From Candidatus Sungiibacteriota bacterium (GTDB lineage: Bacteria > Patescibacteriota > Minisyncoccia > Sungbacterales > SURF-37): a DNA stretch of 64,000 nucleotides. Positions 1-64,000 of the stretch are shown here, in pieces. How positions within the stretch are numbered: position 1 is the first letter of the stretch; each line of letters begins with the position of its first letter. Where the stretch lies: positions 8,053 to 72,052 of the forward strand of contig JACPMF010000010.1 of assembly GCA_016186145.1 (NCBI GenBank), written 5' to 3'. The notes under the pieces were generated by a model. That model did no database searches. It was given only the letters and a program-made list of their open reading frames with translations, and was not told the DNA's origin. Both the position numbers and the translations under genes were made by a program.

Positions 1-1
1 C

Positions 2-286
2 GCAGCGGGCATGGCAAAGCTTTTGAAAATCGGCGATAAATACTTTGTGAGATTTGAAAATGATTTTAAAGTTACCAACGGTCCGGATCTTTTTGTCTAT
101 TTCGGGAAAAACGGGCGCTATACGGCAAACGCGAGAATCGGCGAATTGAAAGGTAACATTGGATCCCAAAATTACGAAGTGCCGGAAAACATCGATCCGT
201 CTGAATATAATGAAGTTTGGGTTTGGTGTCGGGCGTTCTCCGTACCGTTTGGCAGCGCCCAACTGGAAATCGCGGACGCAGAATAA
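2..286 (+). CDS. DM13 domain protein (5' partial)
   Basis: GPDLFVY...LKGNIGSQNY..P..ID...VWVWCRAFSVPFG motif; frame is open to the window edge. Confidence 0.85.
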   Translation, partial: AAGMAKLLKIGDKYFVRFENDFKVTNGPDLFVYFGKNGRYTANARIGELKGNIGSQNYEVPENIDPSEYNEVWVWCRAFSVPFGSAQLEIADAE

Positions 287-291
287 CAAAC

Positions 292-504
292 ATGCGATAC
301 CAAGTTTCCGTAAAACTGCGTAAGGATTTTATTGAAGTAAACGGCAACACGATCACCATTGGTGTCACCGCTCCGCCGGAACACGGGAGGGCAAATGAGG
401 AGGTTATAAGAAAAATCGCCGAGTATTTTCGCATCCCGCGCTCTTCTGTCAGAATCCTTGCGGGCAGAGGGGTAAAAAAGAAAATCATTGAAGTGATAGC
501 GTAA
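292..504 (+). CDS. DUF167/YggU family protein
   Basis: VTAPPEHGRANEEVIRKIAEYF...VRILAG..KKKIIEV; ATG at 292. Confidence 0.85.
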   Translation: MRYQVSVKLRKDFIEVNGNTITIGVTAPPEHGRANEEVIRKIAEYFRIPRSSVRILAGRGVKKKIIEVIA

Positions 505-529
505 AAACCCGGCGCGAGCCGGGTTTTTT
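504..529 (+). terminator. Intrinsic terminator, likely bidirectional
   Basis: aaaacccggc-gcga-gccgggtttttt between convergent genes. Confidence 0.8.
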
Positions 530-555
530 GTACACATAACGGCTGGAATTCTTGT

Positions 556-1113
556 TTAAAACTTGACGGCAACCGGGGCCCGCGCGGCTTCTTCCTCCAA
601 ATCGAAAAGCTGCATCTTTCCAAATCCGAACATTCGACCAATAATATTTGAAGGAAAAGACTCAATGGCGATATTCAGATCGCGGACGTTGGCGTTATAA
701 AATCTGCGGGCCGCCTGAATTTTATTTTCAGTATCGGCAAGCTCCCTCTGCAAATCAAGAAAGTTGGCGTTTGCTTTCAAATCCGGATAATTTTCAGAAA
801 CGGCAAAAAGTGTTTTGAGGGTGCTTGAAAGCGCATTCTCGGCCCGGGCGTGTTCTTCAAGCGTTTGAGCGCCCATCGCCTGCGTTCTTGCCTTTGTGAC
901 ATTTTCCAAAACACCCCGTTCATGCGCCGCATACCCTTTTACGGTCTCGACAACATTCGGAATAAGGTCATATCGCCGTTTCAACTGCACTTCAATATCC
1001 GACCACGCCTCTTTTGCCTGATTCACCAACCGGACGAAACGATTGTAAGCAAAAACAACCCATATTATTACTAGCGCTGGTACTCCAAGTATAATCCAAG
1101 TAATATAACTCAT
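556..1113 (-). CDS. lemA: LemA family protein
   Basis: N-terminal TM helix; AWSDIEVQLKRRYDLIPN, ENYPDLKAN, RRFYNANV. Confidence 0.95.
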   Translation of the reverse strand: MSYITWIILGVPALVIIWVVFAYNRFVRLVNQAKEAWSDIEVQLKRRYDLIPNVVETVKGYAAHERGVLENVTKARTQAMGAQTLEEHARAENALSSTLKTLFAVSENYPDLKANANFLDLQRELADTENKIQAARRFYNANVRDLNIAIESFPSNIIGRMFGFGKMQLFDLEEEAARAPVAVKF

Positions 1114-1120
1114 CATTATA

Positions 1121-1310
1121 AATTCAAAATACAAAGGTCAAAATGCAAAATGACAAATTTTCGCCAGTGGCGGATCCCCGCCTGCTCGCCTCGCTGAAGC
1201 TCCGGCGAAGCGGGCCGGCCGGCACGGCGCCTTGGGCGGAAAAATTCAAAAAGAATTCTTTTTGCATTTTTCTTTTTTCATTTTGATATTTGATTTTTTA
1301 TTTTTAAATT
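1121..1310. repeat. Nested palindromic repeat: heptamer-repeat arms around a GC-rich composite hairpin
   Basis: CAAAATG-like repeats left, CATTTTG-like right; the core 1169-1244 is identical to 20236-20311. Confidence 0.85.
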
Positions 1311-1313
1311 CAC

Positions 1314-1730
1314 TTAATTAATAATGATTTTCCCTTTCATGCCCGGCAAAGAATGGTCGTGCATAGGACAGGTTGCCGGCGCTTCAAAAACATACGTATA
1401 CATCTCCCCTTTTGCAATACCCCTCCGTGAATCGAATCCGGGACAAAGCAAATGAGTCGGGTGCACGCCTGAAGCGGGCCAATGAGGATCGACGTCTTCA
1501 TTGACAAACACGACCTCATCGCCGGCATTAATGGTCAGCTCCCCCGGAACAAATTGGTTATCCTTCATCATAATGCGATGGCTTGCCCGAGAGGCCGAAG
1601 TACCGAGCTCGTCTTGCGCTCCACTTTCCCAAACATCATTTGCCATTGGTGTACGAAAGACAAAAACCGCCACAACCACAACGATTGCTCCAAGAATGAC
1701 TACAATGATCCAACCGAATTTAGTATTCAT
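1314..1730 (-). CDS. Membrane-anchored cupredoxin/plastocyanin-like protein
   Basis: FVPGELTINAGDEVVFVN, HWPASGVHPTH, MHDH..PGMKGKI. Confidence 0.8.
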   Translation of the reverse strand: MNTKFGWIIVVILGAIVVVVAVFVFRTPMANDVWESGAQDELGTSASRASHRIMMKDNQFVPGELTINAGDEVVFVNEDVDPHWPASGVHPTHLLCPGFDSRRGIAKGEMYTYVFEAPATCPMHDHSLPGMKGKIIIN

Positions 1731-1744
1731 ATTTACTTCGCTCT

Positions 1745-1828
1745 ATCAACGAATAACAAATCTTTTACGAATTTACAAATAAGCAACTGAATTCGTATAT
1801 TCGCACTAAATTCGCAATTCGCTGATAA
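1745..1828. repeat. ACGAAT/ATTCGT-type imperfect inverted repeat
   Basis: acgaat..acgaat / attcgt..attcgc..attcgc; same family at 22427-22502 and 37627-37720. Confidence 0.7.
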
Positions 1829-1829
1829 A

Positions 1830-2648
1830 TCATTTAATCTCATATACCAGCATCACATTCACCTTGACTTCCTGCGAGCCGGGCTCTATTGGCGGCGTTC
1901 CTCCGCCTAAATCTCCCCCCTTAGCTTCAAGCGCAAAACTTCTAAACGGAATTGGGAAACCCTCTCTTTCAGAAACAGAAATAAGTTTTCCCAAGCGGAA
2001 ACTGCCGGCAGAAGCAGTGGCCTTGGCCTTATCTTTTGCCTTGAGAATCGCCTCTTCCCGCGCTTTTTGCTGAAGCAGGTCCGGATCATCAATTGTAAAA
2101 GTTGGACCGGAAACCGTGTTCGCGCCTCGCTCCACAACTCCGGCAACAATGTCTCCGGCTTTATTTAAATCTCTCGCTTTTACCAAAATATTTTGACTGA
2201 TACTGTAACCCACAATCTCTTGCGGAGGACATGGCTTTATCGGCGCTGTCTCATTCAGAATCCTAACCGGCGGGCACGAGAAATACTGATAGCGAGGCGT
2301 AATACTATAATACTGCGTTTTAATGTCTTTGTCAGCAACTCCGCTTTCTTTAACAAAGCTTACTATACGGTTCGCCTTGTTGCTGTTTTCTTTTTGCAGA
2401 TCAGAAAGATTTTTACCGCCTTCGGTCAGTATCCCGAAAGAAAGCTCAGCAACATCCGGCACAGCAACCACTTTCCCTTCCCCTTCGACGGAAAAACTCC
2501 GGGTTGGCACAAGGGACCGAGAATAAGACGAAACATACCAAAATCCGGAAAAGGCCAAAACGAAAACCGCTATGGTTGAAGCTGAAAGAAACACCGAGAG
2601 TGCCGCGGAAACTCTGAAAAAACTGAATCTTTGCATAAAGTTATCCAT
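1830..2648 (-). CDS. SIMPL domain (DUF541) protein
   Basis: SVEGEGKVVAVPDVAELSFG, AREEAILKAKDKA, IEPGSQEVKVNV. Confidence 0.92.
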   Translation of the reverse strand: MDNFMQRFSFFRVSAALSVFLSASTIAVFVLAFSGFWYVSSYSRSLVPTRSFSVEGEGKVVAVPDVAELSFGILTEGGKNLSDLQKENSNKANRIVSFVKESGVADKDIKTQYYSITPRYQYFSCPPVRILNETAPIKPCPPQEIVGYSISQNILVKARDLNKAGDIVAGVVERGANTVSGPTFTIDDPDLLQQKAREEAILKAKDKAKATASAGSFRLGKLISVSEREGFPIPFRSFALEAKGGDLGGGTPPIEPGSQEVKVNVMLVYEIK

Positions 2649-2665
2649 ATACACTTTATATCACA

Positions 2666-3643
2666 CTACGGCATAGTAAACAACCTTTTTGCCTCATCCC
2701 ACATTTCCGGTTTTTCATGCTCCTTTTTAAGCCAATACCACCATTCAACCCCCCAAAAATAGACTTCATGAAAACCGGTTGCGCGCGCGTATTCAACATT
2801 CCTTTTTAATTTTTCCGGATTCATAAGCGAGAGCTGCTCATTAAGATTTTTTTCTGACGGAAACTCCGCCATCCACGGTTCGGCTTGCAACTCAACGATA
2901 ATAATTGGTTTTTTACCGTATATCATTTCCACAAGCCGGGCTTTCATTCTAAAATAACCGGGCCTCAACGGATAGGTAAAATTTCCGAGAAACTCATTCC
3001 AGACGGTCCGATAGAGCGTCGTACCAAAGATGTCCGAACGCGAATACGCCGGAGCCCAAATCGAAAGTTCGCCGGAATCAGTTACCACAATCGGCCGATC
3101 ATCCAAAGCGCGAAACCGGCTTATTTCGACGTCAATAAAACGAGCATCATAGTCTTTGCACTCTCCGAAAGGCAAGAAAGGTTCATTTTCAATCTGCCAA
3201 TACCGGAGAACCTGACGCTCGCGATAACGGTTTAATATCTCTCCCAAAAAACTGAGCAGATAAGCATGGCGCTCCTGGCGCGACTTTTCTGAAACCCAGG
3301 AAGGAATATGGCATTCGGGCCAGCGCGGAAGCTTCTCGCCCACGGCAAGAATCACGTCAACCCCGCGCCGTTCGGCTTCCTGAAGCATAAAATCGAGATC
3401 AGAGAAATCGAACTCGCTCTCCTTTGGCTCATACTCGTCCCAATAAACGGGAATCCTGAGGTGCTTTACACCCAAATCGTCAAGAATGGCAATATAAGTC
3501 TCTTTCCAATCAAGGTTCAGCGTATCGCGAGCATACGGCGCCGAAAACGTAACTCCATAGAGAACAGAATCCGGGACCGGAACCGGACGGCTCAAAAACC
3601 AAATGGCAATCAATATGAGGCCGATGAGAGATAGATATTTCAT
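2666..3643 (-). CDS. Glycoside hydrolase, clan GH-A (GH42/GH5-like)
   Basis: LRIPVYWD..EP, KLPRWPECHIP, WQIENEP acid/base, ELQAEPW nucleophile. Confidence 0.75.
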   Translation of the reverse strand: MKYLSLIGLILIAIWFLSRPVPVPDSVLYGVTFSAPYARDTLNLDWKETYIAILDDLGVKHLRIPVYWDEYEPKESEFDFSDLDFMLQEAERRGVDVILAVGEKLPRWPECHIPSWVSEKSRQERHAYLLSFLGEILNRYRERQVLRYWQIENEPFLPFGECKDYDARFIDVEISRFRALDDRPIVVTDSGELSIWAPAYSRSDIFGTTLYRTVWNEFLGNFTYPLRPGYFRMKARLVEMIYGKKPIIIVELQAEPWMAEFPSEKNLNEQLSLMNPEKLKRNVEYARATGFHEVYFWGVEWWYWLKKEHEKPEMWDEAKRLFTMP

Positions 3644-3708
3644 GCGAATTTTGTCGAAATTTTGGAGCGAATTTGTTTTGTGAATAAAATTTCGCTACAA
3701 AATTCAGC

Positions 3709-3854
3709 ACCCTGTTAAATAATTTCGCCTTTGGCGAAATTAACTTTAAATTTTCTGCATATATCATTTTTTATTATATGCGTATCTTGAAATCACTGAA
3801 GTACAAAAAATTTTATACTGGTTATGCAGAAAATTTAAAGTTATTTAACAGGGT
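3709..3854. mobile_element. MITE-like element with 31-bp terminal inverted repeats (ACCC...GGGT ends)
   Basis: accctgttaaat[21-bp hairpin insert]aactttaaattttctgcat ... atgcagaaaatttaaagttatttaacagggt. Confidence 0.7.
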
Positions 3855-3911
3855 AAAAGTTTGGCAGCTAAATTTTCTGCGCCTACGGCTTGAAAATTTA
3901 GGCCAAGCCCT

Positions 3912-4838
3912 TTATTGAAATGCCAATAGCGCAAGCGCCACGGCTATAAGTAAAATTGCGAATGCTTTTTCAAATATAATAAGCGGCGTAACTTCCTCCT
4001 CCAAAAATTTGGGGCGGAGCCGTGAAATCAAAAGCGCAAAAATGAAGATAAGAACATACTCAATACCCTGCAAGGCGTTAACCAAGGAAACGCTCGGCGC
4101 GATTGAAATCGCAAAACTTACAAGAAAAAAGCCAAGAGCGCCTAAAATCTTGTTAATAAAAAACGCGCCGATGGTCGTACGATCCGCCATGCGCGGAGCC
4201 TCAAAAATTGATTCGCGGCTGGCGCTAAAAAACAAGAACGGGAGCACACCGACAAAACCGCCGATACGAGTCCAGATAAAACCGTTTATAAAATCGGTCT
4301 CGTTAAAAACGGCTTTTTCATATACGTAGGTAACCCCAAAAAGAAACGAAGCGAGCACGAGCCAGCCGACGTTTTTGAGATCGCTGATGTTAAACCTTCC
4401 ATCTTTTTTGTGAGTTAATGAAATCAAAATGCTCCCGGCGACAAGAATGAGAAATGCGACGAACTCCCACCGTGATAGCGTTTCGCCCAAAATTCCACGA
4501 GAAAGGAAAAAAACGAAAATCGGTGAAAGGCCGCCAATCACCGGCGCGACACGGGACGCCTCACCGCGCTGAATCGCGATGTAGAAGAAAAAAAGCGCGA
4601 ACGTGAACGCAACGCCGGAAATAAAGGCATCGGTTATAACATTTGTCTCGGGAACAAAAAAACTTATCGGCGCCAAGAAAAAAGCTCCCAGCCCTAATAC
4701 TCCAACCCAAAAAACATACGTTGATGGCCTCTGAATTCTTTGCGCAAGAAGAAATTTATCGAGGATAACCGCAAACGCATGGAACGAATACGCGATTATA
4801 GTCACCGGCAGCCAACCGATAAGGTAAAGAAAGGTCAT
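3912..4838 (-). CDS. EamA/DMT family transporter
   Basis: About 10 TM helices; AIQRGEASRVAP..GLSPIF...GETL. Confidence 0.85.
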   Translation of the reverse strand: MTFLYLIGWLPVTIIAYSFHAFAVILDKFLLAQRIQRPSTYVFWVGVLGLGAFFLAPISFFVPETNVITDAFISGVAFTFALFFFYIAIQRGEASRVAPVIGGLSPIFVFFLSRGILGETLSRWEFVAFLILVAGSILISLTHKKDGRFNISDLKNVGWLVLASFLFGVTYVYEKAVFNETDFINGFIWTRIGGFVGVLPFLFFSASRESIFEAPRMADRTTIGAFFINKILGALGFFLVSFAISIAPSVSLVNALQGIEYVLIFIFALLISRLRPKFLEEEVTPLIIFEKAFAILLIAVALALLAFQ

Positions 4839-4930
4839 TAATATATTTTAGCGTATTTTGTCTATAAAATGGATTGCAAATAAACAGTTGTTATGTTATG
4901 ATTACAGGGCAAAAAACACAGGGAGGGCTT

Positions 4931-5125
4931 ATGAAATTCTTGACTGGCGCTATTTGGTTCGGCTCTTTATTAATCGCTTTTGGCGTAGGATACACCGTGG
5001 CGTCAGGCGATCCCAGCCTTTTGGGAACCGTAGTGGCAGTCGTCGGAATGACGATTACCGTATTTTTTGGGACAGTGAAAATATTAGTATGGGACCAACA
5101 GAATCCAAAAAGTAGCGAGCCTTAA
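4931..5125 (+). CDS. Small two-TM hypothetical protein
   Basis: GGGAGG SD before ATG 4931; two hydrophobic segments. Confidence 0.65.
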   Translation: MKFLTGAIWFGSLLIAFGVGYTVASGDPSLLGTVVAVVGMTITVFFGTVKILVWDQQNPKSSEP

Positions 5126-5207
5126 TGCTCGCTCTTTGTTTTCCATCAACAATGACGTCACAGCAAGCCTGTTAAGATTTAGCTATAACACATATGCTAA
5201 ACTAGAA

Positions 5208-6293
5208 ATGAAGTTTAGTATCATAAAAACCTGGTTCGAGAAGTATGAGCGCCTTTTTGCGCCGGTTGTATTTATTGCCGGTTTTCTTTGGGACTCGCTC
5301 ATGCTCACACGAATCGACCTGTGGTACGACCACGCGGCATTAATAAGTTATTTGCTTATTGCCGGAACCGGCATCTTGCTGATAAACGCATACCAATCAG
5401 GACGCGCGCGATTTCGTTTTCTCGAAGAATACGCCGCCCTCCTGACGCTTCCCATTCAATTTGCTTTCGGCGCGCTTTTCAGCGGTTTTTTCATTTTTTA
5501 TTCGCGCTCGGCCTCGCTTGCATCAAGCTGGCCGTTTCTCGCATTTCTTACATTCTTTCTCGTCGGCAATGAATTTTTCCGCAGACGTTACACCATATTC
5601 ATTTTTCAACTAAGTATATTTTTCATTGCTCTTTTCTCATACACGACCTTTGCCTTGCCGATCTTTTTCGGCAAAATGGGCAGCTCGATTTTCTTCACGA
5701 GCGGCCTCATAAGCGTCGCCGCAATCCTAATTTTCATCTTGTTTCTCTCCCGCATCACCCGCGACGGCATTTCCAAACACCGAAAACCGCTTTTTTACAG
5801 CATCGGGAGTATTTATGCCGCGTTTAACATCTTTTACTTTTCCAATATCATTCCACCGATTCCCCTGTCTCTAAAAGAAATCGGAGTTTACCATTCGGTA
5901 GTGAAAACCGGCGACGGTTACATCCTCCTCGCAGAACCGGCGCCAAAGTATATTCTCTTCCAAAATTACTCCGGCATATTCCACAGAACAGAAGGAGAAG
6001 CAACTTATGTCTACAGCGCTATTTTTGCGCCAACCAAACTTTCTGCAAAAATTTTCCACCGTTGGCAGTACTTTGATGACAAAAGCCGCGAATGGACTGA
6101 AACCGATTACATCCAATATGCAATCGTTGGGGGCAGAGACGGCGGATACCGCGGATTCACGCTGAAACAAAACATTGTGCCCGGCCTGTGGCGCGTTGAT
6201 GTTGTTACTGACCGCGGACAACTTCTCGGCCGCATAAAATTCCGCGTGATCCCCGCAGAAACACCGCCGGATTTGAAAGCGATAGAAAGATAA
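5208..6293 (+). CDS. DUF2914 domain membrane protein
   Basis: Multi-TM; C-terminal SAIFAP...HRW...GGRDGGYRG...PGLWRVDV. Confidence 0.85.
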   Translation: MKFSIIKTWFEKYERLFAPVVFIAGFLWDSLMLTRIDLWYDHAALISYLLIAGTGILLINAYQSGRARFRFLEEYAALLTLPIQFAFGALFSGFFIFYSRSASLASSWPFLAFLTFFLVGNEFFRRRYTIFIFQLSIFFIALFSYTTFALPIFFGKMGSSIFFTSGLISVAAILIFILFLSRITRDGISKHRKPLFYSIGSIYAAFNIFYFSNIIPPIPLSLKEIGVYHSVVKTGDGYILLAEPAPKYILFQNYSGIFHRTEGEATYVYSAIFAPTKLSAKIFHRWQYFDDKSREWTETDYIQYAIVGGRDGGYRGFTLKQNIVPGLWRVDVVTDRGQLLGRIKFRVIPAETPPDLKAIER

Positions 6294-6331
6294 TGTTAGA
6301 GTTCCGGCAAAAGGGTGCTAATTTATAAACC

Positions 6332-7447
6332 ATGGAGCAAGAAAAAATAGCCAAAGCAGAAAAAATTCCTGCCGCGGAAAAAACTGAAGGCATTTCACGC
6401 CGCGAGTTCCTCAAAACTGCCGGCTTTTTGAGCGCGCTTATTGCCGGTAAACCAGAAGAAGCAGCGGCTCTTCTTGAAAAAGCCGTAGAACCCAAAGAAG
6501 CCGACAAAGAAAAAGTAAAGGTTGTTTTTCGATTTTTTAACGCAATACACAAAACCGGAAAAGATGTGGAAAATCTTCCCGAGGAAATTCAAAAAGCTGA
6601 TATTTATATACCGGAAGCAGTTGGATGGAATAACGAGACCGTCGCTGACTATAAAGCGCTTGCGCGTGGAGAAATAGCGCCGAAAGAATTACTGGAAAAA
6701 TATGGAGCATACCCGGAAGATACAACCGATAACTGGCGAAGCAAAGAATTTGAAGCGTTATCCAATTCGCAAAAAATAGTTCTTTTTGCAGATCTTCCCG
6801 TGGGCCACCCGCTTTATGAAAAATACCGTGAGGGAAGAATAACCCCAACTCGCGAAATTAAAACTTTTGCTGACGTACTCGCGCAAGTAAAAAATTCTCT
6901 CAAAAATTTCGCGGAAGCGATTGCGATTCGAGAGAAACATATTGTATCCGAAATCATAACGATAAAGGAAAATATTGAGAACGGGCAATACCCGGAGTTA
7001 AAGGGAAAAAGAGCGGTTAATGTGCTTATTTTTCTCGGGGCAATACATACGCCGGTATATCACAAAATTAAAGAAATTGACGAAAACGCGTCACGAAGAT
7101 TTTCCACTATGCCATTCAATTATTCAAACTATGGCGCGGAAATAGTACGTAGATATATGTTCGGCAAAGAAGTCAGCGACGAACTTGCCGCCAAGGCATT
7201 TCTATCGGGATACATCGATTCCCTGCCGCGCTGGGCAAAGCTCAACGATACCCACAAAGCCCACCAGTACACACGCGCCGTTGTTGAACAATTCAGCCAT
7301 AAAGACATAGAAGCTTTTTTTAATGATTTACAAAATACCGATTTTTTTACCGAACGCGTGGTGCTAAAACACCTCCGGACGAAAAACATAAAAATCCCGA
7401 GTTCGGATGCCGAGCTTGACGAATTACTAAAAAAGAAAAAACACTGA
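6332..7447 (+). CDS. Hypothetical protein with twin-arginine-like N-terminal motif
   Basis: 371-aa ORF; SRREFLK. Confidence 0.75.
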   Translation: MEQEKIAKAEKIPAAEKTEGISRREFLKTAGFLSALIAGKPEEAAALLEKAVEPKEADKEKVKVVFRFFNAIHKTGKDVENLPEEIQKADIYIPEAVGWNNETVADYKALARGEIAPKELLEKYGAYPEDTTDNWRSKEFEALSNSQKIVLFADLPVGHPLYEKYREGRITPTREIKTFADVLAQVKNSLKNFAEAIAIREKHIVSEIITIKENIENGQYPELKGKRAVNVLIFLGAIHTPVYHKIKEIDENASRRFSTMPFNYSNYGAEIVRRYMFGKEVSDELAAKAFLSGYIDSLPRWAKLNDTHKAHQYTRAVVEQFSHKDIEAFFNDLQNTDFFTERVVLKHLRTKNIKIPSSDAELDELLKKKKH

Positions 7448-7576
7448 TTCCTTCATAATTACCCCGGAGCAAAATTAAATACGGATGCTGCATTCGGAGG
7501 CTTGTAAAAATCGAAAAACCGTGATACGACTAAAAGCATTCGAACCTTCACAAAAACAAGAAAGAAAGGATACGAA

Positions 7577-8767
7577 ATGAAACAGGAAAGAGAACTCAAT
7601 GCGACAACCATTCTTCAGCACGGCGGATACAGTCCTACGAAACATGGCGGTCATCTCAATCCCCCGCTGTATCTTGATATCGCTCCGGTACAACCGGATA
7701 TCGAAACAGCAGCAAAGAAATTTGCCGAGGCCGAGCTTGGCTTTACGTATATGCGTAAGGGCCACGAAAATGCTCGCATCCTTGAAAAACGCCTGGCACT
7801 GCTTGATGGCGCAGAAGACGCCCTTGTATTTGCGTCCGGAATGGCCGCGACCAATTGCCTGCTTCTTGACCTTGTAAAGCCGGGCAAAAAACTTATTACA
7901 CAACTTTCTATGTACGGGGGCACTGTTGGATTTCTTACGAAAGATTTTAGAGACGCTGGACGCGAGGTTGAATTCGTCGTTGATCCCGGAAGAACCGGCG
8001 ATTGGGAAGCGCTTGCCGATAACAACACCGCCGCCATTTGGGTTGAAATGCCATCAAATCCAAAAATCGGATTGGTTAATCTGGAGGCGATTGCGGAAAT
8101 TGCAAAATTTCGGGATATTCCATTAATTGTTGACAGTACTTTCACGCCGCTCCTGTTACGCCCGCTCAAATGGGGCGCAACAATCGTAATGCGCTCAGGA
8201 TCAAAATATGAAAATCCCGGCGGTACATCGCTTTTAGGATATGTAATGGGTCCGCGGCATTTCATAAATCCGATCCGAAACGGACGTTATGAACGCTACG
8301 GTGCTACCGCAAGCCCAATGGATTGCTGGCTTGCAGAGCTGGGGCTGCGAACGCTTTACCTACGCATGCATAGGCAATCTGAATCAGCGCTTTTTGTTGC
8401 CGGTTGGCTCAAGACCCAATCTAAAGTTAAAGAAATTTATTACCCCGGTCTAAAAACATCACCATATTTCCGACTAGCAAGAAAATATTTACCGGATGGC
8501 TGCGGCGCAGTTCTTGCTTTTGAACTGAAAGGCAGCAAGGGGGCTTGCAACCGATTTATGAAGTCGCTTAAAATCTTCAAGCACGTTATCAATCTTGGGG
8601 ATACTCGCTCTCTTGCAACATATCCTGCCGGGACTACGCATTCAAAACTTTCTCCGGACGAACTTATGAAAACCGGAATTACACCCTCGCTAATTCGCCT
8701 CTCTGTCGGACTTGAGGATCCGGTGGATCTCGTTTGGGACTTGAAGCAGGCCCTGAGTAAATGCTGA
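7577..8767 (+). CDS. PLP-dependent Cys/Met metabolism enzyme (methionine gamma-lyase / O-acylhomoserine sulfhydrylase family)
   Basis: FASGMAA, EMPSNP, VDSTF, SGSKY (PLP Lys), NLGDTRSL, LIRLSVGLED. Confidence 0.92.
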   Translation: MKQERELNATTILQHGGYSPTKHGGHLNPPLYLDIAPVQPDIETAAKKFAEAELGFTYMRKGHENARILEKRLALLDGAEDALVFASGMAATNCLLLDLVKPGKKLITQLSMYGGTVGFLTKDFRDAGREVEFVVDPGRTGDWEALADNNTAAIWVEMPSNPKIGLVNLEAIAEIAKFRDIPLIVDSTFTPLLLRPLKWGATIVMRSGSKYENPGGTSLLGYVMGPRHFINPIRNGRYERYGATASPMDCWLAELGLRTLYLRMHRQSESALFVAGWLKTQSKVKEIYYPGLKTSPYFRLARKYLPDGCGAVLAFELKGSKGACNRFMKSLKIFKHVINLGDTRSLATYPAGTTHSKLSPDELMKTGITPSLIRLSVGLEDPVDLVWDLKQALSKC

Positions 8768-8776
8768 AAATAAAAT

Positions 8777-8802
8777 AAAAGCCGTCGCAGTGACGGCTTT
8801 TT
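8777..8802 (+). terminator. Intrinsic terminator
   Basis: aaaagccgtcgcagtgacggcttttt. Confidence 0.8.
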
Positions 8803-8870
8803 AAAATGTACAACCGCACCGGAAGCGCTTGCGGTATCACCGTACCGCTTGGCGGTACTCGCGGTTGTTC

Positions 8871-9050
8871 ACCCAGCACATAAATTTACATCCGCCGTAT
8901 ATCCTAAAGCGTAAGGTATACAAGATAATTCTGAAATACAGAGATGGCCACTTATAAATTTATGTGCTGGGTTATTGTTTCGTAGCCGCAATCCACCCCA
9001 CACATAACTTATAAGTTATGTATGGGGTATTCTTGCGGACGAAACAATAA
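8871..9050. mobile_element. Composite palindromic element copy A (102-bp TIR unit plus bulged hairpin)
   Basis: acccagcacataaattta...taaatttatgtgctgggt followed by tattgtttcgt..acgaaacaata; paralog at 11067-11239. Confidence 0.75.
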
Positions 9051-9118
9051 AGTTTTCCACAATTTGGATTGTTTGCTGCCGGAAAACCATTATACTTAAT
9101 TGACAAGTAACAACTATA

Positions 9119-9352
9119 TATTATCAAGAGCGCGGTTCGCCCCGTTAGATAACTTAAGACCGAAAATATTTCCGAATACGCATGTCTAACTCATGACGAG
9201 CCACGTTGGGTAAATAATTTTTATCTAACGGGGTGAGGGCCCTGGCCCGTTGACCCGCCAGCAGCTTGTCTACGGTTAACCGTGATAAAGTGCTAAATCC
9301 AGCCTTGGTGCGCCGAAGCTTTATGCGAAGGCGACCCCTGGGAAAGATAACT
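9119..9352 (+). ncRNA. SAM-I (S-box) riboswitch with two hairpin insertions
   Basis: TTATCAAGAG..GG..GAGGG.CCTGGCCC..TGA.CC..CAGCA...GTGCTAAATCCAG...GAAAGATAA directly upstream of metK, followed by a terminator. Confidence 0.88.
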
Positions 9353-9355
9353 CAT

Positions 9356-9384
9356 CGCGTCTTTCCCCGGGAAAGGCGTTTTTA
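9356..9384 (+). terminator. Riboswitch-controlled terminator
   Basis: cgtctttccc-cg-ggaaaggcg-ttttt; its 5' arm can instead pair with gggaaagat (antiterminator). Confidence 0.8.
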
Positions 9385-9389
9385 ATTAA

Positions 9390-10442
9390 ATGCTATACAA
9401 TCCACATACTTATACGGTGGAAAGCGTCACTTCGGGACACCCCGACAAAATCTGCGACCAAATTTCAGACGCAATTTTGGACGAATGCCTCCGCCGGGAC
9501 CCAAAAAGCCGCGTTGCAGTAGAATGCTTCGGCGGCCACGGCGCTCTTGTTATCGGAGGCGAAGTGACGACATCGGCGCGTGTTGATTACGCCGACATCG
9601 CAAGAGAAATCTACGAGAACATCGGCCACACGAAAAACCTTAAAATAATCACGAACGTCGTTACTCAATCTCCGGATATTGCCCAAGGAGTTAACACCGG
9701 CGGCGCCGGAGACCAAGGTATTATGTACGGCTTTGCAACAGACGAGACGCCGGAATTTATGCCGTTTGCCGTCGTAAAGGCACATGCATTGGCCCAAGGA
9801 TTAGAGGCTCTCCGGAGAAACAATTCTCTGTTTTCATGGCTCAGCCCTGATGGAAAAACGCAGGTTACCATTAAAAACAGCAAGGTTAAAACAATACTTA
9901 TTTCCTGCCAACACGATGAAAACATCGAACAGGAGGAAATAAAACGGCTTTTGAAAGAACACCTTGTGGAACCGGTTATTGGAGATATTTCCAGCATTGA
10001 GATATTGGTAAATCCAACTGGTAAATTTACTGTCGGAGGATTTGACGCCGATACCGGACTTACCGGCAGAAAAATTATGGTGGATACATACGGCGGCCTC
10101 ATTCCCCATGGCGGCGGATGTTTTTCCGGAAAAGACCCGACGAAAGTCGACCGCTCGGCGGCGTACATGGCCCGCTTTGCGGCAAAAAATATTGTTGCAT
10201 CAGGAATAGCTAAAAAGTGCCTCGTATCAGTTGCATATGCCATCGGGCGGGCCGAACCGCTTATGGTAGAAATGATCAATGAAAAAGGAGAAAGCATTGC
10301 CGGAGCAATAAAAAACAACTTCGATTTCCGGCCCACGGCAATTATCGAACGCCTCAACCTCCAAGAACCAATTTACCTCTCTACTGCCGCATATGGCCAT
10401 TTTGGGAAAGAGGGCTTGCCTTGGGAAAAAGTTCTATATTGA
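9390..10442 (+). CDS. metK: S-adenosylmethionine synthetase
   Basis: ESVTSGHPDKICDQISD, GAGDQG, GLTGRKIMVDTYGG, GKDPTKVDRS. Confidence 0.98.
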   Translation: MLYNPHTYTVESVTSGHPDKICDQISDAILDECLRRDPKSRVAVECFGGHGALVIGGEVTTSARVDYADIAREIYENIGHTKNLKIITNVVTQSPDIAQGVNTGGAGDQGIMYGFATDETPEFMPFAVVKAHALAQGLEALRRNNSLFSWLSPDGKTQVTIKNSKVKTILISCQHDENIEQEEIKRLLKEHLVEPVIGDISSIEILVNPTGKFTVGGFDADTGLTGRKIMVDTYGGLIPHGGGCFSGKDPTKVDRSAAYMARFAAKNIVASGIAKKCLVSVAYAIGRAEPLMVEMINEKGESIAGAIKNNFDFRPTAIIERLNLQEPIYLSTAAYGHFGKEGLPWEKVLY

Positions 10443-10516
10443 CAACTGTTGGAAAGCAGCGATACCATAATCCAGTATGCTCTTTTGTATTTTAATGCGG
10501 ACAGAAGGAGGAAACG

Positions 10517-10969
10517 GTGAACGCGGATATCTATACGACAGAACTCGATCTGGAAGAGACCAAAAAAGCTGAAACCTTTGAAGAACTACTCGCGGTTGCA
10601 TTGAGAATAATCAACCGACTCAGCTATCCTATCGGAATGGTCTGCGGGCCGATTACCAGCGGCGGAACCGGCTCCCAGGAAGAAAATGTAGCAAAGCTTG
10701 CTCGAGCAATACGGGCCCTTCGCGAAGAACAGGGAGAAATTATTTTCAACCAGCTTGTGTTTGAAGCGGCAATGATGCGCATTAAAGAAACCCCCTACTA
10801 CCGCGACGCGCTCCATCTCCTCGAAGCTTTTTATCGGCCGCTCTTTGAACACGGAAAAATCAAAACCTTCTACTTTGTGACAGGATGGAAAAGTTCTTTT
10901 GGGACAAACTGGGAGCACGAGGAAGCCGTACGGCTCGGAATAAAAATCGTTTATCTGCCAGAGATATAA
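10517..10969 (+). CDS. Hypothetical protein, possibly nucleoside-deoxyribosyltransferase-like fold (DUF1937/DUF4406-like)
   Basis: AGGAGG SD + GTG; VCGPIT, GWKSSFGTNWEHEEA..LG. Confidence 0.7.
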   Translation: MNADIYTTELDLEETKKAETFEELLAVALRIINRLSYPIGMVCGPITSGGTGSQEENVAKLARAIRALREEQGEIIFNQLVFEAAMMRIKETPYYRDALHLLEAFYRPLFEHGKIKTFYFVTGWKSSFGTNWEHEEAVRLGIKIVYLPEI

Positions 10970-11066
10970 TCAGCAGCCGACAAAAATAGCACCCCCAACA
11001 GGGGCTTTTTTAGTATAAATGATTGTGGAGCTCCGCGTCAGAAAGCTAATACAATATCTCCACTTC

Positions 11067-11239
11067 ACCCAGCACATAAATTTACATACGGTTATAAAGC
11101 GATGAGATGGTTTAGCTGCCAAACTTTGTTTTTAGGCAAAACATCGACTGTAAATTTATGTGCTGGGTTATTGTTTGTAGCTCCATTCATCCGAGCGCTC
11201 AACGCATTGAGCGCTCGGTATTCTGGAGACAAACAATAA
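11067..11239. mobile_element. Composite palindromic element copy B
   Basis: Same TIRs and 102-bp length as 8871-8972; same downstream bulged hairpin. Confidence 0.75.
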
Positions 11240-11284
11240 CTTATGCTATAGAAGAACTAGGAATTAAAGAATCGCCTTTTAATT

Positions 11285-12433
11285 ATGATCGAATTTACCA
11301 TTCTCAAAACATCGAAACGAAGCCGAGCCAGAATCGGCGTTTTAAAGACGCCGCACGGCGAAATTGAAACCCCGTCGCTTGTCCCGGTCGCAACACAAGC
11401 AACGGTGAAAACGCTTACCGGCGAGGAATTACTGCAAACGAAAACTCAGATTCTCATTGCAAACACATTTCATCTCCATACCCGGCCGGGCGAAAACATT
11501 GTCCGATCAGCCGGCGGTCTTCATCGTTTTATGAGCTGGAAACGCCCTCTCATGACCGACTCGGGCGGTTTCCAGGTATTCAGCTTGGGGTTCGGGCATG
11601 ACCTGAATGTCGGAAAAATCCTCAAATATTTCCCGGGGAGAGATACCGAAACCATTATCAACAAAGGCGCGCGGCCAAGCAGGTTGAATATCACCGAAGA
11701 AGGGGTTTATTTCCTTGCGCCGGCAAGCGGTCATAAACTATTTTTAGGGCCAAAAGAATCAATAGCCATACAGGAAAAATTGGGGGCTGATATAATTTTT
11801 ACTTTTGATGAGTGCACCGCACCCCTCATAAGCGTTGAATACGCAAAATCCGCAGTCGGAAGAACCCATCGTTGGGCAAAACTATGCCAAACGGCCCTGA
11901 AAGGAAACCAGGCCCTTTTCGGAATAGTTCAGGGCTCGCGATTCAAAGAGCTGCGGGAAAAAAGCGCAAAATTCATAAACTCTCTTGACTTTCCGGGGTT
12001 CGGAATAGGCGGAGACCTTGGCCACGACAAAGCCATGACGAAAAAAATTCTTTCATGGACGCTTCCCCTCCTCCACCCTCGAAAACCGCGCCACCTTCTT
12101 GGTATCGGCTATCTTGAAGATATTCCGGAAATCATCAAAAGCGGCATCGATCTTTTTGACTGCACCGTTCCAACCCATTATGCGCGGCGCGGAATCGCAT
12201 TTACGAGTGACGGCCGGCTGAATCTTCTACACAGCACCTTCCTAAAAGATAAAAAACCGCTCGACCCGAAATGCCCGTGCCAAACATGCCGGGGATACCG
12301 AAGAAACTATATTTCTCACCTTATTCGCGCAAGAGAAATCACGGCCTCCTGCCTCCTGACGCTCCACAATCTTTACTTTTTCAATAATTTTGTTGAAGGG
12401 CTTCGTGAGAAAATTAAAAAGGGCAATTTGTAA
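11285..12433 (+). CDS. tgt: tRNA-guanine transglycosylase
   Basis: TDSGGFQVFSL, DEC, GIVQG, RHLLGIG, CxCxxC zinc site, LHNL. Confidence 0.97.
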   Translation: MIEFTILKTSKRSRARIGVLKTPHGEIETPSLVPVATQATVKTLTGEELLQTKTQILIANTFHLHTRPGENIVRSAGGLHRFMSWKRPLMTDSGGFQVFSLGFGHDLNVGKILKYFPGRDTETIINKGARPSRLNITEEGVYFLAPASGHKLFLGPKESIAIQEKLGADIIFTFDECTAPLISVEYAKSAVGRTHRWAKLCQTALKGNQALFGIVQGSRFKELREKSAKFINSLDFPGFGIGGDLGHDKAMTKKILSWTLPLLHPRKPRHLLGIGYLEDIPEIIKSGIDLFDCTVPTHYARRGIAFTSDGRLNLLHSTFLKDKKPLDPKCPCQTCRGYRRNYISHLIRAREITASCLLTLHNLYFFNNFVEGLREKIKKGNL

Positions 12434-12483
12434 ATCCGTTGAGGCGCAAAGAGCGCAAGAATACAATCACTAAATTACTTAGT

Positions 12484-13725
12484 ATGCGGGTATCAAAAAA
12501 AATTACAGTGCTGGTCATAGTTATTTCAGCAGCAGTACTTCTTATTTGGCTTTGGCCGAAAGCAATTTTTTATTGGAAGAGTTTCCGCGGGGCTAAAGTA
12601 TTCTTTGAAAAGCCGCCTGCCGATATCACAGAGGTTATCAACACAACCGGCATGCCGCTTACCTTACCATCCGGTTTTGCCGTATCAATTTTTGCGAAAG
12701 AGCTTGTACGGCCGCGCGTTATCATCCAAGACCCCGCGGGGAATTTGGTCGTAAGCATACCGTCTGAAGGACGAGTTGTTGTACTCCCCGATTCGAATCG
12801 AGACGGCGTTGCCGATAAAACCGAAACCATTATCAACAAACTAAACCTCCCCCACGGCCTCGCATTACTTTGCGAAGAAAAATGTTTTCTTTACGTTGCC
12901 GAATCCCATCAAATCAGCATCTACCGCTATGACGAAAAAACCTTGACCGCGGCTTTCATACGGAAAATAGCCGACCTGCCTGACGGCGGAAATCACTACA
13001 CAAGAACCATCGGGTTTGGGCCGGATGGAAGGCTTTATGTATCCATCGGCTCCTCCTGCAATGTGTGCCATGAAAAAGACCCCCGCCGGGCCAAAATCTT
13101 TTCAATGCAAAAAGACGGCAGTGATTTTCGCGAATTTGCGAAAGGACTAAGAAATTCCGTTTTCTTCACATGGCATCCGATTGACGGCCGGATGTGGGCG
13201 ACGGAAATGGGACGCGACCTTCTCGGTGACGACCTGCCGCCGGATGAAATAAATATAATTGAAACAAGCGGCTCTTCGACCAGGATTGAGGCAAGAAATT
13301 ACGGCTGGCCCGTATGCTACGGCAAGAACATTCACGATACGGATTTTGACGACAACGTGTACATCCGCAATCCATGCCAAGAGCCCTTTGAAACGCCAAG
13401 CGCCATTGACATTCCGGCGCATTCAGCACCACTTGGTCTTGCCTTTGTACCCAAACAGGGTTGGCCGGAAGAATATTGGAATAATCTTCTTGTTGCACAC
13501 CATGGCTCATGGAACCGCTCCGCGCCTACCGGCTATAAAATTGTACGATATATTTTTGACGAAAGCGGCGATTATTTAGGCGAGAAAAATTTTATCAGCG
13601 GCTGGCTAACCCGGGAAGGCGTTATTGGCAGACCGGTAGGCATATTCATTGACTCAAACGGCATTTTGTATCTATCAGACGATAAGGCAGGTGTTATTTA
13701 TCGAATTATTTACCGTGGAGAATAA
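12484..13725 (+). CDS. PQQ-dependent sugar/sorbosone dehydrogenase family
   Basis: GPDGRLYVSIGSSCNVC, GLRNSV, RDLLGDDLPPDE, HSAPLGL, HGSWNR. Confidence 0.92.
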   Translation: MRVSKKITVLVIVISAAVLLIWLWPKAIFYWKSFRGAKVFFEKPPADITEVINTTGMPLTLPSGFAVSIFAKELVRPRVIIQDPAGNLVVSIPSEGRVVVLPDSNRDGVADKTETIINKLNLPHGLALLCEEKCFLYVAESHQISIYRYDEKTLTAAFIRKIADLPDGGNHYTRTIGFGPDGRLYVSIGSSCNVCHEKDPRRAKIFSMQKDGSDFREFAKGLRNSVFFTWHPIDGRMWATEMGRDLLGDDLPPDEINIIETSGSSTRIEARNYGWPVCYGKNIHDTDFDDNVYIRNPCQEPFETPSAIDIPAHSAPLGLAFVPKQGWPEEYWNNLLVAHHGSWNRSAPTGYKIVRYIFDESGDYLGEKNFISGWLTREGVIGRPVGIFIDSNGILYLSDDKAGVIYRIIYRGE

Positions 13726-13805
13726 CGGCCGTTGACTTTTTTAAAAAAAACTGCAACGCTTCTAAAAAAGAAGCTTCTTGAAAACAAAGTTTTAAGGAGG
13801 GCACG

Positions 13806-14720
13806 ATGCTTAAAGAAGCTGCCGCCCGCATGCTCGGTTTTGCAACGGCGAACATCCTCCCAAAACAATTGGTTTGGTTTTTTGCGCGACGATTTATCGC
13901 CGGAACAGATATGAAATCTGCCATTGAGTACGCAAAAACGTTGAACAATCAGGAATTTTCAGTATCGATTGACTGTATCGGCGAGGAAAGAAATGACGCT
14001 GCTACTGTTCTTTGGGCTAAAAACGAATACCTTGCGCTTCTCGGCGCAATGCAAAAACACGCCATATATGGCGATATCTCACTTAAATTAAGCCACTTCG
14101 GACTTCTGCAAAAAGACGTCCCGCAAGCTGTACGCGGTTTGGGCTTAAGCGCTTTTCAATCAATAGTAAACAAGGCGGCAAAACATCAAACTCGGGTCTG
14201 GATAGACGCCGAACGCCTTGATTGGCGTAGCAGCACATGGCAGCTAATTCGACTTTTATTCCCACCGCAATCCTATCGTTGGATTGGGTTATGTATCCAA
14301 GCTTACGCAAAAGATTCTCTTGATTTTCTAAAAAGAGAAATCGAAATAGGGGGATATTGCGGCTACGATTCAATTTCAGTTCGCGTTTGTAAAGGCGCGT
14401 ATCGGGAACCGGGGCATCAACTTTACGCTTCCAAAGAACTTGAAGAAAACTTTCTTAAACTCTGCCGCCTTGTACTTGACAATGGTCTTTATCTGCAAGT
14501 AGCTACTAATGACGATGGGCTTGCTGAAAGGGTCAGCGGTTTTGGCCCGCGCGAATACGCTATGCTGCTTGGCGCAAATCCTGAAGGAGCACGCTGGCGG
14601 TTAGCAGACCACAACAATGTTAAAATCTATATGCCTTACGGCGCGGACTTCAAATCTTATGTGGCACGAAGAATTGCTGAACGGCCCGAATATATTTTTC
14701 TCCCGTTCAAAACCAACTAA
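13806..14720 (+). CDS. Monofunctional proline dehydrogenase family protein (divergent)
   Basis: RRFIAG, SLKLSHFG, IDAE, QAY, RVCKGAY, YMPYG, YVARRIAERP. Confidence 0.85.
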   Translation: MLKEAAARMLGFATANILPKQLVWFFARRFIAGTDMKSAIEYAKTLNNQEFSVSIDCIGEERNDAATVLWAKNEYLALLGAMQKHAIYGDISLKLSHFGLLQKDVPQAVRGLGLSAFQSIVNKAAKHQTRVWIDAERLDWRSSTWQLIRLLFPPQSYRWIGLCIQAYAKDSLDFLKREIEIGGYCGYDSISVRVCKGAYREPGHQLYASKELEENFLKLCRLVLDNGLYLQVATNDDGLAERVSGFGPREYAMLLGANPEGARWRLADHNNVKIYMPYGADFKSYVARRIAERPEYIFLPFKTN

Positions 14721-14742
14721 GGGGCCTTTAAAGGCCCTTTTT
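14720..14742 (+). terminator. Intrinsic terminator
   Basis: aggggcctttaaaggcccttttt. Confidence 0.7.
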
Positions 14743-14782
14743 ACATTTACTTTCAAAATTCAAGAAATATGGTATCATTTCA

Positions 14783-15253
14783 GTGGTTATGCAACTTAAA
14801 CGCAACAAGCATCTACATTCCAAAGAGCATTTGCTTGCCGATGATTTGTCGCGCGCAATGCTCGAAGAGAAAAAATTCGCGGCGTACCTTGGCATCGCAA
14901 GACTCTACCACGAGCCGGATCTCCGCCGGCTCATGCGTTACGTTCTCGAGAAACCAGGACTCCCCCGAGAAGCCCGAGGCAAATACTTTTTTGCATCGCT
15001 CAAAGGGCTTCCAAAAAAGCCTTCTAAGCATACATCAGATAATGAATTTGATGAATTGGATCAAAAGATTTTAGATAGTTTCAAAGAAATTAATCCGAAG
15101 GAGGATTTGGTTGATAAAAAAAAATTACCTCGGGGAAGTTGGTTCGTAAAATCCGGAAAGGAAAAAAATTCTCCAAATAAACAAAAAAAGCAAAATATCA
15201 TAAATGAAAAACGCAACGGCAACCATTTTAAACATAGTAAAAGAACCGGATAA
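14783..15253 (+). CDS. Hypothetical protein
   Basis: 156-aa basic ORF overlapping the def start. Confidence 0.65.
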   Translation: MVMQLKRNKHLHSKEHLLADDLSRAMLEEKKFAAYLGIARLYHEPDLRRLMRYVLEKPGLPREARGKYFFASLKGLPKKPSKHTSDNEFDELDQKILDSFKEINPKEDLVDKKKLPRGSWFVKSGKEKNSPNKQKKQNIINEKRNGNHFKHSKRTG

Positions 15254-15806
15254 AATTCTCCGCGGCATAGCAAAAGAGATACCGACCGACTCAATCCCTA
15301 CCGCTCCTATACAGCGCCTGATAGACCACATGAAAGATACGCTTGCGGCAACCCCGGACGGCGTCGGGCTTGCCGCCCCGCAAATAGGAAAACCGCTGCA
15401 GATTTTCATCGTGTCGGAGGAAGCCGAAAATATCGACAGAATGGAAAAAATGCTTATTGAAAAAAAGAATGAGCCGCTCTCGCCAGAAGCCGAGTTGCCC
15501 CAAAAAGAACGCTGGAACTACTATGTTTTCATAAACCCAGCCGTCAAAAATGTTTCGAAACGGAAACTTGGACGCTCCGAGGGGTGCCTGTCCGTTCCCG
15601 GAAAATTCGGCGAGGTTCGCCGCCATGAAAAAATAACCGTTGAGGCGTACGACGAAAACGGGAAAAAATTCACCCGGGGTGCCGCCCGTTTTTTTGCGCG
15701 CGTGCTGCAACACGAACTCGACCACTTGCAAGGAACACTTTTTATCGACAAAGCGGAGAAAATATTTAAATCAGACAATAACGGGAAAAAAGAAAGCCGC
15801 GATTAA
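15204..15806 (+). CDS. def: Peptide deformylase
   Basis: GVGLAAPQIG, EGCLSVP, QHELDHL. Confidence 0.97.
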   Translation: MKNATATILNIVKEPDKILRGIAKEIPTDSIPTAPIQRLIDHMKDTLAATPDGVGLAAPQIGKPLQIFIVSEEAENIDRMEKMLIEKKNEPLSPEAELPQKERWNYYVFINPAVKNVSKRKLGRSEGCLSVPGKFGEVRRHEKITVEAYDENGKKFTRGAARFFARVLQHELDHLQGTLFIDKAEKIFKSDNNGKKESRD

Positions 15807-16264
15807 CGCGGCGGCTTATTGACGACGGAGACATCAAGTTGTCTCGTTTGCTTAATCTCGCCCCTGGAAAAAACACCGAGTTCAAGCGTCCCAACGCCTT
15901 CCGGAAGACTAATCAAACTAACCCTCCACCGCACCCGTGCATCAGACAAGACATATGGCGTATTATCCGGCATAAGAAGGTAAGCGAAAGACCTCCCGCC
16001 TTCCCCTTGCCAATTTTGCCAAATTGTCAAATTGCTGCTTTTAATGAAGAAACGAGAGCAGGTGAGCCCTGTGGTCGGTTCCGCATAAAGCGTATACCAG
16101 AGATCTTGCGCGACAACCCGCACGTTGTTGGTAGAAGAAACAATCAGCGCATCCGTCCGCATTTCTTTCCACTTCGTACAGTCTGCAACCGGAGCCGCAT
16201 TAACGACATATGCAGTCCCGACGGTAGCAAAAACAAAAGCAAGAATAGCGATAATTCGCCTCAT
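15803..16264 (-). CDS. Secreted hypothetical protein
   Basis: AAGGAGG SD; signal peptide MRRIIAILAFVFA; lies antisense between def and fmt. Confidence 0.65.
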   Translation of the reverse strand: MRRIIAILAFVFATVGTAYVVNAAPVADCTKWKEMRTDALIVSSTNNVRVVAQDLWYTLYAEPTTGLTCSRFFIKSSNLTIWQNWQGEGGRSFAYLLMPDNTPYVLSDARVRWRVSLISLPEGVGTLELGVFSRGEIKQTRQLDVSVVNKPPR

Positions 16265-16339
16265 CAGCCGCCTCCTTCTCTTCAAAAAACGCATGCGCGT
16301 TTCGCATGCACCATCTATGGTTAGCAAAAAAGAACGCCC

Positions 16340-17356
16340 TTGTCAACACAAAAAACAAGCCCGAACGGCACAGAACAAAAAAACGGGGTAAAAATAATTT
16401 TCTGGGGTACGCCGGAATTCGCACTCCCCTCTTTAGAGGGACTTATTAAAAATAACTATCGGGTCATCGCCCTCATCACCAAACCGGACGAACCAATGGG
16501 AAGAGGGCAAAAAATAACGCCACCGCCGGCAAAAAAAACAGCTGAAAAATATGGAATTCGGGTTTTGCAACCAACAAAGCTCGATTTTGATTTCAAAACC
16601 GCCATTTCAAACTTCGAGCCGGATTTATTCGTTGTTGCCGCTTATGGAAAACTAATTCCTAAAGAGATACTGGATATCCCGAAATATGGAGCAATAAATA
16701 TCCACCCATCATTATTACCCCGCTATCGAGGCCCCTCCCCAATTCAACACACAATCCTCAATGGCGACAAAGAAACCGGCGCTACCCTGATACTCATGGA
16801 CGAGAAGATGGACCATGGGCCAATTGTCGCTTCGCGACAATTGGAAATCCGAAATCCGAAATCCGAAATCCTAAACTCCAAAATAACGTATCCTGAATTG
16901 CATAATAAACTAGCGATGCTTGGAGCAGAATTGCTTATTGAAACATTGCCGAGATGGCTTGCGGGAGAAATAAAACCCGCGCCACAGGACGAATCAAAAG
17001 CGGTCTACTGTAAAATGCTTAAAAAAGAAGACGGTAAAATTGACTGGACTAAACCGGCCGAAAACCTTGAGCGGCAAATCCGCGCCTTTCTGGAATGGCC
17101 GGGGAGTTATACTTTTTGGCAAAGGGGCAATAATCGGTTACGCTTAGAAATAGAAGCGGCAGAAGTTGCTAATCCAAAAATTCCCCCCTTTGATACGCCT
17201 GGGCTGGTATGGCAAAAAGACCAAACTTCTCTTTTAGTGGAGACGGGGAGAGGAAGTTTATGCGTAATCAAAGTTAAGCTCGCAGGGAAAAAAGCCGCTG
17301 ACGCGAAAGAATTTCTCAACGGTTATAAAGATATTATCGGAGCCATCTTAAGATAA
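16340..17356 (+). CDS. fmt: Methionyl-tRNA formyltransferase
   Basis: FWGTPEFA, VVAAYG, NIHPSLLPRYRGPSPIQ, MDHGPI. Confidence 0.97.
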   Translation: MSTQKTSPNGTEQKNGVKIIFWGTPEFALPSLEGLIKNNYRVIALITKPDEPMGRGQKITPPPAKKTAEKYGIRVLQPTKLDFDFKTAISNFEPDLFVVAAYGKLIPKEILDIPKYGAINIHPSLLPRYRGPSPIQHTILNGDKETGATLILMDEKMDHGPIVASRQLEIRNPKSEILNSKITYPELHNKLAMLGAELLIETLPRWLAGEIKPAPQDESKAVYCKMLKKEDGKIDWTKPAENLERQIRAFLEWPGSYTFWQRGNNRLRLEIEAAEVANPKIPPFDTPGLVWQKDQTSLLVETGRGSLCVIKVKLAGKKAADAKEFLNGYKDIIGAILR

Positions 17357-17366
17357 AACGAAGATA

Positions 17367-17447
17367 TTAGCTTCCTAGCTTTTTAGCTTTCTAGAGTGTT
17401 CAAGTTCGTGTAACTAAAAAACTAAAACCTAAGAAGCTAGAAGCTAA
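17367..17447. repeat. TAGCT/AGCTA imperfect inverted repeat
   Basis: ttagcttcctagctttttagc ... aagctagaagctaa. Confidence 0.7.
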
Positions 17448-17453
17448 CGCAAA

Positions 17454-18329
17454 ATGGACAGGCCACTTACATTCTTCATCATCGCCGGCATCGTGATCGT
17501 GCTTTTTCTGCATTATAGCGGCTCTTCATTTTTTCCCGGAGAAGGACCGCTTGCAACGGGCCCCGGCGGCGGGCTCAACGAACCGCCCTCTCCGCTTTCT
17601 TTTAACGGCAGCGCGTCCGGCGCACCAACAGGAACACAACCGTCAATGCCGGGACAATCCTTTTATAGAGACGAAGTAACAATCTCGCGGGCCTTTCCAT
17701 CACCCGCAGATCTTCGGAATGAGCAGCTGATTATCAAACGAAGCGGTTTTACCGCTTCCGAAAATGAAAAAAAACAGCCGATTTCCCTTGATGGCTGGAC
17801 GATTGAAAACAGAAAAGGAGACCGTATCCAAATACCAAGCGCATTTTATATTCCCAACAACAGTGTTTCCGCAACCCCCATCGAGCTAAGAGGGGGCGGA
17901 GAGATAATTGTTATAACCGGCGATACGACATTCGGATCATCATTCCAGGAAAACACTTGCACCGGGTATTTCAACGAATTTCATTCATTCATACCCCCAC
18001 TCTCGGAGGCGTGCCCCGAAATCGAGCGAAGCGAACTCCTCAAAACCGGCCTCAACAGCTCTTGCATCGACCTCATAGAGCGAACACCGCGCTGCCGACA
18101 AACCAAAATTGGTTTTGAAGAACAAGCCGCAGGGAATGCATGCATAGACTTTGTAAAACAACACCTCAACTATGCCGGCTGCCTGCGAGATAATCGGGAA
18201 AAACAGAACTTCTTCACGAACCGCTGGCGGGTTTTCCTGAAAAGAAAAGAACCGCTCTGGGATCCCCGACACGATAACATAATCTTGAGGGATAAGGCGG
18301 GATTAATAGTGAATGAGTACAGCTACTGA
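17454..18329 (+). CDS. Exported Cys-containing hypothetical protein (lamin-tail-like segments)
   Basis: N-terminal TM; ISLDGWTIEN, DNIILRDKAGLIV. Confidence 0.7.
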   Translation: MDRPLTFFIIAGIVIVLFLHYSGSSFFPGEGPLATGPGGGLNEPPSPLSFNGSASGAPTGTQPSMPGQSFYRDEVTISRAFPSPADLRNEQLIIKRSGFTASENEKKQPISLDGWTIENRKGDRIQIPSAFYIPNNSVSATPIELRGGGEIIVITGDTTFGSSFQENTCTGYFNEFHSFIPPLSEACPEIERSELLKTGLNSSCIDLIERTPRCRQTKIGFEEQAAGNACIDFVKQHLNYAGCLRDNREKQNFFTNRWRVFLKRKEPLWDPRHDNIILRDKAGLIVNEYSY

Positions 18330-18398
18330 GCAAGCCCGAACTCAAAAATTCAACCCTGTGTTTTTACCTTTACCTTGATTTAAAGGAATTAACTTTGT

Positions 18399-20212
18399 TT
18401 ACTCAATAACCCCCCTTACCCTCCTCACCCCTGCGCTTGAGGCCTCTTCTTTTATTATCCTGAACTTGCCTATTTCTCCGGTGTGGCTGACATGCGGACC
18501 GCCGCAAAGCTCCTTTGAAAACACCTCGCTCTCGTCTCCTATCGTATAAACCCTAACTTTCGCCGGATACTTGCCTTTCTTGAAAAAAAGCGCTCCGGAA
18601 TTTTTTGCTTCATCAACATCCTTCTCAACGATTTTTACCGGAAAATCTCGGGAGATCGCGTAATTAACAAGCTCTTCTATTTTTTTATCTCTTCGGACGT
18701 TACCTTTCTTGGAAAGACAAAATCGAAACGAGTCCGCTCAACGGTTATATCCGACCCGGCCTGCTCAACACCCTCGCCAAGAACCCTGTGAAGGGCGGCA
18801 TTCAAAAGATGCGTTGCGGTATGTAAACGAGTTACAATTTTGAGTTCGCGTTCATCAGCGGCTTTTAGTTCTCCGGTATCAAGCAGCAACCCATGCCCGC
18901 CGAACTTCTTCTCTTGCCCGGCCCGAGAAATTTCCTGGTGCTTTTTAAATTCAATATCAAAATTTTCCCGCGTGAGGCCGCGCGCCCTCTTTCCACCCAA
19001 CTCTTTAATTATCTCATAAGGCAACCCGTATGATTCATAAAGCTTAAAAGCCAACACCGCATCAATTTCTTCATCCTTGCGGGAATTAAGCTCTTTAACT
19101 CCAAAATTAAGCGTCTTTCCGAATTTTTGCTTTTCTTTAATAAACTCCTCTCTAATCGCATCGTTTTCCCGCATAAGTTCGGGATAAAATTCTCCGTATT
19201 CATGAACGTAATCATGAATAATTGCGTCAAATACATGCGGGGGAATATTATACATATTTTCGTAGACCAGGGCTCTCCGCATTAACCTTCGCAAAATATA
19301 TCCGCGTTCCTTGTTTGCAGGACGCACACCGTCGGTTATCAAAAAAATCGAGGCGCGGAGATGATCGGCAATAATTCTTTTATGGCGAATATCAATCTCT
19401 GCCGGCAGTAATTCCAAAAACGGCGCAAATAAATCGGTTTCAAAAATATTTTTCTTCCCCTGTGCAACCATTACAAGACGCTCAAACCCGCGGCCATTAT
19501 CAATTGCCTTTTGCAGAAGCGGCTCGTACGTGTCGTCCTGTGTTTTGTTGTATTGAACAAACACATCATTGCCTATTTCAACAAATCGCCCGCAATCGCA
19601 GTTTGGATGACATTCGGGGCCGAATTTAAAATCATGCGGAATTCCAAAATCGTAGAACATTTCGGCGTCCGGTCCGGCGGGTCCAGGCCCCCCTTCCCAC
19701 CAATTTTTTTCCCTGCCGTATAAAAAAATACGCTCGCCGACTTTTGCGTCAATACCGGCTTTTCCAAATTGTTCTTGCCATAATGCAACCGCTTCGTCAT
19801 CACGCGGGATTTCATTATCCCCACTAAACGCCGTCACAAAAATTTTTTCCGGATCAATATTCATCCCCTCCGAAGAGGTAAGAAATTCAAAGCTCAAAGG
19901 GATAGCGCGCTCTTTAAAATAATCTCCGAAAGAAAAATTTCCTACCATCTCAAAAAACGTAAGATGCGAAAGATCTCCGACTTCGTCAATATCAGTAGTA
20001 CGAAAACTTTTTTGAATGGAAAATACATTCCGCGAACCAAACGCATTCATTGGATCAGCCTGTCCAGTCAAATACGGCTTAAACTGCTGCATACCGGCTG
20101 TTGTCAAAAGAACCGACGGATCATCGGGTATTAACGAAGAAGACGGCACAACCTTGTGTCCGCGTTGCTGAAAAAACAATAAAAATTTTTGACGTAACTC
20201 TTGATGAGTCAT
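18399..20212 (-). CDS. alaS: Alanine--tRNA ligase, short form; frameshifted at A7 run ~18680-18686
   Basis: TTAGMQQFK, HLTFFEMVGNFSFGDYFK, HTATH; ELCGGPHV and SAGVRR continue in another frame to stop 18399. Confidence 0.93.
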
Positions 20213-20235
20213 GTGTAACGCCCCTCTCCACCGGA

Positions 20236-20311
20236 GGCGGATCCCCGCCTGCTCGCCTCGCTGAAGCTCCGGCGAAGCGGGCCGGCCGGCACGGCGCCTT
20301 GGGCGGAAAAA
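20236..20311. repeat. 76-bp composite hairpin repeat, identical to 1169-1244
   Basis: Base-by-base identity. Confidence 0.92.
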
Positions 20312-20345
20312 AATTTCAGGAACTTTACACGAAGTTCTTTCGCCG

Positions 20346-21662
20346 TCATACGGTAGAAGCTGGCGAACGCACCGGAAGAGTAACAACCACCGTCGTTCCC
20401 CTGCCCGCGGCGGACTCCAACTTAATCGTCCCGCCTTCCTCTTCTATAATCCTTTTTGCATAATAAAGCCCAAGACCGCTGCCATCGGGCGACATTTTTA
20501 CCGCTTCGGGGGCGCGAAAGAATTTAGTAAAGGCGCGAACGATATGTTCTTCAGACATGCCGATCCCTTGATCGAAAACGCTGATACGAACGTGAGTGCT
20601 AGAAACCGTGCTTGAAATAATAACTGTTGCTTGCGGCTTTTCCGAGTAACGGATTGCGTTGTCGGCGATATTTAAAAGCGCTTGTTTAAGCGACGACCGA
20701 ACGGCATAAATTTCCGCATCTTCAGAAATTTTCGTCTCTACCGCCACTCCTTTTTGTATAGCAATAAGGCTCAAATCATCGACAATCTCGGCGATAAGCG
20801 GCTTCAACGAGAATGTTTCCGGCTTTAAAAACGTTGCCCGCTCTTCAATCCTTGCGATATCCAACAATCCTGATACGATTTTTATCATCCGATTAATATT
20901 TTCAGCCGCAAGAGCAACGATCTTCTGCTGCGAGGAAGTAAGATTTACCGCCGTTTCGCGCAAATCGGCAAGCGCCCACTTGATGCCGGAAAGAGGAGTT
21001 CGCATCTGATGCGAAGCAATGCTTATAAATTCCGTTTTAAGGCGATCGAGCTCCTGGACACGAAGGAGTTCTGTCTGCAATTTTAGGGCTTCCCGCTGTA
21101 CCGTCAGCGCCTCTTCGGCAAGAATACGGGATTCAATCGTTAAAATAATCAGGATAATAAGCTCTATAAGAGTAAAAGATAGGGTCTCCAAAAAGGAATA
21201 GCTTACCGCCGGTAAAAAGCTGTAAAAATTATAGACAACAATGGTGAGGGAGGTCGCAAAAATTGTTATTATGATATCCCGCCAGTTGTATGAAAGCGCG
21301 TTTATGATGCCGAAAAGCAGCATGTAAAAAAATAAAATATGGAATCCGACAAAACCATTAATCTGCCACATTAAGAAAGCTATTAATAAATAAAAAACGG
21401 CATCCGCAATTAAATAGCCGAAACGCGGGATATATTTTGCCGGAATAATATAATAATAGAAGAACCCGAATGTAAAAAGAATACCGACTGCTTCAAAAAA
21501 TAAATAATAGTTGCTGATAAATCTGCGGAAACCAACCGCTATCAGCGGGATTACGACAAAAAAGGATATAGCAAGCAAAAGCCGCGCTATCAGATGAGAG
21601 CGCGCATGTATCTCACCGCCGGTAACAATAACTCCCGAAGATTTAGGATCAGCCACAAGCAA
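20346..21662 (-). CDS. Membrane sensor histidine kinase
   Basis: About 6 TM; ASHQMRTPL H-box, NIADNAIRY, DQGIG, GSGLGL. Confidence 0.95.
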   Translation of the reverse strand: MLVADPKSSGVIVTGGEIHARSHLIARLLLAISFFVVIPLIAVGFRRFISNYYLFFEAVGILFTFGFFYYYIIPAKYIPRFGYLIADAVFYLLIAFLMWQINGFVGFHILFFYMLLFGIINALSYNWRDIIITIFATSLTIVVYNFYSFLPAVSYSFLETLSFTLIELIILIILTIESRILAEEALTVQREALKLQTELLRVQELDRLKTEFISIASHQMRTPLSGIKWALADLRETAVNLTSSQQKIVALAAENINRMIKIVSGLLDIARIEERATFLKPETFSLKPLIAEIVDDLSLIAIQKGVAVETKISEDAEIYAVRSSLKQALLNIADNAIRYSEKPQATVIISSTVSSTHVRISVFDQGIGMSEEHIVRAFTKFFRAPEAVKMSPDGSGLGLYYAKRIIEEEGGTIKLESAAGRGTTVVVTLPVRSPASTV

Positions 21663-21676
21663 TATTTTATCACATC

Positions 21677-22889
21677 CTACCCGCGAATAACACCGCCGCC
21701 GAGCACCTCCCTGCCCCGAGTTTTATCGAAGGGGCCTTTTTTATAGAACACAACCGATTGACCCGGGGTAACGGCACGCTGCGCTTCGCTAAAAGCGACG
21801 CGGACACTCCTAGACCGGACGCCGACAATCGCAGAAACCGTTGATGGCCGCAGAATTTTCTTCCGCGTTTATCCGCGTACCTTCTGCGTAGTTCTGCGCT
21901 TCAATCCAACAGGATTGAAGAGGTTGACGATACCGAATACGCGCTTGGCAATAGAGAGGAAAATCAGGTTCCTGGCCGGAAACCCAATTTAACTCTCCGG
22001 CAATGAGTGAATCCCGCCTTAACTGCGGATCGGATTCGTCTTCCGCAACCACGAGCGTGTTCGCCGCAAAATCTTTCTCGGCGACAAAATAGGGAGTACC
22101 GCCCCCAATCGCAATACCCCTTCGCTGGCCAATGGTAAAAAACTCAAGGCCATGATGCTCCCCGACCCTTTTTCCCGAAGTCGTCACGACAGCACCCGGC
22201 CGTGCGGGGATGTAATTTTCCAAAAATTCTTTCAAATCAATTTTTCCAATGAAACAAAGTCCTTGAGAATCTTTCTTCTCGGCATTTGGCAAGCCATAAT
22301 TCTTCGCCATCTCACGTACCTCTGTTTTCACATAATCACCTATAGGAAAAATGCAGTGGCGCAATTGGTCTTGGGTTAAAGTCCAAAGAAAATACGACTG
22401 ATCCTTATTCAGATCAGCCGCAGTCATCAACGAATTACGAATTCTTTTCGAATTTACGAACCCGTTTATTCGTATATTCGCACCCGATTCGCTATTCGTT
22501 GATTGTTTACGAACATAATGTCCCGTCGCCACAAAATCCGCCCCCCGCTCCAATGCTTTCTTCAAAAAAACCCCGAATTTAATTTCACGGTTGCACATTA
22601 CATCTGGATTGGGGGTACGGCCCGATGCATATTCATGGACCATATAATCGACAACCGCTTGCTTGTATTCTTTTGTAAAATCCCATGTCTCAAACGGAAT
22701 GCCGAGGTGCGCTGCGGCCTTCATCGCGTCATAACGATCTTCCTTTGTGGTGCATGGAATGGAGGGATCAGACCACATCTTAATGTGTACGCCGATAACA
22801 TCAAAACCGCGCTCCTTTAAAAGTGCGGCTGCGACCGAGGAGTCGACTCCGCCTGACATGCCAACGAAGATTTTTTTTCTCTGGGACAT
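21677..22889 (-). CDS. mnmA: tRNA 2-thiouridylase MnmA; three repeat insertions and a frameshift near 21820-21900
   Basis: GMSGGVDSS, TPNPDVMCN, ATGHY, KDQSYFL, DSQGLCF; QRAVTPGQSVVFY..LGGGVI continues in the +1 frame. Confidence 0.93.
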
Positions 22890-22901
22890 ACTACCCTGCC
22901 A

Positions 22902-24164
22902 CTACGCAACGGGGGGATACCCCATTTCTTGCAGTAGTTTTTCAAAACGCCGATCGGCATCGGCCGAGGAAATAAACGCGGCGGAATCGGCCAAATCGCC
23001 GAATTGCTGGCGGATATAGTCCGCCCGCCTCGTCGCGTCAACAATGTTTGGATCAAAGTTTCTATAGTACTCATTTAATTCTTGACGTAATCCCTCCGGA
23101 TCGCGGCTTTCATTAATAATATATAGATTTTGGAGAAGACTCTCGAACCTTATTTTCTGGCCAAGAAGGAATCCCACTTGAGACGAAATCCAATTCATAG
23201 CCGATCGTGCGATTGCAGCCTTTCGTTCCGAAGAAAGCGTCTGCCGTCCCCCGGCTATCTCTCCGATTGTCGCCGCTGGCAATTGACGCCGCCACTCTGG
23301 AGGTATTTTTTCAATATCTTTTTCAGCTATCGCGCTGATAACGGAATTAACTTCGCGATACTCTTCGTTGCCACGCGAACGAAAACGCGCGGCATCACAC
23401 CTGCCGCCATACAAAAGATCTCCGAAAGCGACTGCAACCGCCGCAAAGCGGCTTTCTGGCTTTAAAAGCGGCTGATCAAAAAGAAAAAGAGACGGTTTTT
23501 CCTCTCTGCCTTTTCCAAGATAATCCGTAAGTTCAATAACTTCACCGGTTTCGGGATCGCGTACGGTCCGATATTGTTCAGAAACCGCAAAGGGTTGGAC
23601 ATCGGGATATGTTACGCCGATAGCCGTACGGATTTCTTCCATAGCCGCTGGCGTGTAAACTTCTCCGGCCGGATCATGCCGCAAAATAATCTCTTGTACT
23701 CGAAGCCAGCTTAACTCTTCATTCCCTTTTTTGACGCCATCGCGCTCGGCTACTTCGGGCCGGGACCGGACACCCGGAGGCATGAATTCGCCAAAACCAC
23801 GATGACGCAAACGCTGCCCGAAGTTAAGGGCACCGGGGTCGGTCTCAATGGAATAGTTGATAACAAGATCATGACCCTTGGCCGCCGCTTCCGTAGCAAG
23901 CCTCTCTTCCTGGTTTACAACACCGCAATAGCGCTCGATAATATCAAGAATCTCATTCGCGCCAACAAAAACATTACGAGGATGCGCCTCATTATGAAAC
24001 GGTTCTCCTTCGTGAAGCCGCCGCATCTCTTCATCTATTTCAGATGTTACCGCCATCCGGATTGCTTCAAGCCGCTCGGGGTTTTGTCGGATTCCGTCTT
24101 TTTTTTCAAACCCAACCCTTTCTGCCTCCAAACTTTTATTTTTGGATGATGCCTCAAATGTCAT
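22902..24164 (-). CDS. Hypothetical protein, HD-domain-like
   Basis: FHNEAH...GHDL...NEE...GDL spacing. Confidence 0.7.
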   Translation of the reverse strand: MTFEASSKNKSLEAERVGFEKKDGIRQNPERLEAIRMAVTSEIDEEMRRLHEGEPFHNEAHPRNVFVGANEILDIIERYCGVVNQEERLATEAAAKGHDLVINYSIETDPGALNFGQRLRHRGFGEFMPPGVRSRPEVAERDGVKKGNEELSWLRVQEIILRHDPAGEVYTPAAMEEIRTAIGVTYPDVQPFAVSEQYRTVRDPETGEVIELTDYLGKGREEKPSLFLFDQPLLKPESRFAAVAVAFGDLLYGGRCDAARFRSRGNEEYREVNSVISAIAEKDIEKIPPEWRRQLPAATIGEIAGGRQTLSSERKAAIARSAMNWISSQVGFLLGQKIRFESLLQNLYIINESRDPEGLRQELNEYYRNFDPNIVDATRRADYIRQQFGDLADSAAFISSADADRRFEKLLQEMGYPPVA

Positions 24165-24258
24165 AGTGAACCTCTTTTTAAGGAATCGAATCCGGAACCG
24201 TTGGCCTACGCAAGTGGATCATCATTATCAGCCAGCCCCGTACTAAATTTGGGTTTAT

Positions 24259-24330
24259 TGGGTGGCATAGGAATCGAACCTATGACCTCTGTCTTATCAG
24301 GACAGCGTTCTGCCACTGAACTAGCCACCC
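24259..24330 (-). tRNA. tRNA-Ile (GAT), CCA not encoded
   Basis: GGGTGGCTAGTTCAGTGGCAGAACG-CTGTC-CTGATAA-GACAG-AGGTC-ATAGGTTCGATTCCTAT-GCCACCCA. Confidence 0.96.
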
Positions 24331-24386
24331 ATATTTTCACAGCGGTCGAGAAAGACACTAATTGCCATCATGAGATTTTTTCTTCA

Positions 24387-24518
24387 CTAAGAGTGATATT
24401 CCCGCAACCAGTAACTAAGAGTACTCTTTGGTACTCCCAGCCTTTTGCGAATTTCGCCGTAACTCATTTCTTCCTCGATTCGTAGACTGACCGCTTGCTC
24501 ACGTAATTCGGATTTCAT
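24387..24518 (-). pseudogene. Truncated helix-turn-helix protein remnant
   Basis: MKSELREQAVSLRIEEEMSYGEIRKRLGVPKSTLSYWLRE then stop; not in the ORF track. Confidence 0.65.
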
Positions 24519-24590
24519 AAGGTATAATGTAACAAAAAAACGCAGTTTTTGCAAACTGCGTTATCCCGCTTCCACAGAGTTTTCGTATCT

Positions 24591-25241
24591 CTACAACCTT
24601 ACGTCGAGTTCAGCCAATTTGGCAAGCGTAGCGTTAACGAAGCCGGGGTTATGATGAATCGCATGCCAGCCGCACGCAAGGGCACCATCAACATTTTCGG
24701 CAAGGTCATCCACAAAAACAAACTCTTCCGGCAAAAAGGGCTGACGGCCTCGATATTCAGAATTTGCGAGTTCAAGCGCCCGCTGCCAAATGAGCGGATC
24801 GGGTTTTGCAACCCGCTCCCGATACGAATAGACACGAGGCCGGAAAATCATGACCGATCCGCAGTTAAGTTCTCTCTCAATATATCCTGCTTGCATTTCG
24901 TTTGTGTTTGAAATGACCCCCTGCGGATAGCCGTTTCGGCAAAGACCCATAACAATCTTCCATGCCAGGCGATTTGGCTGCAAAATCCGATGCCATAACG
25001 CTATAAATTGCCCGCGATTCTCAAACCCGAAAAGCGTTTCCATCTCGCGCATAAATTCTTCCGTAGAACTTAATCCGGCATCATACCGCCTAACTACGCC
25101 GCTTGCATGAATTTTTGCGTATACTTCATACGGTTTCAATCGCGGTTCCGACAGCGCTGCGAGATCCTCGACGAATATATCGGTGAGATGATCAAAAAGC
25201 ACTCGGCCATAGTCCCACCAGATCATCCGAATGTTTGGCAT
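24591..25241 (-). CDS. HAD-superfamily hydrolase (YihX-like)
   Basis: WDYGRVL, ISNTN, KPDPLIW, FVDDLAENV. Confidence 0.88.
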   Translation of the reverse strand: MPNIRMIWWDYGRVLFDHLTDIFVEDLAALSEPRLKPYEVYAKIHASGVVRRYDAGLSSTEEFMREMETLFGFENRGQFIALWHRILQPNRLAWKIVMGLCRNGYPQGVISNTNEMQAGYIERELNCGSVMIFRPRVYSYRERVAKPDPLIWQRALELANSEYRGRQPFLPEEFVFVDDLAENVDGALACGWHAIHHNPGFVNATLAKLAELDVRL

Positions 25242-25271
25242 CTGCTATCTCCCTGATTTTTAAAAGAGCCG

Positions 25272-26135
25272 TTACTTTTTTGTACTCCGCCTATCGTACA
25301 TCAGTAACGAGGCGCCTACAACGCCAGCTCGTTCACCGAATTTTGAACGTATAATCTTGGGAAAAGACGGCCCGGGCAAAATGCTCATACGCCTCATGGC
25401 GGATAACACTTTTCTATTGAATTGCGAATCCCAAAGCGACAAAAAACCGCCGCCGATCACAATGTATTCCGGCGCCAAAGCATAAGTGATGTTGACGAAT
25501 CCCAATGCAATAGTTTTCGCAAATTCATTAACATCTTTCGGGGTCTTTTTGCTTCTTAAAAACCTTTTTGTGCTCACCCGCTCCCATTCGCTATATTCTT
25601 GAATTTTTCCGCCCGAGGCGGATCCGCTTTTGGCGGAGGATTTTGAATTTTGGATTTTTATAATGGTGTGTCCAAACTCCCCTGCCCAACCAAGCCCGCC
25701 TTTATAAATTTTGCCGTCAGCTATAATTGCTCCGCCGATCCCCGTTCCTAAAGCTACGAAAACAAAATTTTTTGATTTTCTGCCGGCACCGTATTTTAAT
25801 TCCGCCATGGCAGCCGCCTTCGCGTCATTCTCCATAAAAACCCGCACACGATACTGCTTGGCGATAGCCCGAGAAAGCTCGAGCGGATTAAGCCCCCGAA
25901 TATTCGGACAAAAAGACGGCCTCCCAGCTGCCGTAAAAATACACGGCACCCCAATGCCGATACTAGAAATGCGCGCGTTGCCGCACACGGAATCCAGCGC
26001 GCGCAAAACGGTTTGTTTGATTGCGTGACCGCCCCGCGCTTTAAATTCTGTTTTTCGAAAACGAAGGATTCGTCCGTTCCTTACCAGAGCGGCGGCAATT
26101 TTTGAGGCGCCGATGTCAATGCCGATAGTGTACAT
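25272..26135 (-). CDS. ROK family sugar kinase
   Basis: IGIDIGASK, ENDAKAAA, LGTGIGG, GEFGH; repeat insertion KIQNSKSSAKSGSASGGKIQ. Confidence 0.92.
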   Translation of the reverse strand: MYTIGIDIGASKIAAALVRNGRILRFRKTEFKARGGHAIKQTVLRALDSVCGNARISSIGIGVPCIFTAAGRPSFCPNIRGLNPLELSRAIAKQYRVRVFMENDAKAAAMAELKYGAGRKSKNFVFVALGTGIGGAIIADGKIYKGGLGWAGEFGHTIIKIQNSKSSAKSGSASGGKIQEYSEWERVSTKRFLRSKKTPKDVNEFAKTIALGFVNITYALAPEYIVIGGGFLSLWDSQFNRKVLSAMRRMSILPGPSFPKIIRSKFGERAGVVGASLLMYDRRSTKK

Positions 26136-26136
26136 A

Positions 26137-26245
26137 AATTAAAAAGTAAAAAATCAAAATTCAAAATAACAAGTCAAAATCCAAAATTTATAAACTTTTA
26201 ACTTACAGTTTTGACTTTTGCATTTTGAGTTTTGAGTTTTGAATT
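26137..26245. repeat. Heptamer (TCAAAAT/TTTTGAG) inverted repeat array
   Basis: tcaaaattcaaaat..tcaaaatccaaaat / ttttgacttttgcattttgagttttgagttttgaatt. Confidence 0.8.
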
Positions 26246-26835
26246 CAAGATCTTAAGATAAACGATTTCCTATGATGATCCGAATACCCGAACCGTCTGA
26301 TGCGCCCTCTGTGCAGCTCTGTCCCGTACCCTTTGTGCAGATCGAATCGATACCGCGGATCTTTTTTATGAAGCCGCGCCATATAGCGATCGCGGACCAC
26401 TTTGGCAATGATTGACGCTGCTGCAATTATTTTCATCTTTTCGTCGCCTTTTATTATGGCCAGATGCGGAATGGATTCGGGGAGTTTTAACCCCCCATCA
26501 AGATACGCAAAAAAAACCTTTCCCGACGGAACCAGTCTCCTTACCACCCGGGCGGAAGCCCTATTTGCCGCTTCAGATATATTTATCCTGTCGATAACGC
26601 GCGGGGTAACTCGAGCTACAGCACAACTCACCCCCGGATGAGCCGTCAAGTAGTTATACCACTCTGCACGCTTTTTTGGAGTCAGTTTTTTAGAATCGCA
26701 GAGAGGGCCTAAACGGCTGTTTTTGATATTCAGAGGTGACCGGCATGTAAGGCCTGCCACAACTACCGGCCCAGCAAAAGCGCCTCTCCCTACTTCGTCC
26801 ACTCCAATCATAACCCTCTTTCCCTTCGTTTCCAT
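26245..26835 (-). CDS. rnhB: Ribonuclease HII
   Basis: GVDEVGRGAFAGPV, DSKKL, LDG, KGD, AASIIAKVVRD, HKGYGT. Confidence 0.97.
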   Translation of the reverse strand: METKGKRVMIGVDEVGRGAFAGPVVVAGLTCRSPLNIKNSRLGPLCDSKKLTPKKRAEWYNYLTAHPGVSCAVARVTPRVIDRINISEAANRASARVVRRLVPSGKVFFAYLDGGLKLPESIPHLAIIKGDEKMKIIAAASIIAKVVRDRYMARLHKKDPRYRFDLHKGYGTELHRGRIRRFGYSDHHRKSFILRS

Positions 26836-26972
26836 GAGTCCATACTACAACCAAAAGCAGACAGCTAAAAGCGCTAAGGTCGAAATTGTTTTCCGGAGAT
26901 AAATCACGACATGACAATCCGTATTAAATAATTCTTGCGGACGAAATTAAAAATTTGTTATTATGACAGCGT

Positions 26973-29900
26973 ATGGCAAATAAATTTACCCATTTGCATG
27001 TCCACTCTCACTATTCGCTCCTGGATGGCCTCGCAAAGATAGACCAGCTCGTGCATGAAGCCGCCCGCCTCGACATGGATTCGCTAGCACTCACCGACCA
27101 TGGCGCTCTCTATGGAGCCCTTGAATTTTACAAAAAAGCCAAGGCAGCGGGCATTAAACCCATTATCGGAGCTGAATTGTACGTTGCGTATGAGCGCATG
27201 CAAGATAAGCGCCCGGGGATTGACGATAAGCGTTATCATCTTACGGTGCTTGCGGCAAACCAAGAGGGATATTACAACCTCATGAAGCTGGTGACAAAAG
27301 CGAATTTGGAGGGATTCTATTACAAACCGCGCATTGATAAAGAACTCCTCCGGAAACACTCTCAAGGGCTTATTGCTCTTTCCGGCTGCTTTGCCGGTGA
27401 AATTTCCCGCGCCGTCCAAAACAAGAAAATCGATGCCGCAGAAACGCTTATCCGCGGCTACCAGGAGATATTCGGAAAAGAAAACTTTTATTTGGAAGTC
27501 ATGCCTCACTTTAACTTTCCGGACCAACGCCGCACCAATGAAGCGCTCTTTGTGCTCTCAGAAAAAACCGGCGCGAAACTGGTAGCAACCAATGACATCC
27601 ATTATGTAAAGCCGGATGATGCCGAAGCGCAGGACATTTTGGTATCCGTCCAGACCGGCGCAACATTCAGCGAAGAAAACCGTCTTACCATGCGCGGCGC
27701 CAATTTATCAATGCGCTCGGCAGAAGAAATGGCCGCACTCTTTCCGGAGCGGCCGGAAGCTATCGCGAACACTCAAGAAATCGCCTCGCGGGTGAATATC
27801 GAAATCCCCATAGGCAGTTGGATATTCCCAAGCCTAAAACTGGGAAAAGGATCGCCCGACGATGAATTGCGGGAAACAGCATATGCGGGAATCCAAAAAC
27901 GGGGTATTACCTTAACACCGGAAGTTGAAGCAAGAATCGAATACGAACTGAAAATCATCCGGGACAAAGGATTCGCTCCTTATTTTCTGACCGTTTCCGA
28001 TCTCATCGGCTATGCGCATAAAAAAGGCATCCTTACGAATGTCCGCGGATCGGTCGCCGGTTCGCTCATAACCTATTTGACTTCGATAACCAGTATTAAT
28101 CCGCTTGAATACCGGCTTCCTTTTGAACGGTTTCTGAATCCGGAACGCCCTTCTCCGCCCGATATCGACATGGACTTCGCCGATAACCGCCGGGACGAGG
28201 TCATTCAGTACGCCAAAGACACATACGGTGAAGACAAAGTAGCCCAAATCGGAACCTTTGGAACCATGATGGCTCGAGCAGTGGTGCGGGACGTAGCACG
28301 GGCTCTTGAATACCCGTACGCGGTTGGCGATAAAATCGCTAAGTTCATTCCGGAGGGATCGCAAGGATTCCCCATGACCATCGACCACGCAATGGAAATA
28401 TCGCCGGACCTCAAGACGCTGTATGAAAATGACGCGGAAGCAAAAAAAATTATCGATCAAGCAAAAAAAATGGAAGGATGCGTCCGCCATATTTCGGTGC
28501 ATGCCGCGGGCGTCGTCATTGCCCCGCGGCCCCTTGAAGAATACGTTCCGCTGCAGCTTGACCCCAAAGGCGGAAAGATTATCACCCAGTACGACATGCA
28601 CTCAATAGAAGACGCGGGTCTTCTTAAATTCGACTTTCTCGGAATCCGCAACCTTGCAATCCTTGGAGACGCCGTCAAACTTACCAAGAAACACCGCAAT
28701 ATCGAAATTGATATCGAGCAAATCCCCCTTGATGACAAAAAAACCTTCACACTCCTCTCTCGAGGGGAAACTACCGGACTTTTCCAACTCAACGGCGCCG
28801 GCATGACCAAATACTTGAAAGACCTGAAGCCGTCATCCATACACGATATAAACGCAATGGTAGCGCTCTACCGGCCGGGGCCGATTGAATCAATCCCGAA
28901 TTACATTGAGCGAAAACACAACCCGCGTCTTGTCCGATATCTGGATTCGCGGCTGGAAGAAATTCTAAACCAATCGTACGGGGTTATTACGTACCAAGAC
29001 GACGTGCTTTTGATTGCAATCAAACTTGCCGGATACTCGTGGCTCGAAGCGGACAAGCTTCGCAAGGCGATGGGTAAAAAAATCCCCTCGGAAATGAAAG
29101 CGCAACGGGAAAAACTGATTAGCGGCTTCACGGCAAACGGCATGTCGCACCAAAAAGCCGAAGAATTTTGGCGGCTCATCGAGCCATTCGCCGCCTACGG
29201 CTTCAACAAAGCGCACGCAGCAAGCTACGGCCGGGTCGCGTATCAAACCGCCTACATGAAAGCAAACTTCCCGGGAGAATACATGACTGCCGTACTTACT
29301 GCCGATTCCGGAGACACCGAAAAAATAGCCGAGATAGTAATGGAATGCGGCCGCATGCGCATTCCGGTATTGCCGCCGGACATCAATGAGAGTTTTGCCA
29401 AATTCACCCTTATCAAAGGGGAAACAGAAAAAGACGACAAAATAAGGTTCGGGCTCGAAACGGTAAAAAATGTAGGAGGCAATATTGTTGCCGCAATTAT
29501 CGAATCCCGAGAGCAAGGCGGAAAATTTTCTTCTATCACGAATTTTGTGGAGCGGGTACAGCACCGCGATTTAAACAAAAAATCGCTCGAGTCTCTTATC
29601 AAGTGCGGCGCTATGGATATGCTTGCCGAAAGAGCCCAGCTTTTGGAAAATCTCGATACGATTCTTTCTTACAACCACGAACAGCAACGCCAAAACGCAC
29701 GCGGCCAGAACAGCTTATTTGCCGGAACACCGCTCAATACTGCCGCAGCAATACGACTGAAGCCGGCGCTACCGGCAACGAAAAGCGAACGGCTCGCGTG
29801 GGAACGGGAACTCCTCGGCCTCTATATTTCCGGGCATCCCCTTGAAGAATATAAGGAGAAACTGCAGAATAAAGTTATCCCGCTGAAAGATCTCGCTTTG

Positions 29901-30161
29901 CGCCCAAAAAGTTCTCTTGTAGTGGTTGGCGGCTTGGTTCACGGCATAAAAAAAATAGTCACCAAGGCCGGCTCTCCGATGATTTTTGCCACCATAGAAG
30001 ACCTAACCGGAAAAACCGAGGTTTTGGTATTTCCAAAAGTGCTTGAACGCACCGGATCCGTTTGGCAAGAAGATAAAGTGATAAAAATAAAGGGCAGAAT
30101 TTCAGATTCCCCGCGCGATGATGGAATAAAAATTCTTTGCGAGGAGGCGATTGAGATTTAA
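26973..30161 (+). CDS. dnaE: DNA polymerase III alpha subunit
   Basis: HLHVHSHYSLLDG PHP domain, RGSVAGS, PDIDMDF, YGFNKAH. Confidence 0.98.
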   Translation: MANKFTHLHVHSHYSLLDGLAKIDQLVHEAARLDMDSLALTDHGALYGALEFYKKAKAAGIKPIIGAELYVAYERMQDKRPGIDDKRYHLTVLAANQEGYYNLMKLVTKANLEGFYYKPRIDKELLRKHSQGLIALSGCFAGEISRAVQNKKIDAAETLIRGYQEIFGKENFYLEVMPHFNFPDQRRTNEALFVLSEKTGAKLVATNDIHYVKPDDAEAQDILVSVQTGATFSEENRLTMRGANLSMRSAEEMAALFPERPEAIANTQEIASRVNIEIPIGSWIFPSLKLGKGSPDDELRETAYAGIQKRGITLTPEVEARIEYELKIIRDKGFAPYFLTVSDLIGYAHKKGILTNVRGSVAGSLITYLTSITSINPLEYRLPFERFLNPERPSPPDIDMDFADNRRDEVIQYAKDTYGEDKVAQIGTFGTMMARAVVRDVARALEYPYAVGDKIAKFIPEGSQGFPMTIDHAMEISPDLKTLYENDAEAKKIIDQAKKMEGCVRHISVHAAGVVIAPRPLEEYVPLQLDPKGGKIITQYDMHSIEDAGLLKFDFLGIRNLAILGDAVKLTKKHRNIEIDIEQIPLDDKKTFTLLSRGETTGLFQLNGAGMTKYLKDLKPSSIHDINAMVALYRPGPIESIPNYIERKHNPRLVRYLDSRLEEILNQSYGVITYQDDVLLIAIKLAGYSWLEADKLRKAMGKKIPSEMKAQREKLISGFTANGMSHQKAEEFWRLIEPFAAYGFNKAHAASYGRVAYQTAYMKANFPGEYMTAVLTADSGDTEKIAEIVMECGRMRIPVLPPDINESFAKFTLIKGETEKDDKIRFGLETVKNVGGNIVAAIIESREQGGKFSSITNFVERVQHRDLNKKSLESLIKCGAMDMLAERAQLLENLDTILSYNHEQQRQNARGQNSLFAGTPLNTAAAIRLKPALPATKSERLAWERELLGLYISGHPLEEYKEKLQNKVIPLKDLALRPKSSLVVVGGLVHGIKKIVTKAGSPMIFATIEDLTGKTEVLVFPKVLERTGSVWQEDKVIKIKGRISDSPRDDGIKILCEEAIEI

Positions 30162-30266
30162 TCCATCGCAAATATTTAGCACCAAGTGTCTAACAGAATA
30201 TCGACTGCAGATAGTTTGCAGGGCTGAATCTCGACACATAATATATTATTTGTTACACTAGATAAT

Positions 30267-30461
30267 ATGAGAACTCAAACTCGCATCCAAAAATTAGAAA
30301 GAGAAGTCGCGGCGCTTTGGCAAGTGGTTAAATATGAACGACTATGGGATCTTTCGGTGGTTAGGGAAATTCGTAGACGTTCAAAGACGGCCCGAAGAGA
30401 TTTTGCCCAAAAAAGACTACGAACCGAAAATGATGTTTTTGCAAGACTATTTCGTAAATAA
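30267..30461 (+). CDS. Putative antitoxin
   Basis: 64-aa ORF immediately upstream of a RelE-like gene. Confidence 0.6.
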   Translation: MRTQTRIQKLEREVAALWQVVKYERLWDLSVVREIRRRSKTARRDFAQKRLRTENDVFARLFRK

Positions 30462-30464
30462 TCC

Positions 30465-30746
30465 GTGGCAATAGTCTATTTCTCAAAACCGGCTGAACGT
30501 GACTTGAAATTTCTTTTACGCCCCGCAGCGGAAAAATTTCAAGAAGAACTCAAGCGCCTAAAAGCTAATCCGCGCGCAGGAAAAATGCTGCACGGCCCGC
30601 TTCGCGGGTATTTTTCTTATGATTTCTGGGCGGGCGCAGTTTCGTACCGCGCGGCCTATGAAATTGTAAGAAGCAATGTTATTATTCTTATGGTTGGTGC
30701 GCGCGATAATTTCTATAAAAAGTTTTCCAGAAGGATAAGAATTTAG
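30465..30746 (+). CDS. RelE/ParE family toxin
   Basis: FSKPAERDLK, NPRAGKMLHGPLRG, YRAAYEI, VGARDNFY. Confidence 0.85.
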   Translation: MAIVYFSKPAERDLKFLLRPAAEKFQEELKRLKANPRAGKMLHGPLRGYFSYDFWAGAVSYRAAYEIVRSNVIILMVGARDNFYKKFSRRIRI

Positions 30747-30808
30747 TGATGGAAAATAAAAAGGCCGAGGAGGGTTACTCACTCGACAATACTCTGAATG
30801 TATGCGGC

Positions 30809-31126
30809 CTAAGAAATGACGGTGGGGATTTCTTCAAGCCAATAACGTGCTTCCGGATATGTCGCCTGCGCTTCATGGGCCAATGATGGAATACCAGAAT
30901 TGAGCATCGCATGCCTATCAAGAAGTAAAATACTGCAGCCAGTGCGCTTACAAAGACCAATTGCATGTAGCCTACCACCTAAACGTTCTGCAGCACTTTC
31001 GAGAGATTCGGCCATTACCACCCCATGCAGTTTAAGAACAGAAGGAGGAACTCCAAATTCTGCACCAATTTCCCCATAAAATCCGCGCTGAGCAAGAGCG
31101 ATATCGCCGACAAGAAAGGCTTTCAT
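30809..31126 (-). CDS. Hypothetical protein
   Basis: GGGAG SD; 105-aa ORF. Confidence 0.6.
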   Translation of the reverse strand: MKAFLVGDIALAQRGFYGEIGAEFGVPPSVLKLHGVVMAESLESAAERLGGRLHAIGLCKRTGCSILLLDRHAMLNSGIPSLAHEAQATYPEARYWLEEIPTVIS

Positions 31127-31189
31127 CTACGCACTCCCCTTTTTGCTGGGTTAAAAGGTGCTTAATGTGTAATTAATGCTAACAGACAA

Positions 31190-32458
31190 ATGAAAAAAAG
31201 TCAACCACTCGAAAAACTCGGGACTGGTCCTACAGAGAACCAGGAACAACCAAAAGAACTGCCGGAAAATGACCATAGAACGCTCGGACAGCGGCTGGAT
31301 TTGTTTTCATTCCACGACATCTCGCCCGGCGCGCCATTTTGGCATCCGAAGGGCATGCTGATTTTCCGCGAGCTTGAGAAATTCGCTCGAAAGATAAATG
31401 ACCAAAACGGGTACCAAGAAATTTCAACGCCGATCCTTGTAAAAAAGGAGCTTTTTGAAAAGTCCGGCCACTGGGAATACTACAAGGAAAACATATTTTG
31501 GTTCCAAAACCCGCGTGATGAAAATGAAGTTCTTGCTCTTAAATCCATGAATTGTCCGGAATCGTCTTTCATATATAACTCGGCTATCCGAAGCTACAAA
31601 GATTTTCCTTTGCGCTTGGCAGAAATCGGCCGCCTGCACAGAAATGAACTTTCCGGAACCTTAGGCGGATTGCTAAGAGTGAGGCAAATCACAATGGACG
31701 ACGCTCATATTTTTGTACGGCAGGATCAAGCTGTTGAAGAAATTAGAAGTGTGTTGAAAACAATAAATGACTTTTATTCGTCATTTGGTTTTAAACCAAA
31801 ATATGTACTTGCCACAAAACCGGAAAAGGCTCTTGGGACAAAAACGGATTGGGATCTTGCCGAGCAAACATTAAAAGATGCCCTCGAGAAAAGCGGCTTA
31901 TTATATAAGATCGCCGAGAAAGAAGGAGCATTTTACGGCCCCAAAATTGAAGTTCACATCGACGACTCGCAAAATAGAGATTGGCAACTGGGAACAGCGC
32001 AACTCGATACTTTAATGCTGCCTAAGCGGCTTAAATTATCTTATATAGATGAAGACGGCTCGAAACAAACGCCTTGGGTAATTCATCGCGCCGTTTTCGG
32101 TTCGTTTGAGCGTTTTATCGCTATTCTCTTGGAGCATTTCAACGGCGCGCTTCCCTTTTGGCTATCCCCCATACAAGTCGCGATTCTGCCCATAAACGAC
32201 AAGGTAACCGGCTATTGTTCGGAGATCGCGGCTAAACTCAGTAAAGCCGATATCCGATTCTGGCTCGACGATCGGAATGAGAGCATTGGGAAAAAAATCC
32301 GAGAAGCAGAAATGCAAAAAATTCCCTACCTTTTGGTGGTCGGCGACCGAGAAGCCGCCGGCAATGTTGTAAGCATCAGAGAGCGCGGCAAAGGAGATAC
32401 CGGCCAGAAACCCCTTGAAAAATTTTTGGAAATGGTGTATACTGAAAAAATACCTTAA
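31190..32458 (+). CDS. thrS: Threonine--tRNA ligase lacking N-terminal TGS/editing domains
   Basis: DHRTLG, SGHW, MNCP, RNELSG, RVRQITMDDAH, AFYGPKI, HRAVFGSFERF. Confidence 0.97.
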   Translation: MKKSQPLEKLGTGPTENQEQPKELPENDHRTLGQRLDLFSFHDISPGAPFWHPKGMLIFRELEKFARKINDQNGYQEISTPILVKKELFEKSGHWEYYKENIFWFQNPRDENEVLALKSMNCPESSFIYNSAIRSYKDFPLRLAEIGRLHRNELSGTLGGLLRVRQITMDDAHIFVRQDQAVEEIRSVLKTINDFYSSFGFKPKYVLATKPEKALGTKTDWDLAEQTLKDALEKSGLLYKIAEKEGAFYGPKIEVHIDDSQNRDWQLGTAQLDTLMLPKRLKLSYIDEDGSKQTPWVIHRAVFGSFERFIAILLEHFNGALPFWLSPIQVAILPINDKVTGYCSEIAAKLSKADIRFWLDDRNESIGKKIREAEMQKIPYLLVVGDREAAGNVVSIRERGKGDTGQKPLEKFLEMVYTEKIP

Positions 32459-32562
32459 TAGTTCTTTATACCCGTTTATCCTTTAACGAGAGTTCCCCGG
32501 ACGGATCTCTCCTGAAAGGATAAGCCCGTCCCATCGGCAGAAAAAAGAAAGGAGGACAGATC

Positions 32563-32805
32563 GTGGATCAGAAGGACACTCTCGTGACGCGGTTGTTTGA
32601 GGTAACAAAAAAGTCATGGAATGACTACGAAGGGGCCCGTAGAGACGGCGACATACAAAGAATGCGTTCATCCTACGATGAGGTAACGAGACTTCTTCGG
32701 ATTTTGCATATTTCCGGCTGCCAATCCGAGGTGACAACGTTCCTCCGGCAAAACGAAATGCCGGTGAGAGCGATTCTTGCCAAGATCGCTCAAAACGGAC
32801 AATAA
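32563..32805 (+). CDS. Hypothetical protein
   Basis: AGGAGG SD + GTG; followed by a hairpin/U-tract at ~32815-32838. Confidence 0.6.
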   Translation: MDQKDTLVTRLFEVTKKSWNDYEGARRDGDIQRMRSSYDEVTRLLRILHISGCQSEVTTFLRQNEMPVRAILAKIAQNGQ

Positions 32806-32894
32806 TCGAAAACGACGCGTCCCCGCGGGCGTTTTTTTCTTTATATGGTATACTTTGGAACGAAACAAATTCCTCAACAAAACTATTTCTCAAT

Positions 32895-33844
32895 ATGGAA
32901 AAAGAAGCGCAAAAGCTTATTGTCATCATAGGACCAACCGCATCCGGCAAATCAGAACTTGCAGTACGGCTTGCAAAAAAATTCAGCGGAGAAATTATAT
33001 CGGCTGATTCGCGCCAAGTCTACCGCGAGCTTGATATTGGCACGGGAAAAGTTCCGGGAAAATGGCGACAAAAACCAAAGGTTTTTGTGTACAAAGCCAT
33101 CCCTCATTACTGCATTGATTTTGTTTCTCCAAAAAGAGTTTTCACGGCGGCAGATTTCAAGAAGTGCGCGGAGGGCGCAATCCAGGACATAAATCGCCGC
33201 GGCAAAATTCCTGTTATGGCAGGCGGCACGGGATTTTACATTGATGCCGTTTTATATGAAAACCTCCTTCCGAATGTTCCGCCGAATAAAACGCTTCGCA
33301 ATACCCTTTCCCAAAAGAGCGCCCGGAAGCTGTTTATGTTGCTGAAAAGACTTGACCCCGAACGGGCAAAAAATATTGACCGGAAAAATCCGCGGCGATT
33401 AATCCGCGCAATCGAAATTGCCAAGGCTCTGGGACGGGTTCCCAAATTCAAAAAAAATCAAATTATACGATACTCTGGATTGGAGTTTCGCGCCCTGATA
33501 TCGAACTGAAGCAGCGAATACACAAACGGCTTATTATGCGGCTCCGGGAAGGCATGATACGAGAAGCGCGAACTCTCCGCAAGCGAGGACTTGCGTGGAA
33601 AAGATTTTATGAGCTCGGCCTTGAATACCGTTTTTTAGCCGAATACCTGCGCAAAAAATTGAGCCACAAAGAGATGGTAACACGGCTTGAGCGCGCCATT
33701 AAAAACTATGCGCGGCGCCAAAAAACGTGGTTTCGAAAGAATACCAAAATAAATTGGGTATCGAGCTCCGGCGAAACAGAAAGATTGGTTAAACACTTTT
33801 TGAAGGAAGTAGTTATGCCGGTCAGAGGGAAAACCGATAAATGA
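32895..33844 (+). CDS. miaA: tRNA dimethylallyltransferase; frameshifted at A8 run 33450-33457
   Basis: GPTASGKS, ADSRQVY, GGTGFY, RRLIRAIE; GLEY..YARRQKTWF in the second frame; one added A joins them. Confidence 0.93.
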
Positions 33845-35630
33845 GGAAAGCGGTCTCGCCATGGAAATTCTTTATCTCGCGATATGGTTTTACGCCGGCA
33901 TTTTTCAATTCGTTCTCAAAAATATCGCCGTCATCGGCGAGCGATCTTCTTCTCACTTCTCGAGCCAAAACGTTTTCGGTGTTTTGAACAAAGTAAACTT
34001 CACGAACGCCGATTCGTTCAAAATAATCTCTTCCGTTTTCTGCAAGCACCCGCCGGTATGTTTCGGCGTCCGCAATCGGCCAGCCGTGATACACCGCTCT
34101 TCGTAAAAAGGTCCAGAGTTGCGGCCCAAGCGCTTGGTTGCCGTTATAAACAAACATCCACGCTTCTGGCTCAAGGTTTTTGATGACATCCTCTTCAAAG
34201 GTCCGATCAAGGAGTTCGGCAATAACCGGGTAGTCGAAACTTACCATCACCTCCGGTCTCTTTCCGGCAAGCTCCGTTGATATAAAATCTTCCAGCTGAT
34301 TATAGCCCCAGTTGTAGTTGTCTCGGCGCACTTCTGCGGCATAGGCCCACGGAGCACCGCCAACCGGAGAAAGCGCAATAGCGGAGTTATACGAATAGAA
34401 AATCTCAAAAATGACTATAAATGCAAAAATTAAATTTGTAGTAAAAAATCTCCTACAGCCAACTGTATCAATAGACTGAACTATTGAACCAAATGGCTTC
34501 ATAACGAATTTACCAGTATGTACAACAAAAAAACCAGCGGCAAGCGAAAGCCACGGGACGAGCATGGTAAGAAAACGCTCGGTAGGACCGATAACCACCA
34601 TAAATACAGCAAGCCATAAGAAAAACGAGAGGAATATAATATGCGATTTGGCCCGCCTCAATATAAGAAAAAGTCCGCCGAATGAAAGCAAAAGGAAAAA
34701 CGGCGAGTTTGTCCTAAAAAGTGTTGGCAAGTAGCTGCGAAAGCGATCGCCAAAAGAGCCGATTTCTTCCTTGCCGGGCATATCAGACCATGCGGCAACA
34801 TTCTGGCCGAAAACATAAGAAAACTGAAAATCAAAATGCCCAAAGTTTTGGTAAAGACCGATGTTATAGATAATAACCGGGCTTACAAAAACAAGAAGAC
34901 AAAAAATAGAAAGTGGAAAATAGAAACTTTTCAGATAATCTCTTCGGAGGATAATAAAAATTGTTAAAAAAACCGGAGCCAATATAAAAGCTGTATACTT
35001 AGCAAGAAAGGAAATGCCGGTCAAAACGGCCGCTGCTAAAAACCACGCACCATTTTTAATTCTTACTTTTCCTGTGCCATGCGCATCTGTACCAATAGAC
35101 TGAACTATTGAACCGGGTAGAGAATGACTACGAAACGAACGAATGAAACAATAAGCGGCGGCAAGCATCAACGCGATAACAATTGATTCCTGAAGCGCTA
35201 CGCGGGAAATCCAAACATGTCCTACCGTAACGGCAAAAAATAGGGCGCTTATCACACCGATAGATTTTGAATATAATTCCCGGCCGATAAGGTAAAGGAG
35301 GACGACAGAAACTACACCAGCAAGCGCTGCCGGAGTCCTTCCGGCAAAAATATTTTCGCCAAAGCTCTTAAACGATAAATATTCAAAAAAGAAAACAAGT
35401 AACGGATGATCGTGGAAAGACAATTTCATCCACCACGGCGCGCTTATAACCCATTGAATTGGGGTCGGCTGTTCAATCCCAAAATTAAAATCAAGCATCT
35501 TCATTCCGCGCGCCATATAGCTTGCCTCGTCAGTAACTACGTCGTTGCGATCAAGTTGCCAGAAATAAAAAATGGCTGATAAGGCAATTATTGCTCCGAG
35601 TATTAAAATATTTATTTTGGGTATTGACAA
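33822..35630 (-). CDS. ArnT/PMT-family (GT-C) glycosyltransferase
   Basis: TDEASY, HDHPLL, SRVALQE, AKY; multi-TM. Confidence 0.88.
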   Translation of the reverse strand: MSIPKINILILGAIIALSAIFYFWQLDRNDVVTDEASYMARGMKMLDFNFGIEQPTPIQWVISAPWWMKLSFHDHPLLVFFFEYLSFKSFGENIFAGRTPAALAGVVSVVLLYLIGRELYSKSIGVISALFFAVTVGHVWISRVALQESIVIALMLAAAYCFIRSFRSHSLPGSIVQSIGTDAHGTGKVRIKNGAWFLAAAVLTGISFLAKYTAFILAPVFLTIFIILRRDYLKSFYFPLSIFCLLVFVSPVIIYNIGLYQNFGHFDFQFSYVFGQNVAAWSDMPGKEEIGSFGDRFRSYLPTLFRTNSPFFLLLSFGGLFLILRRAKSHIIFLSFFLWLAVFMVVIGPTERFLTMLVPWLSLAAGFFVVHTGKFVMKPFGSIVQSIDTVGCRRFFTTNLIFAFIVIFEIFYSYNSAIALSPVGGAPWAYAAEVRRDNYNWGYNQLEDFISTELAGKRPEVMVSFDYPVIAELLDRTFEEDVIKNLEPEAWMFVYNGNQALGPQLWTFLRRAVYHGWPIADAETYRRVLAENGRDYFERIGVREVYFVQNTENVLAREVRRRSLADDGDIFENELKNAGVKPYREIKNFHGETAFLIYRFSL

Positions 35631-35690
35631 AAAATTATAAACTTGTTATATTAGCAGTATATTTTTAAACTGGAGCAGGGGGAGGAAAGA

Positions 35691-35996
35691 ATGCCTTTTC
35701 TAAGAATCATCTGTCTAAACAGGCTTGAAAACCTTGACATGTTAATTCTTTCAACTCTCGTTGGCTCAATTTTTGGCCAAGACAAAGAGATAGGCTACTT
35801 TGAAGGTGGTAAAACTATAGAGATCGTTGGAGATGTGAGTTCACTGAGGGCTGTTCAAGAAGGGGTTTATGGTCACTGGCCCGTCAACGCACGGTTTCAA
35901 GAATTGGCCCTTGGATTCTACCCCGGCGGTCTGAAATCATGGCATAAAGATTTTCCGCGCCTTATGGCCAAAGTAACCGATGTTCAAATGCTGTGA
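35691..35996 (+). CDS. Hypothetical protein
   Basis: GGAGG SD; TTGACA-type promoter upstream. Confidence 0.6.
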   Translation: MPFLRIICLNRLENLDMLILSTLVGSIFGQDKEIGYFEGGKTIEIVGDVSSLRAVQEGVYGHWPVNARFQELALGFYPGGLKSWHKDFPRLMAKVTDVQML

Positions 35997-36039
35997 AGCA
36001 AGACTTTTTCCACCACGCCGCATGGCCTGGTGGTTTATT

Positions 36040-36288
36040 TTAATATGCTCTGCTTCTATGCTTTATCCTATAAATTTTCACTTCTTTGATCCCGTCGTCT
36101 ATCTCATATAAAACCCGCCAATCACCGATGCGAATCCTCCAAGCATTTTTAGAACCAATAAGTTTTAGGGCGCTATCACGAGGGTTAACTCTCAATTTCA
36201 AAAGCCGCTCAATGATACGATTATGCATTGAACGCTCCAACAAACCCAGATCGCGCTCGGCCCTTGATTCAAGTAAAACTCTATACAC
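36040..36288 (-). CDS. RelE family toxin
   Basis: AERDL, NPR, KLIG, WRIRIGDWRVLYEID, IKHR. Confidence 0.92.
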   Translation of the reverse strand: MYRVLLESRAERDLGLLERSMHNRIIERLLKLRVNPRDSALKLIGSKNAWRIRIGDWRVLYEIDDGIKEVKIYRIKHRSRAY

Positions 36289-36475
36289 GTTTGCCGAGAT
36301 AATTTTTTAGTTCTCTAAATGAAGTTTTAGATTTTTTAATTCTGCGAAGCTCGGCTAAATCTTCCTTATCATCAATACTTTCAAGCAGTTTTTCATATTT
36401 TTTTATATCTAAAATAACCGCCTGCGGCTTTCCATTGCGGATGATAATTTGCGGTCTTGTCTCTACAATTGACAT
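36281..36475 (-). CDS. Phd/YefM family antitoxin
   Basis: IIRNGKPQAVILDIKKYEKL; overlaps the toxin start. Confidence 0.88.
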   Translation of the reverse strand: MSIVETRPQIIIRNGKPQAVILDIKKYEKLLESIDDKEDLAELRRIKKSKTSFRELKNYLGKRV

Positions 36476-36509
36476 ATTTCAATAATACAGTTTATAAGAA
36501 GTCAGTCAA

Positions 36510-37619
36510 CTAAACACCTTCTTCTCTCAATTTTTCAATAATCTCCCGCGCTTTTTTAGAAAGTTTTTTAGGCGTCTCAACTTTTATCTCAACCAAAAGA
36601 TCGCCTCGGCCGTAACCGGAAGTATGCGGGACGCCCTTGCCGCGGATTTTTAAAATATCGCCGGACTCGGTGCCTTCCGGGATTTTTAGAGAAATGCTGC
36701 CGTCAGGAGTTGCCGCGTCAACTTTAGAGCCAAGCGCGGCATCGGTAAATTTAATCGGCAAAGACATAATAATATCATCAGCCTGACGCTTGTATATTTT
36801 TGACGGTATAACATGAGTCTTTACGTATAAATCGCCGGGTGTGCCTCGGACAACCGACGCTTCGCCTTTGCCGGAAACTTTTAAAATTTCATTGTTATTT
36901 ATTCCCGCAGGCACAAAAATTTCAATCCGCTCAGCGCGCTCCACCGCCCCCCTGCCCTTGCAAGAACGGCACGGCGTTTCGGGAACCTCGCCTTTCCCCG
37001 CGCACTCCGCGCAAACGCTCACTTGGGAAAATACGCCAAGAATCGTTCTCTGTGTCCGTTCTATCTTGCCGGATCCGTGACAAACCGCGCACGTTATCAT
37101 TTTAGTTTTATCTTCCGCCCCGCTTCCGCCGCATTGCTCACACTGAGAAAGCTTATTCAGCGATACTTCGTGTTTACCGCCAAAAATCATCTCCTCAAAC
37201 TGTATTTCAAGGTCTATCTGAATATCTTTTCCGCGTTTTGTTCTTGGTTCACGCCTTCCTCCTCCGAAGCCAGCGCCGCCGAGCATCTCGTCAAAAACGT
37301 CAGAAAGGTCGAATTCGGCAAAATCTTTAAAATCTCCGCCAAAATTGAACCCGCCAAAACCCCCTGCTTTGCCAAAATCAAATCCGCCTTGCCCAAAAGG
37401 CGACCCGCCCTCAAACACTCTCCCAAATTGGTCGTATTGCGAGCGCTTTTTATCATCTCCCAGTACCTGGTAAGCCTCATTTACTTCTTTGAACCGCTCC
37501 TCATTGCCGCCTTGTTTATCAGGATGATAAATATGCGCCATTTTTCGATAGGCCTTTTTTATGTCCTCTTTTGAGGCATTTCTAGGAACCCCGAGTGTTT
37601 TATAGTAGTCCTTATTCAT
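36510..37619 (-). CDS. dnaJ: Chaperone DnaJ
   Basis: J domain HPD, G/F region, four CxxCxGxG repeats. Confidence 0.98.
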
Positions 37620-37626
37620 AATTCAT

Positions 37627-37720
37627 AATGCGAAAGTTGCAAATTTTATGCGAATATCCCAAATGGGTATCCTATATCTTCAATTCGCGGCATTCGCATA
37701 TCCATTCGTAGTATTTGCAT
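37627..37720. repeat. GCGAAT/ATTCGC-type imperfect inverted repeat
   Basis: aatgcgaa..tgcaaat..tgcgaat / attcgc..attcgc..attcgt..atttgcatt. Confidence 0.7.
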
Positions 37721-37724
37721 TATA

Positions 37725-38651
37725 TTATAACGTTAATCTCTCCACTTCCACACTTACAGTTTCCCTCTTTATTACCCCGAGCGCAAGAAGCATTTTGATG
37801 GATCCCCAAACGACTCCGAGTGAAATTAAATAAAGCGGAAAGGTAAGCGCCTTAATCGCAAGGAAAAATCCGAAGGCGGATAAATACGGAACATAACGCT
37901 TATACTCTCCGAGAAAATCTTCAATTTTTTGGTTCGCAAGCCGATAAATGAGATTTCCGGCGCGTTCCTTGCCGGAAACATTAATGCCAAGACCTTGTTC
38001 CAGGACTTTCCGCTGCTCTTCCACCAGTTTTTCTATTTGCGATCGAGAAGTTTGAGAGATACCGGTGCTTTTTAACTGATCTTCTGCGTTTTTGCGAAGC
38101 AACTCATCAACAGAAGCCGATGCCTGAAAACCGGGAATGATATTTTGCAAAGCGTCCTCGAGATACGGCAAAGTGAGTTCAAAGGCGGTTTCGGGTATAA
38201 ATGTCTGTTCATCAGAAACAATAATCCTGGAAAAATAAAAAATGGACACCATCACGGCAACAGCGGTGAAAAAAAACGGAAGGCCTTGCCGTAAAACCTT
38301 ATTGACGCCGAATGTATTCTCGCTCTTAGCCGCTTTCCGAATACTGCGATACGCCAATAAACCGAACAAAAGCGTTAACACGAGGCCCGAAATAACCGGC
38401 ATGCTTGCTCTGACAAAAAAGAAGGAGCCCGTGAATGCCGCGAAAACAGCGGCAACTCCCAACCACAACGTCTCCCCGAGCATGGCAACAAGCGCAAGAG
38501 CCGTCGCGAAAAGAAAAAGTGAGGCAATCGGCAAAGAAAAAAGAACACCGTCGCTGAAAACTCCTAAAAAAACAAGCTGCTTCCACAAGTAGGCATTAAA
38601 AATGCCGGAAGTTACGACAAGAATCGCGATGATTAACTCTTTAACACTCAT
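37725..38651 (-). CDS. Hypothetical membrane protein
   Basis: Multiple TM segments; between dnaK and dnaJ. Confidence 0.8.
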   Translation of the reverse strand: MSVKELIIAILVVTSGIFNAYLWKQLVFLGVFSDGVLFSLPIASLFLFATALALVAMLGETLWLGVAAVFAAFTGSFFFVRASMPVISGLVLTLLFGLLAYRSIRKAAKSENTFGVNKVLRQGLPFFFTAVAVMVSIFYFSRIIVSDEQTFIPETAFELTLPYLEDALQNIIPGFQASASVDELLRKNAEDQLKSTGISQTSRSQIEKLVEEQRKVLEQGLGINVSGKERAGNLIYRLANQKIEDFLGEYKRYVPYLSAFGFFLAIKALTFPLYLISLGVVWGSIKMLLALGVIKRETVSVEVERLTL

Positions 38652-38689
38652 GATTGACAACCAAGATATCTTTCGAGTAACCTTTTTAA

Positions 38690-38826
38690 GGAAGCTATGC
38701 GGCGGCGCGGCCCGGATGCAGGGCGCTCGCCGGAGGCGAGAGGTGCAGGTAAAACCCTGTCACGCCGCACGGCTTCTGCCGCCGGAGTGGATTAGATACC
38801 CACTGCAATTCCGGCGGCTCTTTTAT
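38690..38826 (+). ncRNA. Candidate structured ncRNA with tRNA-like domain
   Basis: TTGACA-N18-TAACCT upstream; cloverleaf 38691-38776; GC hairpin followed by U-rich tract. Confidence 0.5.
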
Positions 38827-40727
38827 TTTTCGTCGCCTTTTCTATCTTCGTACTCCGCATCCTTTACCTTTCCGCCGCCCGGTTCAGCGTCACCACCTTC
38901 TTGCTTCTTATACAAAAGCTCACCGATTTGCTGAGCCGCAGCAGAAAGTTCCTGCGTTGCCCTTTTTATCGCCTCAGCGTCTTCTCCCTCCTTGGCCTTT
39001 TTTAAGGCTTCGATTTTTTCTTCTATATTCTTTTTCGTATCTGCCGGAATTTTTTCTCCAGCCTCGCGAACGCCCTTTTCAACAGTATAAACGAGAGCTT
39101 CGGCAATATTTTTTGCCTCGATAGCCTCGCGTTTTTTCCGATCGTCCTCCGCATGAATTTCCGCATCTTTCTTCATCCGCTCAATCTCCTCTTTAGAAAG
39201 AGACGCGGACGCCTCAATGCGAACCGATTGCTCTTTTCCCGTCGCCTTATCCTTCGCCTTCACGGATAAAACGCCGTTTGCATCAATGTCGAAAGTAACT
39301 TCAACCTGCGGAACGCCCCGGGGAGACGGAGGAATACCGTCAAGAATAAAACGCGCCAGGGTTTTATTGTCTCGAGCCATCTCCCGCTCACCCTGTAATA
39401 CGTGAATTTCCACTTGGGGCTGATTATCGGCGGCAGTTGAAAAAACCTGCGATTTTGCGGTTGGAACCGTGGTGTTTTTCTCTATAATTCTTGTCATGAC
39501 GCTTCCGAGAGTTTCAATACCAAGCGACAACGGCGTTACATCCAGAAGCAAAACGTCTTTAACGTCTCCCTGCAATATCCCTGCCTGAACCGCGGCGCCA
39601 AGCGCCACGACTTCATCGGGGTTAATAGAGCGATTCGGCTCCTTGTTGAAAAGTTTTTTAACGGCCTCCTGAATCGCGGGCATTCTGGTTTGGCCGCCGA
39701 CAAGAATCACCTCGTCAATGTCATTCAACCCAAAACCGGAATCTTTTACCACTTGCCGGGTAATTTCGGCTGACTTATCAATCATGTCGCGGACCAAATC
39801 TTCAAGTTTGGCGCGGCCGAATCGCATAACCATATGCCGCGGCCCGGACGCATCGGACGTAATAAAGGGTATGTTTATTTCCGTTTCGACTGTCGAAGAA
39901 AGTTCATGCTTTGCCTTTTCAGCGGCCTCTTTCAAGCGCTGCAAAGCCAAAACATCTTTTGCCAAATCAATCCCCTGCTCTTTTTTAAATTCGTCGACAA
40001 GATACTTGATAATGCGCTGATCAAAATCATCTCCCCCAAGATGCGTATCGCCGCCAACCGCCTTCACCTCAATAGTATCTTGCGTGACCTCAAGGACCGA
40101 AAGATCGAACGTACCGCCGCCAAAATCATATACGACGATTTGCTCATCTTTCTTTTTATTAAAACCGTACGCCAAAGCTGCCGCGGTCGGCTCATTCAGG
40201 ATACGGCGCACTTTAAGACCGGCGATCTCGCCTGCCGCCTGCGTGGCCTTCCGCTGGGAATCGTCGAAGTACGCGGGAACGGTAATTACCGCCTCCGTAA
40301 TTTTTCCACCAAGCTGATCTTCAGCATCTTGTTTCAGCTTCTGCAAAACCATTGCTGAAATTTCTTCCGGCCTCCACCACTTACCTTGCCCCGAGCCTGT
40401 CGAGGGGTCGCCCATTTTCACCTCAACGCCGCCATTTGCCGCCTCACGCATCTCATAGGGAAGCCATCCCTTGTCGCGCTTCACTTCAGCGTCAGTAAAC
40501 TTGCGGCCAATAAGCCGCTTTACGGAAAACAGAGTATCTTTCGGATTCGTCACTGCCTGACGCTTCGCGAGCAACCCGGCGAGACGATCGCCGGATTTTG
40601 CCGCAGCGACAATGGAAGGCGTGGTCCGGTTACCCTCTTTGTTTTCAAGTATCCTCGGCTCGCCCGCCTCAACCACGGCCATTGCTGAATTGGTTGTTCC
40701 AAGATCTATTCCTAAAATTTTCTGCAT
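38823..40727 (-). CDS. dnaK: Chaperone DnaK
   Basis: [38 protein letters not shown]. Confidence 0.99.
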
Positions 40728-40803
40728 ATCTTTTATTTGACTTATTTTTACTACTATGTTATTTTAAACTCACTATCTAAGATTTGGCCCCTGGAGGTGC
40801 CGC

Positions 40804-41031
40804 ATGATGTTCTTTTATAAAATCTACATTGGAATGTTGGCATTTTGCGATGTCGCAAGTTTTTTCTTAATGATAATTGGTTTTCAGGATAAGGCTTGGC
40901 TAACGGTGCTTTCTGGGGCAATCGGTATAACTCTTTGGACGCCCCTCATTGCCGAAGCGATCTATGACATGTTCATATCTATTTCCAAATCTCAAACCGC
41001 AAATTCGTTGCAAAAGGAAGACACCTTTTAA
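40804..41031 (+). CDS. Small membrane protein
   Basis: GGAGG SD; two TM segments. Confidence 0.6.
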   Translation: MMFFYKIYIGMLAFCDVASFFLMIIGFQDKAWLTVLSGAIGITLWTPLIAEAIYDMFISISKSQTANSLQKEDTF

Positions 41032-41165
41032 TGGAAATGCTTGCATTTCTTGCGCTTCTTGGCGGATTTGCATGGTGGACATGGAAGAGAATTCCCGGAG
41101 AGATTCGCAAGGTGCTTGCGAAGCCCGTCAAAAAGCTCAGAAAAAAGATCACGCCATGGAATTAA
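41031..41165 (+). CDS. 44-aa membrane peptide
   Basis: TAATG overlap with previous stop; MEMLAFLALLGGFAWWTWKRIPGEIRK...; not in the ORF track. Confidence 0.5.
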   Translation: MEMLAFLALLGGFAWWTWKRIPGEIRKVLAKPVKKLRKKITPWN

Positions 41166-41515
41166 TCGCTGTGAATGAGAGTTTCCGCAATTCCCGATTC
41201 AAAGTAACGATCCCGATGCGTTCTTTCTTCTCCCCGGCCAGAGGCATCCTGCCGGGAACAGTCATCATACTCACCGGAGAGTTTTTAATCAAAATTTCAC
41301 GAAAATTCCGCTTTAACGGAACCGCAATTCCATCATGCTCCATGAAAGTCGGGATACGATGGGGCAAAAATATGAAGGGAACGGATTGGGTAACAGAAAC
41401 ACGACTCAAGAGATGCGCCATACCGACACCAGAACCGCCCGGCACCTTTCCGCCAAGTAAGGCGATTGAGGAAATAAAACGACTTTCCTTTTCAACCCCT
41501 CGCCGCCGCCGTTAA
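41156..41515 (+). CDS. Hypothetical basic protein
   Basis: Overlaps previous ORF; followed by hairpin ccgccg-ttaaac-cggcgg-ttttt. Confidence 0.5.
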   Translation: MELIAVNESFRNSRFKVTIPMRSFFSPARGILPGTVIILTGEFLIKISRKFRFNGTAIPSCSMKVGIRWGKNMKGTDWVTETRLKRCAIPTPEPPGTFPPSKAIEEIKRLSFSTPRRRR

Positions 41516-41535
41516 ACCGGCGGTTTTTCTTATAA

Positions 41536-42084
41536 TCAACTTGTTCGGCCTTTCGACAACCTGACCCTCGCGGGCCTCAAGACTTTTTCTCGAAACGCAT
41601 ACCCCCTCTGAACGATTTCAGCAATCCTTCCTTCCACTTGCTCCGATTCAACCTCACCGACGCTTTCGTGTTTTGAAGGGTCAAATTCGTCATCCGCTTT
41701 GACTGCAATTTCTGAAAGTCCGCGTTTTTTCAAAATATCTTCAAGTTGGGAACGGATAAGCAATATACCCTGCTCTTCGAACTTTTGCCGGTCTCCGGAC
41801 GGCCGTTGCCTGCCGCTTTGAGACGCAAGATCAAAACTATCAAGTATTGGTAAAACATCGCCTATCAGGCCGGAAACAATGAATCGAGCCATATCCTCAA
41901 AACGCTTCCCCTCGTCTTTCTTGTAATTGATGTGCTCGGCGCGAGAGCGCTGCCAACCGTCAAGGTATTCCTTCTTGTCAACATCACACTTTTTCAGTTC
42001 CTCTTTAAGCTTCTTTATTTTCTCAGTACTGTCTTGGGCTGAAAATTCCTCATCAGGAACTATTTCTGTTTTTTCTTCTGCCAT
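41536..42084 (-). CDS. grpE: Nucleotide exchange factor GrpE
   Basis: QRSRAEHINYKK, LPILDSF, FDPSKHES, GY...LRPARV. Confidence 0.96.
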   Translation of the reverse strand: MAEEKTEIVPDEEFSAQDSTEKIKKLKEELKKCDVDKKEYLDGWQRSRAEHINYKKDEGKRFEDMARFIVSGLIGDVLPILDSFDLASQSGRQRPSGDRQKFEEQGILLIRSQLEDILKKRGLSEIAVKADDEFDPSKHESVGEVESEQVEGRIAEIVQRGYAFREKVLRPARVRLSKGRTS

Positions 42085-42110
42085 GTTTGTCTAAATTTAT
42101 AAGATTGTTA

Positions 42111-42818
42111 TTAATCATTAAAAAGCCGCTGCATTGCCCGTAAAAGAGCAAGATTATGATTATAATCCATTCGGCGGGGGCCGAGAATCCCGAAAACCGC
42201 TTCCTCCCCATACGGCGTCGGACAGCCCGAAATTATCATGGTATAGTTTCTTGCCTCTCTGATGGGATTTTCCTCGCCAATGAACACTCGCGGCTCTTCC
42301 AAGCCCTCGGCCACAAAAAAATCCTTAAAATCATCATCAAGAAAATCAATCAATTCGCTAAACTCGTGAATTCTTTTCTCATCGGCAAATTCCGGATCGC
42401 TAAAAGCCTCGGCAATACCGGATTTGTAAAGAACGCCGCGCCCGAAAAATCCCGCCATGCTGAACTCTCCGGAAAGTTCGCTCAAAAGGCGGCTTGCATG
42501 TTTCAAAAAATTAAACTCATTATTGATGCTCCGAAGCGGGCGGAACGACTTTTCAATTCTCTTCTCTGACTTTGGATCGGGCAGATTCTCGCCAATAAAA
42601 AAGCGATACCCCTTATCGGTAGGAATGCGGCCCGCCGATGTATGCGGCTGAACAATAAATCCGTCTCGGTCAAGACGAAGAAGCTCGTTTCTGACAGTTG
42701 CCGGGCTGTATGGCAGGCGGTATTTTTTCACAAGCTCCCCGGAAGATACCGGCTCAGCCATTTCTACATATTCCTGAATAAGGGCCCCAAGAATAGATTT
42801 TTGCCGTTCCGTTAACAT
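42111..42818 (-). CDS. hrcA: Heat-inducible transcription repressor HrcA
   Basis: LTERQKSIL, PVSS, SPATVRNEL, QPHTSAGRIPTDKGYR, GPRRMDY. Confidence 0.96.
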   Translation of the reverse strand: MLTERQKSILGALIQEYVEMAEPVSSGELVKKYRLPYSPATVRNELLRLDRDGFIVQPHTSAGRIPTDKGYRFFIGENLPDPKSEKRIEKSFRPLRSINNEFNFLKHASRLLSELSGEFSMAGFFGRGVLYKSGIAEAFSDPEFADEKRIHEFSELIDFLDDDFKDFFVAEGLEEPRVFIGEENPIREARNYTMIISGCPTPYGEEAVFGILGPRRMDYNHNLALLRAMQRLFND

Positions 42819-42819
42819 A

Positions 42820-42908
42820 ATTCTGAATTATAAATGCTGAATGCTAAATAGTTTGTAGGGGGTCCTGTAAAAATTTCATTCAACATTCAGAATTTAGCAT
42901 TCAGTATT
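42820..42908. repeat. TGCTGAA/TTCAGCA-type inverted repeat in the hrcA leader
   Basis: ttctgaatt..atgctgaatgctaaat / attcaacattcagaatttagcattcagt. Confidence 0.7.
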
Positions 42909-42928
42909 CTTATCATTATACCCTATCC

Positions 42929-42967
42929 ATTATACTCCGATTAGCAGTCATGTCAAGAGAGTGCTAA
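42929..42967 (-). promoter_or_regulatory. CIRCE operator overlapping a sigma70 promoter
   Basis: Minus strand TTAGCACTC-N9-GACTGCTAA (42941-42967); TTGACA-N16-TATAAT. Confidence 0.93.
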
Positions 42968-43007
42968 TTGAAAAGGCCCCACAAAATGGGGCCTGAAAAC
43001 ACGGCGT

Positions 43008-44807
43008 TTAACCGATAAACCGCTCGGCTTGGAGCGTCCACAACCGCTTATAGATACCGTCATGCTCGAGCAATTCATCATGCTTACCCATCTCAACGAT
43101 CTTCCCCTCGTCAATCACCACAATCCGGTCCATCTGCACGATCGTCGAAAGGCGATGCGCAATCACAATAGCGGTTTTCTTCCGCATCAGATTTTTCATT
43201 GCCTCCTGAATAAGAGATTCTACTTCGGAATCCAAGCTGGAAGTTGCCTCGTCGAGAATAAGAACGGGGGTGCTGGCAAGAATTGCCCGCGCAATCGCCA
43301 CTCTCTGGCGTTCCCCGCCGGAAAGTTTTACGCCGCGCTCGCCGACATAGGTGTCATAACCGTCAGGAAACCCTGAAATAAACTGATGGCAGTTTGCCTG
43401 CATTGCGGCCTCTATCACCATCTCGTCGGTCGCGTCCGGCCTTCCGTAACGAATATTCTCCTTCAATGCCCGGTGGAAAAGAATTGGCTCCTGCGGAACA
43501 AGCGCGATATTCCTTCGCAAGCTTTCCTGCGTGACCGAAGCAATGTTCTGTCCGTCAATGAAAATTCCCCCATCCGCCACGTCATGGAAACGAAGCAGAA
43601 GCGAAACAACCGTGGTCTTACCCGCACCCGACGGACCGACTAAGGCGATTTTCTCTCCGGCCGCAATAGACAGATTAAAATCATCAAGAATTTTCCGCGT
43701 TCCGCGAAAGTTGAATCCGACATTTCTAAATTCAATCGCGCCCCTGCTAACCGCAATCGGCAAAACACCCGGCTTATCTTTCACCTCATACGGCGTCTCC
43801 ATAATTTCGACCATTTCGGACGCATCCGCAAACGACTCATAGATTTTTCGCACCACGCGGCCAAAATCCCAAATACGATGGAATATAACCATAAGAACGC
43901 CCTGTATTAAGGCGAAATCCCCAATAGTAATCCTTCCGTCTCGCCAAAGACGCACCGCGGTGTACATGAGAATAAAGTTAATAATCAGCATCAGTCCGCC
44001 TTGGACCGCATCGGTCACCACATTCACGCGCCACGTAAAAAGCCGGATTCTCGTAAACTCGTCAAGGACCTTCCCGAATAAGGATTTCTCATGCTCCTCT
44101 CTGGAAAAAAGCTTAATCGTAACAATGTTGGCGAGCGCATCGGAAAGCACGCCCGTCGTTTCCGAATCTTTTTCTGCCTTTTCCAAATCGTATTTCATCT
44201 TCCAGATAGCAATTCGATAATAAAGGAAAACAAAAAAAATAACCCATACTGAAAGAAGCGCGCCAAGAATCGGGTAACGCTGAAAAAGCACCGTGAGAAC
44301 CCCCGCGATTGCAACAACGAGCGCGAGCAATTTGTCTTCAACGTTATCCGCAACTTCTTCGAATGACCGGCTTAATCTTCGCACTTTCCTCACCAGTGAT
44401 CCCGTAAAATTATCGGCAAAAAAGCGGTAAGAATGTCCGATGAGATTAGCAAATGCGGTATTTTCCAGATCGCGCATGGTGTAGGCTTCAAACATCGTAT
44501 TCGCAAAACCCCACAAACGATGACCAACCCATTCAGCGGCGCTGATTATACCGTAAAGCGCTATAACTATTTGGATCAAAAGAATGAACGCGACCTCCGG
44601 AGCAAGACCCGCGGAAAGCGTGTCAAAGAACTTTTTCGAGTACCACGAGGCAGTAATTTCAAGCAGAGTAACGCTTATAACAGAGAACATAACAATACCC
44701 GCGGCATACGGATATTTCTTAGCATGCTGAAAAAATACCCGGATCACCGATTTCACGATATTCCTATTCAGCGGCTTTTTTTCCTGCCTTTTCCGCATTA
44801 TGAACAT
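43008..44807 (-). CDS. ABC transporter, fused permease/ATPase (MsbA/MdlB-like)
   Basis: TMD plus GPSGAGKT, LSGGERQR, LILDEATS. Confidence 0.95.
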   Translation of the reverse strand: MFIMRKRQEKKPLNRNIVKSVIRVFFQHAKKYPYAAGIVMFSVISVTLLEITASWYSKKFFDTLSAGLAPEVAFILLIQIVIALYGIISAAEWVGHRLWGFANTMFEAYTMRDLENTAFANLIGHSYRFFADNFTGSLVRKVRRLSRSFEEVADNVEDKLLALVVAIAGVLTVLFQRYPILGALLSVWVIFFVFLYYRIAIWKMKYDLEKAEKDSETTGVLSDALANIVTIKLFSREEHEKSLFGKVLDEFTRIRLFTWRVNVVTDAVQGGLMLIINFILMYTAVRLWRDGRITIGDFALIQGVLMVIFHRIWDFGRVVRKIYESFADASEMVEIMETPYEVKDKPGVLPIAVSRGAIEFRNVGFNFRGTRKILDDFNLSIAAGEKIALVGPSGAGKTTVVSLLLRFHDVADGGIFIDGQNIASVTQESLRRNIALVPQEPILFHRALKENIRYGRPDATDEMVIEAAMQANCHQFISGFPDGYDTYVGERGVKLSGGERQRVAIARAILASTPVLILDEATSSLDSEVESLIQEAMKNLMRKKTAIVIAHRLSTIVQMDRIVVIDEGKIVEMGKHDELLEHDGIYKRLWTLQAERFIG

Positions 44808-44914
44808 ACTCCTTGTTTTTAGTTAACCGACTCGTGGTACAAAATTAATAAACCACGATATGGATAACTTGTCAAACTCTTCCCTGTACCCCGCGTCTAT
44901 AGTAAAATTTTCTC

Positions 44915-45826
44915 ATGGATTCGCTCAAAACAAAAGCCGGGGTATGGTACAAACTCCACCGCCCGACAAAACAAGAAATCGCGTGGCTTCGGGATGAGTT
45001 TAAGCTCCACGAACTCATTCTTGCGGAACTTCAGCGGCCGACCACCCGACCGAAAGTTCAACGCTTCGACGACCATCTCTACCTCGTCCTCCATTTTCCG
45101 ATCTTCAATGAAAAAGAGCAAAAAACATACCCCCGTGAAATTGATTTTATCATCGGCAAAAAAGAAATCATTACCGTATCGTACGAGCCAATTCCACCGC
45201 TTGATGAATTTTTCAAAACCTGCGCTGTCGACAAATCGTGCCAGGACCTCTATACGTCAAAAACAACTCTCCATTTCCTCTATTACATTATCAAAGAATT
45301 ATACGAATTTTCCCTGCGCCAGCTTGACCATATTCAAGCCAGAATTGGAATTATCGAAGAGGAGGTTTTTTCAGGAAAGGAACGGGACGTAGTTGCTGAA
45401 ATATCAATTGTCGGGAGAGATATTATTGATTTTCGCCGCTCCCTAAAACCCCAAGGCGTTACCATAGATTCGCTTGCCGCAGAAGGAGAGGCGCTTTTCG
45501 GGAAAAATATAATTCCTTTTTTGGAGGGCCTCCAGGGCGAATACCAAAAACTCTGGGGACTTTTGGAAACCCAAAAAGAAACACTGGATGCGCTGTATGA
45601 AACCAACACGACGCTTCTGAACATAAAGCAAAACGATACGACACGCATTCTTACGATTATTGCCACCACAACATTCCCGCTTTCTCTCCTTGCGGCTTTG
45701 CTTGCGACAAATGCGATCTCCAACCCAATCCTCGGCAATGCATATGATTTTTGGATAATTGGAGGACTTCTTGTTTTAGGAGCCGCAATCATTCTTGGGG
45801 CTTTTAAAAAGAATAAATGGTTCTAA
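44915..45826 (+). CDS. corA: CorA family divalent cation transporter
   Basis: RPKVQRFDDHLYLVLHFP; two C-terminal TMs; GMN signature appears as ATN. Confidence 0.85.
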   Translation: MDSLKTKAGVWYKLHRPTKQEIAWLRDEFKLHELILAELQRPTTRPKVQRFDDHLYLVLHFPIFNEKEQKTYPREIDFIIGKKEIITVSYEPIPPLDEFFKTCAVDKSCQDLYTSKTTLHFLYYIIKELYEFSLRQLDHIQARIGIIEEEVFSGKERDVVAEISIVGRDIIDFRRSLKPQGVTIDSLAAEGEALFGKNIIPFLEGLQGEYQKLWGLLETQKETLDALYETNTTLLNIKQNDTTRILTIIATTTFPLSLLAALLATNAISNPILGNAYDFWIIGGLLVLGAAIILGAFKKNKWF

Positions 45827-45835
45827 TTATTGTAG

Positions 45836-45915
45836 AAGCAGATTTATACAGATGACAACGCGGACCGATGCGGATCCGCGTGAATCCGCGTAGCTATCCT
45901 TATTTATCCGCTTCT
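45836..45915. repeat. CGCGGA/TCCGCG-type imperfect inverted repeat
   Basis: gcagat..acagat..acgcgga..gcggatccgcg..atccgcg..atccgc; related to the mnmA insert 21820-21900. Confidence 0.65.
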
Positions 45916-45920
45916 ATTTT

Positions 45921-47315
45921 TTGTTGAAACTATACAACTACCTCACTCGCAAAAAAGAAATCCTCCGGCCCATAAAAAAGGGCCGGGGTAGTTTATATAC
46001 CTGCGGCCCAACCGTGTATAACTACGCCCATATCGGCAATTTGCGGACCTATATTTTTGAAGATGTGTTAAGAAGAACCCTCGAGTACCACGGCTATAAA
46101 ACCCGCCATATTATGAACCTGACCGACGTCGACGATAAAACGATCCGCGATTCCAGGAAGGCAGGAAAAACGCTCAAAGAATTCACGGAATTTTATGCAA
46201 AGGAATTTTTTAAAGACCTCGCAAAACTAAATATACTGCGGGCGTTAAAATATCCGCGGGCAACCGCGCATATCCCTGAAATGATTGCATTGATCAACAC
46301 TCTTTTAAAAAGGGGTTTTGCTTATAAAACAGACGACGGGGTTTACTTCGACATCTCAAAATTCAAACGATACGGGAAGCTTTCCGGAGTCAAAAAACAG
46401 AACCTAAAAACAGGGGCACGGGTTGCCGCAGATGAATATTCAAAAGAAGAAGCACGGGACTTTGCGCTTTGGAAGGCGAAAAAACCCGGAGAGCCATCGT
46501 GGGAGGCATCCTTTAATTCGGGCGGCCCCGCCTCCGCTAAAGCTATGGCGGGCAGGCCGGGCTGGCATATCGAATGCTCGGCAATGTCCATGAAATACCT
46601 CGACAAATCTTTCGATATCCATGCCGGGGCGGTTGACCTCCTATTTCCCCACCACGAAGACGAAATCGCCCAGTCCGAAGGGGCGACCGGAAAACAATTC
46701 GTCAAATATTTCATCGAGGGAGAGCACCTTTTGGTTGACGGAAAAAAAATGTCAAAATCTCTAGGTAACATATATACGATGCGGGATCTAGCGGCCAAAG
46801 AATTTAACCCTCTGGATTTCAGATACTTTGCGCTGGGCGCTCATTACCGCACACAATTAAATTTCACATGGAAAGCGCTCGCAGCCGCGGGCCAAGCGCG
46901 AAAAAAATTGGATGATTTTATTCGGATGCTTGCCGAAGAAAAAAAACGGAAAGGCGTCGAGTTAAAACCCTGGAAAGATAATTTTCAAAAATCTCTTGCC
47001 AATGATATTGATACACCAAGAGCTCTTGCCGTCATATGGGATTTAATACGGGAATATAACAAAGCGCCAACCAAATTCGATCCTGCTGCTGTTAAAAAAC
47101 TGCTTATTGATTTTGATCGCGTTTTAGGGTTACGCCTTAAAGAAATCCGCAAGTTTAGCGTTCCGGAAAACATTCAAAAACTCGTCGCAATTCGTGAGAC
47201 GCTCCGCAAAGAAAAGCGCTGGCAGGAAGCCGACAAAATCCGCGAAAAAATTAAAAATTTAGGATTTGCTATCGAGGACACGGCCAAGGGGCCGCTATTA
47301 AGAAAACAACCATAA
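45921..47315 (+). CDS. cysS: Cysteine--tRNA ligase
   Basis: CGPTVY, HIGN, RPGWHIECSAM, FPHHE, KMSKS. Confidence 0.98.
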   Translation: MLKLYNYLTRKKEILRPIKKGRGSLYTCGPTVYNYAHIGNLRTYIFEDVLRRTLEYHGYKTRHIMNLTDVDDKTIRDSRKAGKTLKEFTEFYAKEFFKDLAKLNILRALKYPRATAHIPEMIALINTLLKRGFAYKTDDGVYFDISKFKRYGKLSGVKKQNLKTGARVAADEYSKEEARDFALWKAKKPGEPSWEASFNSGGPASAKAMAGRPGWHIECSAMSMKYLDKSFDIHAGAVDLLFPHHEDEIAQSEGATGKQFVKYFIEGEHLLVDGKKMSKSLGNIYTMRDLAAKEFNPLDFRYFALGAHYRTQLNFTWKALAAAGQARKKLDDFIRMLAEEKKRKGVELKPWKDNFQKSLANDIDTPRALAVIWDLIREYNKAPTKFDPAAVKKLLIDFDRVLGLRLKEIRKFSVPENIQKLVAIRETLRKEKRWQEADKIREKIKNLGFAIEDTAKGPLLRKQP

Positions 47316-47352
47316 CGCGATCAATAACTTTTTGTATAGAGTTTGTCTAATT

Positions 47353-47658
47353 ATGGGTAAAAATAAAATAACGGAAAAGGCTATAAAAATAATTTTAATA
47401 ATCGCGGGTCTTTCACTGATTTTCTTAATAGTTTCGCCGTTTTTTATTTCTACAGAAGAAGGGAGTGTGCTTGAAACCCTCATGCTCTTACTGGTTATCC
47501 CAATAATAATGGCGGCTGTAATTTTGGTTGTACTTACCCGTTCCGATATGTTTTCGCGGGGTGGTGATACTTTCTTGCCGCCCTATCTACGAGTAATTGG
47601 ACTCATACTTTTCGGACTTTGGATACTTTCTTTCTTCGTGGACAACCCTTTTCGATAG
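47353..47658 (+). CDS. Small membrane protein
   Basis: Three hydrophobic segments. Confidence 0.65.
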   Translation: MGKNKITEKAIKIILIIAGLSLIFLIVSPFFISTEEGSVLETLMLLLVIPIIMAAVILVVLTRSDMFSRGGDTFLPPYLRVIGLILFGLWILSFFVDNPFR

Positions 47659-47694
47659 AAACTTCTATACGAATGTCGCGGGCCGCATAAAATC

Positions 47695-47726
47695 AAATGC
47701 GGGGTGCATCACGCACCCCGCATTTT
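47695..47726 (+). terminator. Intrinsic terminator
   Basis: aaatgcggggtgc-atcac-gcaccccgcatttt. Confidence 0.75.
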
Positions 47727-47735
47727 CTTTTTCCA

Positions 47736-47771
47736 TAAATACTTCAATACAGCGCTGTATTGAAGTATTTA
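47736..47771. repeat. Perfect 36-bp palindrome
   Basis: taaatacttcaatacagcgctgtattgaagtattta; near copy at 48217-48244. Confidence 0.9.
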
Positions 47772-47792
47772 AAAAAACAAAATCACCACAAT

Positions 47793-48209
47793 CTACTCAT
47801 GATGAAGAAATCTCCACCGCCCCTTACCCGCGATTGGCGGCAAAGCGAAAAGTCGTATAATACGATCAAGTTTTGCAAACAGCATTTCAAGTTTTCTGTC
47901 CTTTTCAAGGAGTACAACCGCTTTCTCAAATCCACCGCCGCCGCGATCCATCCTATCCTTCATTACGCTTATCGTGGCCTCGCTCACCTTCAAAGTCCTG
48001 CTTATTATGCCAAACGGATATCCTTTGTAGAGCATTACAACGATGGCAAGTCTCTTTGCAATCATAATTCGCTCTGTTTTTGTCAACAAATCGCTCAATA
48101 TATCGTTTAGATCTCCCTGGTGTGTAGTACCTGCCAAAAGCTCAATAAACCGATCGTGTAGAGACCGAAGCGTCTCCTTATCTAATTTATTTCTTGATAC
48201 GTGTGGCAT
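47793..48209 (-). CDS. TrpR-like (YerC/YecD) DNA-binding protein
   Basis: LLTKTERIMIAKRLAIVVML..G....ISRTLKVSEATI. Confidence 0.85.
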   Translation of the reverse strand: MPHVSRNKLDKETLRSLHDRFIELLAGTTHQGDLNDILSDLLTKTERIMIAKRLAIVVMLYKGYPFGIISRTLKVSEATISVMKDRMDRGGGGFEKAVVLLEKDRKLEMLFAKLDRIIRLFALPPIAGKGRWRFLHHE

Positions 48210-48216
48210 ACACGAA

Positions 48217-48244
48217 TACTTTAATACAGCGCTGTATTGAAGTA
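48217..48244. promoter_or_regulatory. Palindrome just upstream of the TrpR-like start; probable operator
   Basis: tactttaatacagcgctgtattgaagta. Confidence 0.65.
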
Positions 48245-48321
48245 AAGGAAAATAAAAAAACACCATTAGAAAACTTGGTGTTTATTATCTATGTTTATCA
48301 GCTCTTTCGTGCAGCTTTCTT

Positions 48322-49023
48322 CTATGTCGCTGCTTCTATTTCCGCAAGAATCATTTTAAGCGCCGCAACCGGATCCTCATTTTTCATGATCGGACTGCCG
48401 CAAACAAGGCCATCGGCACCCCTCGCGACTGCAACCGCCGGCTCAACTTCAAATCTATGCCGCGCATCCCTGAACCACTTAGGCCTAATGCCGGTTGCGA
48501 CAGTCATCAGGGGAAATTTTTTAAATATATTCAACATAGCGCCGGGTAGAATAATACCGTCACACCCCGTATTAACTGCGACACCGGCAAAATCATTTAC
48601 CGCTTCCGCAGTTGTTCGACGGAAAAATTCACGGCAGTGCGGCTCGCTCAGATAAGAAAGAACGGTTAGCGCGAGTACTTTCGTATGGCTCTGATATTTC
48701 TTTATATGCCTCACCACATCAATAAGGTGGCCATCCGCAAGAGCGTAAATGTTAAAATAGTCCACGCCGGCTTCCATCAGTTCATCAGTAACCGATACCA
48801 TAGCGCGCTCATCATGCCACATTTTAAGATCCGCAAACACCGGCCGACCAAGGTCAAGAATCCGCCTTACCGCGCGCCGAATACCATGTTTCAAAAGGTA
48901 ATCAAGATTAACCTTAAATCCAAACCGGCCGTCAGCTGAATTCAAATCATATGCGGTATTCAATGTCTTCCGCTCATTCAAAACGAGGCCATCAAGCGCG
49001 ATAAAAAGTATCGGCGTTTTCAT
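48322..49023 (-). CDS. pyrF: Orotidine 5'-phosphate decarboxylase
   Basis: IALD, GFKVNLD, FADLKMWH, LTVLS, GIRP, GSPI. Confidence 0.88.
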   Translation of the reverse strand: MKTPILFIALDGLVLNERKTLNTAYDLNSADGRFGFKVNLDYLLKHGIRRAVRRILDLGRPVFADLKMWHDERAMVSVTDELMEAGVDYFNIYALADGHLIDVVRHIKKYQSHTKVLALTVLSYLSEPHCREFFRRTTAEAVNDFAGVAVNTGCDGIILPGAMLNIFKKFPLMTVATGIRPKWFRDARHRFEVEPAVAVARGADGLVCGSPIMKNEDPVAALKMILAEIEAAT

Positions 49024-49060
49024 CTTGCCGCCCCCCCTTCATCTTATAACTTCTCAAGTG

Positions 49061-49645
49061 TTAAAGAACTGATGCTTTATTGTTACTTAACAAAGAAATT
49101 CTATCAAGTAAAGTATATTCAGCCCCGGTAATTTTTAGCCGCGACTCCATAATGTCTATCGCCGAAACTTCAAGAGCAAGGGGCAGCTGCTCGAGAATTC
49201 TCGTCTTTTTTTCAATTTCCGCAAGACCGCCTTCTTCAAACCGAGCAAGCGTGATATGCGGATAAACTGCTCTCTCTTCTTTTTTAAATCCACCGACGCT
49301 TTTTTCCAGAACAATCCGCTCTTCAAAGCGGCGCTTCAGTTCAAGAAGCTTTTCCGAAGCCGCCCCAAAAAGCCAGATCATTCTCGCTTCCTGCCCCGGT
49401 GGAGCGAGCTCTATTGAATTGAATGGTATAGAAAAAGAATGAATTTTTCTTGCTTCCTCCAAAAGCAGCAATCGGACGGCCTCAAACTCCTGATCGGTCA
49501 CATAAAAAGGCGGCACCAATGTGATGTGCCAATTTTGCGGCGGCACCCAGCGAATCGGAAGCCACTGCCATCGCTTAACCGCCTCCGTGATTTTCTCGCG
49601 GAGTTCTTCGGAAAGTCCGGTTGCAATAAAAATTCTCCGGCGCAT
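49061..49645 (-). CDS. thpR: RNA 2',3'-cyclic phosphodiesterase
   Basis: RRIFIA; two HxT motifs (WHITL, PHITLAR). Confidence 0.92.
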   Translation of the reverse strand: MRRRIFIATGLSEELREKITEAVKRWQWLPIRWVPPQNWHITLVPPFYVTDQEFEAVRLLLLEEARKIHSFSIPFNSIELAPPGQEARMIWLFGAASEKLLELKRRFEERIVLEKSVGGFKKEERAVYPHITLARFEEGGLAEIEKKTRILEQLPLALEVSAIDIMESRLKITGAEYTLLDRISLLSNNKASVL

Positions 49646-49646
49646 A

Positions 49647-50348
49647 TCATTCGCCGTTTGAAAATTCGCGGAAACGACAAAATTCGCACTCGCTATGCGC
49701 CTTCGGCTCGCCATCCCTGACAATACGGACAACTTCTTCCAAAATTCCAAGACCGTTTTGAGGGCTTAGTTTTAATTTTACGAGCTCGGTGACAAAATCA
49801 GCAGAACTTTGCGCGTATTCTTTCGGCCAAAAAAACAACAGGTATCCGTATCCGGCAACCGGATAACCGTTCTTTTCAAAAAGCAAAGCGTAAAGATCAA
49901 GCTGGGTTTGATAGTGGGCCGCAGTGTCTTCTTTAAGCGGATAACCGCGGGTTTTAAAATCAATCGGAACAAATTCGCCCTTCTCGTTAATAAGCAAATC
50001 GTCAATCGCGCCTTTTAAAGTAAGGTCAAGTTCTGTAAACACGTAAGAAATTCCTTTCCAGTTGTTGCGCCATACGTCAAGAAACGCGCGATCAGTATAA
50101 AGCGTTTCCTTGCCCAAACCGCGAAGCTCCGGGGGTAATTCTTCTTTCTCCCGATATCCGTCAAAATAGGTTTTGAAAAGACGGTCAAATCCTCCGGGCA
50201 GGCTTGGAAATATCCCTGACGGCCGCTTCAATCCTTCGCGAAAATAAAGCCACAAACATCTCGGGCACTCGAGAAGCATGCCGATTTGCGAAGGAGAAAC
50301 GGTAATAGAAGATTTTGGAGTTGTTTTCGATCCCCTGTTTTTATACAT
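49647..50348 (-). CDS. PD-(D/E)XK nuclease family protein
   Basis: SPS, CPRC, GAIDD, IDFKT, QLDLY, CEFC. Confidence 0.9.
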   Translation of the reverse strand: MYKNRGSKTTPKSSITVSPSQIGMLLECPRCLWLYFREGLKRPSGIFPSLPGGFDRLFKTYFDGYREKEELPPELRGLGKETLYTDRAFLDVWRNNWKGISYVFTELDLTLKGAIDDLLINEKGEFVPIDFKTRGYPLKEDTAAHYQTQLDLYALLFEKNGYPVAGYGYLLFFWPKEYAQSSADFVTELVKLKLSPQNGLGILEEVVRIVRDGEPKAHSECEFCRFREFSNGE

Positions 50349-50486
50349 GCACCCGGATCATAACATGAACGCAAACTTTTCAGAAAAGCCAACCAAAAAG
50401 TTGACAAAACGGGAATAATTTGCTAAAACAAATTTTGTTCCTTGTAAATTAGGACATGCCAAAAAACAAAAGAAGGAGCGGGATTT

Positions 50487-51596
50487 ATGGAGCTCTTCTT
50501 GCTCCTCGTCATTCCTCTGCTTATCGCCTTGGGGGCGTTTTTGTGGAGTACTTTGAAGCGGGATCGCCGCTACATTATCAGTCTCAAAGAATTTCTGGTT
50601 ATGGTTGGGGTTGTAGTGTTTCTCATGCTCGTCGGTTACTTTATCTCCCGCTATGCGGCAACCTACGACAACGAGCTCTGGAACGGCCGCGTCGTCAATA
50701 AGCAACAAGAACGAGTGTCATGCGAACATTCCTATCCTTGCAATCCGCACCCATGCATGTGCGACGATAAAGGCAACTGCAGCACCTGCTGGGATACCTG
50801 CTATGAACATTCCTATGACTGGGATTGGGCGCTTTACACTTCAAACAGCGAACGGATCGAAATTAACCGAATTGACCGACAAGGAGTGAATGAACCCCCG
50901 CGATATACGAAAGCAAAGAGCGGCGACCCGACGGCGGTAATTCACGGCTATACGAACTACATAAAAGCAAATCCATGGTCAATCATGCGAAGAAGCGGCG
51001 CGATGGAGGAATTCAAAAACCTCATGCCGTCCTACCCTCTTAACATATACGACTACCATTATGTTGATCGCTTCATCGCGCTCGGTGTTACAATCCCTCC
51101 GGACGCTTCCCCGCTTTGGAACCGCGACCTCATGGAAGTAAACGCTGATCTTGGAAAGAAAAAACAGGTCAACATCATTTTTGTCGTTGTACCGACCGCT
51201 GACTCTTCTTATCTTCACGCCCTCGAAGAAGGATGGCTTGGAGGAAAAAAGAACGACCTCGTAGTCATCTTCGGTGTCGCCCGCTATCCGGAAGTCAGCT
51301 GGGTGCGAGTGATGTCGTGGACGCAGGCAGAAGAAGTCAAAATCGGCCTGCGTGATTCCCTCCAAGAGATCGGCTCCCTCGAAAGGCACGAGGAAATAAT
51401 TACCAAAACAAAAGAGCTGGTAGACAAACTCTTTGTCAGACGGCCCATGGCCGACTTCGAATACCTTATGGCAGGCGTCCGCCCGCCGCCATGGACACTG
51501 ATTACTCTTCTTATCGTCGGAATAGGAGTTTCTGTGGGGCTCGCCGTCTTTTTCTATAGGGAAGACCCGTTTGAAACTGGCAGAAAACACTGGTAA
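50487..51596 (+). CDS. Membrane protein with Cys/His-rich exported domain
   Basis: Two N-terminal TMs, SCEHSYPC..C.C....C..C..CYEH, WLGGKKNDLVV, C-terminal TM. Confidence 0.8.
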   Translation: MELFLLLVIPLLIALGAFLWSTLKRDRRYIISLKEFLVMVGVVVFLMLVGYFISRYAATYDNELWNGRVVNKQQERVSCEHSYPCNPHPCMCDDKGNCSTCWDTCYEHSYDWDWALYTSNSERIEINRIDRQGVNEPPRYTKAKSGDPTAVIHGYTNYIKANPWSIMRRSGAMEEFKNLMPSYPLNIYDYHYVDRFIALGVTIPPDASPLWNRDLMEVNADLGKKKQVNIIFVVVPTADSSYLHALEEGWLGGKKNDLVVIFGVARYPEVSWVRVMSWTQAEEVKIGLRDSLQEIGSLERHEEIITKTKELVDKLFVRRPMADFEYLMAGVRPPPWTLITLLIVGIGVSVGLAVFFYREDPFETGRKHW

Positions 51597-51639
51597 CGCG
51601 ATAAACTGCAAAAACCCCGAACGGGAAAGGAGAGGTCAC

Positions 51640-52209
51640 ATGAGTAAAGGGCTCGTAATCACCGTTGCTGTTCTTGCGGTATTGGGTGTATTGGTTCTCG
51701 CCGTCGTCGGTTCGCTTATCGGCTTCAATAACACCGCTGTTCGCATGGAAGCGGGCGTTAAGGCGCAGTACGAACAGAACCGAAATAACTACGACAACTA
51801 CTGGAAGAAGCTGAAAGAAATCGCACAGGTTCCCGCAATGTATGTTGACGATATGAAAAAGCTTTGGGACGGCGTCATGACGGGCCGTTACGGAAAAGAA
51901 GGTTCCCGGGCAATGTTCCAGTGGATCCAGGAACGGAACCCCAAGCTTGACCCCTCGCTTTACCGAAAAATCCAGGATGTCGTCGAAGCCGGCCGCAATA
52001 GCTTCGAGGCAGATCAAAAAATGCTGATCGACAAAAAACGCGAATACTTCGACACCTACCTCAAGACTTTCCCGAATAGCGCGCTTGCCGGACTCCTCGG
52101 CTTTCCGAAAATCAACCCTGCAGACTACGCAATTGTCACTTCGGAAGAGACGGAAGAAGTGTTCAAAAGCAAAAAGTCGAAACCGCTGAAACTCCGAGAC
52201 GAAAACTAA
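51640..52209 (+). CDS. LemA-like protein
   Basis: N-terminal TM, helical body, KTFPNSALAGLLGF tail. Confidence 0.7.
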   Translation: MSKGLVITVAVLAVLGVLVLAVVGSLIGFNNTAVRMEAGVKAQYEQNRNNYDNYWKKLKEIAQVPAMYVDDMKKLWDGVMTGRYGKEGSRAMFQWIQERNPKLDPSLYRKIQDVVEAGRNSFEADQKMLIDKKREYFDTYLKTFPNSALAGLLGFPKINPADYAIVTSEETEEVFKSKKSKPLKLRDEN

Positions 52210-52225
52210 AAGAGCTTAAAAATCG

Positions 52226-52282
52226 AGATGCCGCATGCGCGGCATTTTTTCTTATATAAAAAGCGGCCTTCAGGCCGCTTTC
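52226..52282. terminator. Tandem terminators between convergent genes
   Basis: atgccgc-atgc-gcggcatttttt and aaagcggcc-ttca-ggccgcttt. Confidence 0.75.
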
Positions 52283-53122
52283 TTAATTTTCCCCGACGCG
52301 CATTTTCATTTTGACAGGATGAGCGCCTCGAACCAAAGAACTGGTAGAAATATAATGGACCCCGGTTTCAGCAATCAAGCGAAGATCCTTATCGCCTATG
52401 CCGGATGCTTCGAAAATAATTTTGTCACCGTACTTTTGTACCGCTTCAGCCATCATTTTCAAACTCATATTGTCGAGAAGCACGTGGCTGACCCTGCCGT
52501 CGGCTACGACAACCTCAAGCTCCTCAAAAGTTTCCACTTCGATCTCGACGCTGACCAAATGCGACTTTGCCAGGAAAGCGCGGTCAATCGCTTTTTTAAT
52601 CCAGCCGTCGATCTGAATATCTTCTTTCTTGATAAGAATCCCATCATATCTTCCAAACCGGTGATTGGTTCCGCCGCCGACCCTTACAGCATACTTTTCA
52701 AACACGCGAAGGCCGGGCGTAGTTTTTCTCGTATCAAGAAGTTTCGCAGGCAAACCCTTGATTTCATCGACCGCTTTTCGCGTATGCGCGGCAATTCCGG
52801 AAAGGTGCTGGAGAAGATTCAAAACCGTACGGATACCGTGGCGAAGTGTTTCAACCTCAATGTCAATTCTGGCAACGATATTTCCTGAAGAGAAAGCCCT
52901 TCCTTCTTCAAGTAAAAAGATCGCTCGCGGCTTCTGAACGCCGTCGGGAGTAATAAGCGAAAAGGCTGGAACAATCAATTTCCCTCCGCACATAACTCCC
53001 GGTTCTTCCGCAATGATTCTCGCGCTAACGAAACGCAGCGAATCGTTCGACTCAACCGCAACAGGTCCAATATCTTCCGCCAAAAATTCTTCAAGCTTTC
53101 GACGAACGAAAATCTCGTTCAT
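52283..53122 (-). CDS. nadC: Nicotinate-nucleotide pyrophosphorylase (quinolinate phosphoribosyltransferase)
   Basis: LSGIA, LDTRKTTPGLR..EKYAV..GGG.NHR, EIEVE, LLDNM, EASG. Confidence 0.96.
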   Translation of the reverse strand: MNEIFVRRKLEEFLAEDIGPVAVESNDSLRFVSARIIAEEPGVMCGGKLIVPAFSLITPDGVQKPRAIFLLEEGRAFSSGNIVARIDIEVETLRHGIRTVLNLLQHLSGIAAHTRKAVDEIKGLPAKLLDTRKTTPGLRVFEKYAVRVGGGTNHRFGRYDGILIKKEDIQIDGWIKKAIDRAFLAKSHLVSVEIEVETFEELEVVVADGRVSHVLLDNMSLKMMAEAVQKYGDKIIFEASGIGDKDLRLIAETGVHYISTSSLVRGAHPVKMKMRVGEN

Positions 53123-53137
53123 TTCAGATCCCCTTTC

Positions 53138-54238
53138 TTAGACGATCCGAAGCATTCGCTCAATCGGAACGCGCGCCCTTTTCGCAAGCTCTACATCAAC
53201 GGTAATTTCGTGCTTGAGATCGCGAAGCGACTCATAAACCTTCCGAAGCGTATTCTGTTTCATGAAGGGACAGATCGCTTCACGGCTTGCCGGAATAAAA
53301 GTTTTTCCCGGAGCGGCTTTTGACATCGGATAAATATTACCGACTTCGGTAGCAACAATAATCTTTTCGGCATCCGTCTCCCGTGCAAACTTAATCATTC
53401 CCTGCGTTGATAAAAACCGCATCCGGCCTTCGGAACTGTTCATCAACGGCACGAGACACGCTGACTGGCAGCCGCACTCCATGTGCCCTGCAACAACCGC
53501 ATCGGGATGCTTGGCGAGCTCCTCCTGCAAATGCTGCGGACGAATCCGTTCGTGAACGTGGCACGCGCCCATCATCAACCATAACCGGTCAACCGACTGC
53601 CCCATCCCCAAAAGCATCTTTGCCGCGTAAAGTCCGAGAAAAACATCCGGGCCAAAAAGCACGGGGCCGTCGTGATTTTCAAACACGTATTTGATCACCT
53701 GCGGGGAATTTGCCGAAGCGCAGCAATAATCGCTTTCCGCCTTTACGTCAACATACGTATTCACGTAACTTACCACCACCCCATCGGGATGTTCTTTCTT
53801 CCAAGCGCGGATTTTCCCCGCATCCGCGTGCGAAGCTAAAGAACAAAGCGCTCTCAAATCAGGGGCAAGCACTTTCTGGTGCGGCTTTTTCATAACCGCA
53901 AGAATCTGGTTCATAAAAAGAACCGCCGCCTCAACCAAAACGTCCGCATCCGGCGCAACGCCCTTTTGCGCGAGAAATAAAGAATCGCCGACAGCATCCG
54001 CCACATCCTGAACGTCAGGCGGCATGTAATTATGCGCAAGCACCAAAGCGTTCCGTTCCCGCTTCAAACGCACGATTTCTTCGCAGAACCACTGCCGCTC
54101 TTCAGAAGAAATATTTTCAGGGAATGCGTCAGCAGGAACTTCCGGAATTTCATTTGGCGGGCCGAGGTCAGTTGTATCGATAGCCGCGATTGCTTCTCGC
54201 GCAGGGAGAATGTCTCCGGAAAGAACCTCACGAACCAT
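53138..54238 (-). CDS. nadA: Quinolinate synthase
   Basis: LAHNY, GDS, CSLA, YVNT, ACHVH, TEVG, CPFMK (three Fe-S cysteines). Confidence 0.96.
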   Translation of the reverse strand: MVREVLSGDILPAREAIAAIDTTDLGPPNEIPEVPADAFPENISSEERQWFCEEIVRLKRERNALVLAHNYMPPDVQDVADAVGDSLFLAQKGVAPDADVLVEAAVLFMNQILAVMKKPHQKVLAPDLRALCSLASHADAGKIRAWKKEHPDGVVVSYVNTYVDVKAESDYCCASANSPQVIKYVFENHDGPVLFGPDVFLGLYAAKMLLGMGQSVDRLWLMMGACHVHERIRPQHLQEELAKHPDAVVAGHMECGCQSACLVPLMNSSEGRMRFLSTQGMIKFARETDAEKIIVATEVGNIYPMSKAAPGKTFIPASREAICPFMKQNTLRKVYESLRDLKHEITVDVELAKRARVPIERMLRIV

Positions 54239-55637
54239 TACGAACCCCCCTTTCTTTCAAAAAACTTTCTACAAGTTCGATATCCTCGATAGCATTACCC
54301 ATACAACTTGATGCGCCGGGAGAAGGCGTTACATTGCAAATTACCGGATTATCCGAATCACCGACAAACTTACCGAGACCCATTTCCAGCTTCCTGGTCT
54401 TGAGGTTCAAAAGCTGGGGCCTGATACCGCCCATTCCCCTTCCGAAGTGCAGGTCGCGAAACCGCATCGTCGGAATGACCTTCTGCGCTCCCCACTTGAG
54501 AAAAAACCATTTTCCAAGAATTGGAAAGTTATATAAAATGTTCTTCAGCTCAAAACGGGACAGCCTCGGATCGCCGAGGACTCGCAAAAGCGTCAAAAAA
54601 TAATCCCACGGCCGGAGCATTCCCATTTTCATAAAATCCACGATGGTCGAAAAATGATGGCGTTCAAAGAACGGAAGCACAATCGCAGTCGGCCCGATCC
54701 GCGTTTCATTTTCATTATAGACCGCGCGATCCGCATGAGGCGCTGCAAAAGGAATGTTTTCGTCCTGGACCGTATAAACCTTTCCGTTCAGAAACTTCTC
54801 CGTCGTGTAGTGGAAACTCCCCGCGACAGGCAGAATCGCGTACTCTTCCGCAGGAAGACCGTTTTCCGCATGGCGGACGCCGAGACGCTTCGCAAACATC
54901 AAACTATAAGGCCCGGCAGAAATCACAAGGGTTTTTGCCCGGAATACGCCTCGGTTAGTCTTTACAAGGTAAGTATTGTCTGCATCGCGCTCAATGCCAA
55001 AAACCTTAGTGCGAAAGAACGCATGAAATTCCTTACCATTTGCTTTCGCCTCTTTATCGCCTTCCCGAACAAACGATTCGGCAAGCTGGGCGTAATCTAC
55101 CGCATGCCCCTTGCTATACAGCGCATAAAGATGTTTCTTCTCATCTTCATTTCTTCCTTCAACGACTTTCGGCTCAATCGCCGCAATCTCCTGCCATCCA
55201 ATAAGTTCAAGATCAGGATAATGGGGTTTCAGCATCTTGAATCTCATCCGCAGAAGGTTTGCCTCCTCCACATTCGTGCTAATGACCATAGCCGGCAACT
55301 CAACATACGCGCCGTGCCCGCGCTCCTTCAGGTAAGCGACAAGATACTTATAAAACGCATGCATCCGCAAGGCCTTCGGAAGAGAAAAGTTTGTTTCCTT
55401 GTCTCCGCGATGGGCGGTTTCGGCATTCGCAAGCACATTCGAATTAACCTGTGCTACGGCATGATGCTTTTCAAGGAGTGCGGCGCTCCGTATTTCAAAC
55501 GAAAGAGCCGCTCGGAAATAAACTGCCGTCCCCACCACTCCGCCGCCGATAATCACGAGGTCATAAGCATCGCCATCGCTTCTCATGCCGATAGCTCCTT
55601 TCGCGCTATTGATAAGCGTAAAAGCGGCGTTTTTCAT
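54228..55637 (-). CDS. FAD-dependent oxidoreductase, malate:quinone oxidoreductase (Helicobacter-type)/L2HGDH family
   Basis: IIGGGVVG, NSNVLANAETAHRGDKETN, PFAAPHAD, GGIRPQL, NVTPSPGASSC. Confidence 0.85.
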   Translation of the reverse strand: MKNAAFTLINSAKGAIGMRSDGDAYDLVIIGGGVVGTAVYFRAALSFEIRSAALLEKHHAVAQVNSNVLANAETAHRGDKETNFSLPKALRMHAFYKYLVAYLKERGHGAYVELPAMVISTNVEEANLLRMRFKMLKPHYPDLELIGWQEIAAIEPKVVEGRNEDEKKHLYALYSKGHAVDYAQLAESFVREGDKEAKANGKEFHAFFRTKVFGIERDADNTYLVKTNRGVFRAKTLVISAGPYSLMFAKRLGVRHAENGLPAEEYAILPVAGSFHYTTEKFLNGKVYTVQDENIPFAAPHADRAVYNENETRIGPTAIVLPFFERHHFSTIVDFMKMGMLRPWDYFLTLLRVLGDPRLSRFELKNILYNFPILGKWFFLKWGAQKVIPTMRFRDLHFGRGMGGIRPQLLNLKTRKLEMGLGKFVGDSDNPVICNVTPSPGASSCMGNAIEDIELVESFLKERGVRNGS

Positions 55638-55672
55638 GATCCCTCCCCCTTCTTCAAATTTCAAGGAACTAC

Positions 55673-55727
55673 TTAGTGTACTTTTTACACTATACGCATG
55701 GTAACAAAACCGCTTTCGGTTTGTCAA
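55673..55727 (-). promoter_or_regulatory. Sigma70 promoter with NrtR-like operator
   Basis: Minus strand TTGACA-N18-TACCAT; palindrome TAGTGTA-N5-TACACTA (GT-N7-AC core) at 55673-55693. Confidence 0.7.
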
Positions 55728-55757
55728 GTAGTTTTCACCGTGCTACGCTTAAATGGC

Positions 55758-56630
55758 ATGTCGAAAACACCATTCAAAAAAATTGCTTTTTATTACCGGC
55801 AAGACATACGGAATGCCGCGTTTTGGACAAAACGTCTTACGCAATGGATAACGCGCCATTATCCAAAAACGGCAATTCTCCCCCCGAACGCGGTTCCGAA
55901 AAGACGAAAAGAGGCGCCCGGTGTGCTTTTCGTTCTCGGCGGCGATGGTACCATCCTTGAGGCCGCACAAAAGTTTCTCAAATGGAACCCTTTAATCATG
56001 GGGCTTAATCTCGGGCATGTCGGCTTTCTTGCGTCAGTGCGAAACCAAAATCATTTTATTAACGGAGTTAGCAAAGTATTTTCGAAAAAGTACAGAGTTC
56101 TCCCCAGGATGCTGATACGCGGAACCCTTTTTCGGAAAGGCAAAAAAATATTCTCGCAAGACGCCCTGAACGAAGTAACGGTGCAAAATCTCTCGGGCCT
56201 TGTTGACATTACGGTGTTTGTCGACGGCCATCCGGTACAAAAAATCCACGGAAGCGGGGTTCTCGCCTCCACCGCAACAGGATCAACCGCTTACAATATG
56301 TCCGCCCATGGCCCGATTGTAATGCCGGACATCAAATGCTTTGTCATTACCGAACTTTTCGACCACAACATACCAACACCAAGCTTGGTAATCAAGCGAA
56401 ACCGGACAATCACCATACAAATCGGGGACTTCCGAAAGCGCGGACAGTTTTCCATTAAAAAGACCGGGGAGCCCGCAGATGCCGTTTTGTTCGTTGGGTC
56501 TTGGGAAATTATCGCCCTCCAAAAAGGGGATATTATTCGCATCGAAAAATCAAGCCGCCTTATCAGGTTTATAGAGCTCGAAAAAAATTATTTCTTCAAA
56601 AGTCTGCAGGAAAAATTCGCCTTTCGGTAA
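55758..56630 (+). CDS. ppnK: NAD kinase
   Basis: LGGDGTIL, NLGHVGFL, ALNE, TATGSTAYNMSAHGP. Confidence 0.96.
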   Translation: MSKTPFKKIAFYYRQDIRNAAFWTKRLTQWITRHYPKTAILPPNAVPKRRKEAPGVLFVLGGDGTILEAAQKFLKWNPLIMGLNLGHVGFLASVRNQNHFINGVSKVFSKKYRVLPRMLIRGTLFRKGKKIFSQDALNEVTVQNLSGLVDITVFVDGHPVQKIHGSGVLASTATGSTAYNMSAHGPIVMPDIKCFVITELFDHNIPTPSLVIKRNRTITIQIGDFRKRGQFSIKKTGEPADAVLFVGSWEIIALQKGDIIRIEKSSRLIRFIELEKNYFFKSLQEKFAFR

Positions 56631-56779
56631 ACCCAGATTCGGAAGAGCTTCGCAACCTCATATTCTTTCCCGATGGACACGTACGATACTATTGGCAGTA
56701 TCCCGGCTCAATTATCTTCTAAGGATGTTGCTTATAAGCAAAACAAAACCGGCTGAAATTCAGTCGGTTATATTTTAGT

Positions 56780-57442
56780 TTATCGTATTGTTGCGCACCT
56801 TGAAGACGGCTGCGGTCTTTGTTGCACGCGAGGAATTCTCATAACCATGGAATCGTACGGCTCAAAAGAAATTTCTGCTCCGGCCCTCATCATTTCCATC
56901 ACCGCGCGGCGACTGTCCCCTTCGTTACGTTCAACGCCGCGGCAGCAATTTATCAAAACCCTGGTTTTGTAACCGATCAAACACGCATCAAGAACCGTCG
57001 CCTTTACGCAATAATCGGTGGCAAGACCGGCAACATACAAAAGCTCGACACCGCGGAAAGGAAGCGTTTGACGAAGCGTCATTGAAAACTGATCACGGCC
57101 ATCGAATGCAGAATAACCGTCTACTTCGCGCGACAACCCGGATACGGCGCAGCCTTTAGAAAAAATACGAAGCTCCTCGGGAAGATACAATTCAGGATAA
57201 AATCGAGCGCCCTCGGTATTTTGAATGCAGTGCGCCGGCCACTGGCCCCCGAACTCCACAAAATGTCGCGAATTCCTTGGATGCCAGTCTCTTGAGGCAC
57301 AGATAAACCACTTCTCATGTATGGCTCGAGCAACCACGCAATTTAACGGCTCAATAACCCTGTCGCCATCCGGCACGGGAAGCGCGCCGCCAGGGCAAAA
57401 ATCATTCTGCACATCCACGATCAAAAGCGCGGTTTTTGCCAT
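56780..57442 (-). CDS. pncA: Nicotinamidase/pyrazinamidase
   Basis: VDVQNDFCPGGAL, DWH, WPAHC, YSAF, GLATDYCV. Confidence 0.96.
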   Translation of the reverse strand: MAKTALLIVDVQNDFCPGGALPVPDGDRVIEPLNCVVARAIHEKWFICASRDWHPRNSRHFVEFGGQWPAHCIQNTEGARFYPELYLPEELRIFSKGCAVSGLSREVDGYSAFDGRDQFSMTLRQTLPFRGVELLYVAGLATDYCVKATVLDACLIGYKTRVLINCCRGVERNEGDSRRAVMEMMRAGAEISFEPYDSMVMRIPRVQQRPQPSSRCATIR

Positions 57443-57573
57443 TACCTCCCCTTTCTTCACAAACAAAAAAATTACAAAAGAACAAAAAGTAGTATATGTT
57501 TTGCGGCCCAAAAAGTCAAATCAAAAACCCCGCGTCATTTAATAACACGGGGTCTTACCTCTTCGTTTTAATT

Positions 57574-57963
57574 CTATGAAAACTTTTTAAACCACTTGGT
57601 CGCAAAAATTTTAACTTGATATTCCGGACCGGCGGCCTGTCCCGCCCTTGCTTTTACTTCGTCGTAATCTTTCCAACCCCCTATCCGTGTATAAACCAAT
57701 TTTTTACCCCCCTCTATTTTTTGAATGCCCATCCAAACATCGGGAGATTTCCCGGCCTCAAACTCGTTTAACTCTGTAATTGCTTCAAATGGACCTTCTC
57801 CAACATTTTGGGGCAAACCTTTTTTAACTGCCTCCTCTGACCATGTCACGGTATCCCCGAGCAAAAAATCCTCTTTTCCACGCCATTCCTTTCCGAATTT
57901 ATCCGCCAGTTCTTTCCCATAACCTGAAAACATTGACGGCTCCCCTTCTCTTCGTGGTCTCAT
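57574..57963 (-). CDS. Hypothetical protein
   Basis: 129-aa ORF. Confidence 0.65.
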   Translation of the reverse strand: MRPRREGEPSMFSGYGKELADKFGKEWRGKEDFLLGDTVTWSEEAVKKGLPQNVGEGPFEAITELNEFEAGKSPDVWMGIQKIEGGKKLVYTRIGGWKDYDEVKARAGQAAGPEYQVKIFATKWFKKFS

Positions 57964-58050
57964 ATATATAAACCCGTGTAAAAAAGTCTATACTTGCTAA
58001 CTCTTTAGCAAAGAGTAGTTTCTTACATAAAGAATTTAATTATTTATTAC

Positions 58051-58560
58051 CTATTTCGAAAATCCTGATAATGCTTCAAAAAGTACGATTTGAAGAATCT
58101 TGCTATTTGCGTTTAATATCAACTTTATATGTTTTGCCAAGTCACCATCTTTATCCAGAAGGCCTTGAACCTCTCTATTTGAATTTAACTGATGCCAAAG
58201 AGTTTCCGGCATACTTTCTAATTTCTCCGTTCGTTCCCGTTCTTCCATATCTTCTAACTCGACTTTGAACTTTTCGGCCAAAGAGTTATATTCTCTCTCG
58301 ATGTGTCTCATCAACTTTGTATAGGCATCGGCTCCTATTTTATCCTTGAGTTCTTTTGTTAAATTAGTAAATTCAATTAACGCCTTCGCGGCTTCAGGAC
58401 TGAATCTACGCATAGTGTCGACAAACTGAAAAGCTTTTTCGTAATCTTCTCCCAAAGGGCGACTTCGGCCTTCTACATGAGCTTTTTGTTCTGCGACGTG
58501 TCTCACCGCCTGAGCCTCTTCTGCGGCTTCTTCAAAGGGTAACTTTTTTCTCCCGAACAT
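58051..58560 (-). CDS. Hypothetical helical protein
   Basis: 169-aa ORF. Confidence 0.7.
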   Translation of the reverse strand: MFGRKKLPFEEAAEEAQAVRHVAEQKAHVEGRSRPLGEDYEKAFQFVDTMRRFSPEAAKALIEFTNLTKELKDKIGADAYTKLMRHIEREYNSLAEKFKVELEDMEERERTEKLESMPETLWHQLNSNREVQGLLDKDGDLAKHIKLILNANSKILQIVLFEALSGFSK

Positions 58561-58637
58561 ATGAATTTAATGTAATTAAAATTGTCTTAGCTATTAACGA
58601 TAATAGCGTAAATCCTTATAAAAATAAACGATCCTAT

Positions 58638-61600
58638 TTACCTCACCAAATAATCAACGTCGCGAAGGGGTTGGGCCGGCATTTCATAAGCCCCCCTCAT
58701 CGTACCCATACCGCCGCCCCCGCCCCCCGGACCCCCGCTTTCCCCATCCTCATATTGACTATTGTTCCTGCTTGCAGCAACCCTAACCATCATAAGCTTG
58801 TTCATTCCTCCTCCCCGTACCGCCTTAAGGCCTGTTTTTGGCTCCAAAGAAGAAATCGCATAAGCATTCATAAGCCTCGTAATAGATTCCCGATCAAGCG
58901 GGGTATAAACCGGCTCAAGGAAAATTTGCGGCTTGCCGTCGGCTTTTCGATGAACAATTTTTGTAAGACGCCTTGCAACGGCAGCCCGGATAAACGCAAA
59001 CGTATGACTTTGAAACACCTTAAGCCGCTCTTCCGTATCCGCCGCGTTTTCTAACTCCTGATTTACTTCCTCCGGCAATTTATCAAGATCCACCAACAAA
59101 CAATTTTTTGTGTACGCATCGGCAACATACGCCGCAAGCACATAGTCCCCGTTTTCATAATGCTGGCACGACCTCGCGCTGCCGGGATAAGTCCCGACAG
59201 TAAGCAAAGCCATCGGATTGTCCGTAAAGATGAGCGCAAGACGCTCTTTTCCAATCGGATGCGCCTCTTCTTTAATGACTTCTTCAATTTTTTTGAGGGT
59301 TCCAAGAATCGCATCGCTGCCGGCAAAATGTTTCTTCAGATCATCAAGTGCGCCGCTCACCGTTTCTTTCTTCTTCCCCGGGGTGATGCGATTAAATGCG
59401 ATCGCCTGCGGTGTCAGTTGGGCAAGCTGCAAAAAGGTTCGCCCCGCTTTCAAATCTTTCAGCGCACCGTACCATTGATTGCGTTTAATGCCTTCCTGGC
59501 TGCCGAAAAACTCCTCCCGCAACACCCTCAACTCTTCCGAAACCAGAAGCGTGTCTAAAGAATCTTGTATGCTTTTCCCAACATCGCTCAATTCTTCAGG
59601 ACTTGCCGCAGGTGATAACCGGTACCGCCCAAGAAATCCGGTTACCTTATCGGCAAGTTCGATTGGTTTTAACTTTGCAAGCCGCGAAAATTCCTTTTCT
59701 GAAACCCCCTCACGCCGCATTTCATCAATGCGAACCTCAATCTCTCCGCGCGTTTCCGTGCCTCGCAACCCCAGCTTTTGCAATTCAACTCTTTTTGCCG
59801 CTTCTGCCTCTTGCCATTTTTTTAAGTCACCGGGAAGCCGTTCAAGGAGTGCCGCATCTTCCTCCAAACGCAACAACCGATCTATTGTCGTAATGCGGCT
59901 GTTCAACGATTCAATATCGGCAGCGACTGCTACCGCGATATCGGACGGCTTTCCTGCGTTCCGCACAAACTCACGGGCTAAACGAAAAATACGCACACCC
60001 TCCTCGTTCCCCCCTTCCTCGGCAAGATCATGACAAACCATATGCCGAAGCGTATCTTGAATGCGCTTCGGTTTGTCGCTTGGCAACATGCCGACAATAA
60101 CCTCCCCCATATCTACAAAATCGTCCTCCGCGTATGCGGCAATTTGTTCCGGAGTCATGCCGCTTAGTTGTTCTTTTACCACCGGATCTTTAGTAGAATA
60201 CCGCCACTGCTTCCATTCTATGAAATCGGGCGGATCCATATGCGCAAGCATCTCTCCGGTCAGCATCAATGCTTTATATTGCGGGCCTTCTTTATAACTC
60301 ATGCCGCTCCGCGCAAGCTCTGCCGCAAAAATAAATACCGGCTCCGGGTCTTCCCACGCCCTAAAAAGGGTTTGAATTTTATCAGTACTTAAATCTCCTC
60401 TTCCCGTCAGCGCATGAAGGCCCCGTACAATCACCGTATCTATCTCCGCCTCGAGAACCGAAGGAGCTTTGGCCTCTTTTAAGAGGGCAGTCATATCGAG
60501 CAGTGGAAAATCGGCCCCCAGCTGGTTTTGATTTTCCTGCAAAATCGAAATAAAACGGATTTTCTTCAGCAAACGGTTTGCAAGCAAAAGATGCTCTTTG
60601 GTTGGCTGTTTCGTGGCAATGATTTTGTCGGTAATCAAGTCAACAATTTCTCGATCATACCCGAGCATGTTCGAAATATCATACAAAAACGCCTCCTGAA
60701 GTCTTCCCGACTTAACGGCGTTTATTGCCGCCTCCCACTGCTGAATTCGTTTCGCATCATCCCCAAATATGCGCCGGAGCGTAAGAAAAAATTCCGGCGG
60801 CAACCCTTTAGCGAGCTCTTGATTCGTTTCCACCACGCCCTTGCCGTCAAAACGTAATTTATCTGCCTCGCTGTAACACACGCCTCGTAACTTCTCCCGA
60901 ACCGTCGTGCTCGCAATCTTTTCAACGCGCCAAAGAGCCGCATAATCTTCCCAACGAATCTGACCGGAACGCAAGCAGGCGTCTCGATTAATAAAATCGA
61001 CGTAGGGGAAAAAACCTTTGTTGTTTTCCAAATTTTTCAAGCATGCCTTTTTCAAACGCGGATCAACTTCAGGATTTGCCATCAGTTCAAAAACAGCCCT
61101 TCCGGCATCCTCACCGCGCAGCCGAAAAAGCGTATGGAGCAGCGCCATGCCTGAAGGACTTAAAATAGATTTCCGGGACCCTCTCTCCTTTTTAAGAGCC
61201 GCACTTTCCTGCTTTATAAATGCCGAAAATTCGTATGCAATGGAAGAATCGTTCCCGGAACTGCCAAGTTTTACAAACTGATCAGCGACAACCCTCCTTG
61301 ATGCCTTGTCCTGTTCTTTAAGCAAACTCTCCTGCAAAAATTTTTTTGCCGCTGCGTATTCTCCCTGCAACTCAATGCCACCCGACTGGTGGCTCAAAGC
61401 AATCTCTCCAAGATACTCATAAGCATTTCGCTTTTCAGCGCGCGTAGTCTCTGCCGAAGCGAATATCTCACTGATTCGCGACTGAATAATGCGTCTTTTT
61501 ATAGAGGCATCGGATTCCGGGGTTTCTCCAACTGTTTCTTTAAAGATGCGGCCTGCGTGCTGGAAAAACAATCGAATATCTTCACCAAAAAGATCTCTTA

Positions 61601-62657
61601 AGTGTGAATGACCGTCCCAGAAGGAAAAAAGCTGTTTCTGCGCCTCAAGCGGCAGTGAGACATCGGTAAGTTTCGGATCACTCAATATTGCGTGGCCGCG
61701 CGCAAGATATGCCTCGCCGTATTCATTTTTAATGAACTCGCTGACACCCCCGGCTTCTTGAATTTTTCGTGTTATCTCCGCAAGATGCGGATAACGCTTT
61801 TCGATAAATCCGAAAAGATCCTTCTTAACCGCAAGATTACAAAAGGCAGAATTAATGCCTCTGCCGGCAAATCGGTCTGCTACCCAAACACGCCGCCTTC
61901 GCGGATATCCTTCTTCTTTTTTCAGATCACCCGCTTCATCTCCGCCGGAGACGGCAATGCGAAGCTGCTTTTCTTTTGCGTTGGCCTCTTGAAGGGCGAG
62001 CTCAGAATCGTCCACGGAAACGCTAAAACGCTCTCCAAGATCTGCAAGCCGCAAAGCTGTTGCGAGATCGCGGGTTCTTGGATACAAATAACCGGGCATG
62101 CGTCCTCGAATAAGCTCTCCGTTTTGGTAACGTTCCAGCTGATATGCTTCTTCGGCCTGACGCCTGATAGATTCTGCCCTTCCGGACAAAAACCTTCCGG
62201 CTGTGCGAACCACGGAACTGATTTTTTCTTTCTTTTCTTTCGTAACCGGCTTTACAAGCTTTTTTTGCACCTCCCAATAGCGATCCCACAAAATCAACTC
62301 CGGCTCGTCGTCAAAAAGCGCCATTTCGTAAAGATCGTCGGAAGAAGCATGCGTAATCTGAATTGCTTTGTCTTCTATCTTATGTTTTTTGATAAAGCCG
62401 CATATCGTCTCATATGCGTCTGGTGAAAGCTGCTTCTCCGCATCGACGAGATTTTCAAAATATTGAATTTCGATATCCCGCGACCGGCTAGATCTCTCGG
62501 TAACAAAGAAAAAATCAACATCGCGCGCAAGGCGCATGTCTTTCCCTGTTTCTAAGGCATACAAAGCCGACCCCTTCACCACTACCCGATCTATACCGGG
62601 AAACTTCTCGTAGCCCTCTCTGCCCTCAACCGGGGCCGGACGCTCAAATTCTTTCAT
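58638..62657 (-). CDS. Large hypothetical protein (~1339 aa) with possible N-terminal nucleotidyltransferase motif
   Basis: Uninterrupted ORF; VVKGS...RDVDF; long helical body; C-terminal SCQHY. Confidence 0.8.
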   Translation of the reverse strand: MKEFERPAPVEGREGYEKFPGIDRVVVKGSALYALETGKDMRLARDVDFFFVTERSSRSRDIEIQYFENLVDAEKQLSPDAYETICGFIKKHKIEDKAIQITHASSDDLYEMALFDDEPELILWDRYWEVQKKLVKPVTKEKKEKISSVVRTAGRFLSGRAESIRRQAEEAYQLERYQNGELIRGRMPGYLYPRTRDLATALRLADLGERFSVSVDDSELALQEANAKEKQLRIAVSGGDEAGDLKKEEGYPRRRRVWVADRFAGRGINSAFCNLAVKKDLFGFIEKRYPHLAEITRKIQEAGGVSEFIKNEYGEAYLARGHAILSDPKLTDVSLPLEAQKQLFSFWDGHSHLRDLFGEDIRLFFQHAGRIFKETVGETPESDASIKRRIIQSRISEIFASAETTRAEKRNAYEYLGEIALSHQSGGIELQGEYAAAKKFLQESLLKEQDKASRRVVADQFVKLGSSGNDSSIAYEFSAFIKQESAALKKERGSRKSILSPSGMALLHTLFRLRGEDAGRAVFELMANPEVDPRLKKACLKNLENNKGFFPYVDFINRDACLRSGQIRWEDYAALWRVEKIASTTVREKLRGVCYSEADKLRFDGKGVVETNQELAKGLPPEFFLTLRRIFGDDAKRIQQWEAAINAVKSGRLQEAFLYDISNMLGYDREIVDLITDKIIATKQPTKEHLLLANRLLKKIRFISILQENQNQLGADFPLLDMTALLKEAKAPSVLEAEIDTVIVRGLHALTGRGDLSTDKIQTLFRAWEDPEPVFIFAAELARSGMSYKEGPQYKALMLTGEMLAHMDPPDFIEWKQWRYSTKDPVVKEQLSGMTPEQIAAYAEDDFVDMGEVIVGMLPSDKPKRIQDTLRHMVCHDLAEEGGNEEGVRIFRLAREFVRNAGKPSDIAVAVAADIESLNSRITTIDRLLRLEEDAALLERLPGDLKKWQEAEAAKRVELQKLGLRGTETRGEIEVRIDEMRREGVSEKEFSRLAKLKPIELADKVTGFLGRYRLSPAASPEELSDVGKSIQDSLDTLLVSEELRVLREEFFGSQEGIKRNQWYGALKDLKAGRTFLQLAQLTPQAIAFNRITPGKKKETVSGALDDLKKHFAGSDAILGTLKKIEEVIKEEAHPIGKERLALIFTDNPMALLTVGTYPGSARSCQHYENGDYVLAAYVADAYTKNCLLVDLDKLPEEVNQELENAADTEERLKVFQSHTFAFIRAAVARRLTKIVHRKADGKPQIFLEPVYTPLDRESITRLMNAYAISSLEPKTGLKAVRGGGMNKLMMVRVAASRNNSQYEDGESGGPGGGGGGMGTMRGAYEMPAQPLRDVDYLVR

Positions 62658-62689
62658 CTTTGAAATAATAACAAACTGTTGAGTATGAT

Positions 62690-64000
62690 TCAATCCGAGA
62701 GTTCATCCAACCACATTTTTGCCTCGGCGTCGGAAGGCATGCGCCAGTCGCCTCTCGGAGAAAGCGCTACCGAGCCCACTTTCGGCCCGTCCGGCATGAC
62801 CGAACGTTTCCACTGGTTTTTGAAAAAACGCTCCAAAAAAAGGCGGAGCCATTTTTTAATCTCGCGCGGCGCGTACTTTTTTGAAAATGCCCGTTCTGCA
62901 AGGAATAAAATCTTTTTCGGAGAAGACCCCCAACGAAGGAAATGATACAAAAAGAAATCGTGGAGAACATAAGGACCGATAATCTCTTCGGTCTTGTGCG
63001 TGATCCCCCCTTTTTTTCCGCGAACCAATTCCGGAGAAATGGGGGTTTCCAAAATATCTTTCAGCGCCTTTCGTGCGTTACCCTCAACGTGCGTATCCAA
63101 AACCCATTGCACCAAATACCGAACCAGAGTTTTGGGAACTCCGGCATTGACGTTGTAATGCGAAAGATGGTCGCCGGAAAACGTACTCCAGCCAAGAGCC
63201 AATTCGGAAAGATCGCCCGTGCCGACAACAATGGCATGAAACTGATTCGCTTTATTCATAAGCACCATTGTCCGGTAACGCGCCTGCGCGTTCTCAAAAA
63301 CCAAATCCTGCTTTTGCGGACTATGCTGAATGTCTTTGAAATGCGCGAGTACGCCTTTGGCAATATCAATTTCTTCAACACCTATGCCGAACGCCTTGCA
63401 CAAACGATATGCATTTGATTTTGTGCGGCGACTTGTTGCGAACCCCGGCATGGTGTATGCATGAATATTCCGTAAAGGGTACTTCAGGAGCGAAAAAGTT
63501 TTTACGGAAACCAAAAGCGCGAGTGTTGAATCAAGACCGCCGGATACTCCGATAACAACATCTTTAATACGCGTCTGTTCAAGGCGTTTCGCAAGCCCCG
63601 CAATTTGTATTGAAAAAATCTCTTCCGACCGCTTGCCGCGAAGCATGGGGTCCTCCGGTACAAAAGGAAACGGCGAGATGCGCCGAAAAAAACCGGGTGT
63701 TCCTCCATCCGCAACAAACACTTCAAGAAATCGGAAATCAAACGAATCTTTTTCTTCTTCGCTTGTCTTTTCGGCGAAACTCGTCGTTTTTTCCCGATCA
63801 TGCAAAAGGTGTTCAATATCTATATCCGCAAAAATCAGCCCCCCGTTACGCTGAAACCGCTTCGACTCGGCAAGCAAAGAACCGTTTTCGGCAACTATAC
63901 TATGTCCGCCAAAAACCAAGTCTGTCGTTGATTCATGGACGCCGGATGAGGCGTAGACGTAGGCCGAAATGGTCCGCGCCGACTGCTGCAAAACAAGCTC
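62690..64000 (-). CDS. nadE: Glutamine-dependent NAD+ synthetase (5' partial)
   Basis: ESTTDLVFGG, GVSGGLDST, ENAQAR, GTGDLSE, PISPEL, SPRGDWRMPSD. Confidence 0.97.
   Translation of the reverse strand, partial: ELVLQQSARTISAYVYASSGVHESTTDLVFGGHSIVAENGSLLAESKRFQRNGGLIFADIDIEHLLHDREKTTSFAEKTSEEEKDSFDFRFLEVFVADGGTPGFFRRISPFPFVPEDPMLRGKRSEEIFSIQIAGLAKRLEQTRIKDVVIGVSGGLDSTLALLVSVKTFSLLKYPLRNIHAYTMPGFATSRRTKSNAYRLCKAFGIGVEEIDIAKGVLAHFKDIQHSPQKQDLVFENAQARYRTMVLMNKANQFHAIVVGTGDLSELALGWSTFSGDHLSHYNVNAGVPKTLVRYLVQWVLDTHVEGNARKALKDILETPISPELVRGKKGGITHKTEEIIGPYVLHDFFLYHFLRWGSSPKKILFLAERAFSKKYAPREIKKWLRLFLERFFKNQWKRSVMPDGPKVGSVALSPRGDWRMPSDAEAKMWLDELSD

Follow-up and report, generated by a model that had tools for sequence, protein, structure and literature searches.

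The window analysed here is a stretch of 64,000 nucleotides of Candidatus Sungiibacteriota DNA, from a genome of 0.98 Mb in 24 contigs. It carries metK on the forward strand (9390-10442), encoding an S-adenosylmethionine synthetase of 350 aa with Pfam domains PF00438, PF02772 and PF02773, and the metK leader is a SAM-I riboswitch; a Cys/Met PLP-enzyme gene and a palindromic-repeat cluster lie upstream. This nested cluster occupies 8807-9050, the interval that separates the upstream terminator from the metK promoter region, and has near-copies on at least seven other contigs. The original prediction, that the leader is a SAM-I riboswitch interrupted by a self-folding repeat element, is confirmed at the level of sequence.

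The interrupted SAM-I leader of metK

Every sequence landmark of SAM-I is found in the leader, along with a terminator and an antiterminator, all on the + strand; the base roles used here are taken from the established SAM-I structure and from PMC3064774. The 5' strand of P1 (9121-9125) pairs with 9346-9350, with the AUC/GAU pairs present, and is followed by J1/2 with its SAM-contacting G at 9128 (the segment as a whole being 9121-9130). Next come the 5' strand of P2a (9132-9135), which pairs with 9255-9258, and kink-turn position 3n at 9136 (together 9132-9136). Beyond the insert the aptamer resumes at 9235-9254 with the kink-turn G2n-A1n (9235-9236), P2b with its loop L2 (9237-9248), and the bulge with G1b-A2b-C3b (9249-9254). 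P3 with its asymmetric SAM-binding bulge was placed at 9260-9293 by Rfam alignment and folding; its GCAGC variant also occurs in genomes G023 and G789. The L2-J3/4 pseudoknot joins CUGG at 9242-9245 to the acceptor CCAG at 9299-9302 by Watson-Crick pairs at all four positions. The expression platform (9336-9383) consists of the 3' strand of P1 (9346-9350), an antiterminator formed by 9336-9347 with 9360-9371, a terminator (9357-9379) and a U tract. P1, the pseudoknot, P3 and the terminator/antiterminator, which had been described as intact, do all pair as claimed, and so do P2a and P2b.

Folding was carried out with ViennaRNA, which models neither kink-turns nor pseudoknots. Freeing the pseudoknot acceptor costs 1.3 kcal/mol, compared with a range of 0.1-1.9 in 24 switches. 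A possible pseudoknot decoy at 9338-9341 (paired at 0.79 in the aptamer) was judged to be nothing special, the cost being 1.3 kcal/mol in both alleles and typical of relatives. Nor was there a sign of an unusual bias towards the ON state: enforcing P1 costs 6.4 kcal/mol, and the values for 51 switches run from 0 to 14.

The insert is made up of GIY-YIG-associated repeat arms around a 68-nt interior. The spacing from P1 to the start of P3 is 46 nt in canonical SAM-I switches of CPR bacteria and 144 in the window, which gives an insert of 98 bp, with limits that are ambiguous by three bases (9137-9234 or 9134-9231). The inverted-repeat arms (9137-9152 and 9221-9236) are 16 nt long and 94% complementary. 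The folding energy of the insert is -36.6 kcal/mol, with a z of about -6 against 300 shuffles, while the interior alone reaches only -1.3, so that the fold signal stems from the arms. On a sequence-only profile built from 30 canonical CPR SAM-I switches, the intact leader scores 40.6 bits, a 96-bp deletion 51.6 and a 98-bp deletion 59.7. The inverted-repeat insert that had been proposed in P2 is thus present and self-folding, but it measures 98 bp and not the 96 bp (9139-9234) first given; its removal does restore a canonical aptamer when all 98 bp are taken out, whereas the shorter deletion leaves two bases over. The kink-turn had been placed downstream of the insert, and its GA letters are indeed kept there; 9137-9138 are, however, predicted to pair with G9235-A9236, and the motif is probably not simply intact. 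Its letters are canonical in the empty allele described below, and present but predicted to be captured in the filled one.

At the RF00162 gathering cut-off of 44.4 bits, no SAM match was found in the metK leader. In E-value mode the model can be laid over 9218-9353 along its full length, with a score of 39.2 bits, but only by mistaking the insert's right arm for the 5' strand of P1; the intact leader stays below the cut-off, which bears out the earlier suspicion that covariance models may miss interrupted switches. This full-length alignment could be taken to mean that the right arm now stands in for the original 5' strand and that a shorter aptamer has been rebuilt from 9221 onward, and 9221-9225 can indeed pair with the 3' strand of P1. 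This fold is, however, 10.6 kcal/mol worse than the true P1, with a probability near 0; it lacks the SAM-contacting G of J1/2, and no promoter-like site was found inside the 98-bp insert, nor upstream of it. We give such a rebuilt aptamer almost no credence. Taken together, the leader is like RF00162 in all core sequence landmarks, the pseudoknot, the terminator/antiterminator and its place before metK, and unlike it in the 98-nt hairpin on the kink-turn strand, the sub-threshold score and the predicted capture of GA. The empty allele differs at five positions in its first 46 bases from the relative G005, which scores 59.5 bits in RF00162.

A hairpin of a second repeat family lies inside P4 (9311-9333, + strand). 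It matches a strict pattern with eight copies in the genome (0-1 in five shuffles); a loose pattern has 42 matches (0-3 in shuffles). This family had also been reported inside cysS, a gene whose name is based on HIGH-like and KMSKS motifs. There is such a repeat family, and a similar copy does lie in frame inside cysS (46528-46549, - strand), but the two copies are linked by eye alone: the strict pattern catches the one in P4 and misses the one in cysS, and the loose pattern does the reverse. P4 hairpins resembling that of the window occur in G001, G023 and G030, so that the P4 insertion is either older or recurrent, and since P4 length is widely variable among relatives, the hairpin is an ordinary one. 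A similar hairpin is seen in the kink-turn bulged strand of G069.

The arm family and the empty allele

The arm core has 27 exact occurrences in the genome, and 29 inward arm pairs were found with one mismatch allowed, spanning 38-282 nt around varied interiors. A 2-bp direct repeat lies outside the arms in 15 of the 29 pairs and is TC or GA in 12 of those; one pair encloses a gene for an 86-aa GIY-YIG nuclease. We examined 30 loci, out of 32 matches, for the closest relatives of this nuclease in the order: both arms are present in 18 of the 30, and 15 of the 18 end just before GA. In coding elements the terminal GA also completes the stop codon, and the gene-less copies are therefore the cleaner evidence for a target preference. 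These sequences suggest that the arm family favours the step before GA, a step which the kink-turn strand offers as G2n-A1n. The GIY-YIG nuclease may be what mobilises the arm elements. Ten of the 18 arm-bounded GIY-YIG elements (loci L288-L317) are preceded by ATGA, and most finish with TGA at their right end, as would be seen if they had entered the start codons of host genes and left a 4-bp repeat.

The window insert shares a 13-nt match with the ends of the GIY-YIG elements (0/100 shuffles). A clear match of this kind was seen in two of 13 inserts (G000 and G006), with L209 borderline at 5/100 shuffles. To the left of the window copy stands TC and to its right GA, the sole inverted flank among the 29 pairs, and L209, a JGI contig, has the same arm family, flanks and riboswitch site around a different interior. 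Such a pattern suggests that the target was copied by fold-back or else that an already complete insert passed from one riboswitch allele to another. No second copy of the interior was found in its own genome or in 61 relatives, so no donor is seen; the idea that it is the decayed 3' end of a GIY-YIG gene found no support (1.5 bits on the family profile, a score reached in 27 of 300 shuffles). Neither the left arm nor the GIY-YIG protein gave a relevant match in scans of viral sequences. By eye, three arm pairs in G000 (C8:17867-17974, C8:130931-131149 and C9:19598-19849) enclose tRNA-like sequences, and two of these seem to be nested in another tRNA-like sequence.

Short palindromic selfish DNA within genes and structured RNAs, like the window insert, is familiar from Rickettsia palindromic elements, REP/REPIN sequences and MITEs. 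The present family differs from these in its heterogeneous interiors and in its enzyme, a GIY-YIG nuclease and not a Y1 or DDE transposase. The Ssn GIY-YIG nucleases with NTS/SRM repeats, as described in PMC11893778, have in common with it a small repeat-bracketed GIY-YIG gene, an insertion-sequence-like layout and many gene-less copies; here, however, the arms are terminal inverted repeats, and no match to the published SRM motif was seen in either the insert or the GIY-YIG element. What PMC3184786 mentions is riboswitch motifs located within repeats, and not the reverse case of an aptamer that contains repeats. A literature search, chiefly of open-access main texts, returned no paper on the arm-repeat family and no natural SAM-I k-junction.

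The locus is present in four groundwater DNA runs (X1-X4) of one study. The X3 assembly splits into two branches at 9073, which meet again at 9261. The filled branch is 189 nt long at a depth of 3.6, between flanks at 8.2 and 6.6, and the empty branch is one 91-nt contig at depth 2, which skips exactly 98 bases, restores a canonical kink-turn and carries two further differences from the filled branch, one of them at 9103. The other three runs hold the filled form alone. While slippage of a polymerase at the hairpin could mimic such a skip, the linked difference at 9103 favours a second strain. The insert may be a recent gain, or the empty form may have been regained by recombination. Pieces in X1, X3 and X4 that fall on window 9235-9342 come from the SAM-I of a second organism, a related switch whose kink-turn is canonical and whose P4 is similar in length.

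Since the empty form is seen as DNA, presence or absence of the insert is a DNA-level matter. It had been suggested that the insert is instead removed from the RNA, and one could imagine either splicing or RNase III cleavage that leaves a two-piece aptamer; a long terminal stem is predicted, and RNase III is encoded in the genome. Yet no match to an intron or any other Rfam family was found within the insert, and the joined form exists as DNA in X3. All self-splicing introns known to us are longer than 98 nt, and the termination decision is made co-transcriptionally. The suggestion of removal is thus not supported, and cleavage or splicing of the RNA strikes us as very unlikely.

Kink-turn inserts across the order

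A survey of 62 genomes of the order gave 29 SAM-I switches, 27 of them through RF00162 in 61 genomes and two more upstream of metK. Extra sequence of 19-98 nt, of several origins, is found on the 5' strand of P2 in 11 of the 29; it sits in the kink-turn in ten and just 5' of P2a in one (G054). A hairpin was predicted for all 13 inserts that were folded (ten of the order's 11, plus G195, L208 and L209). Four Watson-Crick pseudoknot pairs are present in all 11 switches with an insert, five of which have changed letters, and in 15 of the 18 without. The 3' strand of P1 is kept in ten of the 11 carriers, P1 being broken in G054. With more than a third of the order's SAM-I switches carrying a hairpin at or next to the same site, this site likely tolerates an extra branch. 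The comparison of metK leaders among relatives thus favours the earlier proposal that the switch tolerates a self-folding insert at this place.

The bulged-strand GA is lost in seven of the 11 insert carriers, G016, G030 and G032 among them, and in none of the 18 others (Fisher p = 0.0002, a value that is overstated since kin are not independent). Outside the order, at least five switches of family f59 have neither a bulged-strand GA nor any insert, which means that GA loss needs no hairpin. Position 1b is A in several of the GA-less relatives, and also in the E. coli TPP k-junction (PMC4005666). The k-junction order is present in the sequences of G195, G050 and G052. The Rfam cut-off is passed by two of the 11 switches with an insert against 16 of the 18 without; with nine of 11 carriers below the cut-off, compared to two of 18, SAM-I switches are undercounted in these bacteria.

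On a quick metK tree (L209 was excluded as too short, G006 lacks a metK row, and the G005 row is badly joined), 12 insert rows need nine changes, at least three of which are forced by well-supported branches, and the rows are unclustered (58/500 shuffles as low). A single ancient insertion, which we also considered, is disfavoured by this tree. In G006 no metK matched the query used; its insert-carrying SAM-I (L026), with a compensatory change in P1, precedes a gene of unknown function.

Outside the order, one of 33 switches examined (G195) has an insert of this kind, while three carry one on the bulged strand instead. These three (L272 in G069, L264 in G149 and L224 in G428) are hairpin inserts, two of which separate G1b from A2b, the place of the extra bases in TPP k-junctions. 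Rows G054, G408, G428a, G291, G128, G446, G376 and G654 were read by eye. A pattern scan of genome contigs gave mostly chance matches and five usable switches; a targeted metagenome scan gave 21 matches, four of which are riboswitches, namely L208, L209 and two that are identical to G195. Some further leaders depart from the standard layout in other ways. The metK leader L171 (G032) is a SAM-I whose kink-turn carries an insert of 41 nt and whose P3 has an extension of about 190 nt, and it gave no RF00162 match; L162 (G035), read by eye, is a collapsed-looking SAM-I at metK in which the P1 ends and the 5' motif of P3 are left and most of P2 is lost; and L244 (G486) and L245 (G789) are SAM-I-like leaders seemingly without P4.

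Probable working of the filled allele

In the ViennaRNA folds, the insert is predicted to form one self-contained hairpin, with P1, P3, P4 and the antiterminator unchanged. The antiterminator probability without SAM is 0.98 with the insert and 0.94 without it, and the gap between the ON and OFF states 8.5 and 9.0 kcal/mol. The effect of the insert is predicted to be local: 9235 and 9236 pair with 9137-9138 at 0.98 and 0.81, free kink-turn bases cost 4.1 kcal/mol with the insert against 0.7 without, the linker between the insert hairpin and P2b is 0 nt, and the 5' linker is UUC, with no spare GA.

In k-junctions, described for TPP riboswitches, rRNA J4/5 and DUF-3268 (PMC4005666, PMC10573300), a third helix leaves the non-bulged strand and stacks coaxially on the C helix. 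The window matches this arrangement in so far as its predicted third helix is on the non-bulged strand and abuts the C helix. It differs in that the G.A pairs of a k-junction (A1n, A2b) lie on the NC side, whereas here that side has a linker of UUC and GA lies 3' of the hairpin. In SAM-I the kink-turn serves to point L2 towards its receptor; according to PMC4316175, SAM binding is abolished by the A1nC mutation but not by G2nA, and it can be retained when a pk-turn takes the place of the kink-turn. Self-folding variable insertions are tolerated by many riboswitches (PMC2258182). The window insert resembles these in being a stem-loop added to an aptamer with a low covariance-model score, but it lies in a conserved tertiary motif and not in a peripheral loop, and its repeat-family origin and its empty allele can be identified.

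We suggest, at about even confidence and on the strength of the folding models, that the filled allele is a tolerated but weakened three-way-junction switch, and not a proper k-junction. The element would have entered because its family prefers the step before GA and the kink-turn strand supplied that step. The hairpin would stack on P2b without a linker, as in a k-junction, so that L2 can stay aimed at the pseudoknot acceptor; by capturing G2n-A1n, it would cause the true kink-turn pairs to be lost or contested, and affinity would drop. Failure would take the form of read-through with metK on, which may be cheap enough for the allele to persist. Over time, the inserts might shorten and the junction be remodelled, as may have happened in the relatives without a bulged-strand GA. 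Against this weakened switch counts the predicted capture of A1n with no spare GA at hand, given the loss of binding in A1nC (PMC4316175). If the insert is young, moreover, the intact core is uninformative on function after the insertion.

The insert could instead have killed the switch: with A1n captured, there would be no pseudoknot and no SAM binding, the antiterminator would win, and metK would be constitutive. The A1nC result and the pairing predicted for A9236 speak for this, as does the finding that the antiterminator prevails once the pseudoknot is mutated (PMC3064774). Several CPR bacteria have a short-type metK without a recognisable upstream riboswitch, which suggests that the regulation is dispensable, and the insert carrier G054 has lost P1 pairing. 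On the other hand, undoing the GA capture costs merely ~3.3 kcal/mol, and the seven relatives without a bulged-strand GA keep the pseudoknot, P1 and a downstream hairpin, so that three-way forms without GA have apparently been selected. A dead switch is, on balance, a minority view for us, though one to be taken seriously.

The same ~3.3 kcal/mol appears as a penalty if one supposes that SAM and tertiary contacts free G2n-A1n, with the hairpin extruded just 5' and the filled allele acting like the empty one. Both GA dinucleotides are kept, the filled allele is the sole form in three of four runs, and weak kink-turns, G2nA among them, are rescued by their tertiary context (PMC4316175). Stacking of the NC helix would, however, be expected to break if a helix lay between 3n and 2n, and we consider normal refolding of the kink-turn rather improbable.

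The weakened three-way junction leads to a wider, more tentative proposal, which we put forward as somewhat less probable than not: that in Patescibacteria, selfish hairpins linked to GIY-YIG nucleases have repeatedly hit G2n-A1n of SAM-I as a mimic of their target, and that selection has turned the results into working k-junctions and three-way junctions without GA, the window being a birth state that still segregates against an empty allele. Variable insertions in riboswitches are known, as reported in PMC2258182; new here are the exact insert boundaries, the empty allele, the link to the target site and the order-wide counts. The two natural alleles differ by the hairpin and two other letters, and the relatives represent graded later forms; such an allele pair and graded series allow the gain of a helix by an RNA motif to be put to a direct test with short transcripts. 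Among kink-turns, that of SAM-I serves as the standard model. To our knowledge, k-junctions are known from few RNAs, and their origin is unaccounted for. If the birth-state reading is true, these bacteria would hold a natural series from kink-turn to k-junction within one riboswitch class.

Follow-up and report, generated by a model that had tools for sequence, protein, structure and literature searches.

A malate:quinone oxidoreductase-like flavoprotein encoded with NadA and NadC as a candidate NadB substitute

Some tiny-genome bacteria that lack nadB keep an enzyme of the malate-oxidizing type in its place within the NAD operon. Here we describe one such locus, in which the gene for a flavoprotein resembling malate:quinone oxidoreductase (Mqo) directly precedes nadA and nadC. 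The initial annotation had proposed that this enzyme replaces NadB, either by oxidizing aspartate or by supplying oxaloacetate, and the absence of nadB and nadX, the conserved linkage with nadA and the shared regulation reported below support that proposal. From this genomic context the flavoprotein is probably a non-orthologous NadB substitute, the aspartate and malate variants being taken together.

Operon structure and the putative NrtR operator

The window (the whole stretch of DNA that was analysed, 64,000 nucleotides) contains the following features.

52225..52281, no strand: two terminator-like hairpins 3' of nadC, common to the convergent gene (hairpin scan)
52283..53122, minus strand: nadC, quinolinate phosphoribosyltransferase, 279 aa (curated NCBIfam score)
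53138..54238, minus strand: nadA, quinolinate synthase, 366 aa (curated NCBIfam score and cluster cysteines)
54228..55637, minus strand: Mqo-like FAD oxidoreductase of the Campylobacter/apicomplexan-type group, 469 aa from ATG, candidate NadB substitute
55674..55692, no strand: palindrome TAGTGT-N7-ACACTA, putative NrtR operator, directly 3' of the -10 box
55698..55727, minus strand: promoter-like TTGACA-18-TACCAT with TG extension, top site of the region (10/12)
55758..56630, plus strand: NAD kinase, divergent from the flavoprotein-nadA-nadC operon
56780..57442, minus strand: nicotinamidase pncA (profile annotation)
62690..64000, minus strand: glutamine-dependent nadE, 3' part, cut by the window edge

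The flavoprotein gene overlaps the start of nadA by 11 nt and nadC follows 15 nt after nadA, spacings given in the initial annotation with which the open reading frame coordinates agree. The reading frame of the flavoprotein extends up to a TTG at 55727, and translation may alternatively begin at a second ATG, residue 18. NadA and NadC pass their curated NCBIfam cut-offs (298.8 versus 294 and 211.3 versus 198.4, respectively), and the cluster cysteines of NadA (C132, C226 and C323) are invariant across 14 aligned sequences. Just past the window edge, after nadE, lie nrtR, nadD and a second operator, and a gene for NAD kinase is also found near the flavoprotein operon in G456, G427, G402, G403, G404 and G778. 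The genome to which the window belongs (G000) carries pncA, and no pncB was found in it. The sequence suggests that a single promoter serves the flavoprotein gene, nadA and nadC; related operons are preceded by the same promoter-operator arrangement, and neither the number of promoter-like sites in the region (5 versus 3.6 expected) nor, taken alone, that of hairpins (7 versus 6.1 expected in shuffles) is above chance.

Passages of PMC2330246 describe NrtR regulons as marked by a palindrome with a GT-N7-AC core near NAD genes; they contain no Mqo-like member of such a regulon, and the word 'oxidoreductase' occurs nowhere in the main text. Whereas the bare core, as first annotated here, is at chance level (3 matches in 200 bases), the full TAGTGT-N7-ACACTA stands out, with 2 exact sites in the 980 kb of G000 versus 0.07 expected and 0 for the reversed pattern. 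These two 19-bp palindromes precede the flavoprotein-nadA-nadC operon and the nadD-nrtR-nadE genes, and behind the second lies a gene with NUDIX and NrtR winged-helix parts, such that G000 has both the palindrome at NAD-gene promoters and an nrtR gene. The palindrome is found upstream of 7/7 other copies of the operon versus 0/15 copies of the flavoprotein gene in genomes lacking nadA, and in G427 and G402 the flavoprotein gene and nadA have separate sites. The same operator also precedes genes for ADP-ribosylglycohydrolase, NUDIX and PurA-like proteins, among others. In G427, the gene preceding the flavoprotein copy encodes a plain NUDIX protein rather than an NrtR-like one.

Absence of nadB and nadX and linkage with nadA

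That the window lacks nadB and nadX, as initially annotated, holds for the whole G000 assembly (99.07% complete, 24 contigs), in which neither nadB (TIGR00551) nor nadX (PF01958, Asp_DH_C) was found and a query with E. coli NadB came back blank. In the order, nadB exceeds its cut-off in 0 of 62 genomes and nadX in 0 of the 7 that have nadA. It is most improbable that either gene lies in unassembled G000 sequence or is too divergent for detection: the 24 contigs leave room for such a gene, but the searches came back blank in each of the seven genomes of the order that have nadA, among them G427, which is a single contig. Elsewhere in the phylum these models do detect the genes, recovering nadB from 14 of 16 tested genomes and nadX from 1 of 4.

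Co-location of this Mqo clade with nadA and nadC in genomes lacking nadB, a point raised by the initial annotation, proved to be conserved. In particular, 7 of the order's 62 genomes have nadA; each of them is among the 11 that carry the flavoprotein gene, none among the 51 that do not, and in 6 of them the flavoprotein gene lies directly upstream of nadA. The two genes immediately adjoin in 7 genomes of 4 families; an nrtR-mqo-nadA arrangement occurs in G778, which belongs to another order, and in G571 the two genes lie at facing contig ends. Two NadA clades, at 31-34% and 65-74% to the NadA of the window, take part in this link. Of the nadA genomes that also match nadB, 14 from the phylum sample and 4 from the class sample, none (0 of 18) carries the flavoprotein gene. 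Because related genomes are not independent of one another, the corresponding Fisher values (6.7e-7 for the order, 3.1e-5 for the class) are overstated and carry no weight here.

The flavoprotein gene thus shows linkage to nadA/nadC, mutual exclusion with other suppliers and co-regulation, the exceptions being G407, in which it is unlinked to nadA and has no operator, and the closed genome G245, in which nadA-nadC is present without nadB, nadX or the flavoprotein gene. No nadC was found in G407, G778, G571 or G402. In the class sample, 12 of 18 carriers of the flavoprotein gene lack nadA, and 7 class genomes have an orphan nadA without nadB, nadX, the flavoprotein gene or nadC; in G399, nadX lies beside nadA. 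Overall, nadA is rare in the lineage (17/401 in each of two samples). A single-protein pattern scan of genome contigs returned one locus only, unlinked; 80 metagenomic loci, many of them short, held nadA in 0, nadC in 1 and nadK in 1 case; and a plasmid search yielded 5 haloarchaeal homologues.

Family, fold and active site of the flavoprotein

The flavoprotein passes the Pfam models DAO and Mqo. It reaches the cut-off of no NCBIfam model (best 68.7 versus 499), and no subgroup model is near its cut-off. In the Atlas it neighbours DAO+Mqo clusters from Cyanobacteriota, Campylobacterota, Apicomplexa and archaea (feature score 0.98, TM 0.86-0.89), and at ~450 aa it groups with the Campylobacterota and Apicomplexa clusters of this fold. 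Consistent with the initial annotation, in which its motifs matched Helicobacter-type Mqo rather than NadB, TIGR00551 is unmatched. The nearest folds are L-2-hydroxyglutarate dehydrogenase (L2HGDH; Z 37.0), Mqo (Z 35.6) and then glycine oxidase (Z 31.8), and the fold family includes amine oxidases. The catalytic set is present (H76/E81, Y288, H301/D303 and R406), and the residues essential in Plasmodium MQO are all kept, at equal spacing. Some relatives carry a CxxC membrane domain, either fused to the flavoprotein or adjacent to it, whose single-sequence model has a pLDDT of 60; a fold search with it gave no match above Z 7.9, and an Atlas lead to DUF1360 reached 0.86 only.

One active-site change, Ala72 for Ser, is common to all 9 copies in nadA genomes (9/9, versus Ser in 64/65 metagenomic copies), and Ala occupies this position in 25 of 113 family representatives. 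In dmL2HGDH, the S88A substitution lowers kcat/KM from 5.97e4 to 2.13e3. Ala72 is not diagnostic as an amine-oxidase signature, E. coli Mqo having the same change, in an Asn-Ala-Gly motif that it shares with DadA, and Glu73, which is confined to one subclade and is Gln in most operon copies, is ruled out as an amino-group-binding signature. In the flavoprotein we found no residue diagnostic for iminoaspartate production from aspartate. Tree tests reject both a single dedicated clade for the 9 copies from nadA genomes (p-AU 5e-54) and a single clade of 13 Ala72 copies (p-AU 1.3e-5), a group named after the first tree had been seen.

Candidate reactions and relation to known systems

Searches of G000 with queries from E. 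coli and with two Pfam models found no fumarase, Mdh, malic enzyme, Pck, Ppc, aspartase, PurB or class I aminotransferase, and no DcuA, terminal oxidase (Cyo, Cyd) or MenA. There is therefore no visible origin for malate or outlet for oxaloacetate and, with no respiratory chain found, NadA is the only visible customer of the flavoprotein. No electron acceptor for the flavoprotein is visible in G000, and malate could come from a host; from genome size and gene content, we infer that this ~1-Mb-genome lineage is CPR-like. IscS/IscU/SufA, TpiA and two glutamate dehydrogenases are present.

Direct oxidation of aspartate is slightly favoured over conversion of malate to oxaloacetate followed by reaction with ammonia, because no malate source or oxaloacetate sink is visible and the fold family includes amine oxidases. 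By itself this is a serious but tentative reading. Against it count the retention of all residues essential in Plasmodium MQO and the hydroxy-acid substrates of the enzymes with the nearest folds, as well as the scatter of the copies over more than one clade, the carriers without nadA, the unlinked genes of G407, the genomes without nadC, and G245. As the amino counterpart of L-malate, L-aspartate would be converted to iminoaspartate in the Mqo-type site, with His76 acting as the base, the two carboxylates bound by Tyr288/His301 and Arg406, and hydride passing to FAD. NadA would condense the labile imine with DHAP, and NadC, NadD, NadE and NadK would complete the NAD route; NrtR would repress the operon as long as ADP-ribose does not signal a loss of NAD. 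In some relatives, electrons may exit via the CxxC membrane domain.

That the flavoprotein is instead an ordinary acceptor-dependent malate dehydrogenase, whose oxaloacetate, made from imported malate, would give iminoaspartate with ammonia in solution or on NadA, is possible if somewhat doubtful. Iminoaspartate formed from oxaloacetate and ammonia can feed NadA in vitro, the MQO site is intact, recruitment from several family branches suggests that an unmodified Mqo suffices, the two glutamate dehydrogenases are a possible ammonia source, and the linkage and operator evidence fits equally. However, no malate source, transporter homologue (DcuA being the only query) or quinone/oxidase system was found in G000. 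Passages of bioRxiv 10.1101/2022.10.19.512830 report that iminoaspartate hydrolyses to oxaloacetate and ammonia, which links the same compounds, but place the equilibrium on the hydrolysis side, and the malate route would therefore probably need high ammonium. It is improbable that the flavoprotein belongs to the NrtR regulon as a passenger and serves another function, such as NAD-independent oxidation of malate or 2-hydroxy acids under NAD shortage, with NadA fed otherwise or the pathway decaying. The other genes behind the operator, the inclusion of sugar catabolism in NrtR regulons (passages of PMC2330246), the carriers without nadA, the orphan nadA genes and G245, which manages without any supplier, would fit such a role, but the adjoining of nadA in 4 families, the stop/start overlap, the mutual exclusion with nadB and the lack of an operator at copies in nadA-less genomes argue against it.

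Passages of PMC6593275 list 34 predicted NAD prototrophs with nadA and nadC but without NadB or NadB2, including 17 H. pylori and 8 M. luteus strains, and conclude that some iminoaspartate-forming enzyme still to be found exists. The flavoprotein operon offers a concrete, cheaply testable candidate family for this gap, and would make the de novo NAD route both complete and regulated in a lineage where nadA is rare. H. pylori has an Mqo of the Campylobacter/Helicobacter type. It is a bold and rather unlikely extension that this Mqo group can oxidize L-aspartate to iminoaspartate and so offers a third way into NAD synthesis from aspartate, was recruited into nad operons several times (in some cases with a CxxC membrane module replacing quinone as the electron exit), and is the 'missing NadB' of H. 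pylori and of other bacteria that have nadA and nadC yet lack nadB.

Among known systems, L2HGDH (8W75/8W78) and the glycine oxidase ThiO are the closest solved folds, at ~18-24% identity; equivalents of L2HGDH H92, Y289, H302 and R393 are present, but that of Ser88 is Ala, and the flavoprotein does not qualify as an L2HGDH (LhgO, 57 versus 299 bits). NadX is a known non-orthologous replacement of NadB, the role proposed here, but as an NAD(P)-dependent aspartate dehydrogenase (PF01958, absent here) it differs in family and cofactor. NadB is likewise an FAD enzyme, with the same operon slot and the same proposed product, but belongs to the succinate dehydrogenase/fumarate reductase flavoprotein family, whereas the fold neighbours of the flavoprotein are of the DAO family; the two have no sequence similarity (best E 1.1 against E. 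coli NadB). With the MQO of Campylobacter, Helicobacter and apicomplexans (C. jejuni, P. falciparum), the flavoprotein shares fold clusters and, judged on residue set and spacing, matches PfMQO H123/E128, Y330, H343/D345 and R446. Unlike these enzymes, it is encoded in an NAD operon that is preceded by an NrtR-type site, and in its cells neither TCA enzymes nor a respiratory chain were found; it also has Ala72/Glu73 for Ser/Gln and a shorter C-terminus, with a CxxC membrane domain in some relatives.

Operon and NAD genes of the genome

The initial annotation had described three consecutive minus-strand genes, with the overlap and spacing listed here, and all three were found as placed.

54228-55637, minus strand: flavoprotein gene, 469 aa, with Pfam DAO and Mqo matches
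53138-54238, minus strand: nadA, passing the curated cut-off, 11-nt overlap with the flavoprotein gene
52283-53122, minus strand: nadC, passing the curated cut-off, 15-nt gap after nadA

A NAD kinase gene diverges from the operon, with pncA next, and nadD, nrtR and glutamine-dependent nadE are sited ~7-10 kb beyond it. The whole-genome search for nadB and nadX that had been suggested found neither in this 980-kb assembly of 24 contigs, which is 99.07% complete. Because a search of this genome also detected no pncB, de novo synthesis is the one NAD route that can be seen in full. Genome size and gene content suggest a CPR-like lineage.

The clade of this NadA (53138-54238) has a conserved N-terminal extension of ~50 aa (residues 1-50) and additional cysteines behind the HxEC motif (CGCxSxC; residues 252-260). 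Elsewhere in the window, a 1351-aa ORF with no family assigned (58638-62693) lies directly 3' of nadE on the same strand, and two plus-strand genes (50487-52209) are convergent on nadC; their products, a 369-aa membrane protein and a 189-aa protein, had no Pfam or NCBIfam match.

Association with nadA across genomes

Of the order's 62 genomes, 11 carry the flavoprotein gene and 7 carry nadA, all within those 11; nadA was found in none of the 51 genomes without the flavoprotein gene. No nadB scored above the cut-off in the 62 genomes (three weak matches of 46-55 residues were all in nadA-less genomes), and none of the 7 nadA genomes had nadX. The co-location that the initial annotation had proposed looking for in other nadB-less genomes does recur: in 6 of the 7 nadA genomes (this one, G456, the single-contig G427, G402, G403 and G404) the flavoprotein gene is immediately 5' of nadA, with nadC third in five of these operons and nadA running off the contig in G402. 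In the seventh, G407, both genes are present and unlinked.

In the class sample (n=401), nadA was found in 17 genomes, the flavoprotein gene in 18 and both in 6. None of the 13 class nadA genomes outside the order had nadX; four had nadB and no flavoprotein gene, G778 had the order nrtR-mqo-nadA, and in G571 the flavoprotein gene and nadA are both cut at contig ends. Another 7 of the 13 had no nadB, nadX, flavoprotein gene or nadC (loci L159, L162 and L198-L202, several still behind the operator; the nadA match in one genome, G644, is a 104-aa frame). No nadC was detected in four genomes with nadA and the flavoprotein gene (87-94% complete), G778, G571 and G407 included. The phylum sample (n=401) added 16 nadA genomes, 14 with a nadB match (10 over the cut-off), G399 with nadX, and G245 with neither; the flavoprotein gene was found in 0 of the 16. 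In all, six genomes were seen with nadA and nadC and no nadB or nadX, and the operon is present in five, G245 being the exception. On the single contig of G245, nadC-nadA lies behind the same operator (L127:6646-8638) and no nadB, nadX or Mqo-like gene was found; this is a further unexplained iminoaspartate gap.

Linkage of the flavoprotein gene with nadA is kept across two NadA clades. Among 80 metagenomic loci, the flavoprotein gene overlaps nadC in L025 and lies opposite nadK in L042.

A predicted NrtR-type operator and its regulon

The GT-N7-AC palindrome reported initially at the operon turned out to be a fuller one, TAGTGT-N7-ACACTA, directly 3' of a promoter-like TTGACA-18-TACCAT site; it fits the NrtR core in the accessible text of PMC2330246. 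The exact palindrome occurs at two sites in the genome (0.07 expected), before the flavoprotein operon and before nadD-nrtR-nadE. A scan allowing at most one mismatch within 600 nt upstream of the flavoprotein gene found the operator at 7 of 7 other operon copies, positives that lean on derivation of the pattern from operon copies; neither the count across the genome nor the negative results depend on it. It was found at 0 of 15 gene copies in nadA-less genomes (one with just 255 nt upstream), and at neither the G407 nor the L025 copy. In G427 and G402 the flavoprotein gene and nadA have separate operator sites, which makes the flavoprotein gene a member of the regulon independently of nadA. 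Further members are ADP-ribosylglycohydrolase, NUDIX and PurA-like genes, so membership by itself is no proof of a synthetic role for the flavoprotein.

Operators or NAD islands of the wider set cover a VWA-like and PurA-like pair, a pyruvate-kinase-like gene and ADP-ribosylglycohydrolase/NUDIX genes (VWA and kinase labels assigned by eye), and from these loci we propose that a larger regulon may respond to ADP-ribose.

Operator and NAD-island loci
L185:13106-15442
L025:1-1874
L197:4317-6406
L126:833,2070
L154:6157-7215

Substrate and identity of the flavoprotein

Judged from gene content and arrangement, the flavoprotein probably supplies NadA, the direct and oxaloacetate routes taken together. 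Counted against this role are the 12 of 18 class carriers that are nadA-less, the four genomes without nadC, the unlinked genes of G407, and G245, which has no known supplier. By one route, which we favour tentatively, the flavoprotein would oxidise aspartate directly and so feed NadA. By the other, which we regard as somewhat less likely, it would make oxaloacetate from malate, and oxaloacetate would form the imine with ammonia. Oxaloacetate and ammonia give, in the forward reaction, the imine used by NadA. Hydrolysis of iminoaspartate to oxaloacetate and ammonia is stated in the accessible part of bioRxiv 10.1101/2022.10.19.512830; the accessible text of PMC9981529 and PMC7855459 held no statement of the forward reaction feeding NadA.

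Searches that used E. coli sequences as queries, together with two Pfam models, detected no fumarase, Mdh, malic enzyme, Pck, Ppc, aspartase, PurA/PurB, ArgH, class I aminotransferase, DcuA, bo3 or bd oxidase, or MenA in this genome, which has IscS, IscU, SufA, TpiA and two glutamate dehydrogenases (L229:2934-4211; L230:4059-5396). With none of the former detected, no source of malate can be seen, nor any sink for oxaloacetate except NadA; aspartate must presumably be present in the cell for translation, and direct aspartate oxidation is accordingly favoured. Against it, the flavoprotein has the active site of a hydroxy-acid enzyme, candidate signature residues failed controls, and the copies in nadA genomes did not form one clade (quick trees, 107 and 36 of 201 aligned rows). 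Recruitment on several occasions suggests that ordinary group members already have the useful activity, which would fit either the malate route or a broad side activity towards aspartate.

On contig C18 of this genome (L231:2095-4688), a gene of the ICL/PEP-mutase family and a gene for a 468-aa FAD protein with no family assigned are divergently oriented; the product of the former might act on oxaloacetate.

Six database homologues of the flavoprotein (P0029, P0057, P0088, P0128, P0133 and P0230) carry at their N-terminus a fused hydrophobic domain of ~140 aa that contains a CxxC motif. This domain lies 5' of the flavoprotein gene in G456 and, frameshifted, in G403; the L042 fusion contains a stop.

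CxxC domain loci
L146:9360-9758
L196:2555-2989
L238:1498-1893
L154:7221-7635
L042:497-856

A search of 70 genomes located the domain in 4, each with nadA and the flavoprotein gene (three model rows come from such loci), in 0 of 15 genomes with the flavoprotein gene alone, and in neither this genome nor four other operon genomes. It is a candidate membrane anchor or electron exit, dispensable here; a weak family lead is DUF1360. Another homologue, P0231 (1130 aa), has its Mqo-like domain at 647-1110 behind an N-terminal part with no assigned family.

The gap left by a missing iminoaspartate supplier is stated outright in the accessible text of PMC6593275. In full-text searches of mainly open-access literature, an Mqo-type enzyme was nowhere seen to be put forward as a substitute for NadB; relevant genomes may be listed in the supplements of PMC6593275 and PMC2330246. 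Enzyme family and pathway are both known, and their coupling appears new.

The initial reading of the flavoprotein as Mqo-type rather than NadB was borne out. It has no sequence similarity to E. coli NadB, no NCBIfam model scored near its cut-off, and its Atlas neighbours are Mqo-like clusters from Cyanobacteriota, Campylobacterota, Apicomplexa and archaea. Its predicted structure (pLDDT 86.5) best matched L-2-hydroxyglutarate dehydrogenase (L2HGDH; Z 37.0, rmsd 2.7, 389 aligned), then mycobacterial Mqo (Z 35.6, rmsd 2.7, 405 aligned) and glycine oxidase (Z 31.8, rmsd 3.0, 339 aligned). C. jejuni MQO has been linked with apicomplexan MQOs (PMC9908594, accessible text). Set against the residue numbers published for Plasmodium MQO (H123/E128, Y330, H343/D345 and R446; PMC11097338, accessible text), the window protein carries H76/E81, Y288, H301/D303 and R406 with equal short-range spacings, and its catalytic residues also align to the L2HGDH motifs given in the accessible text of PMC10726252.
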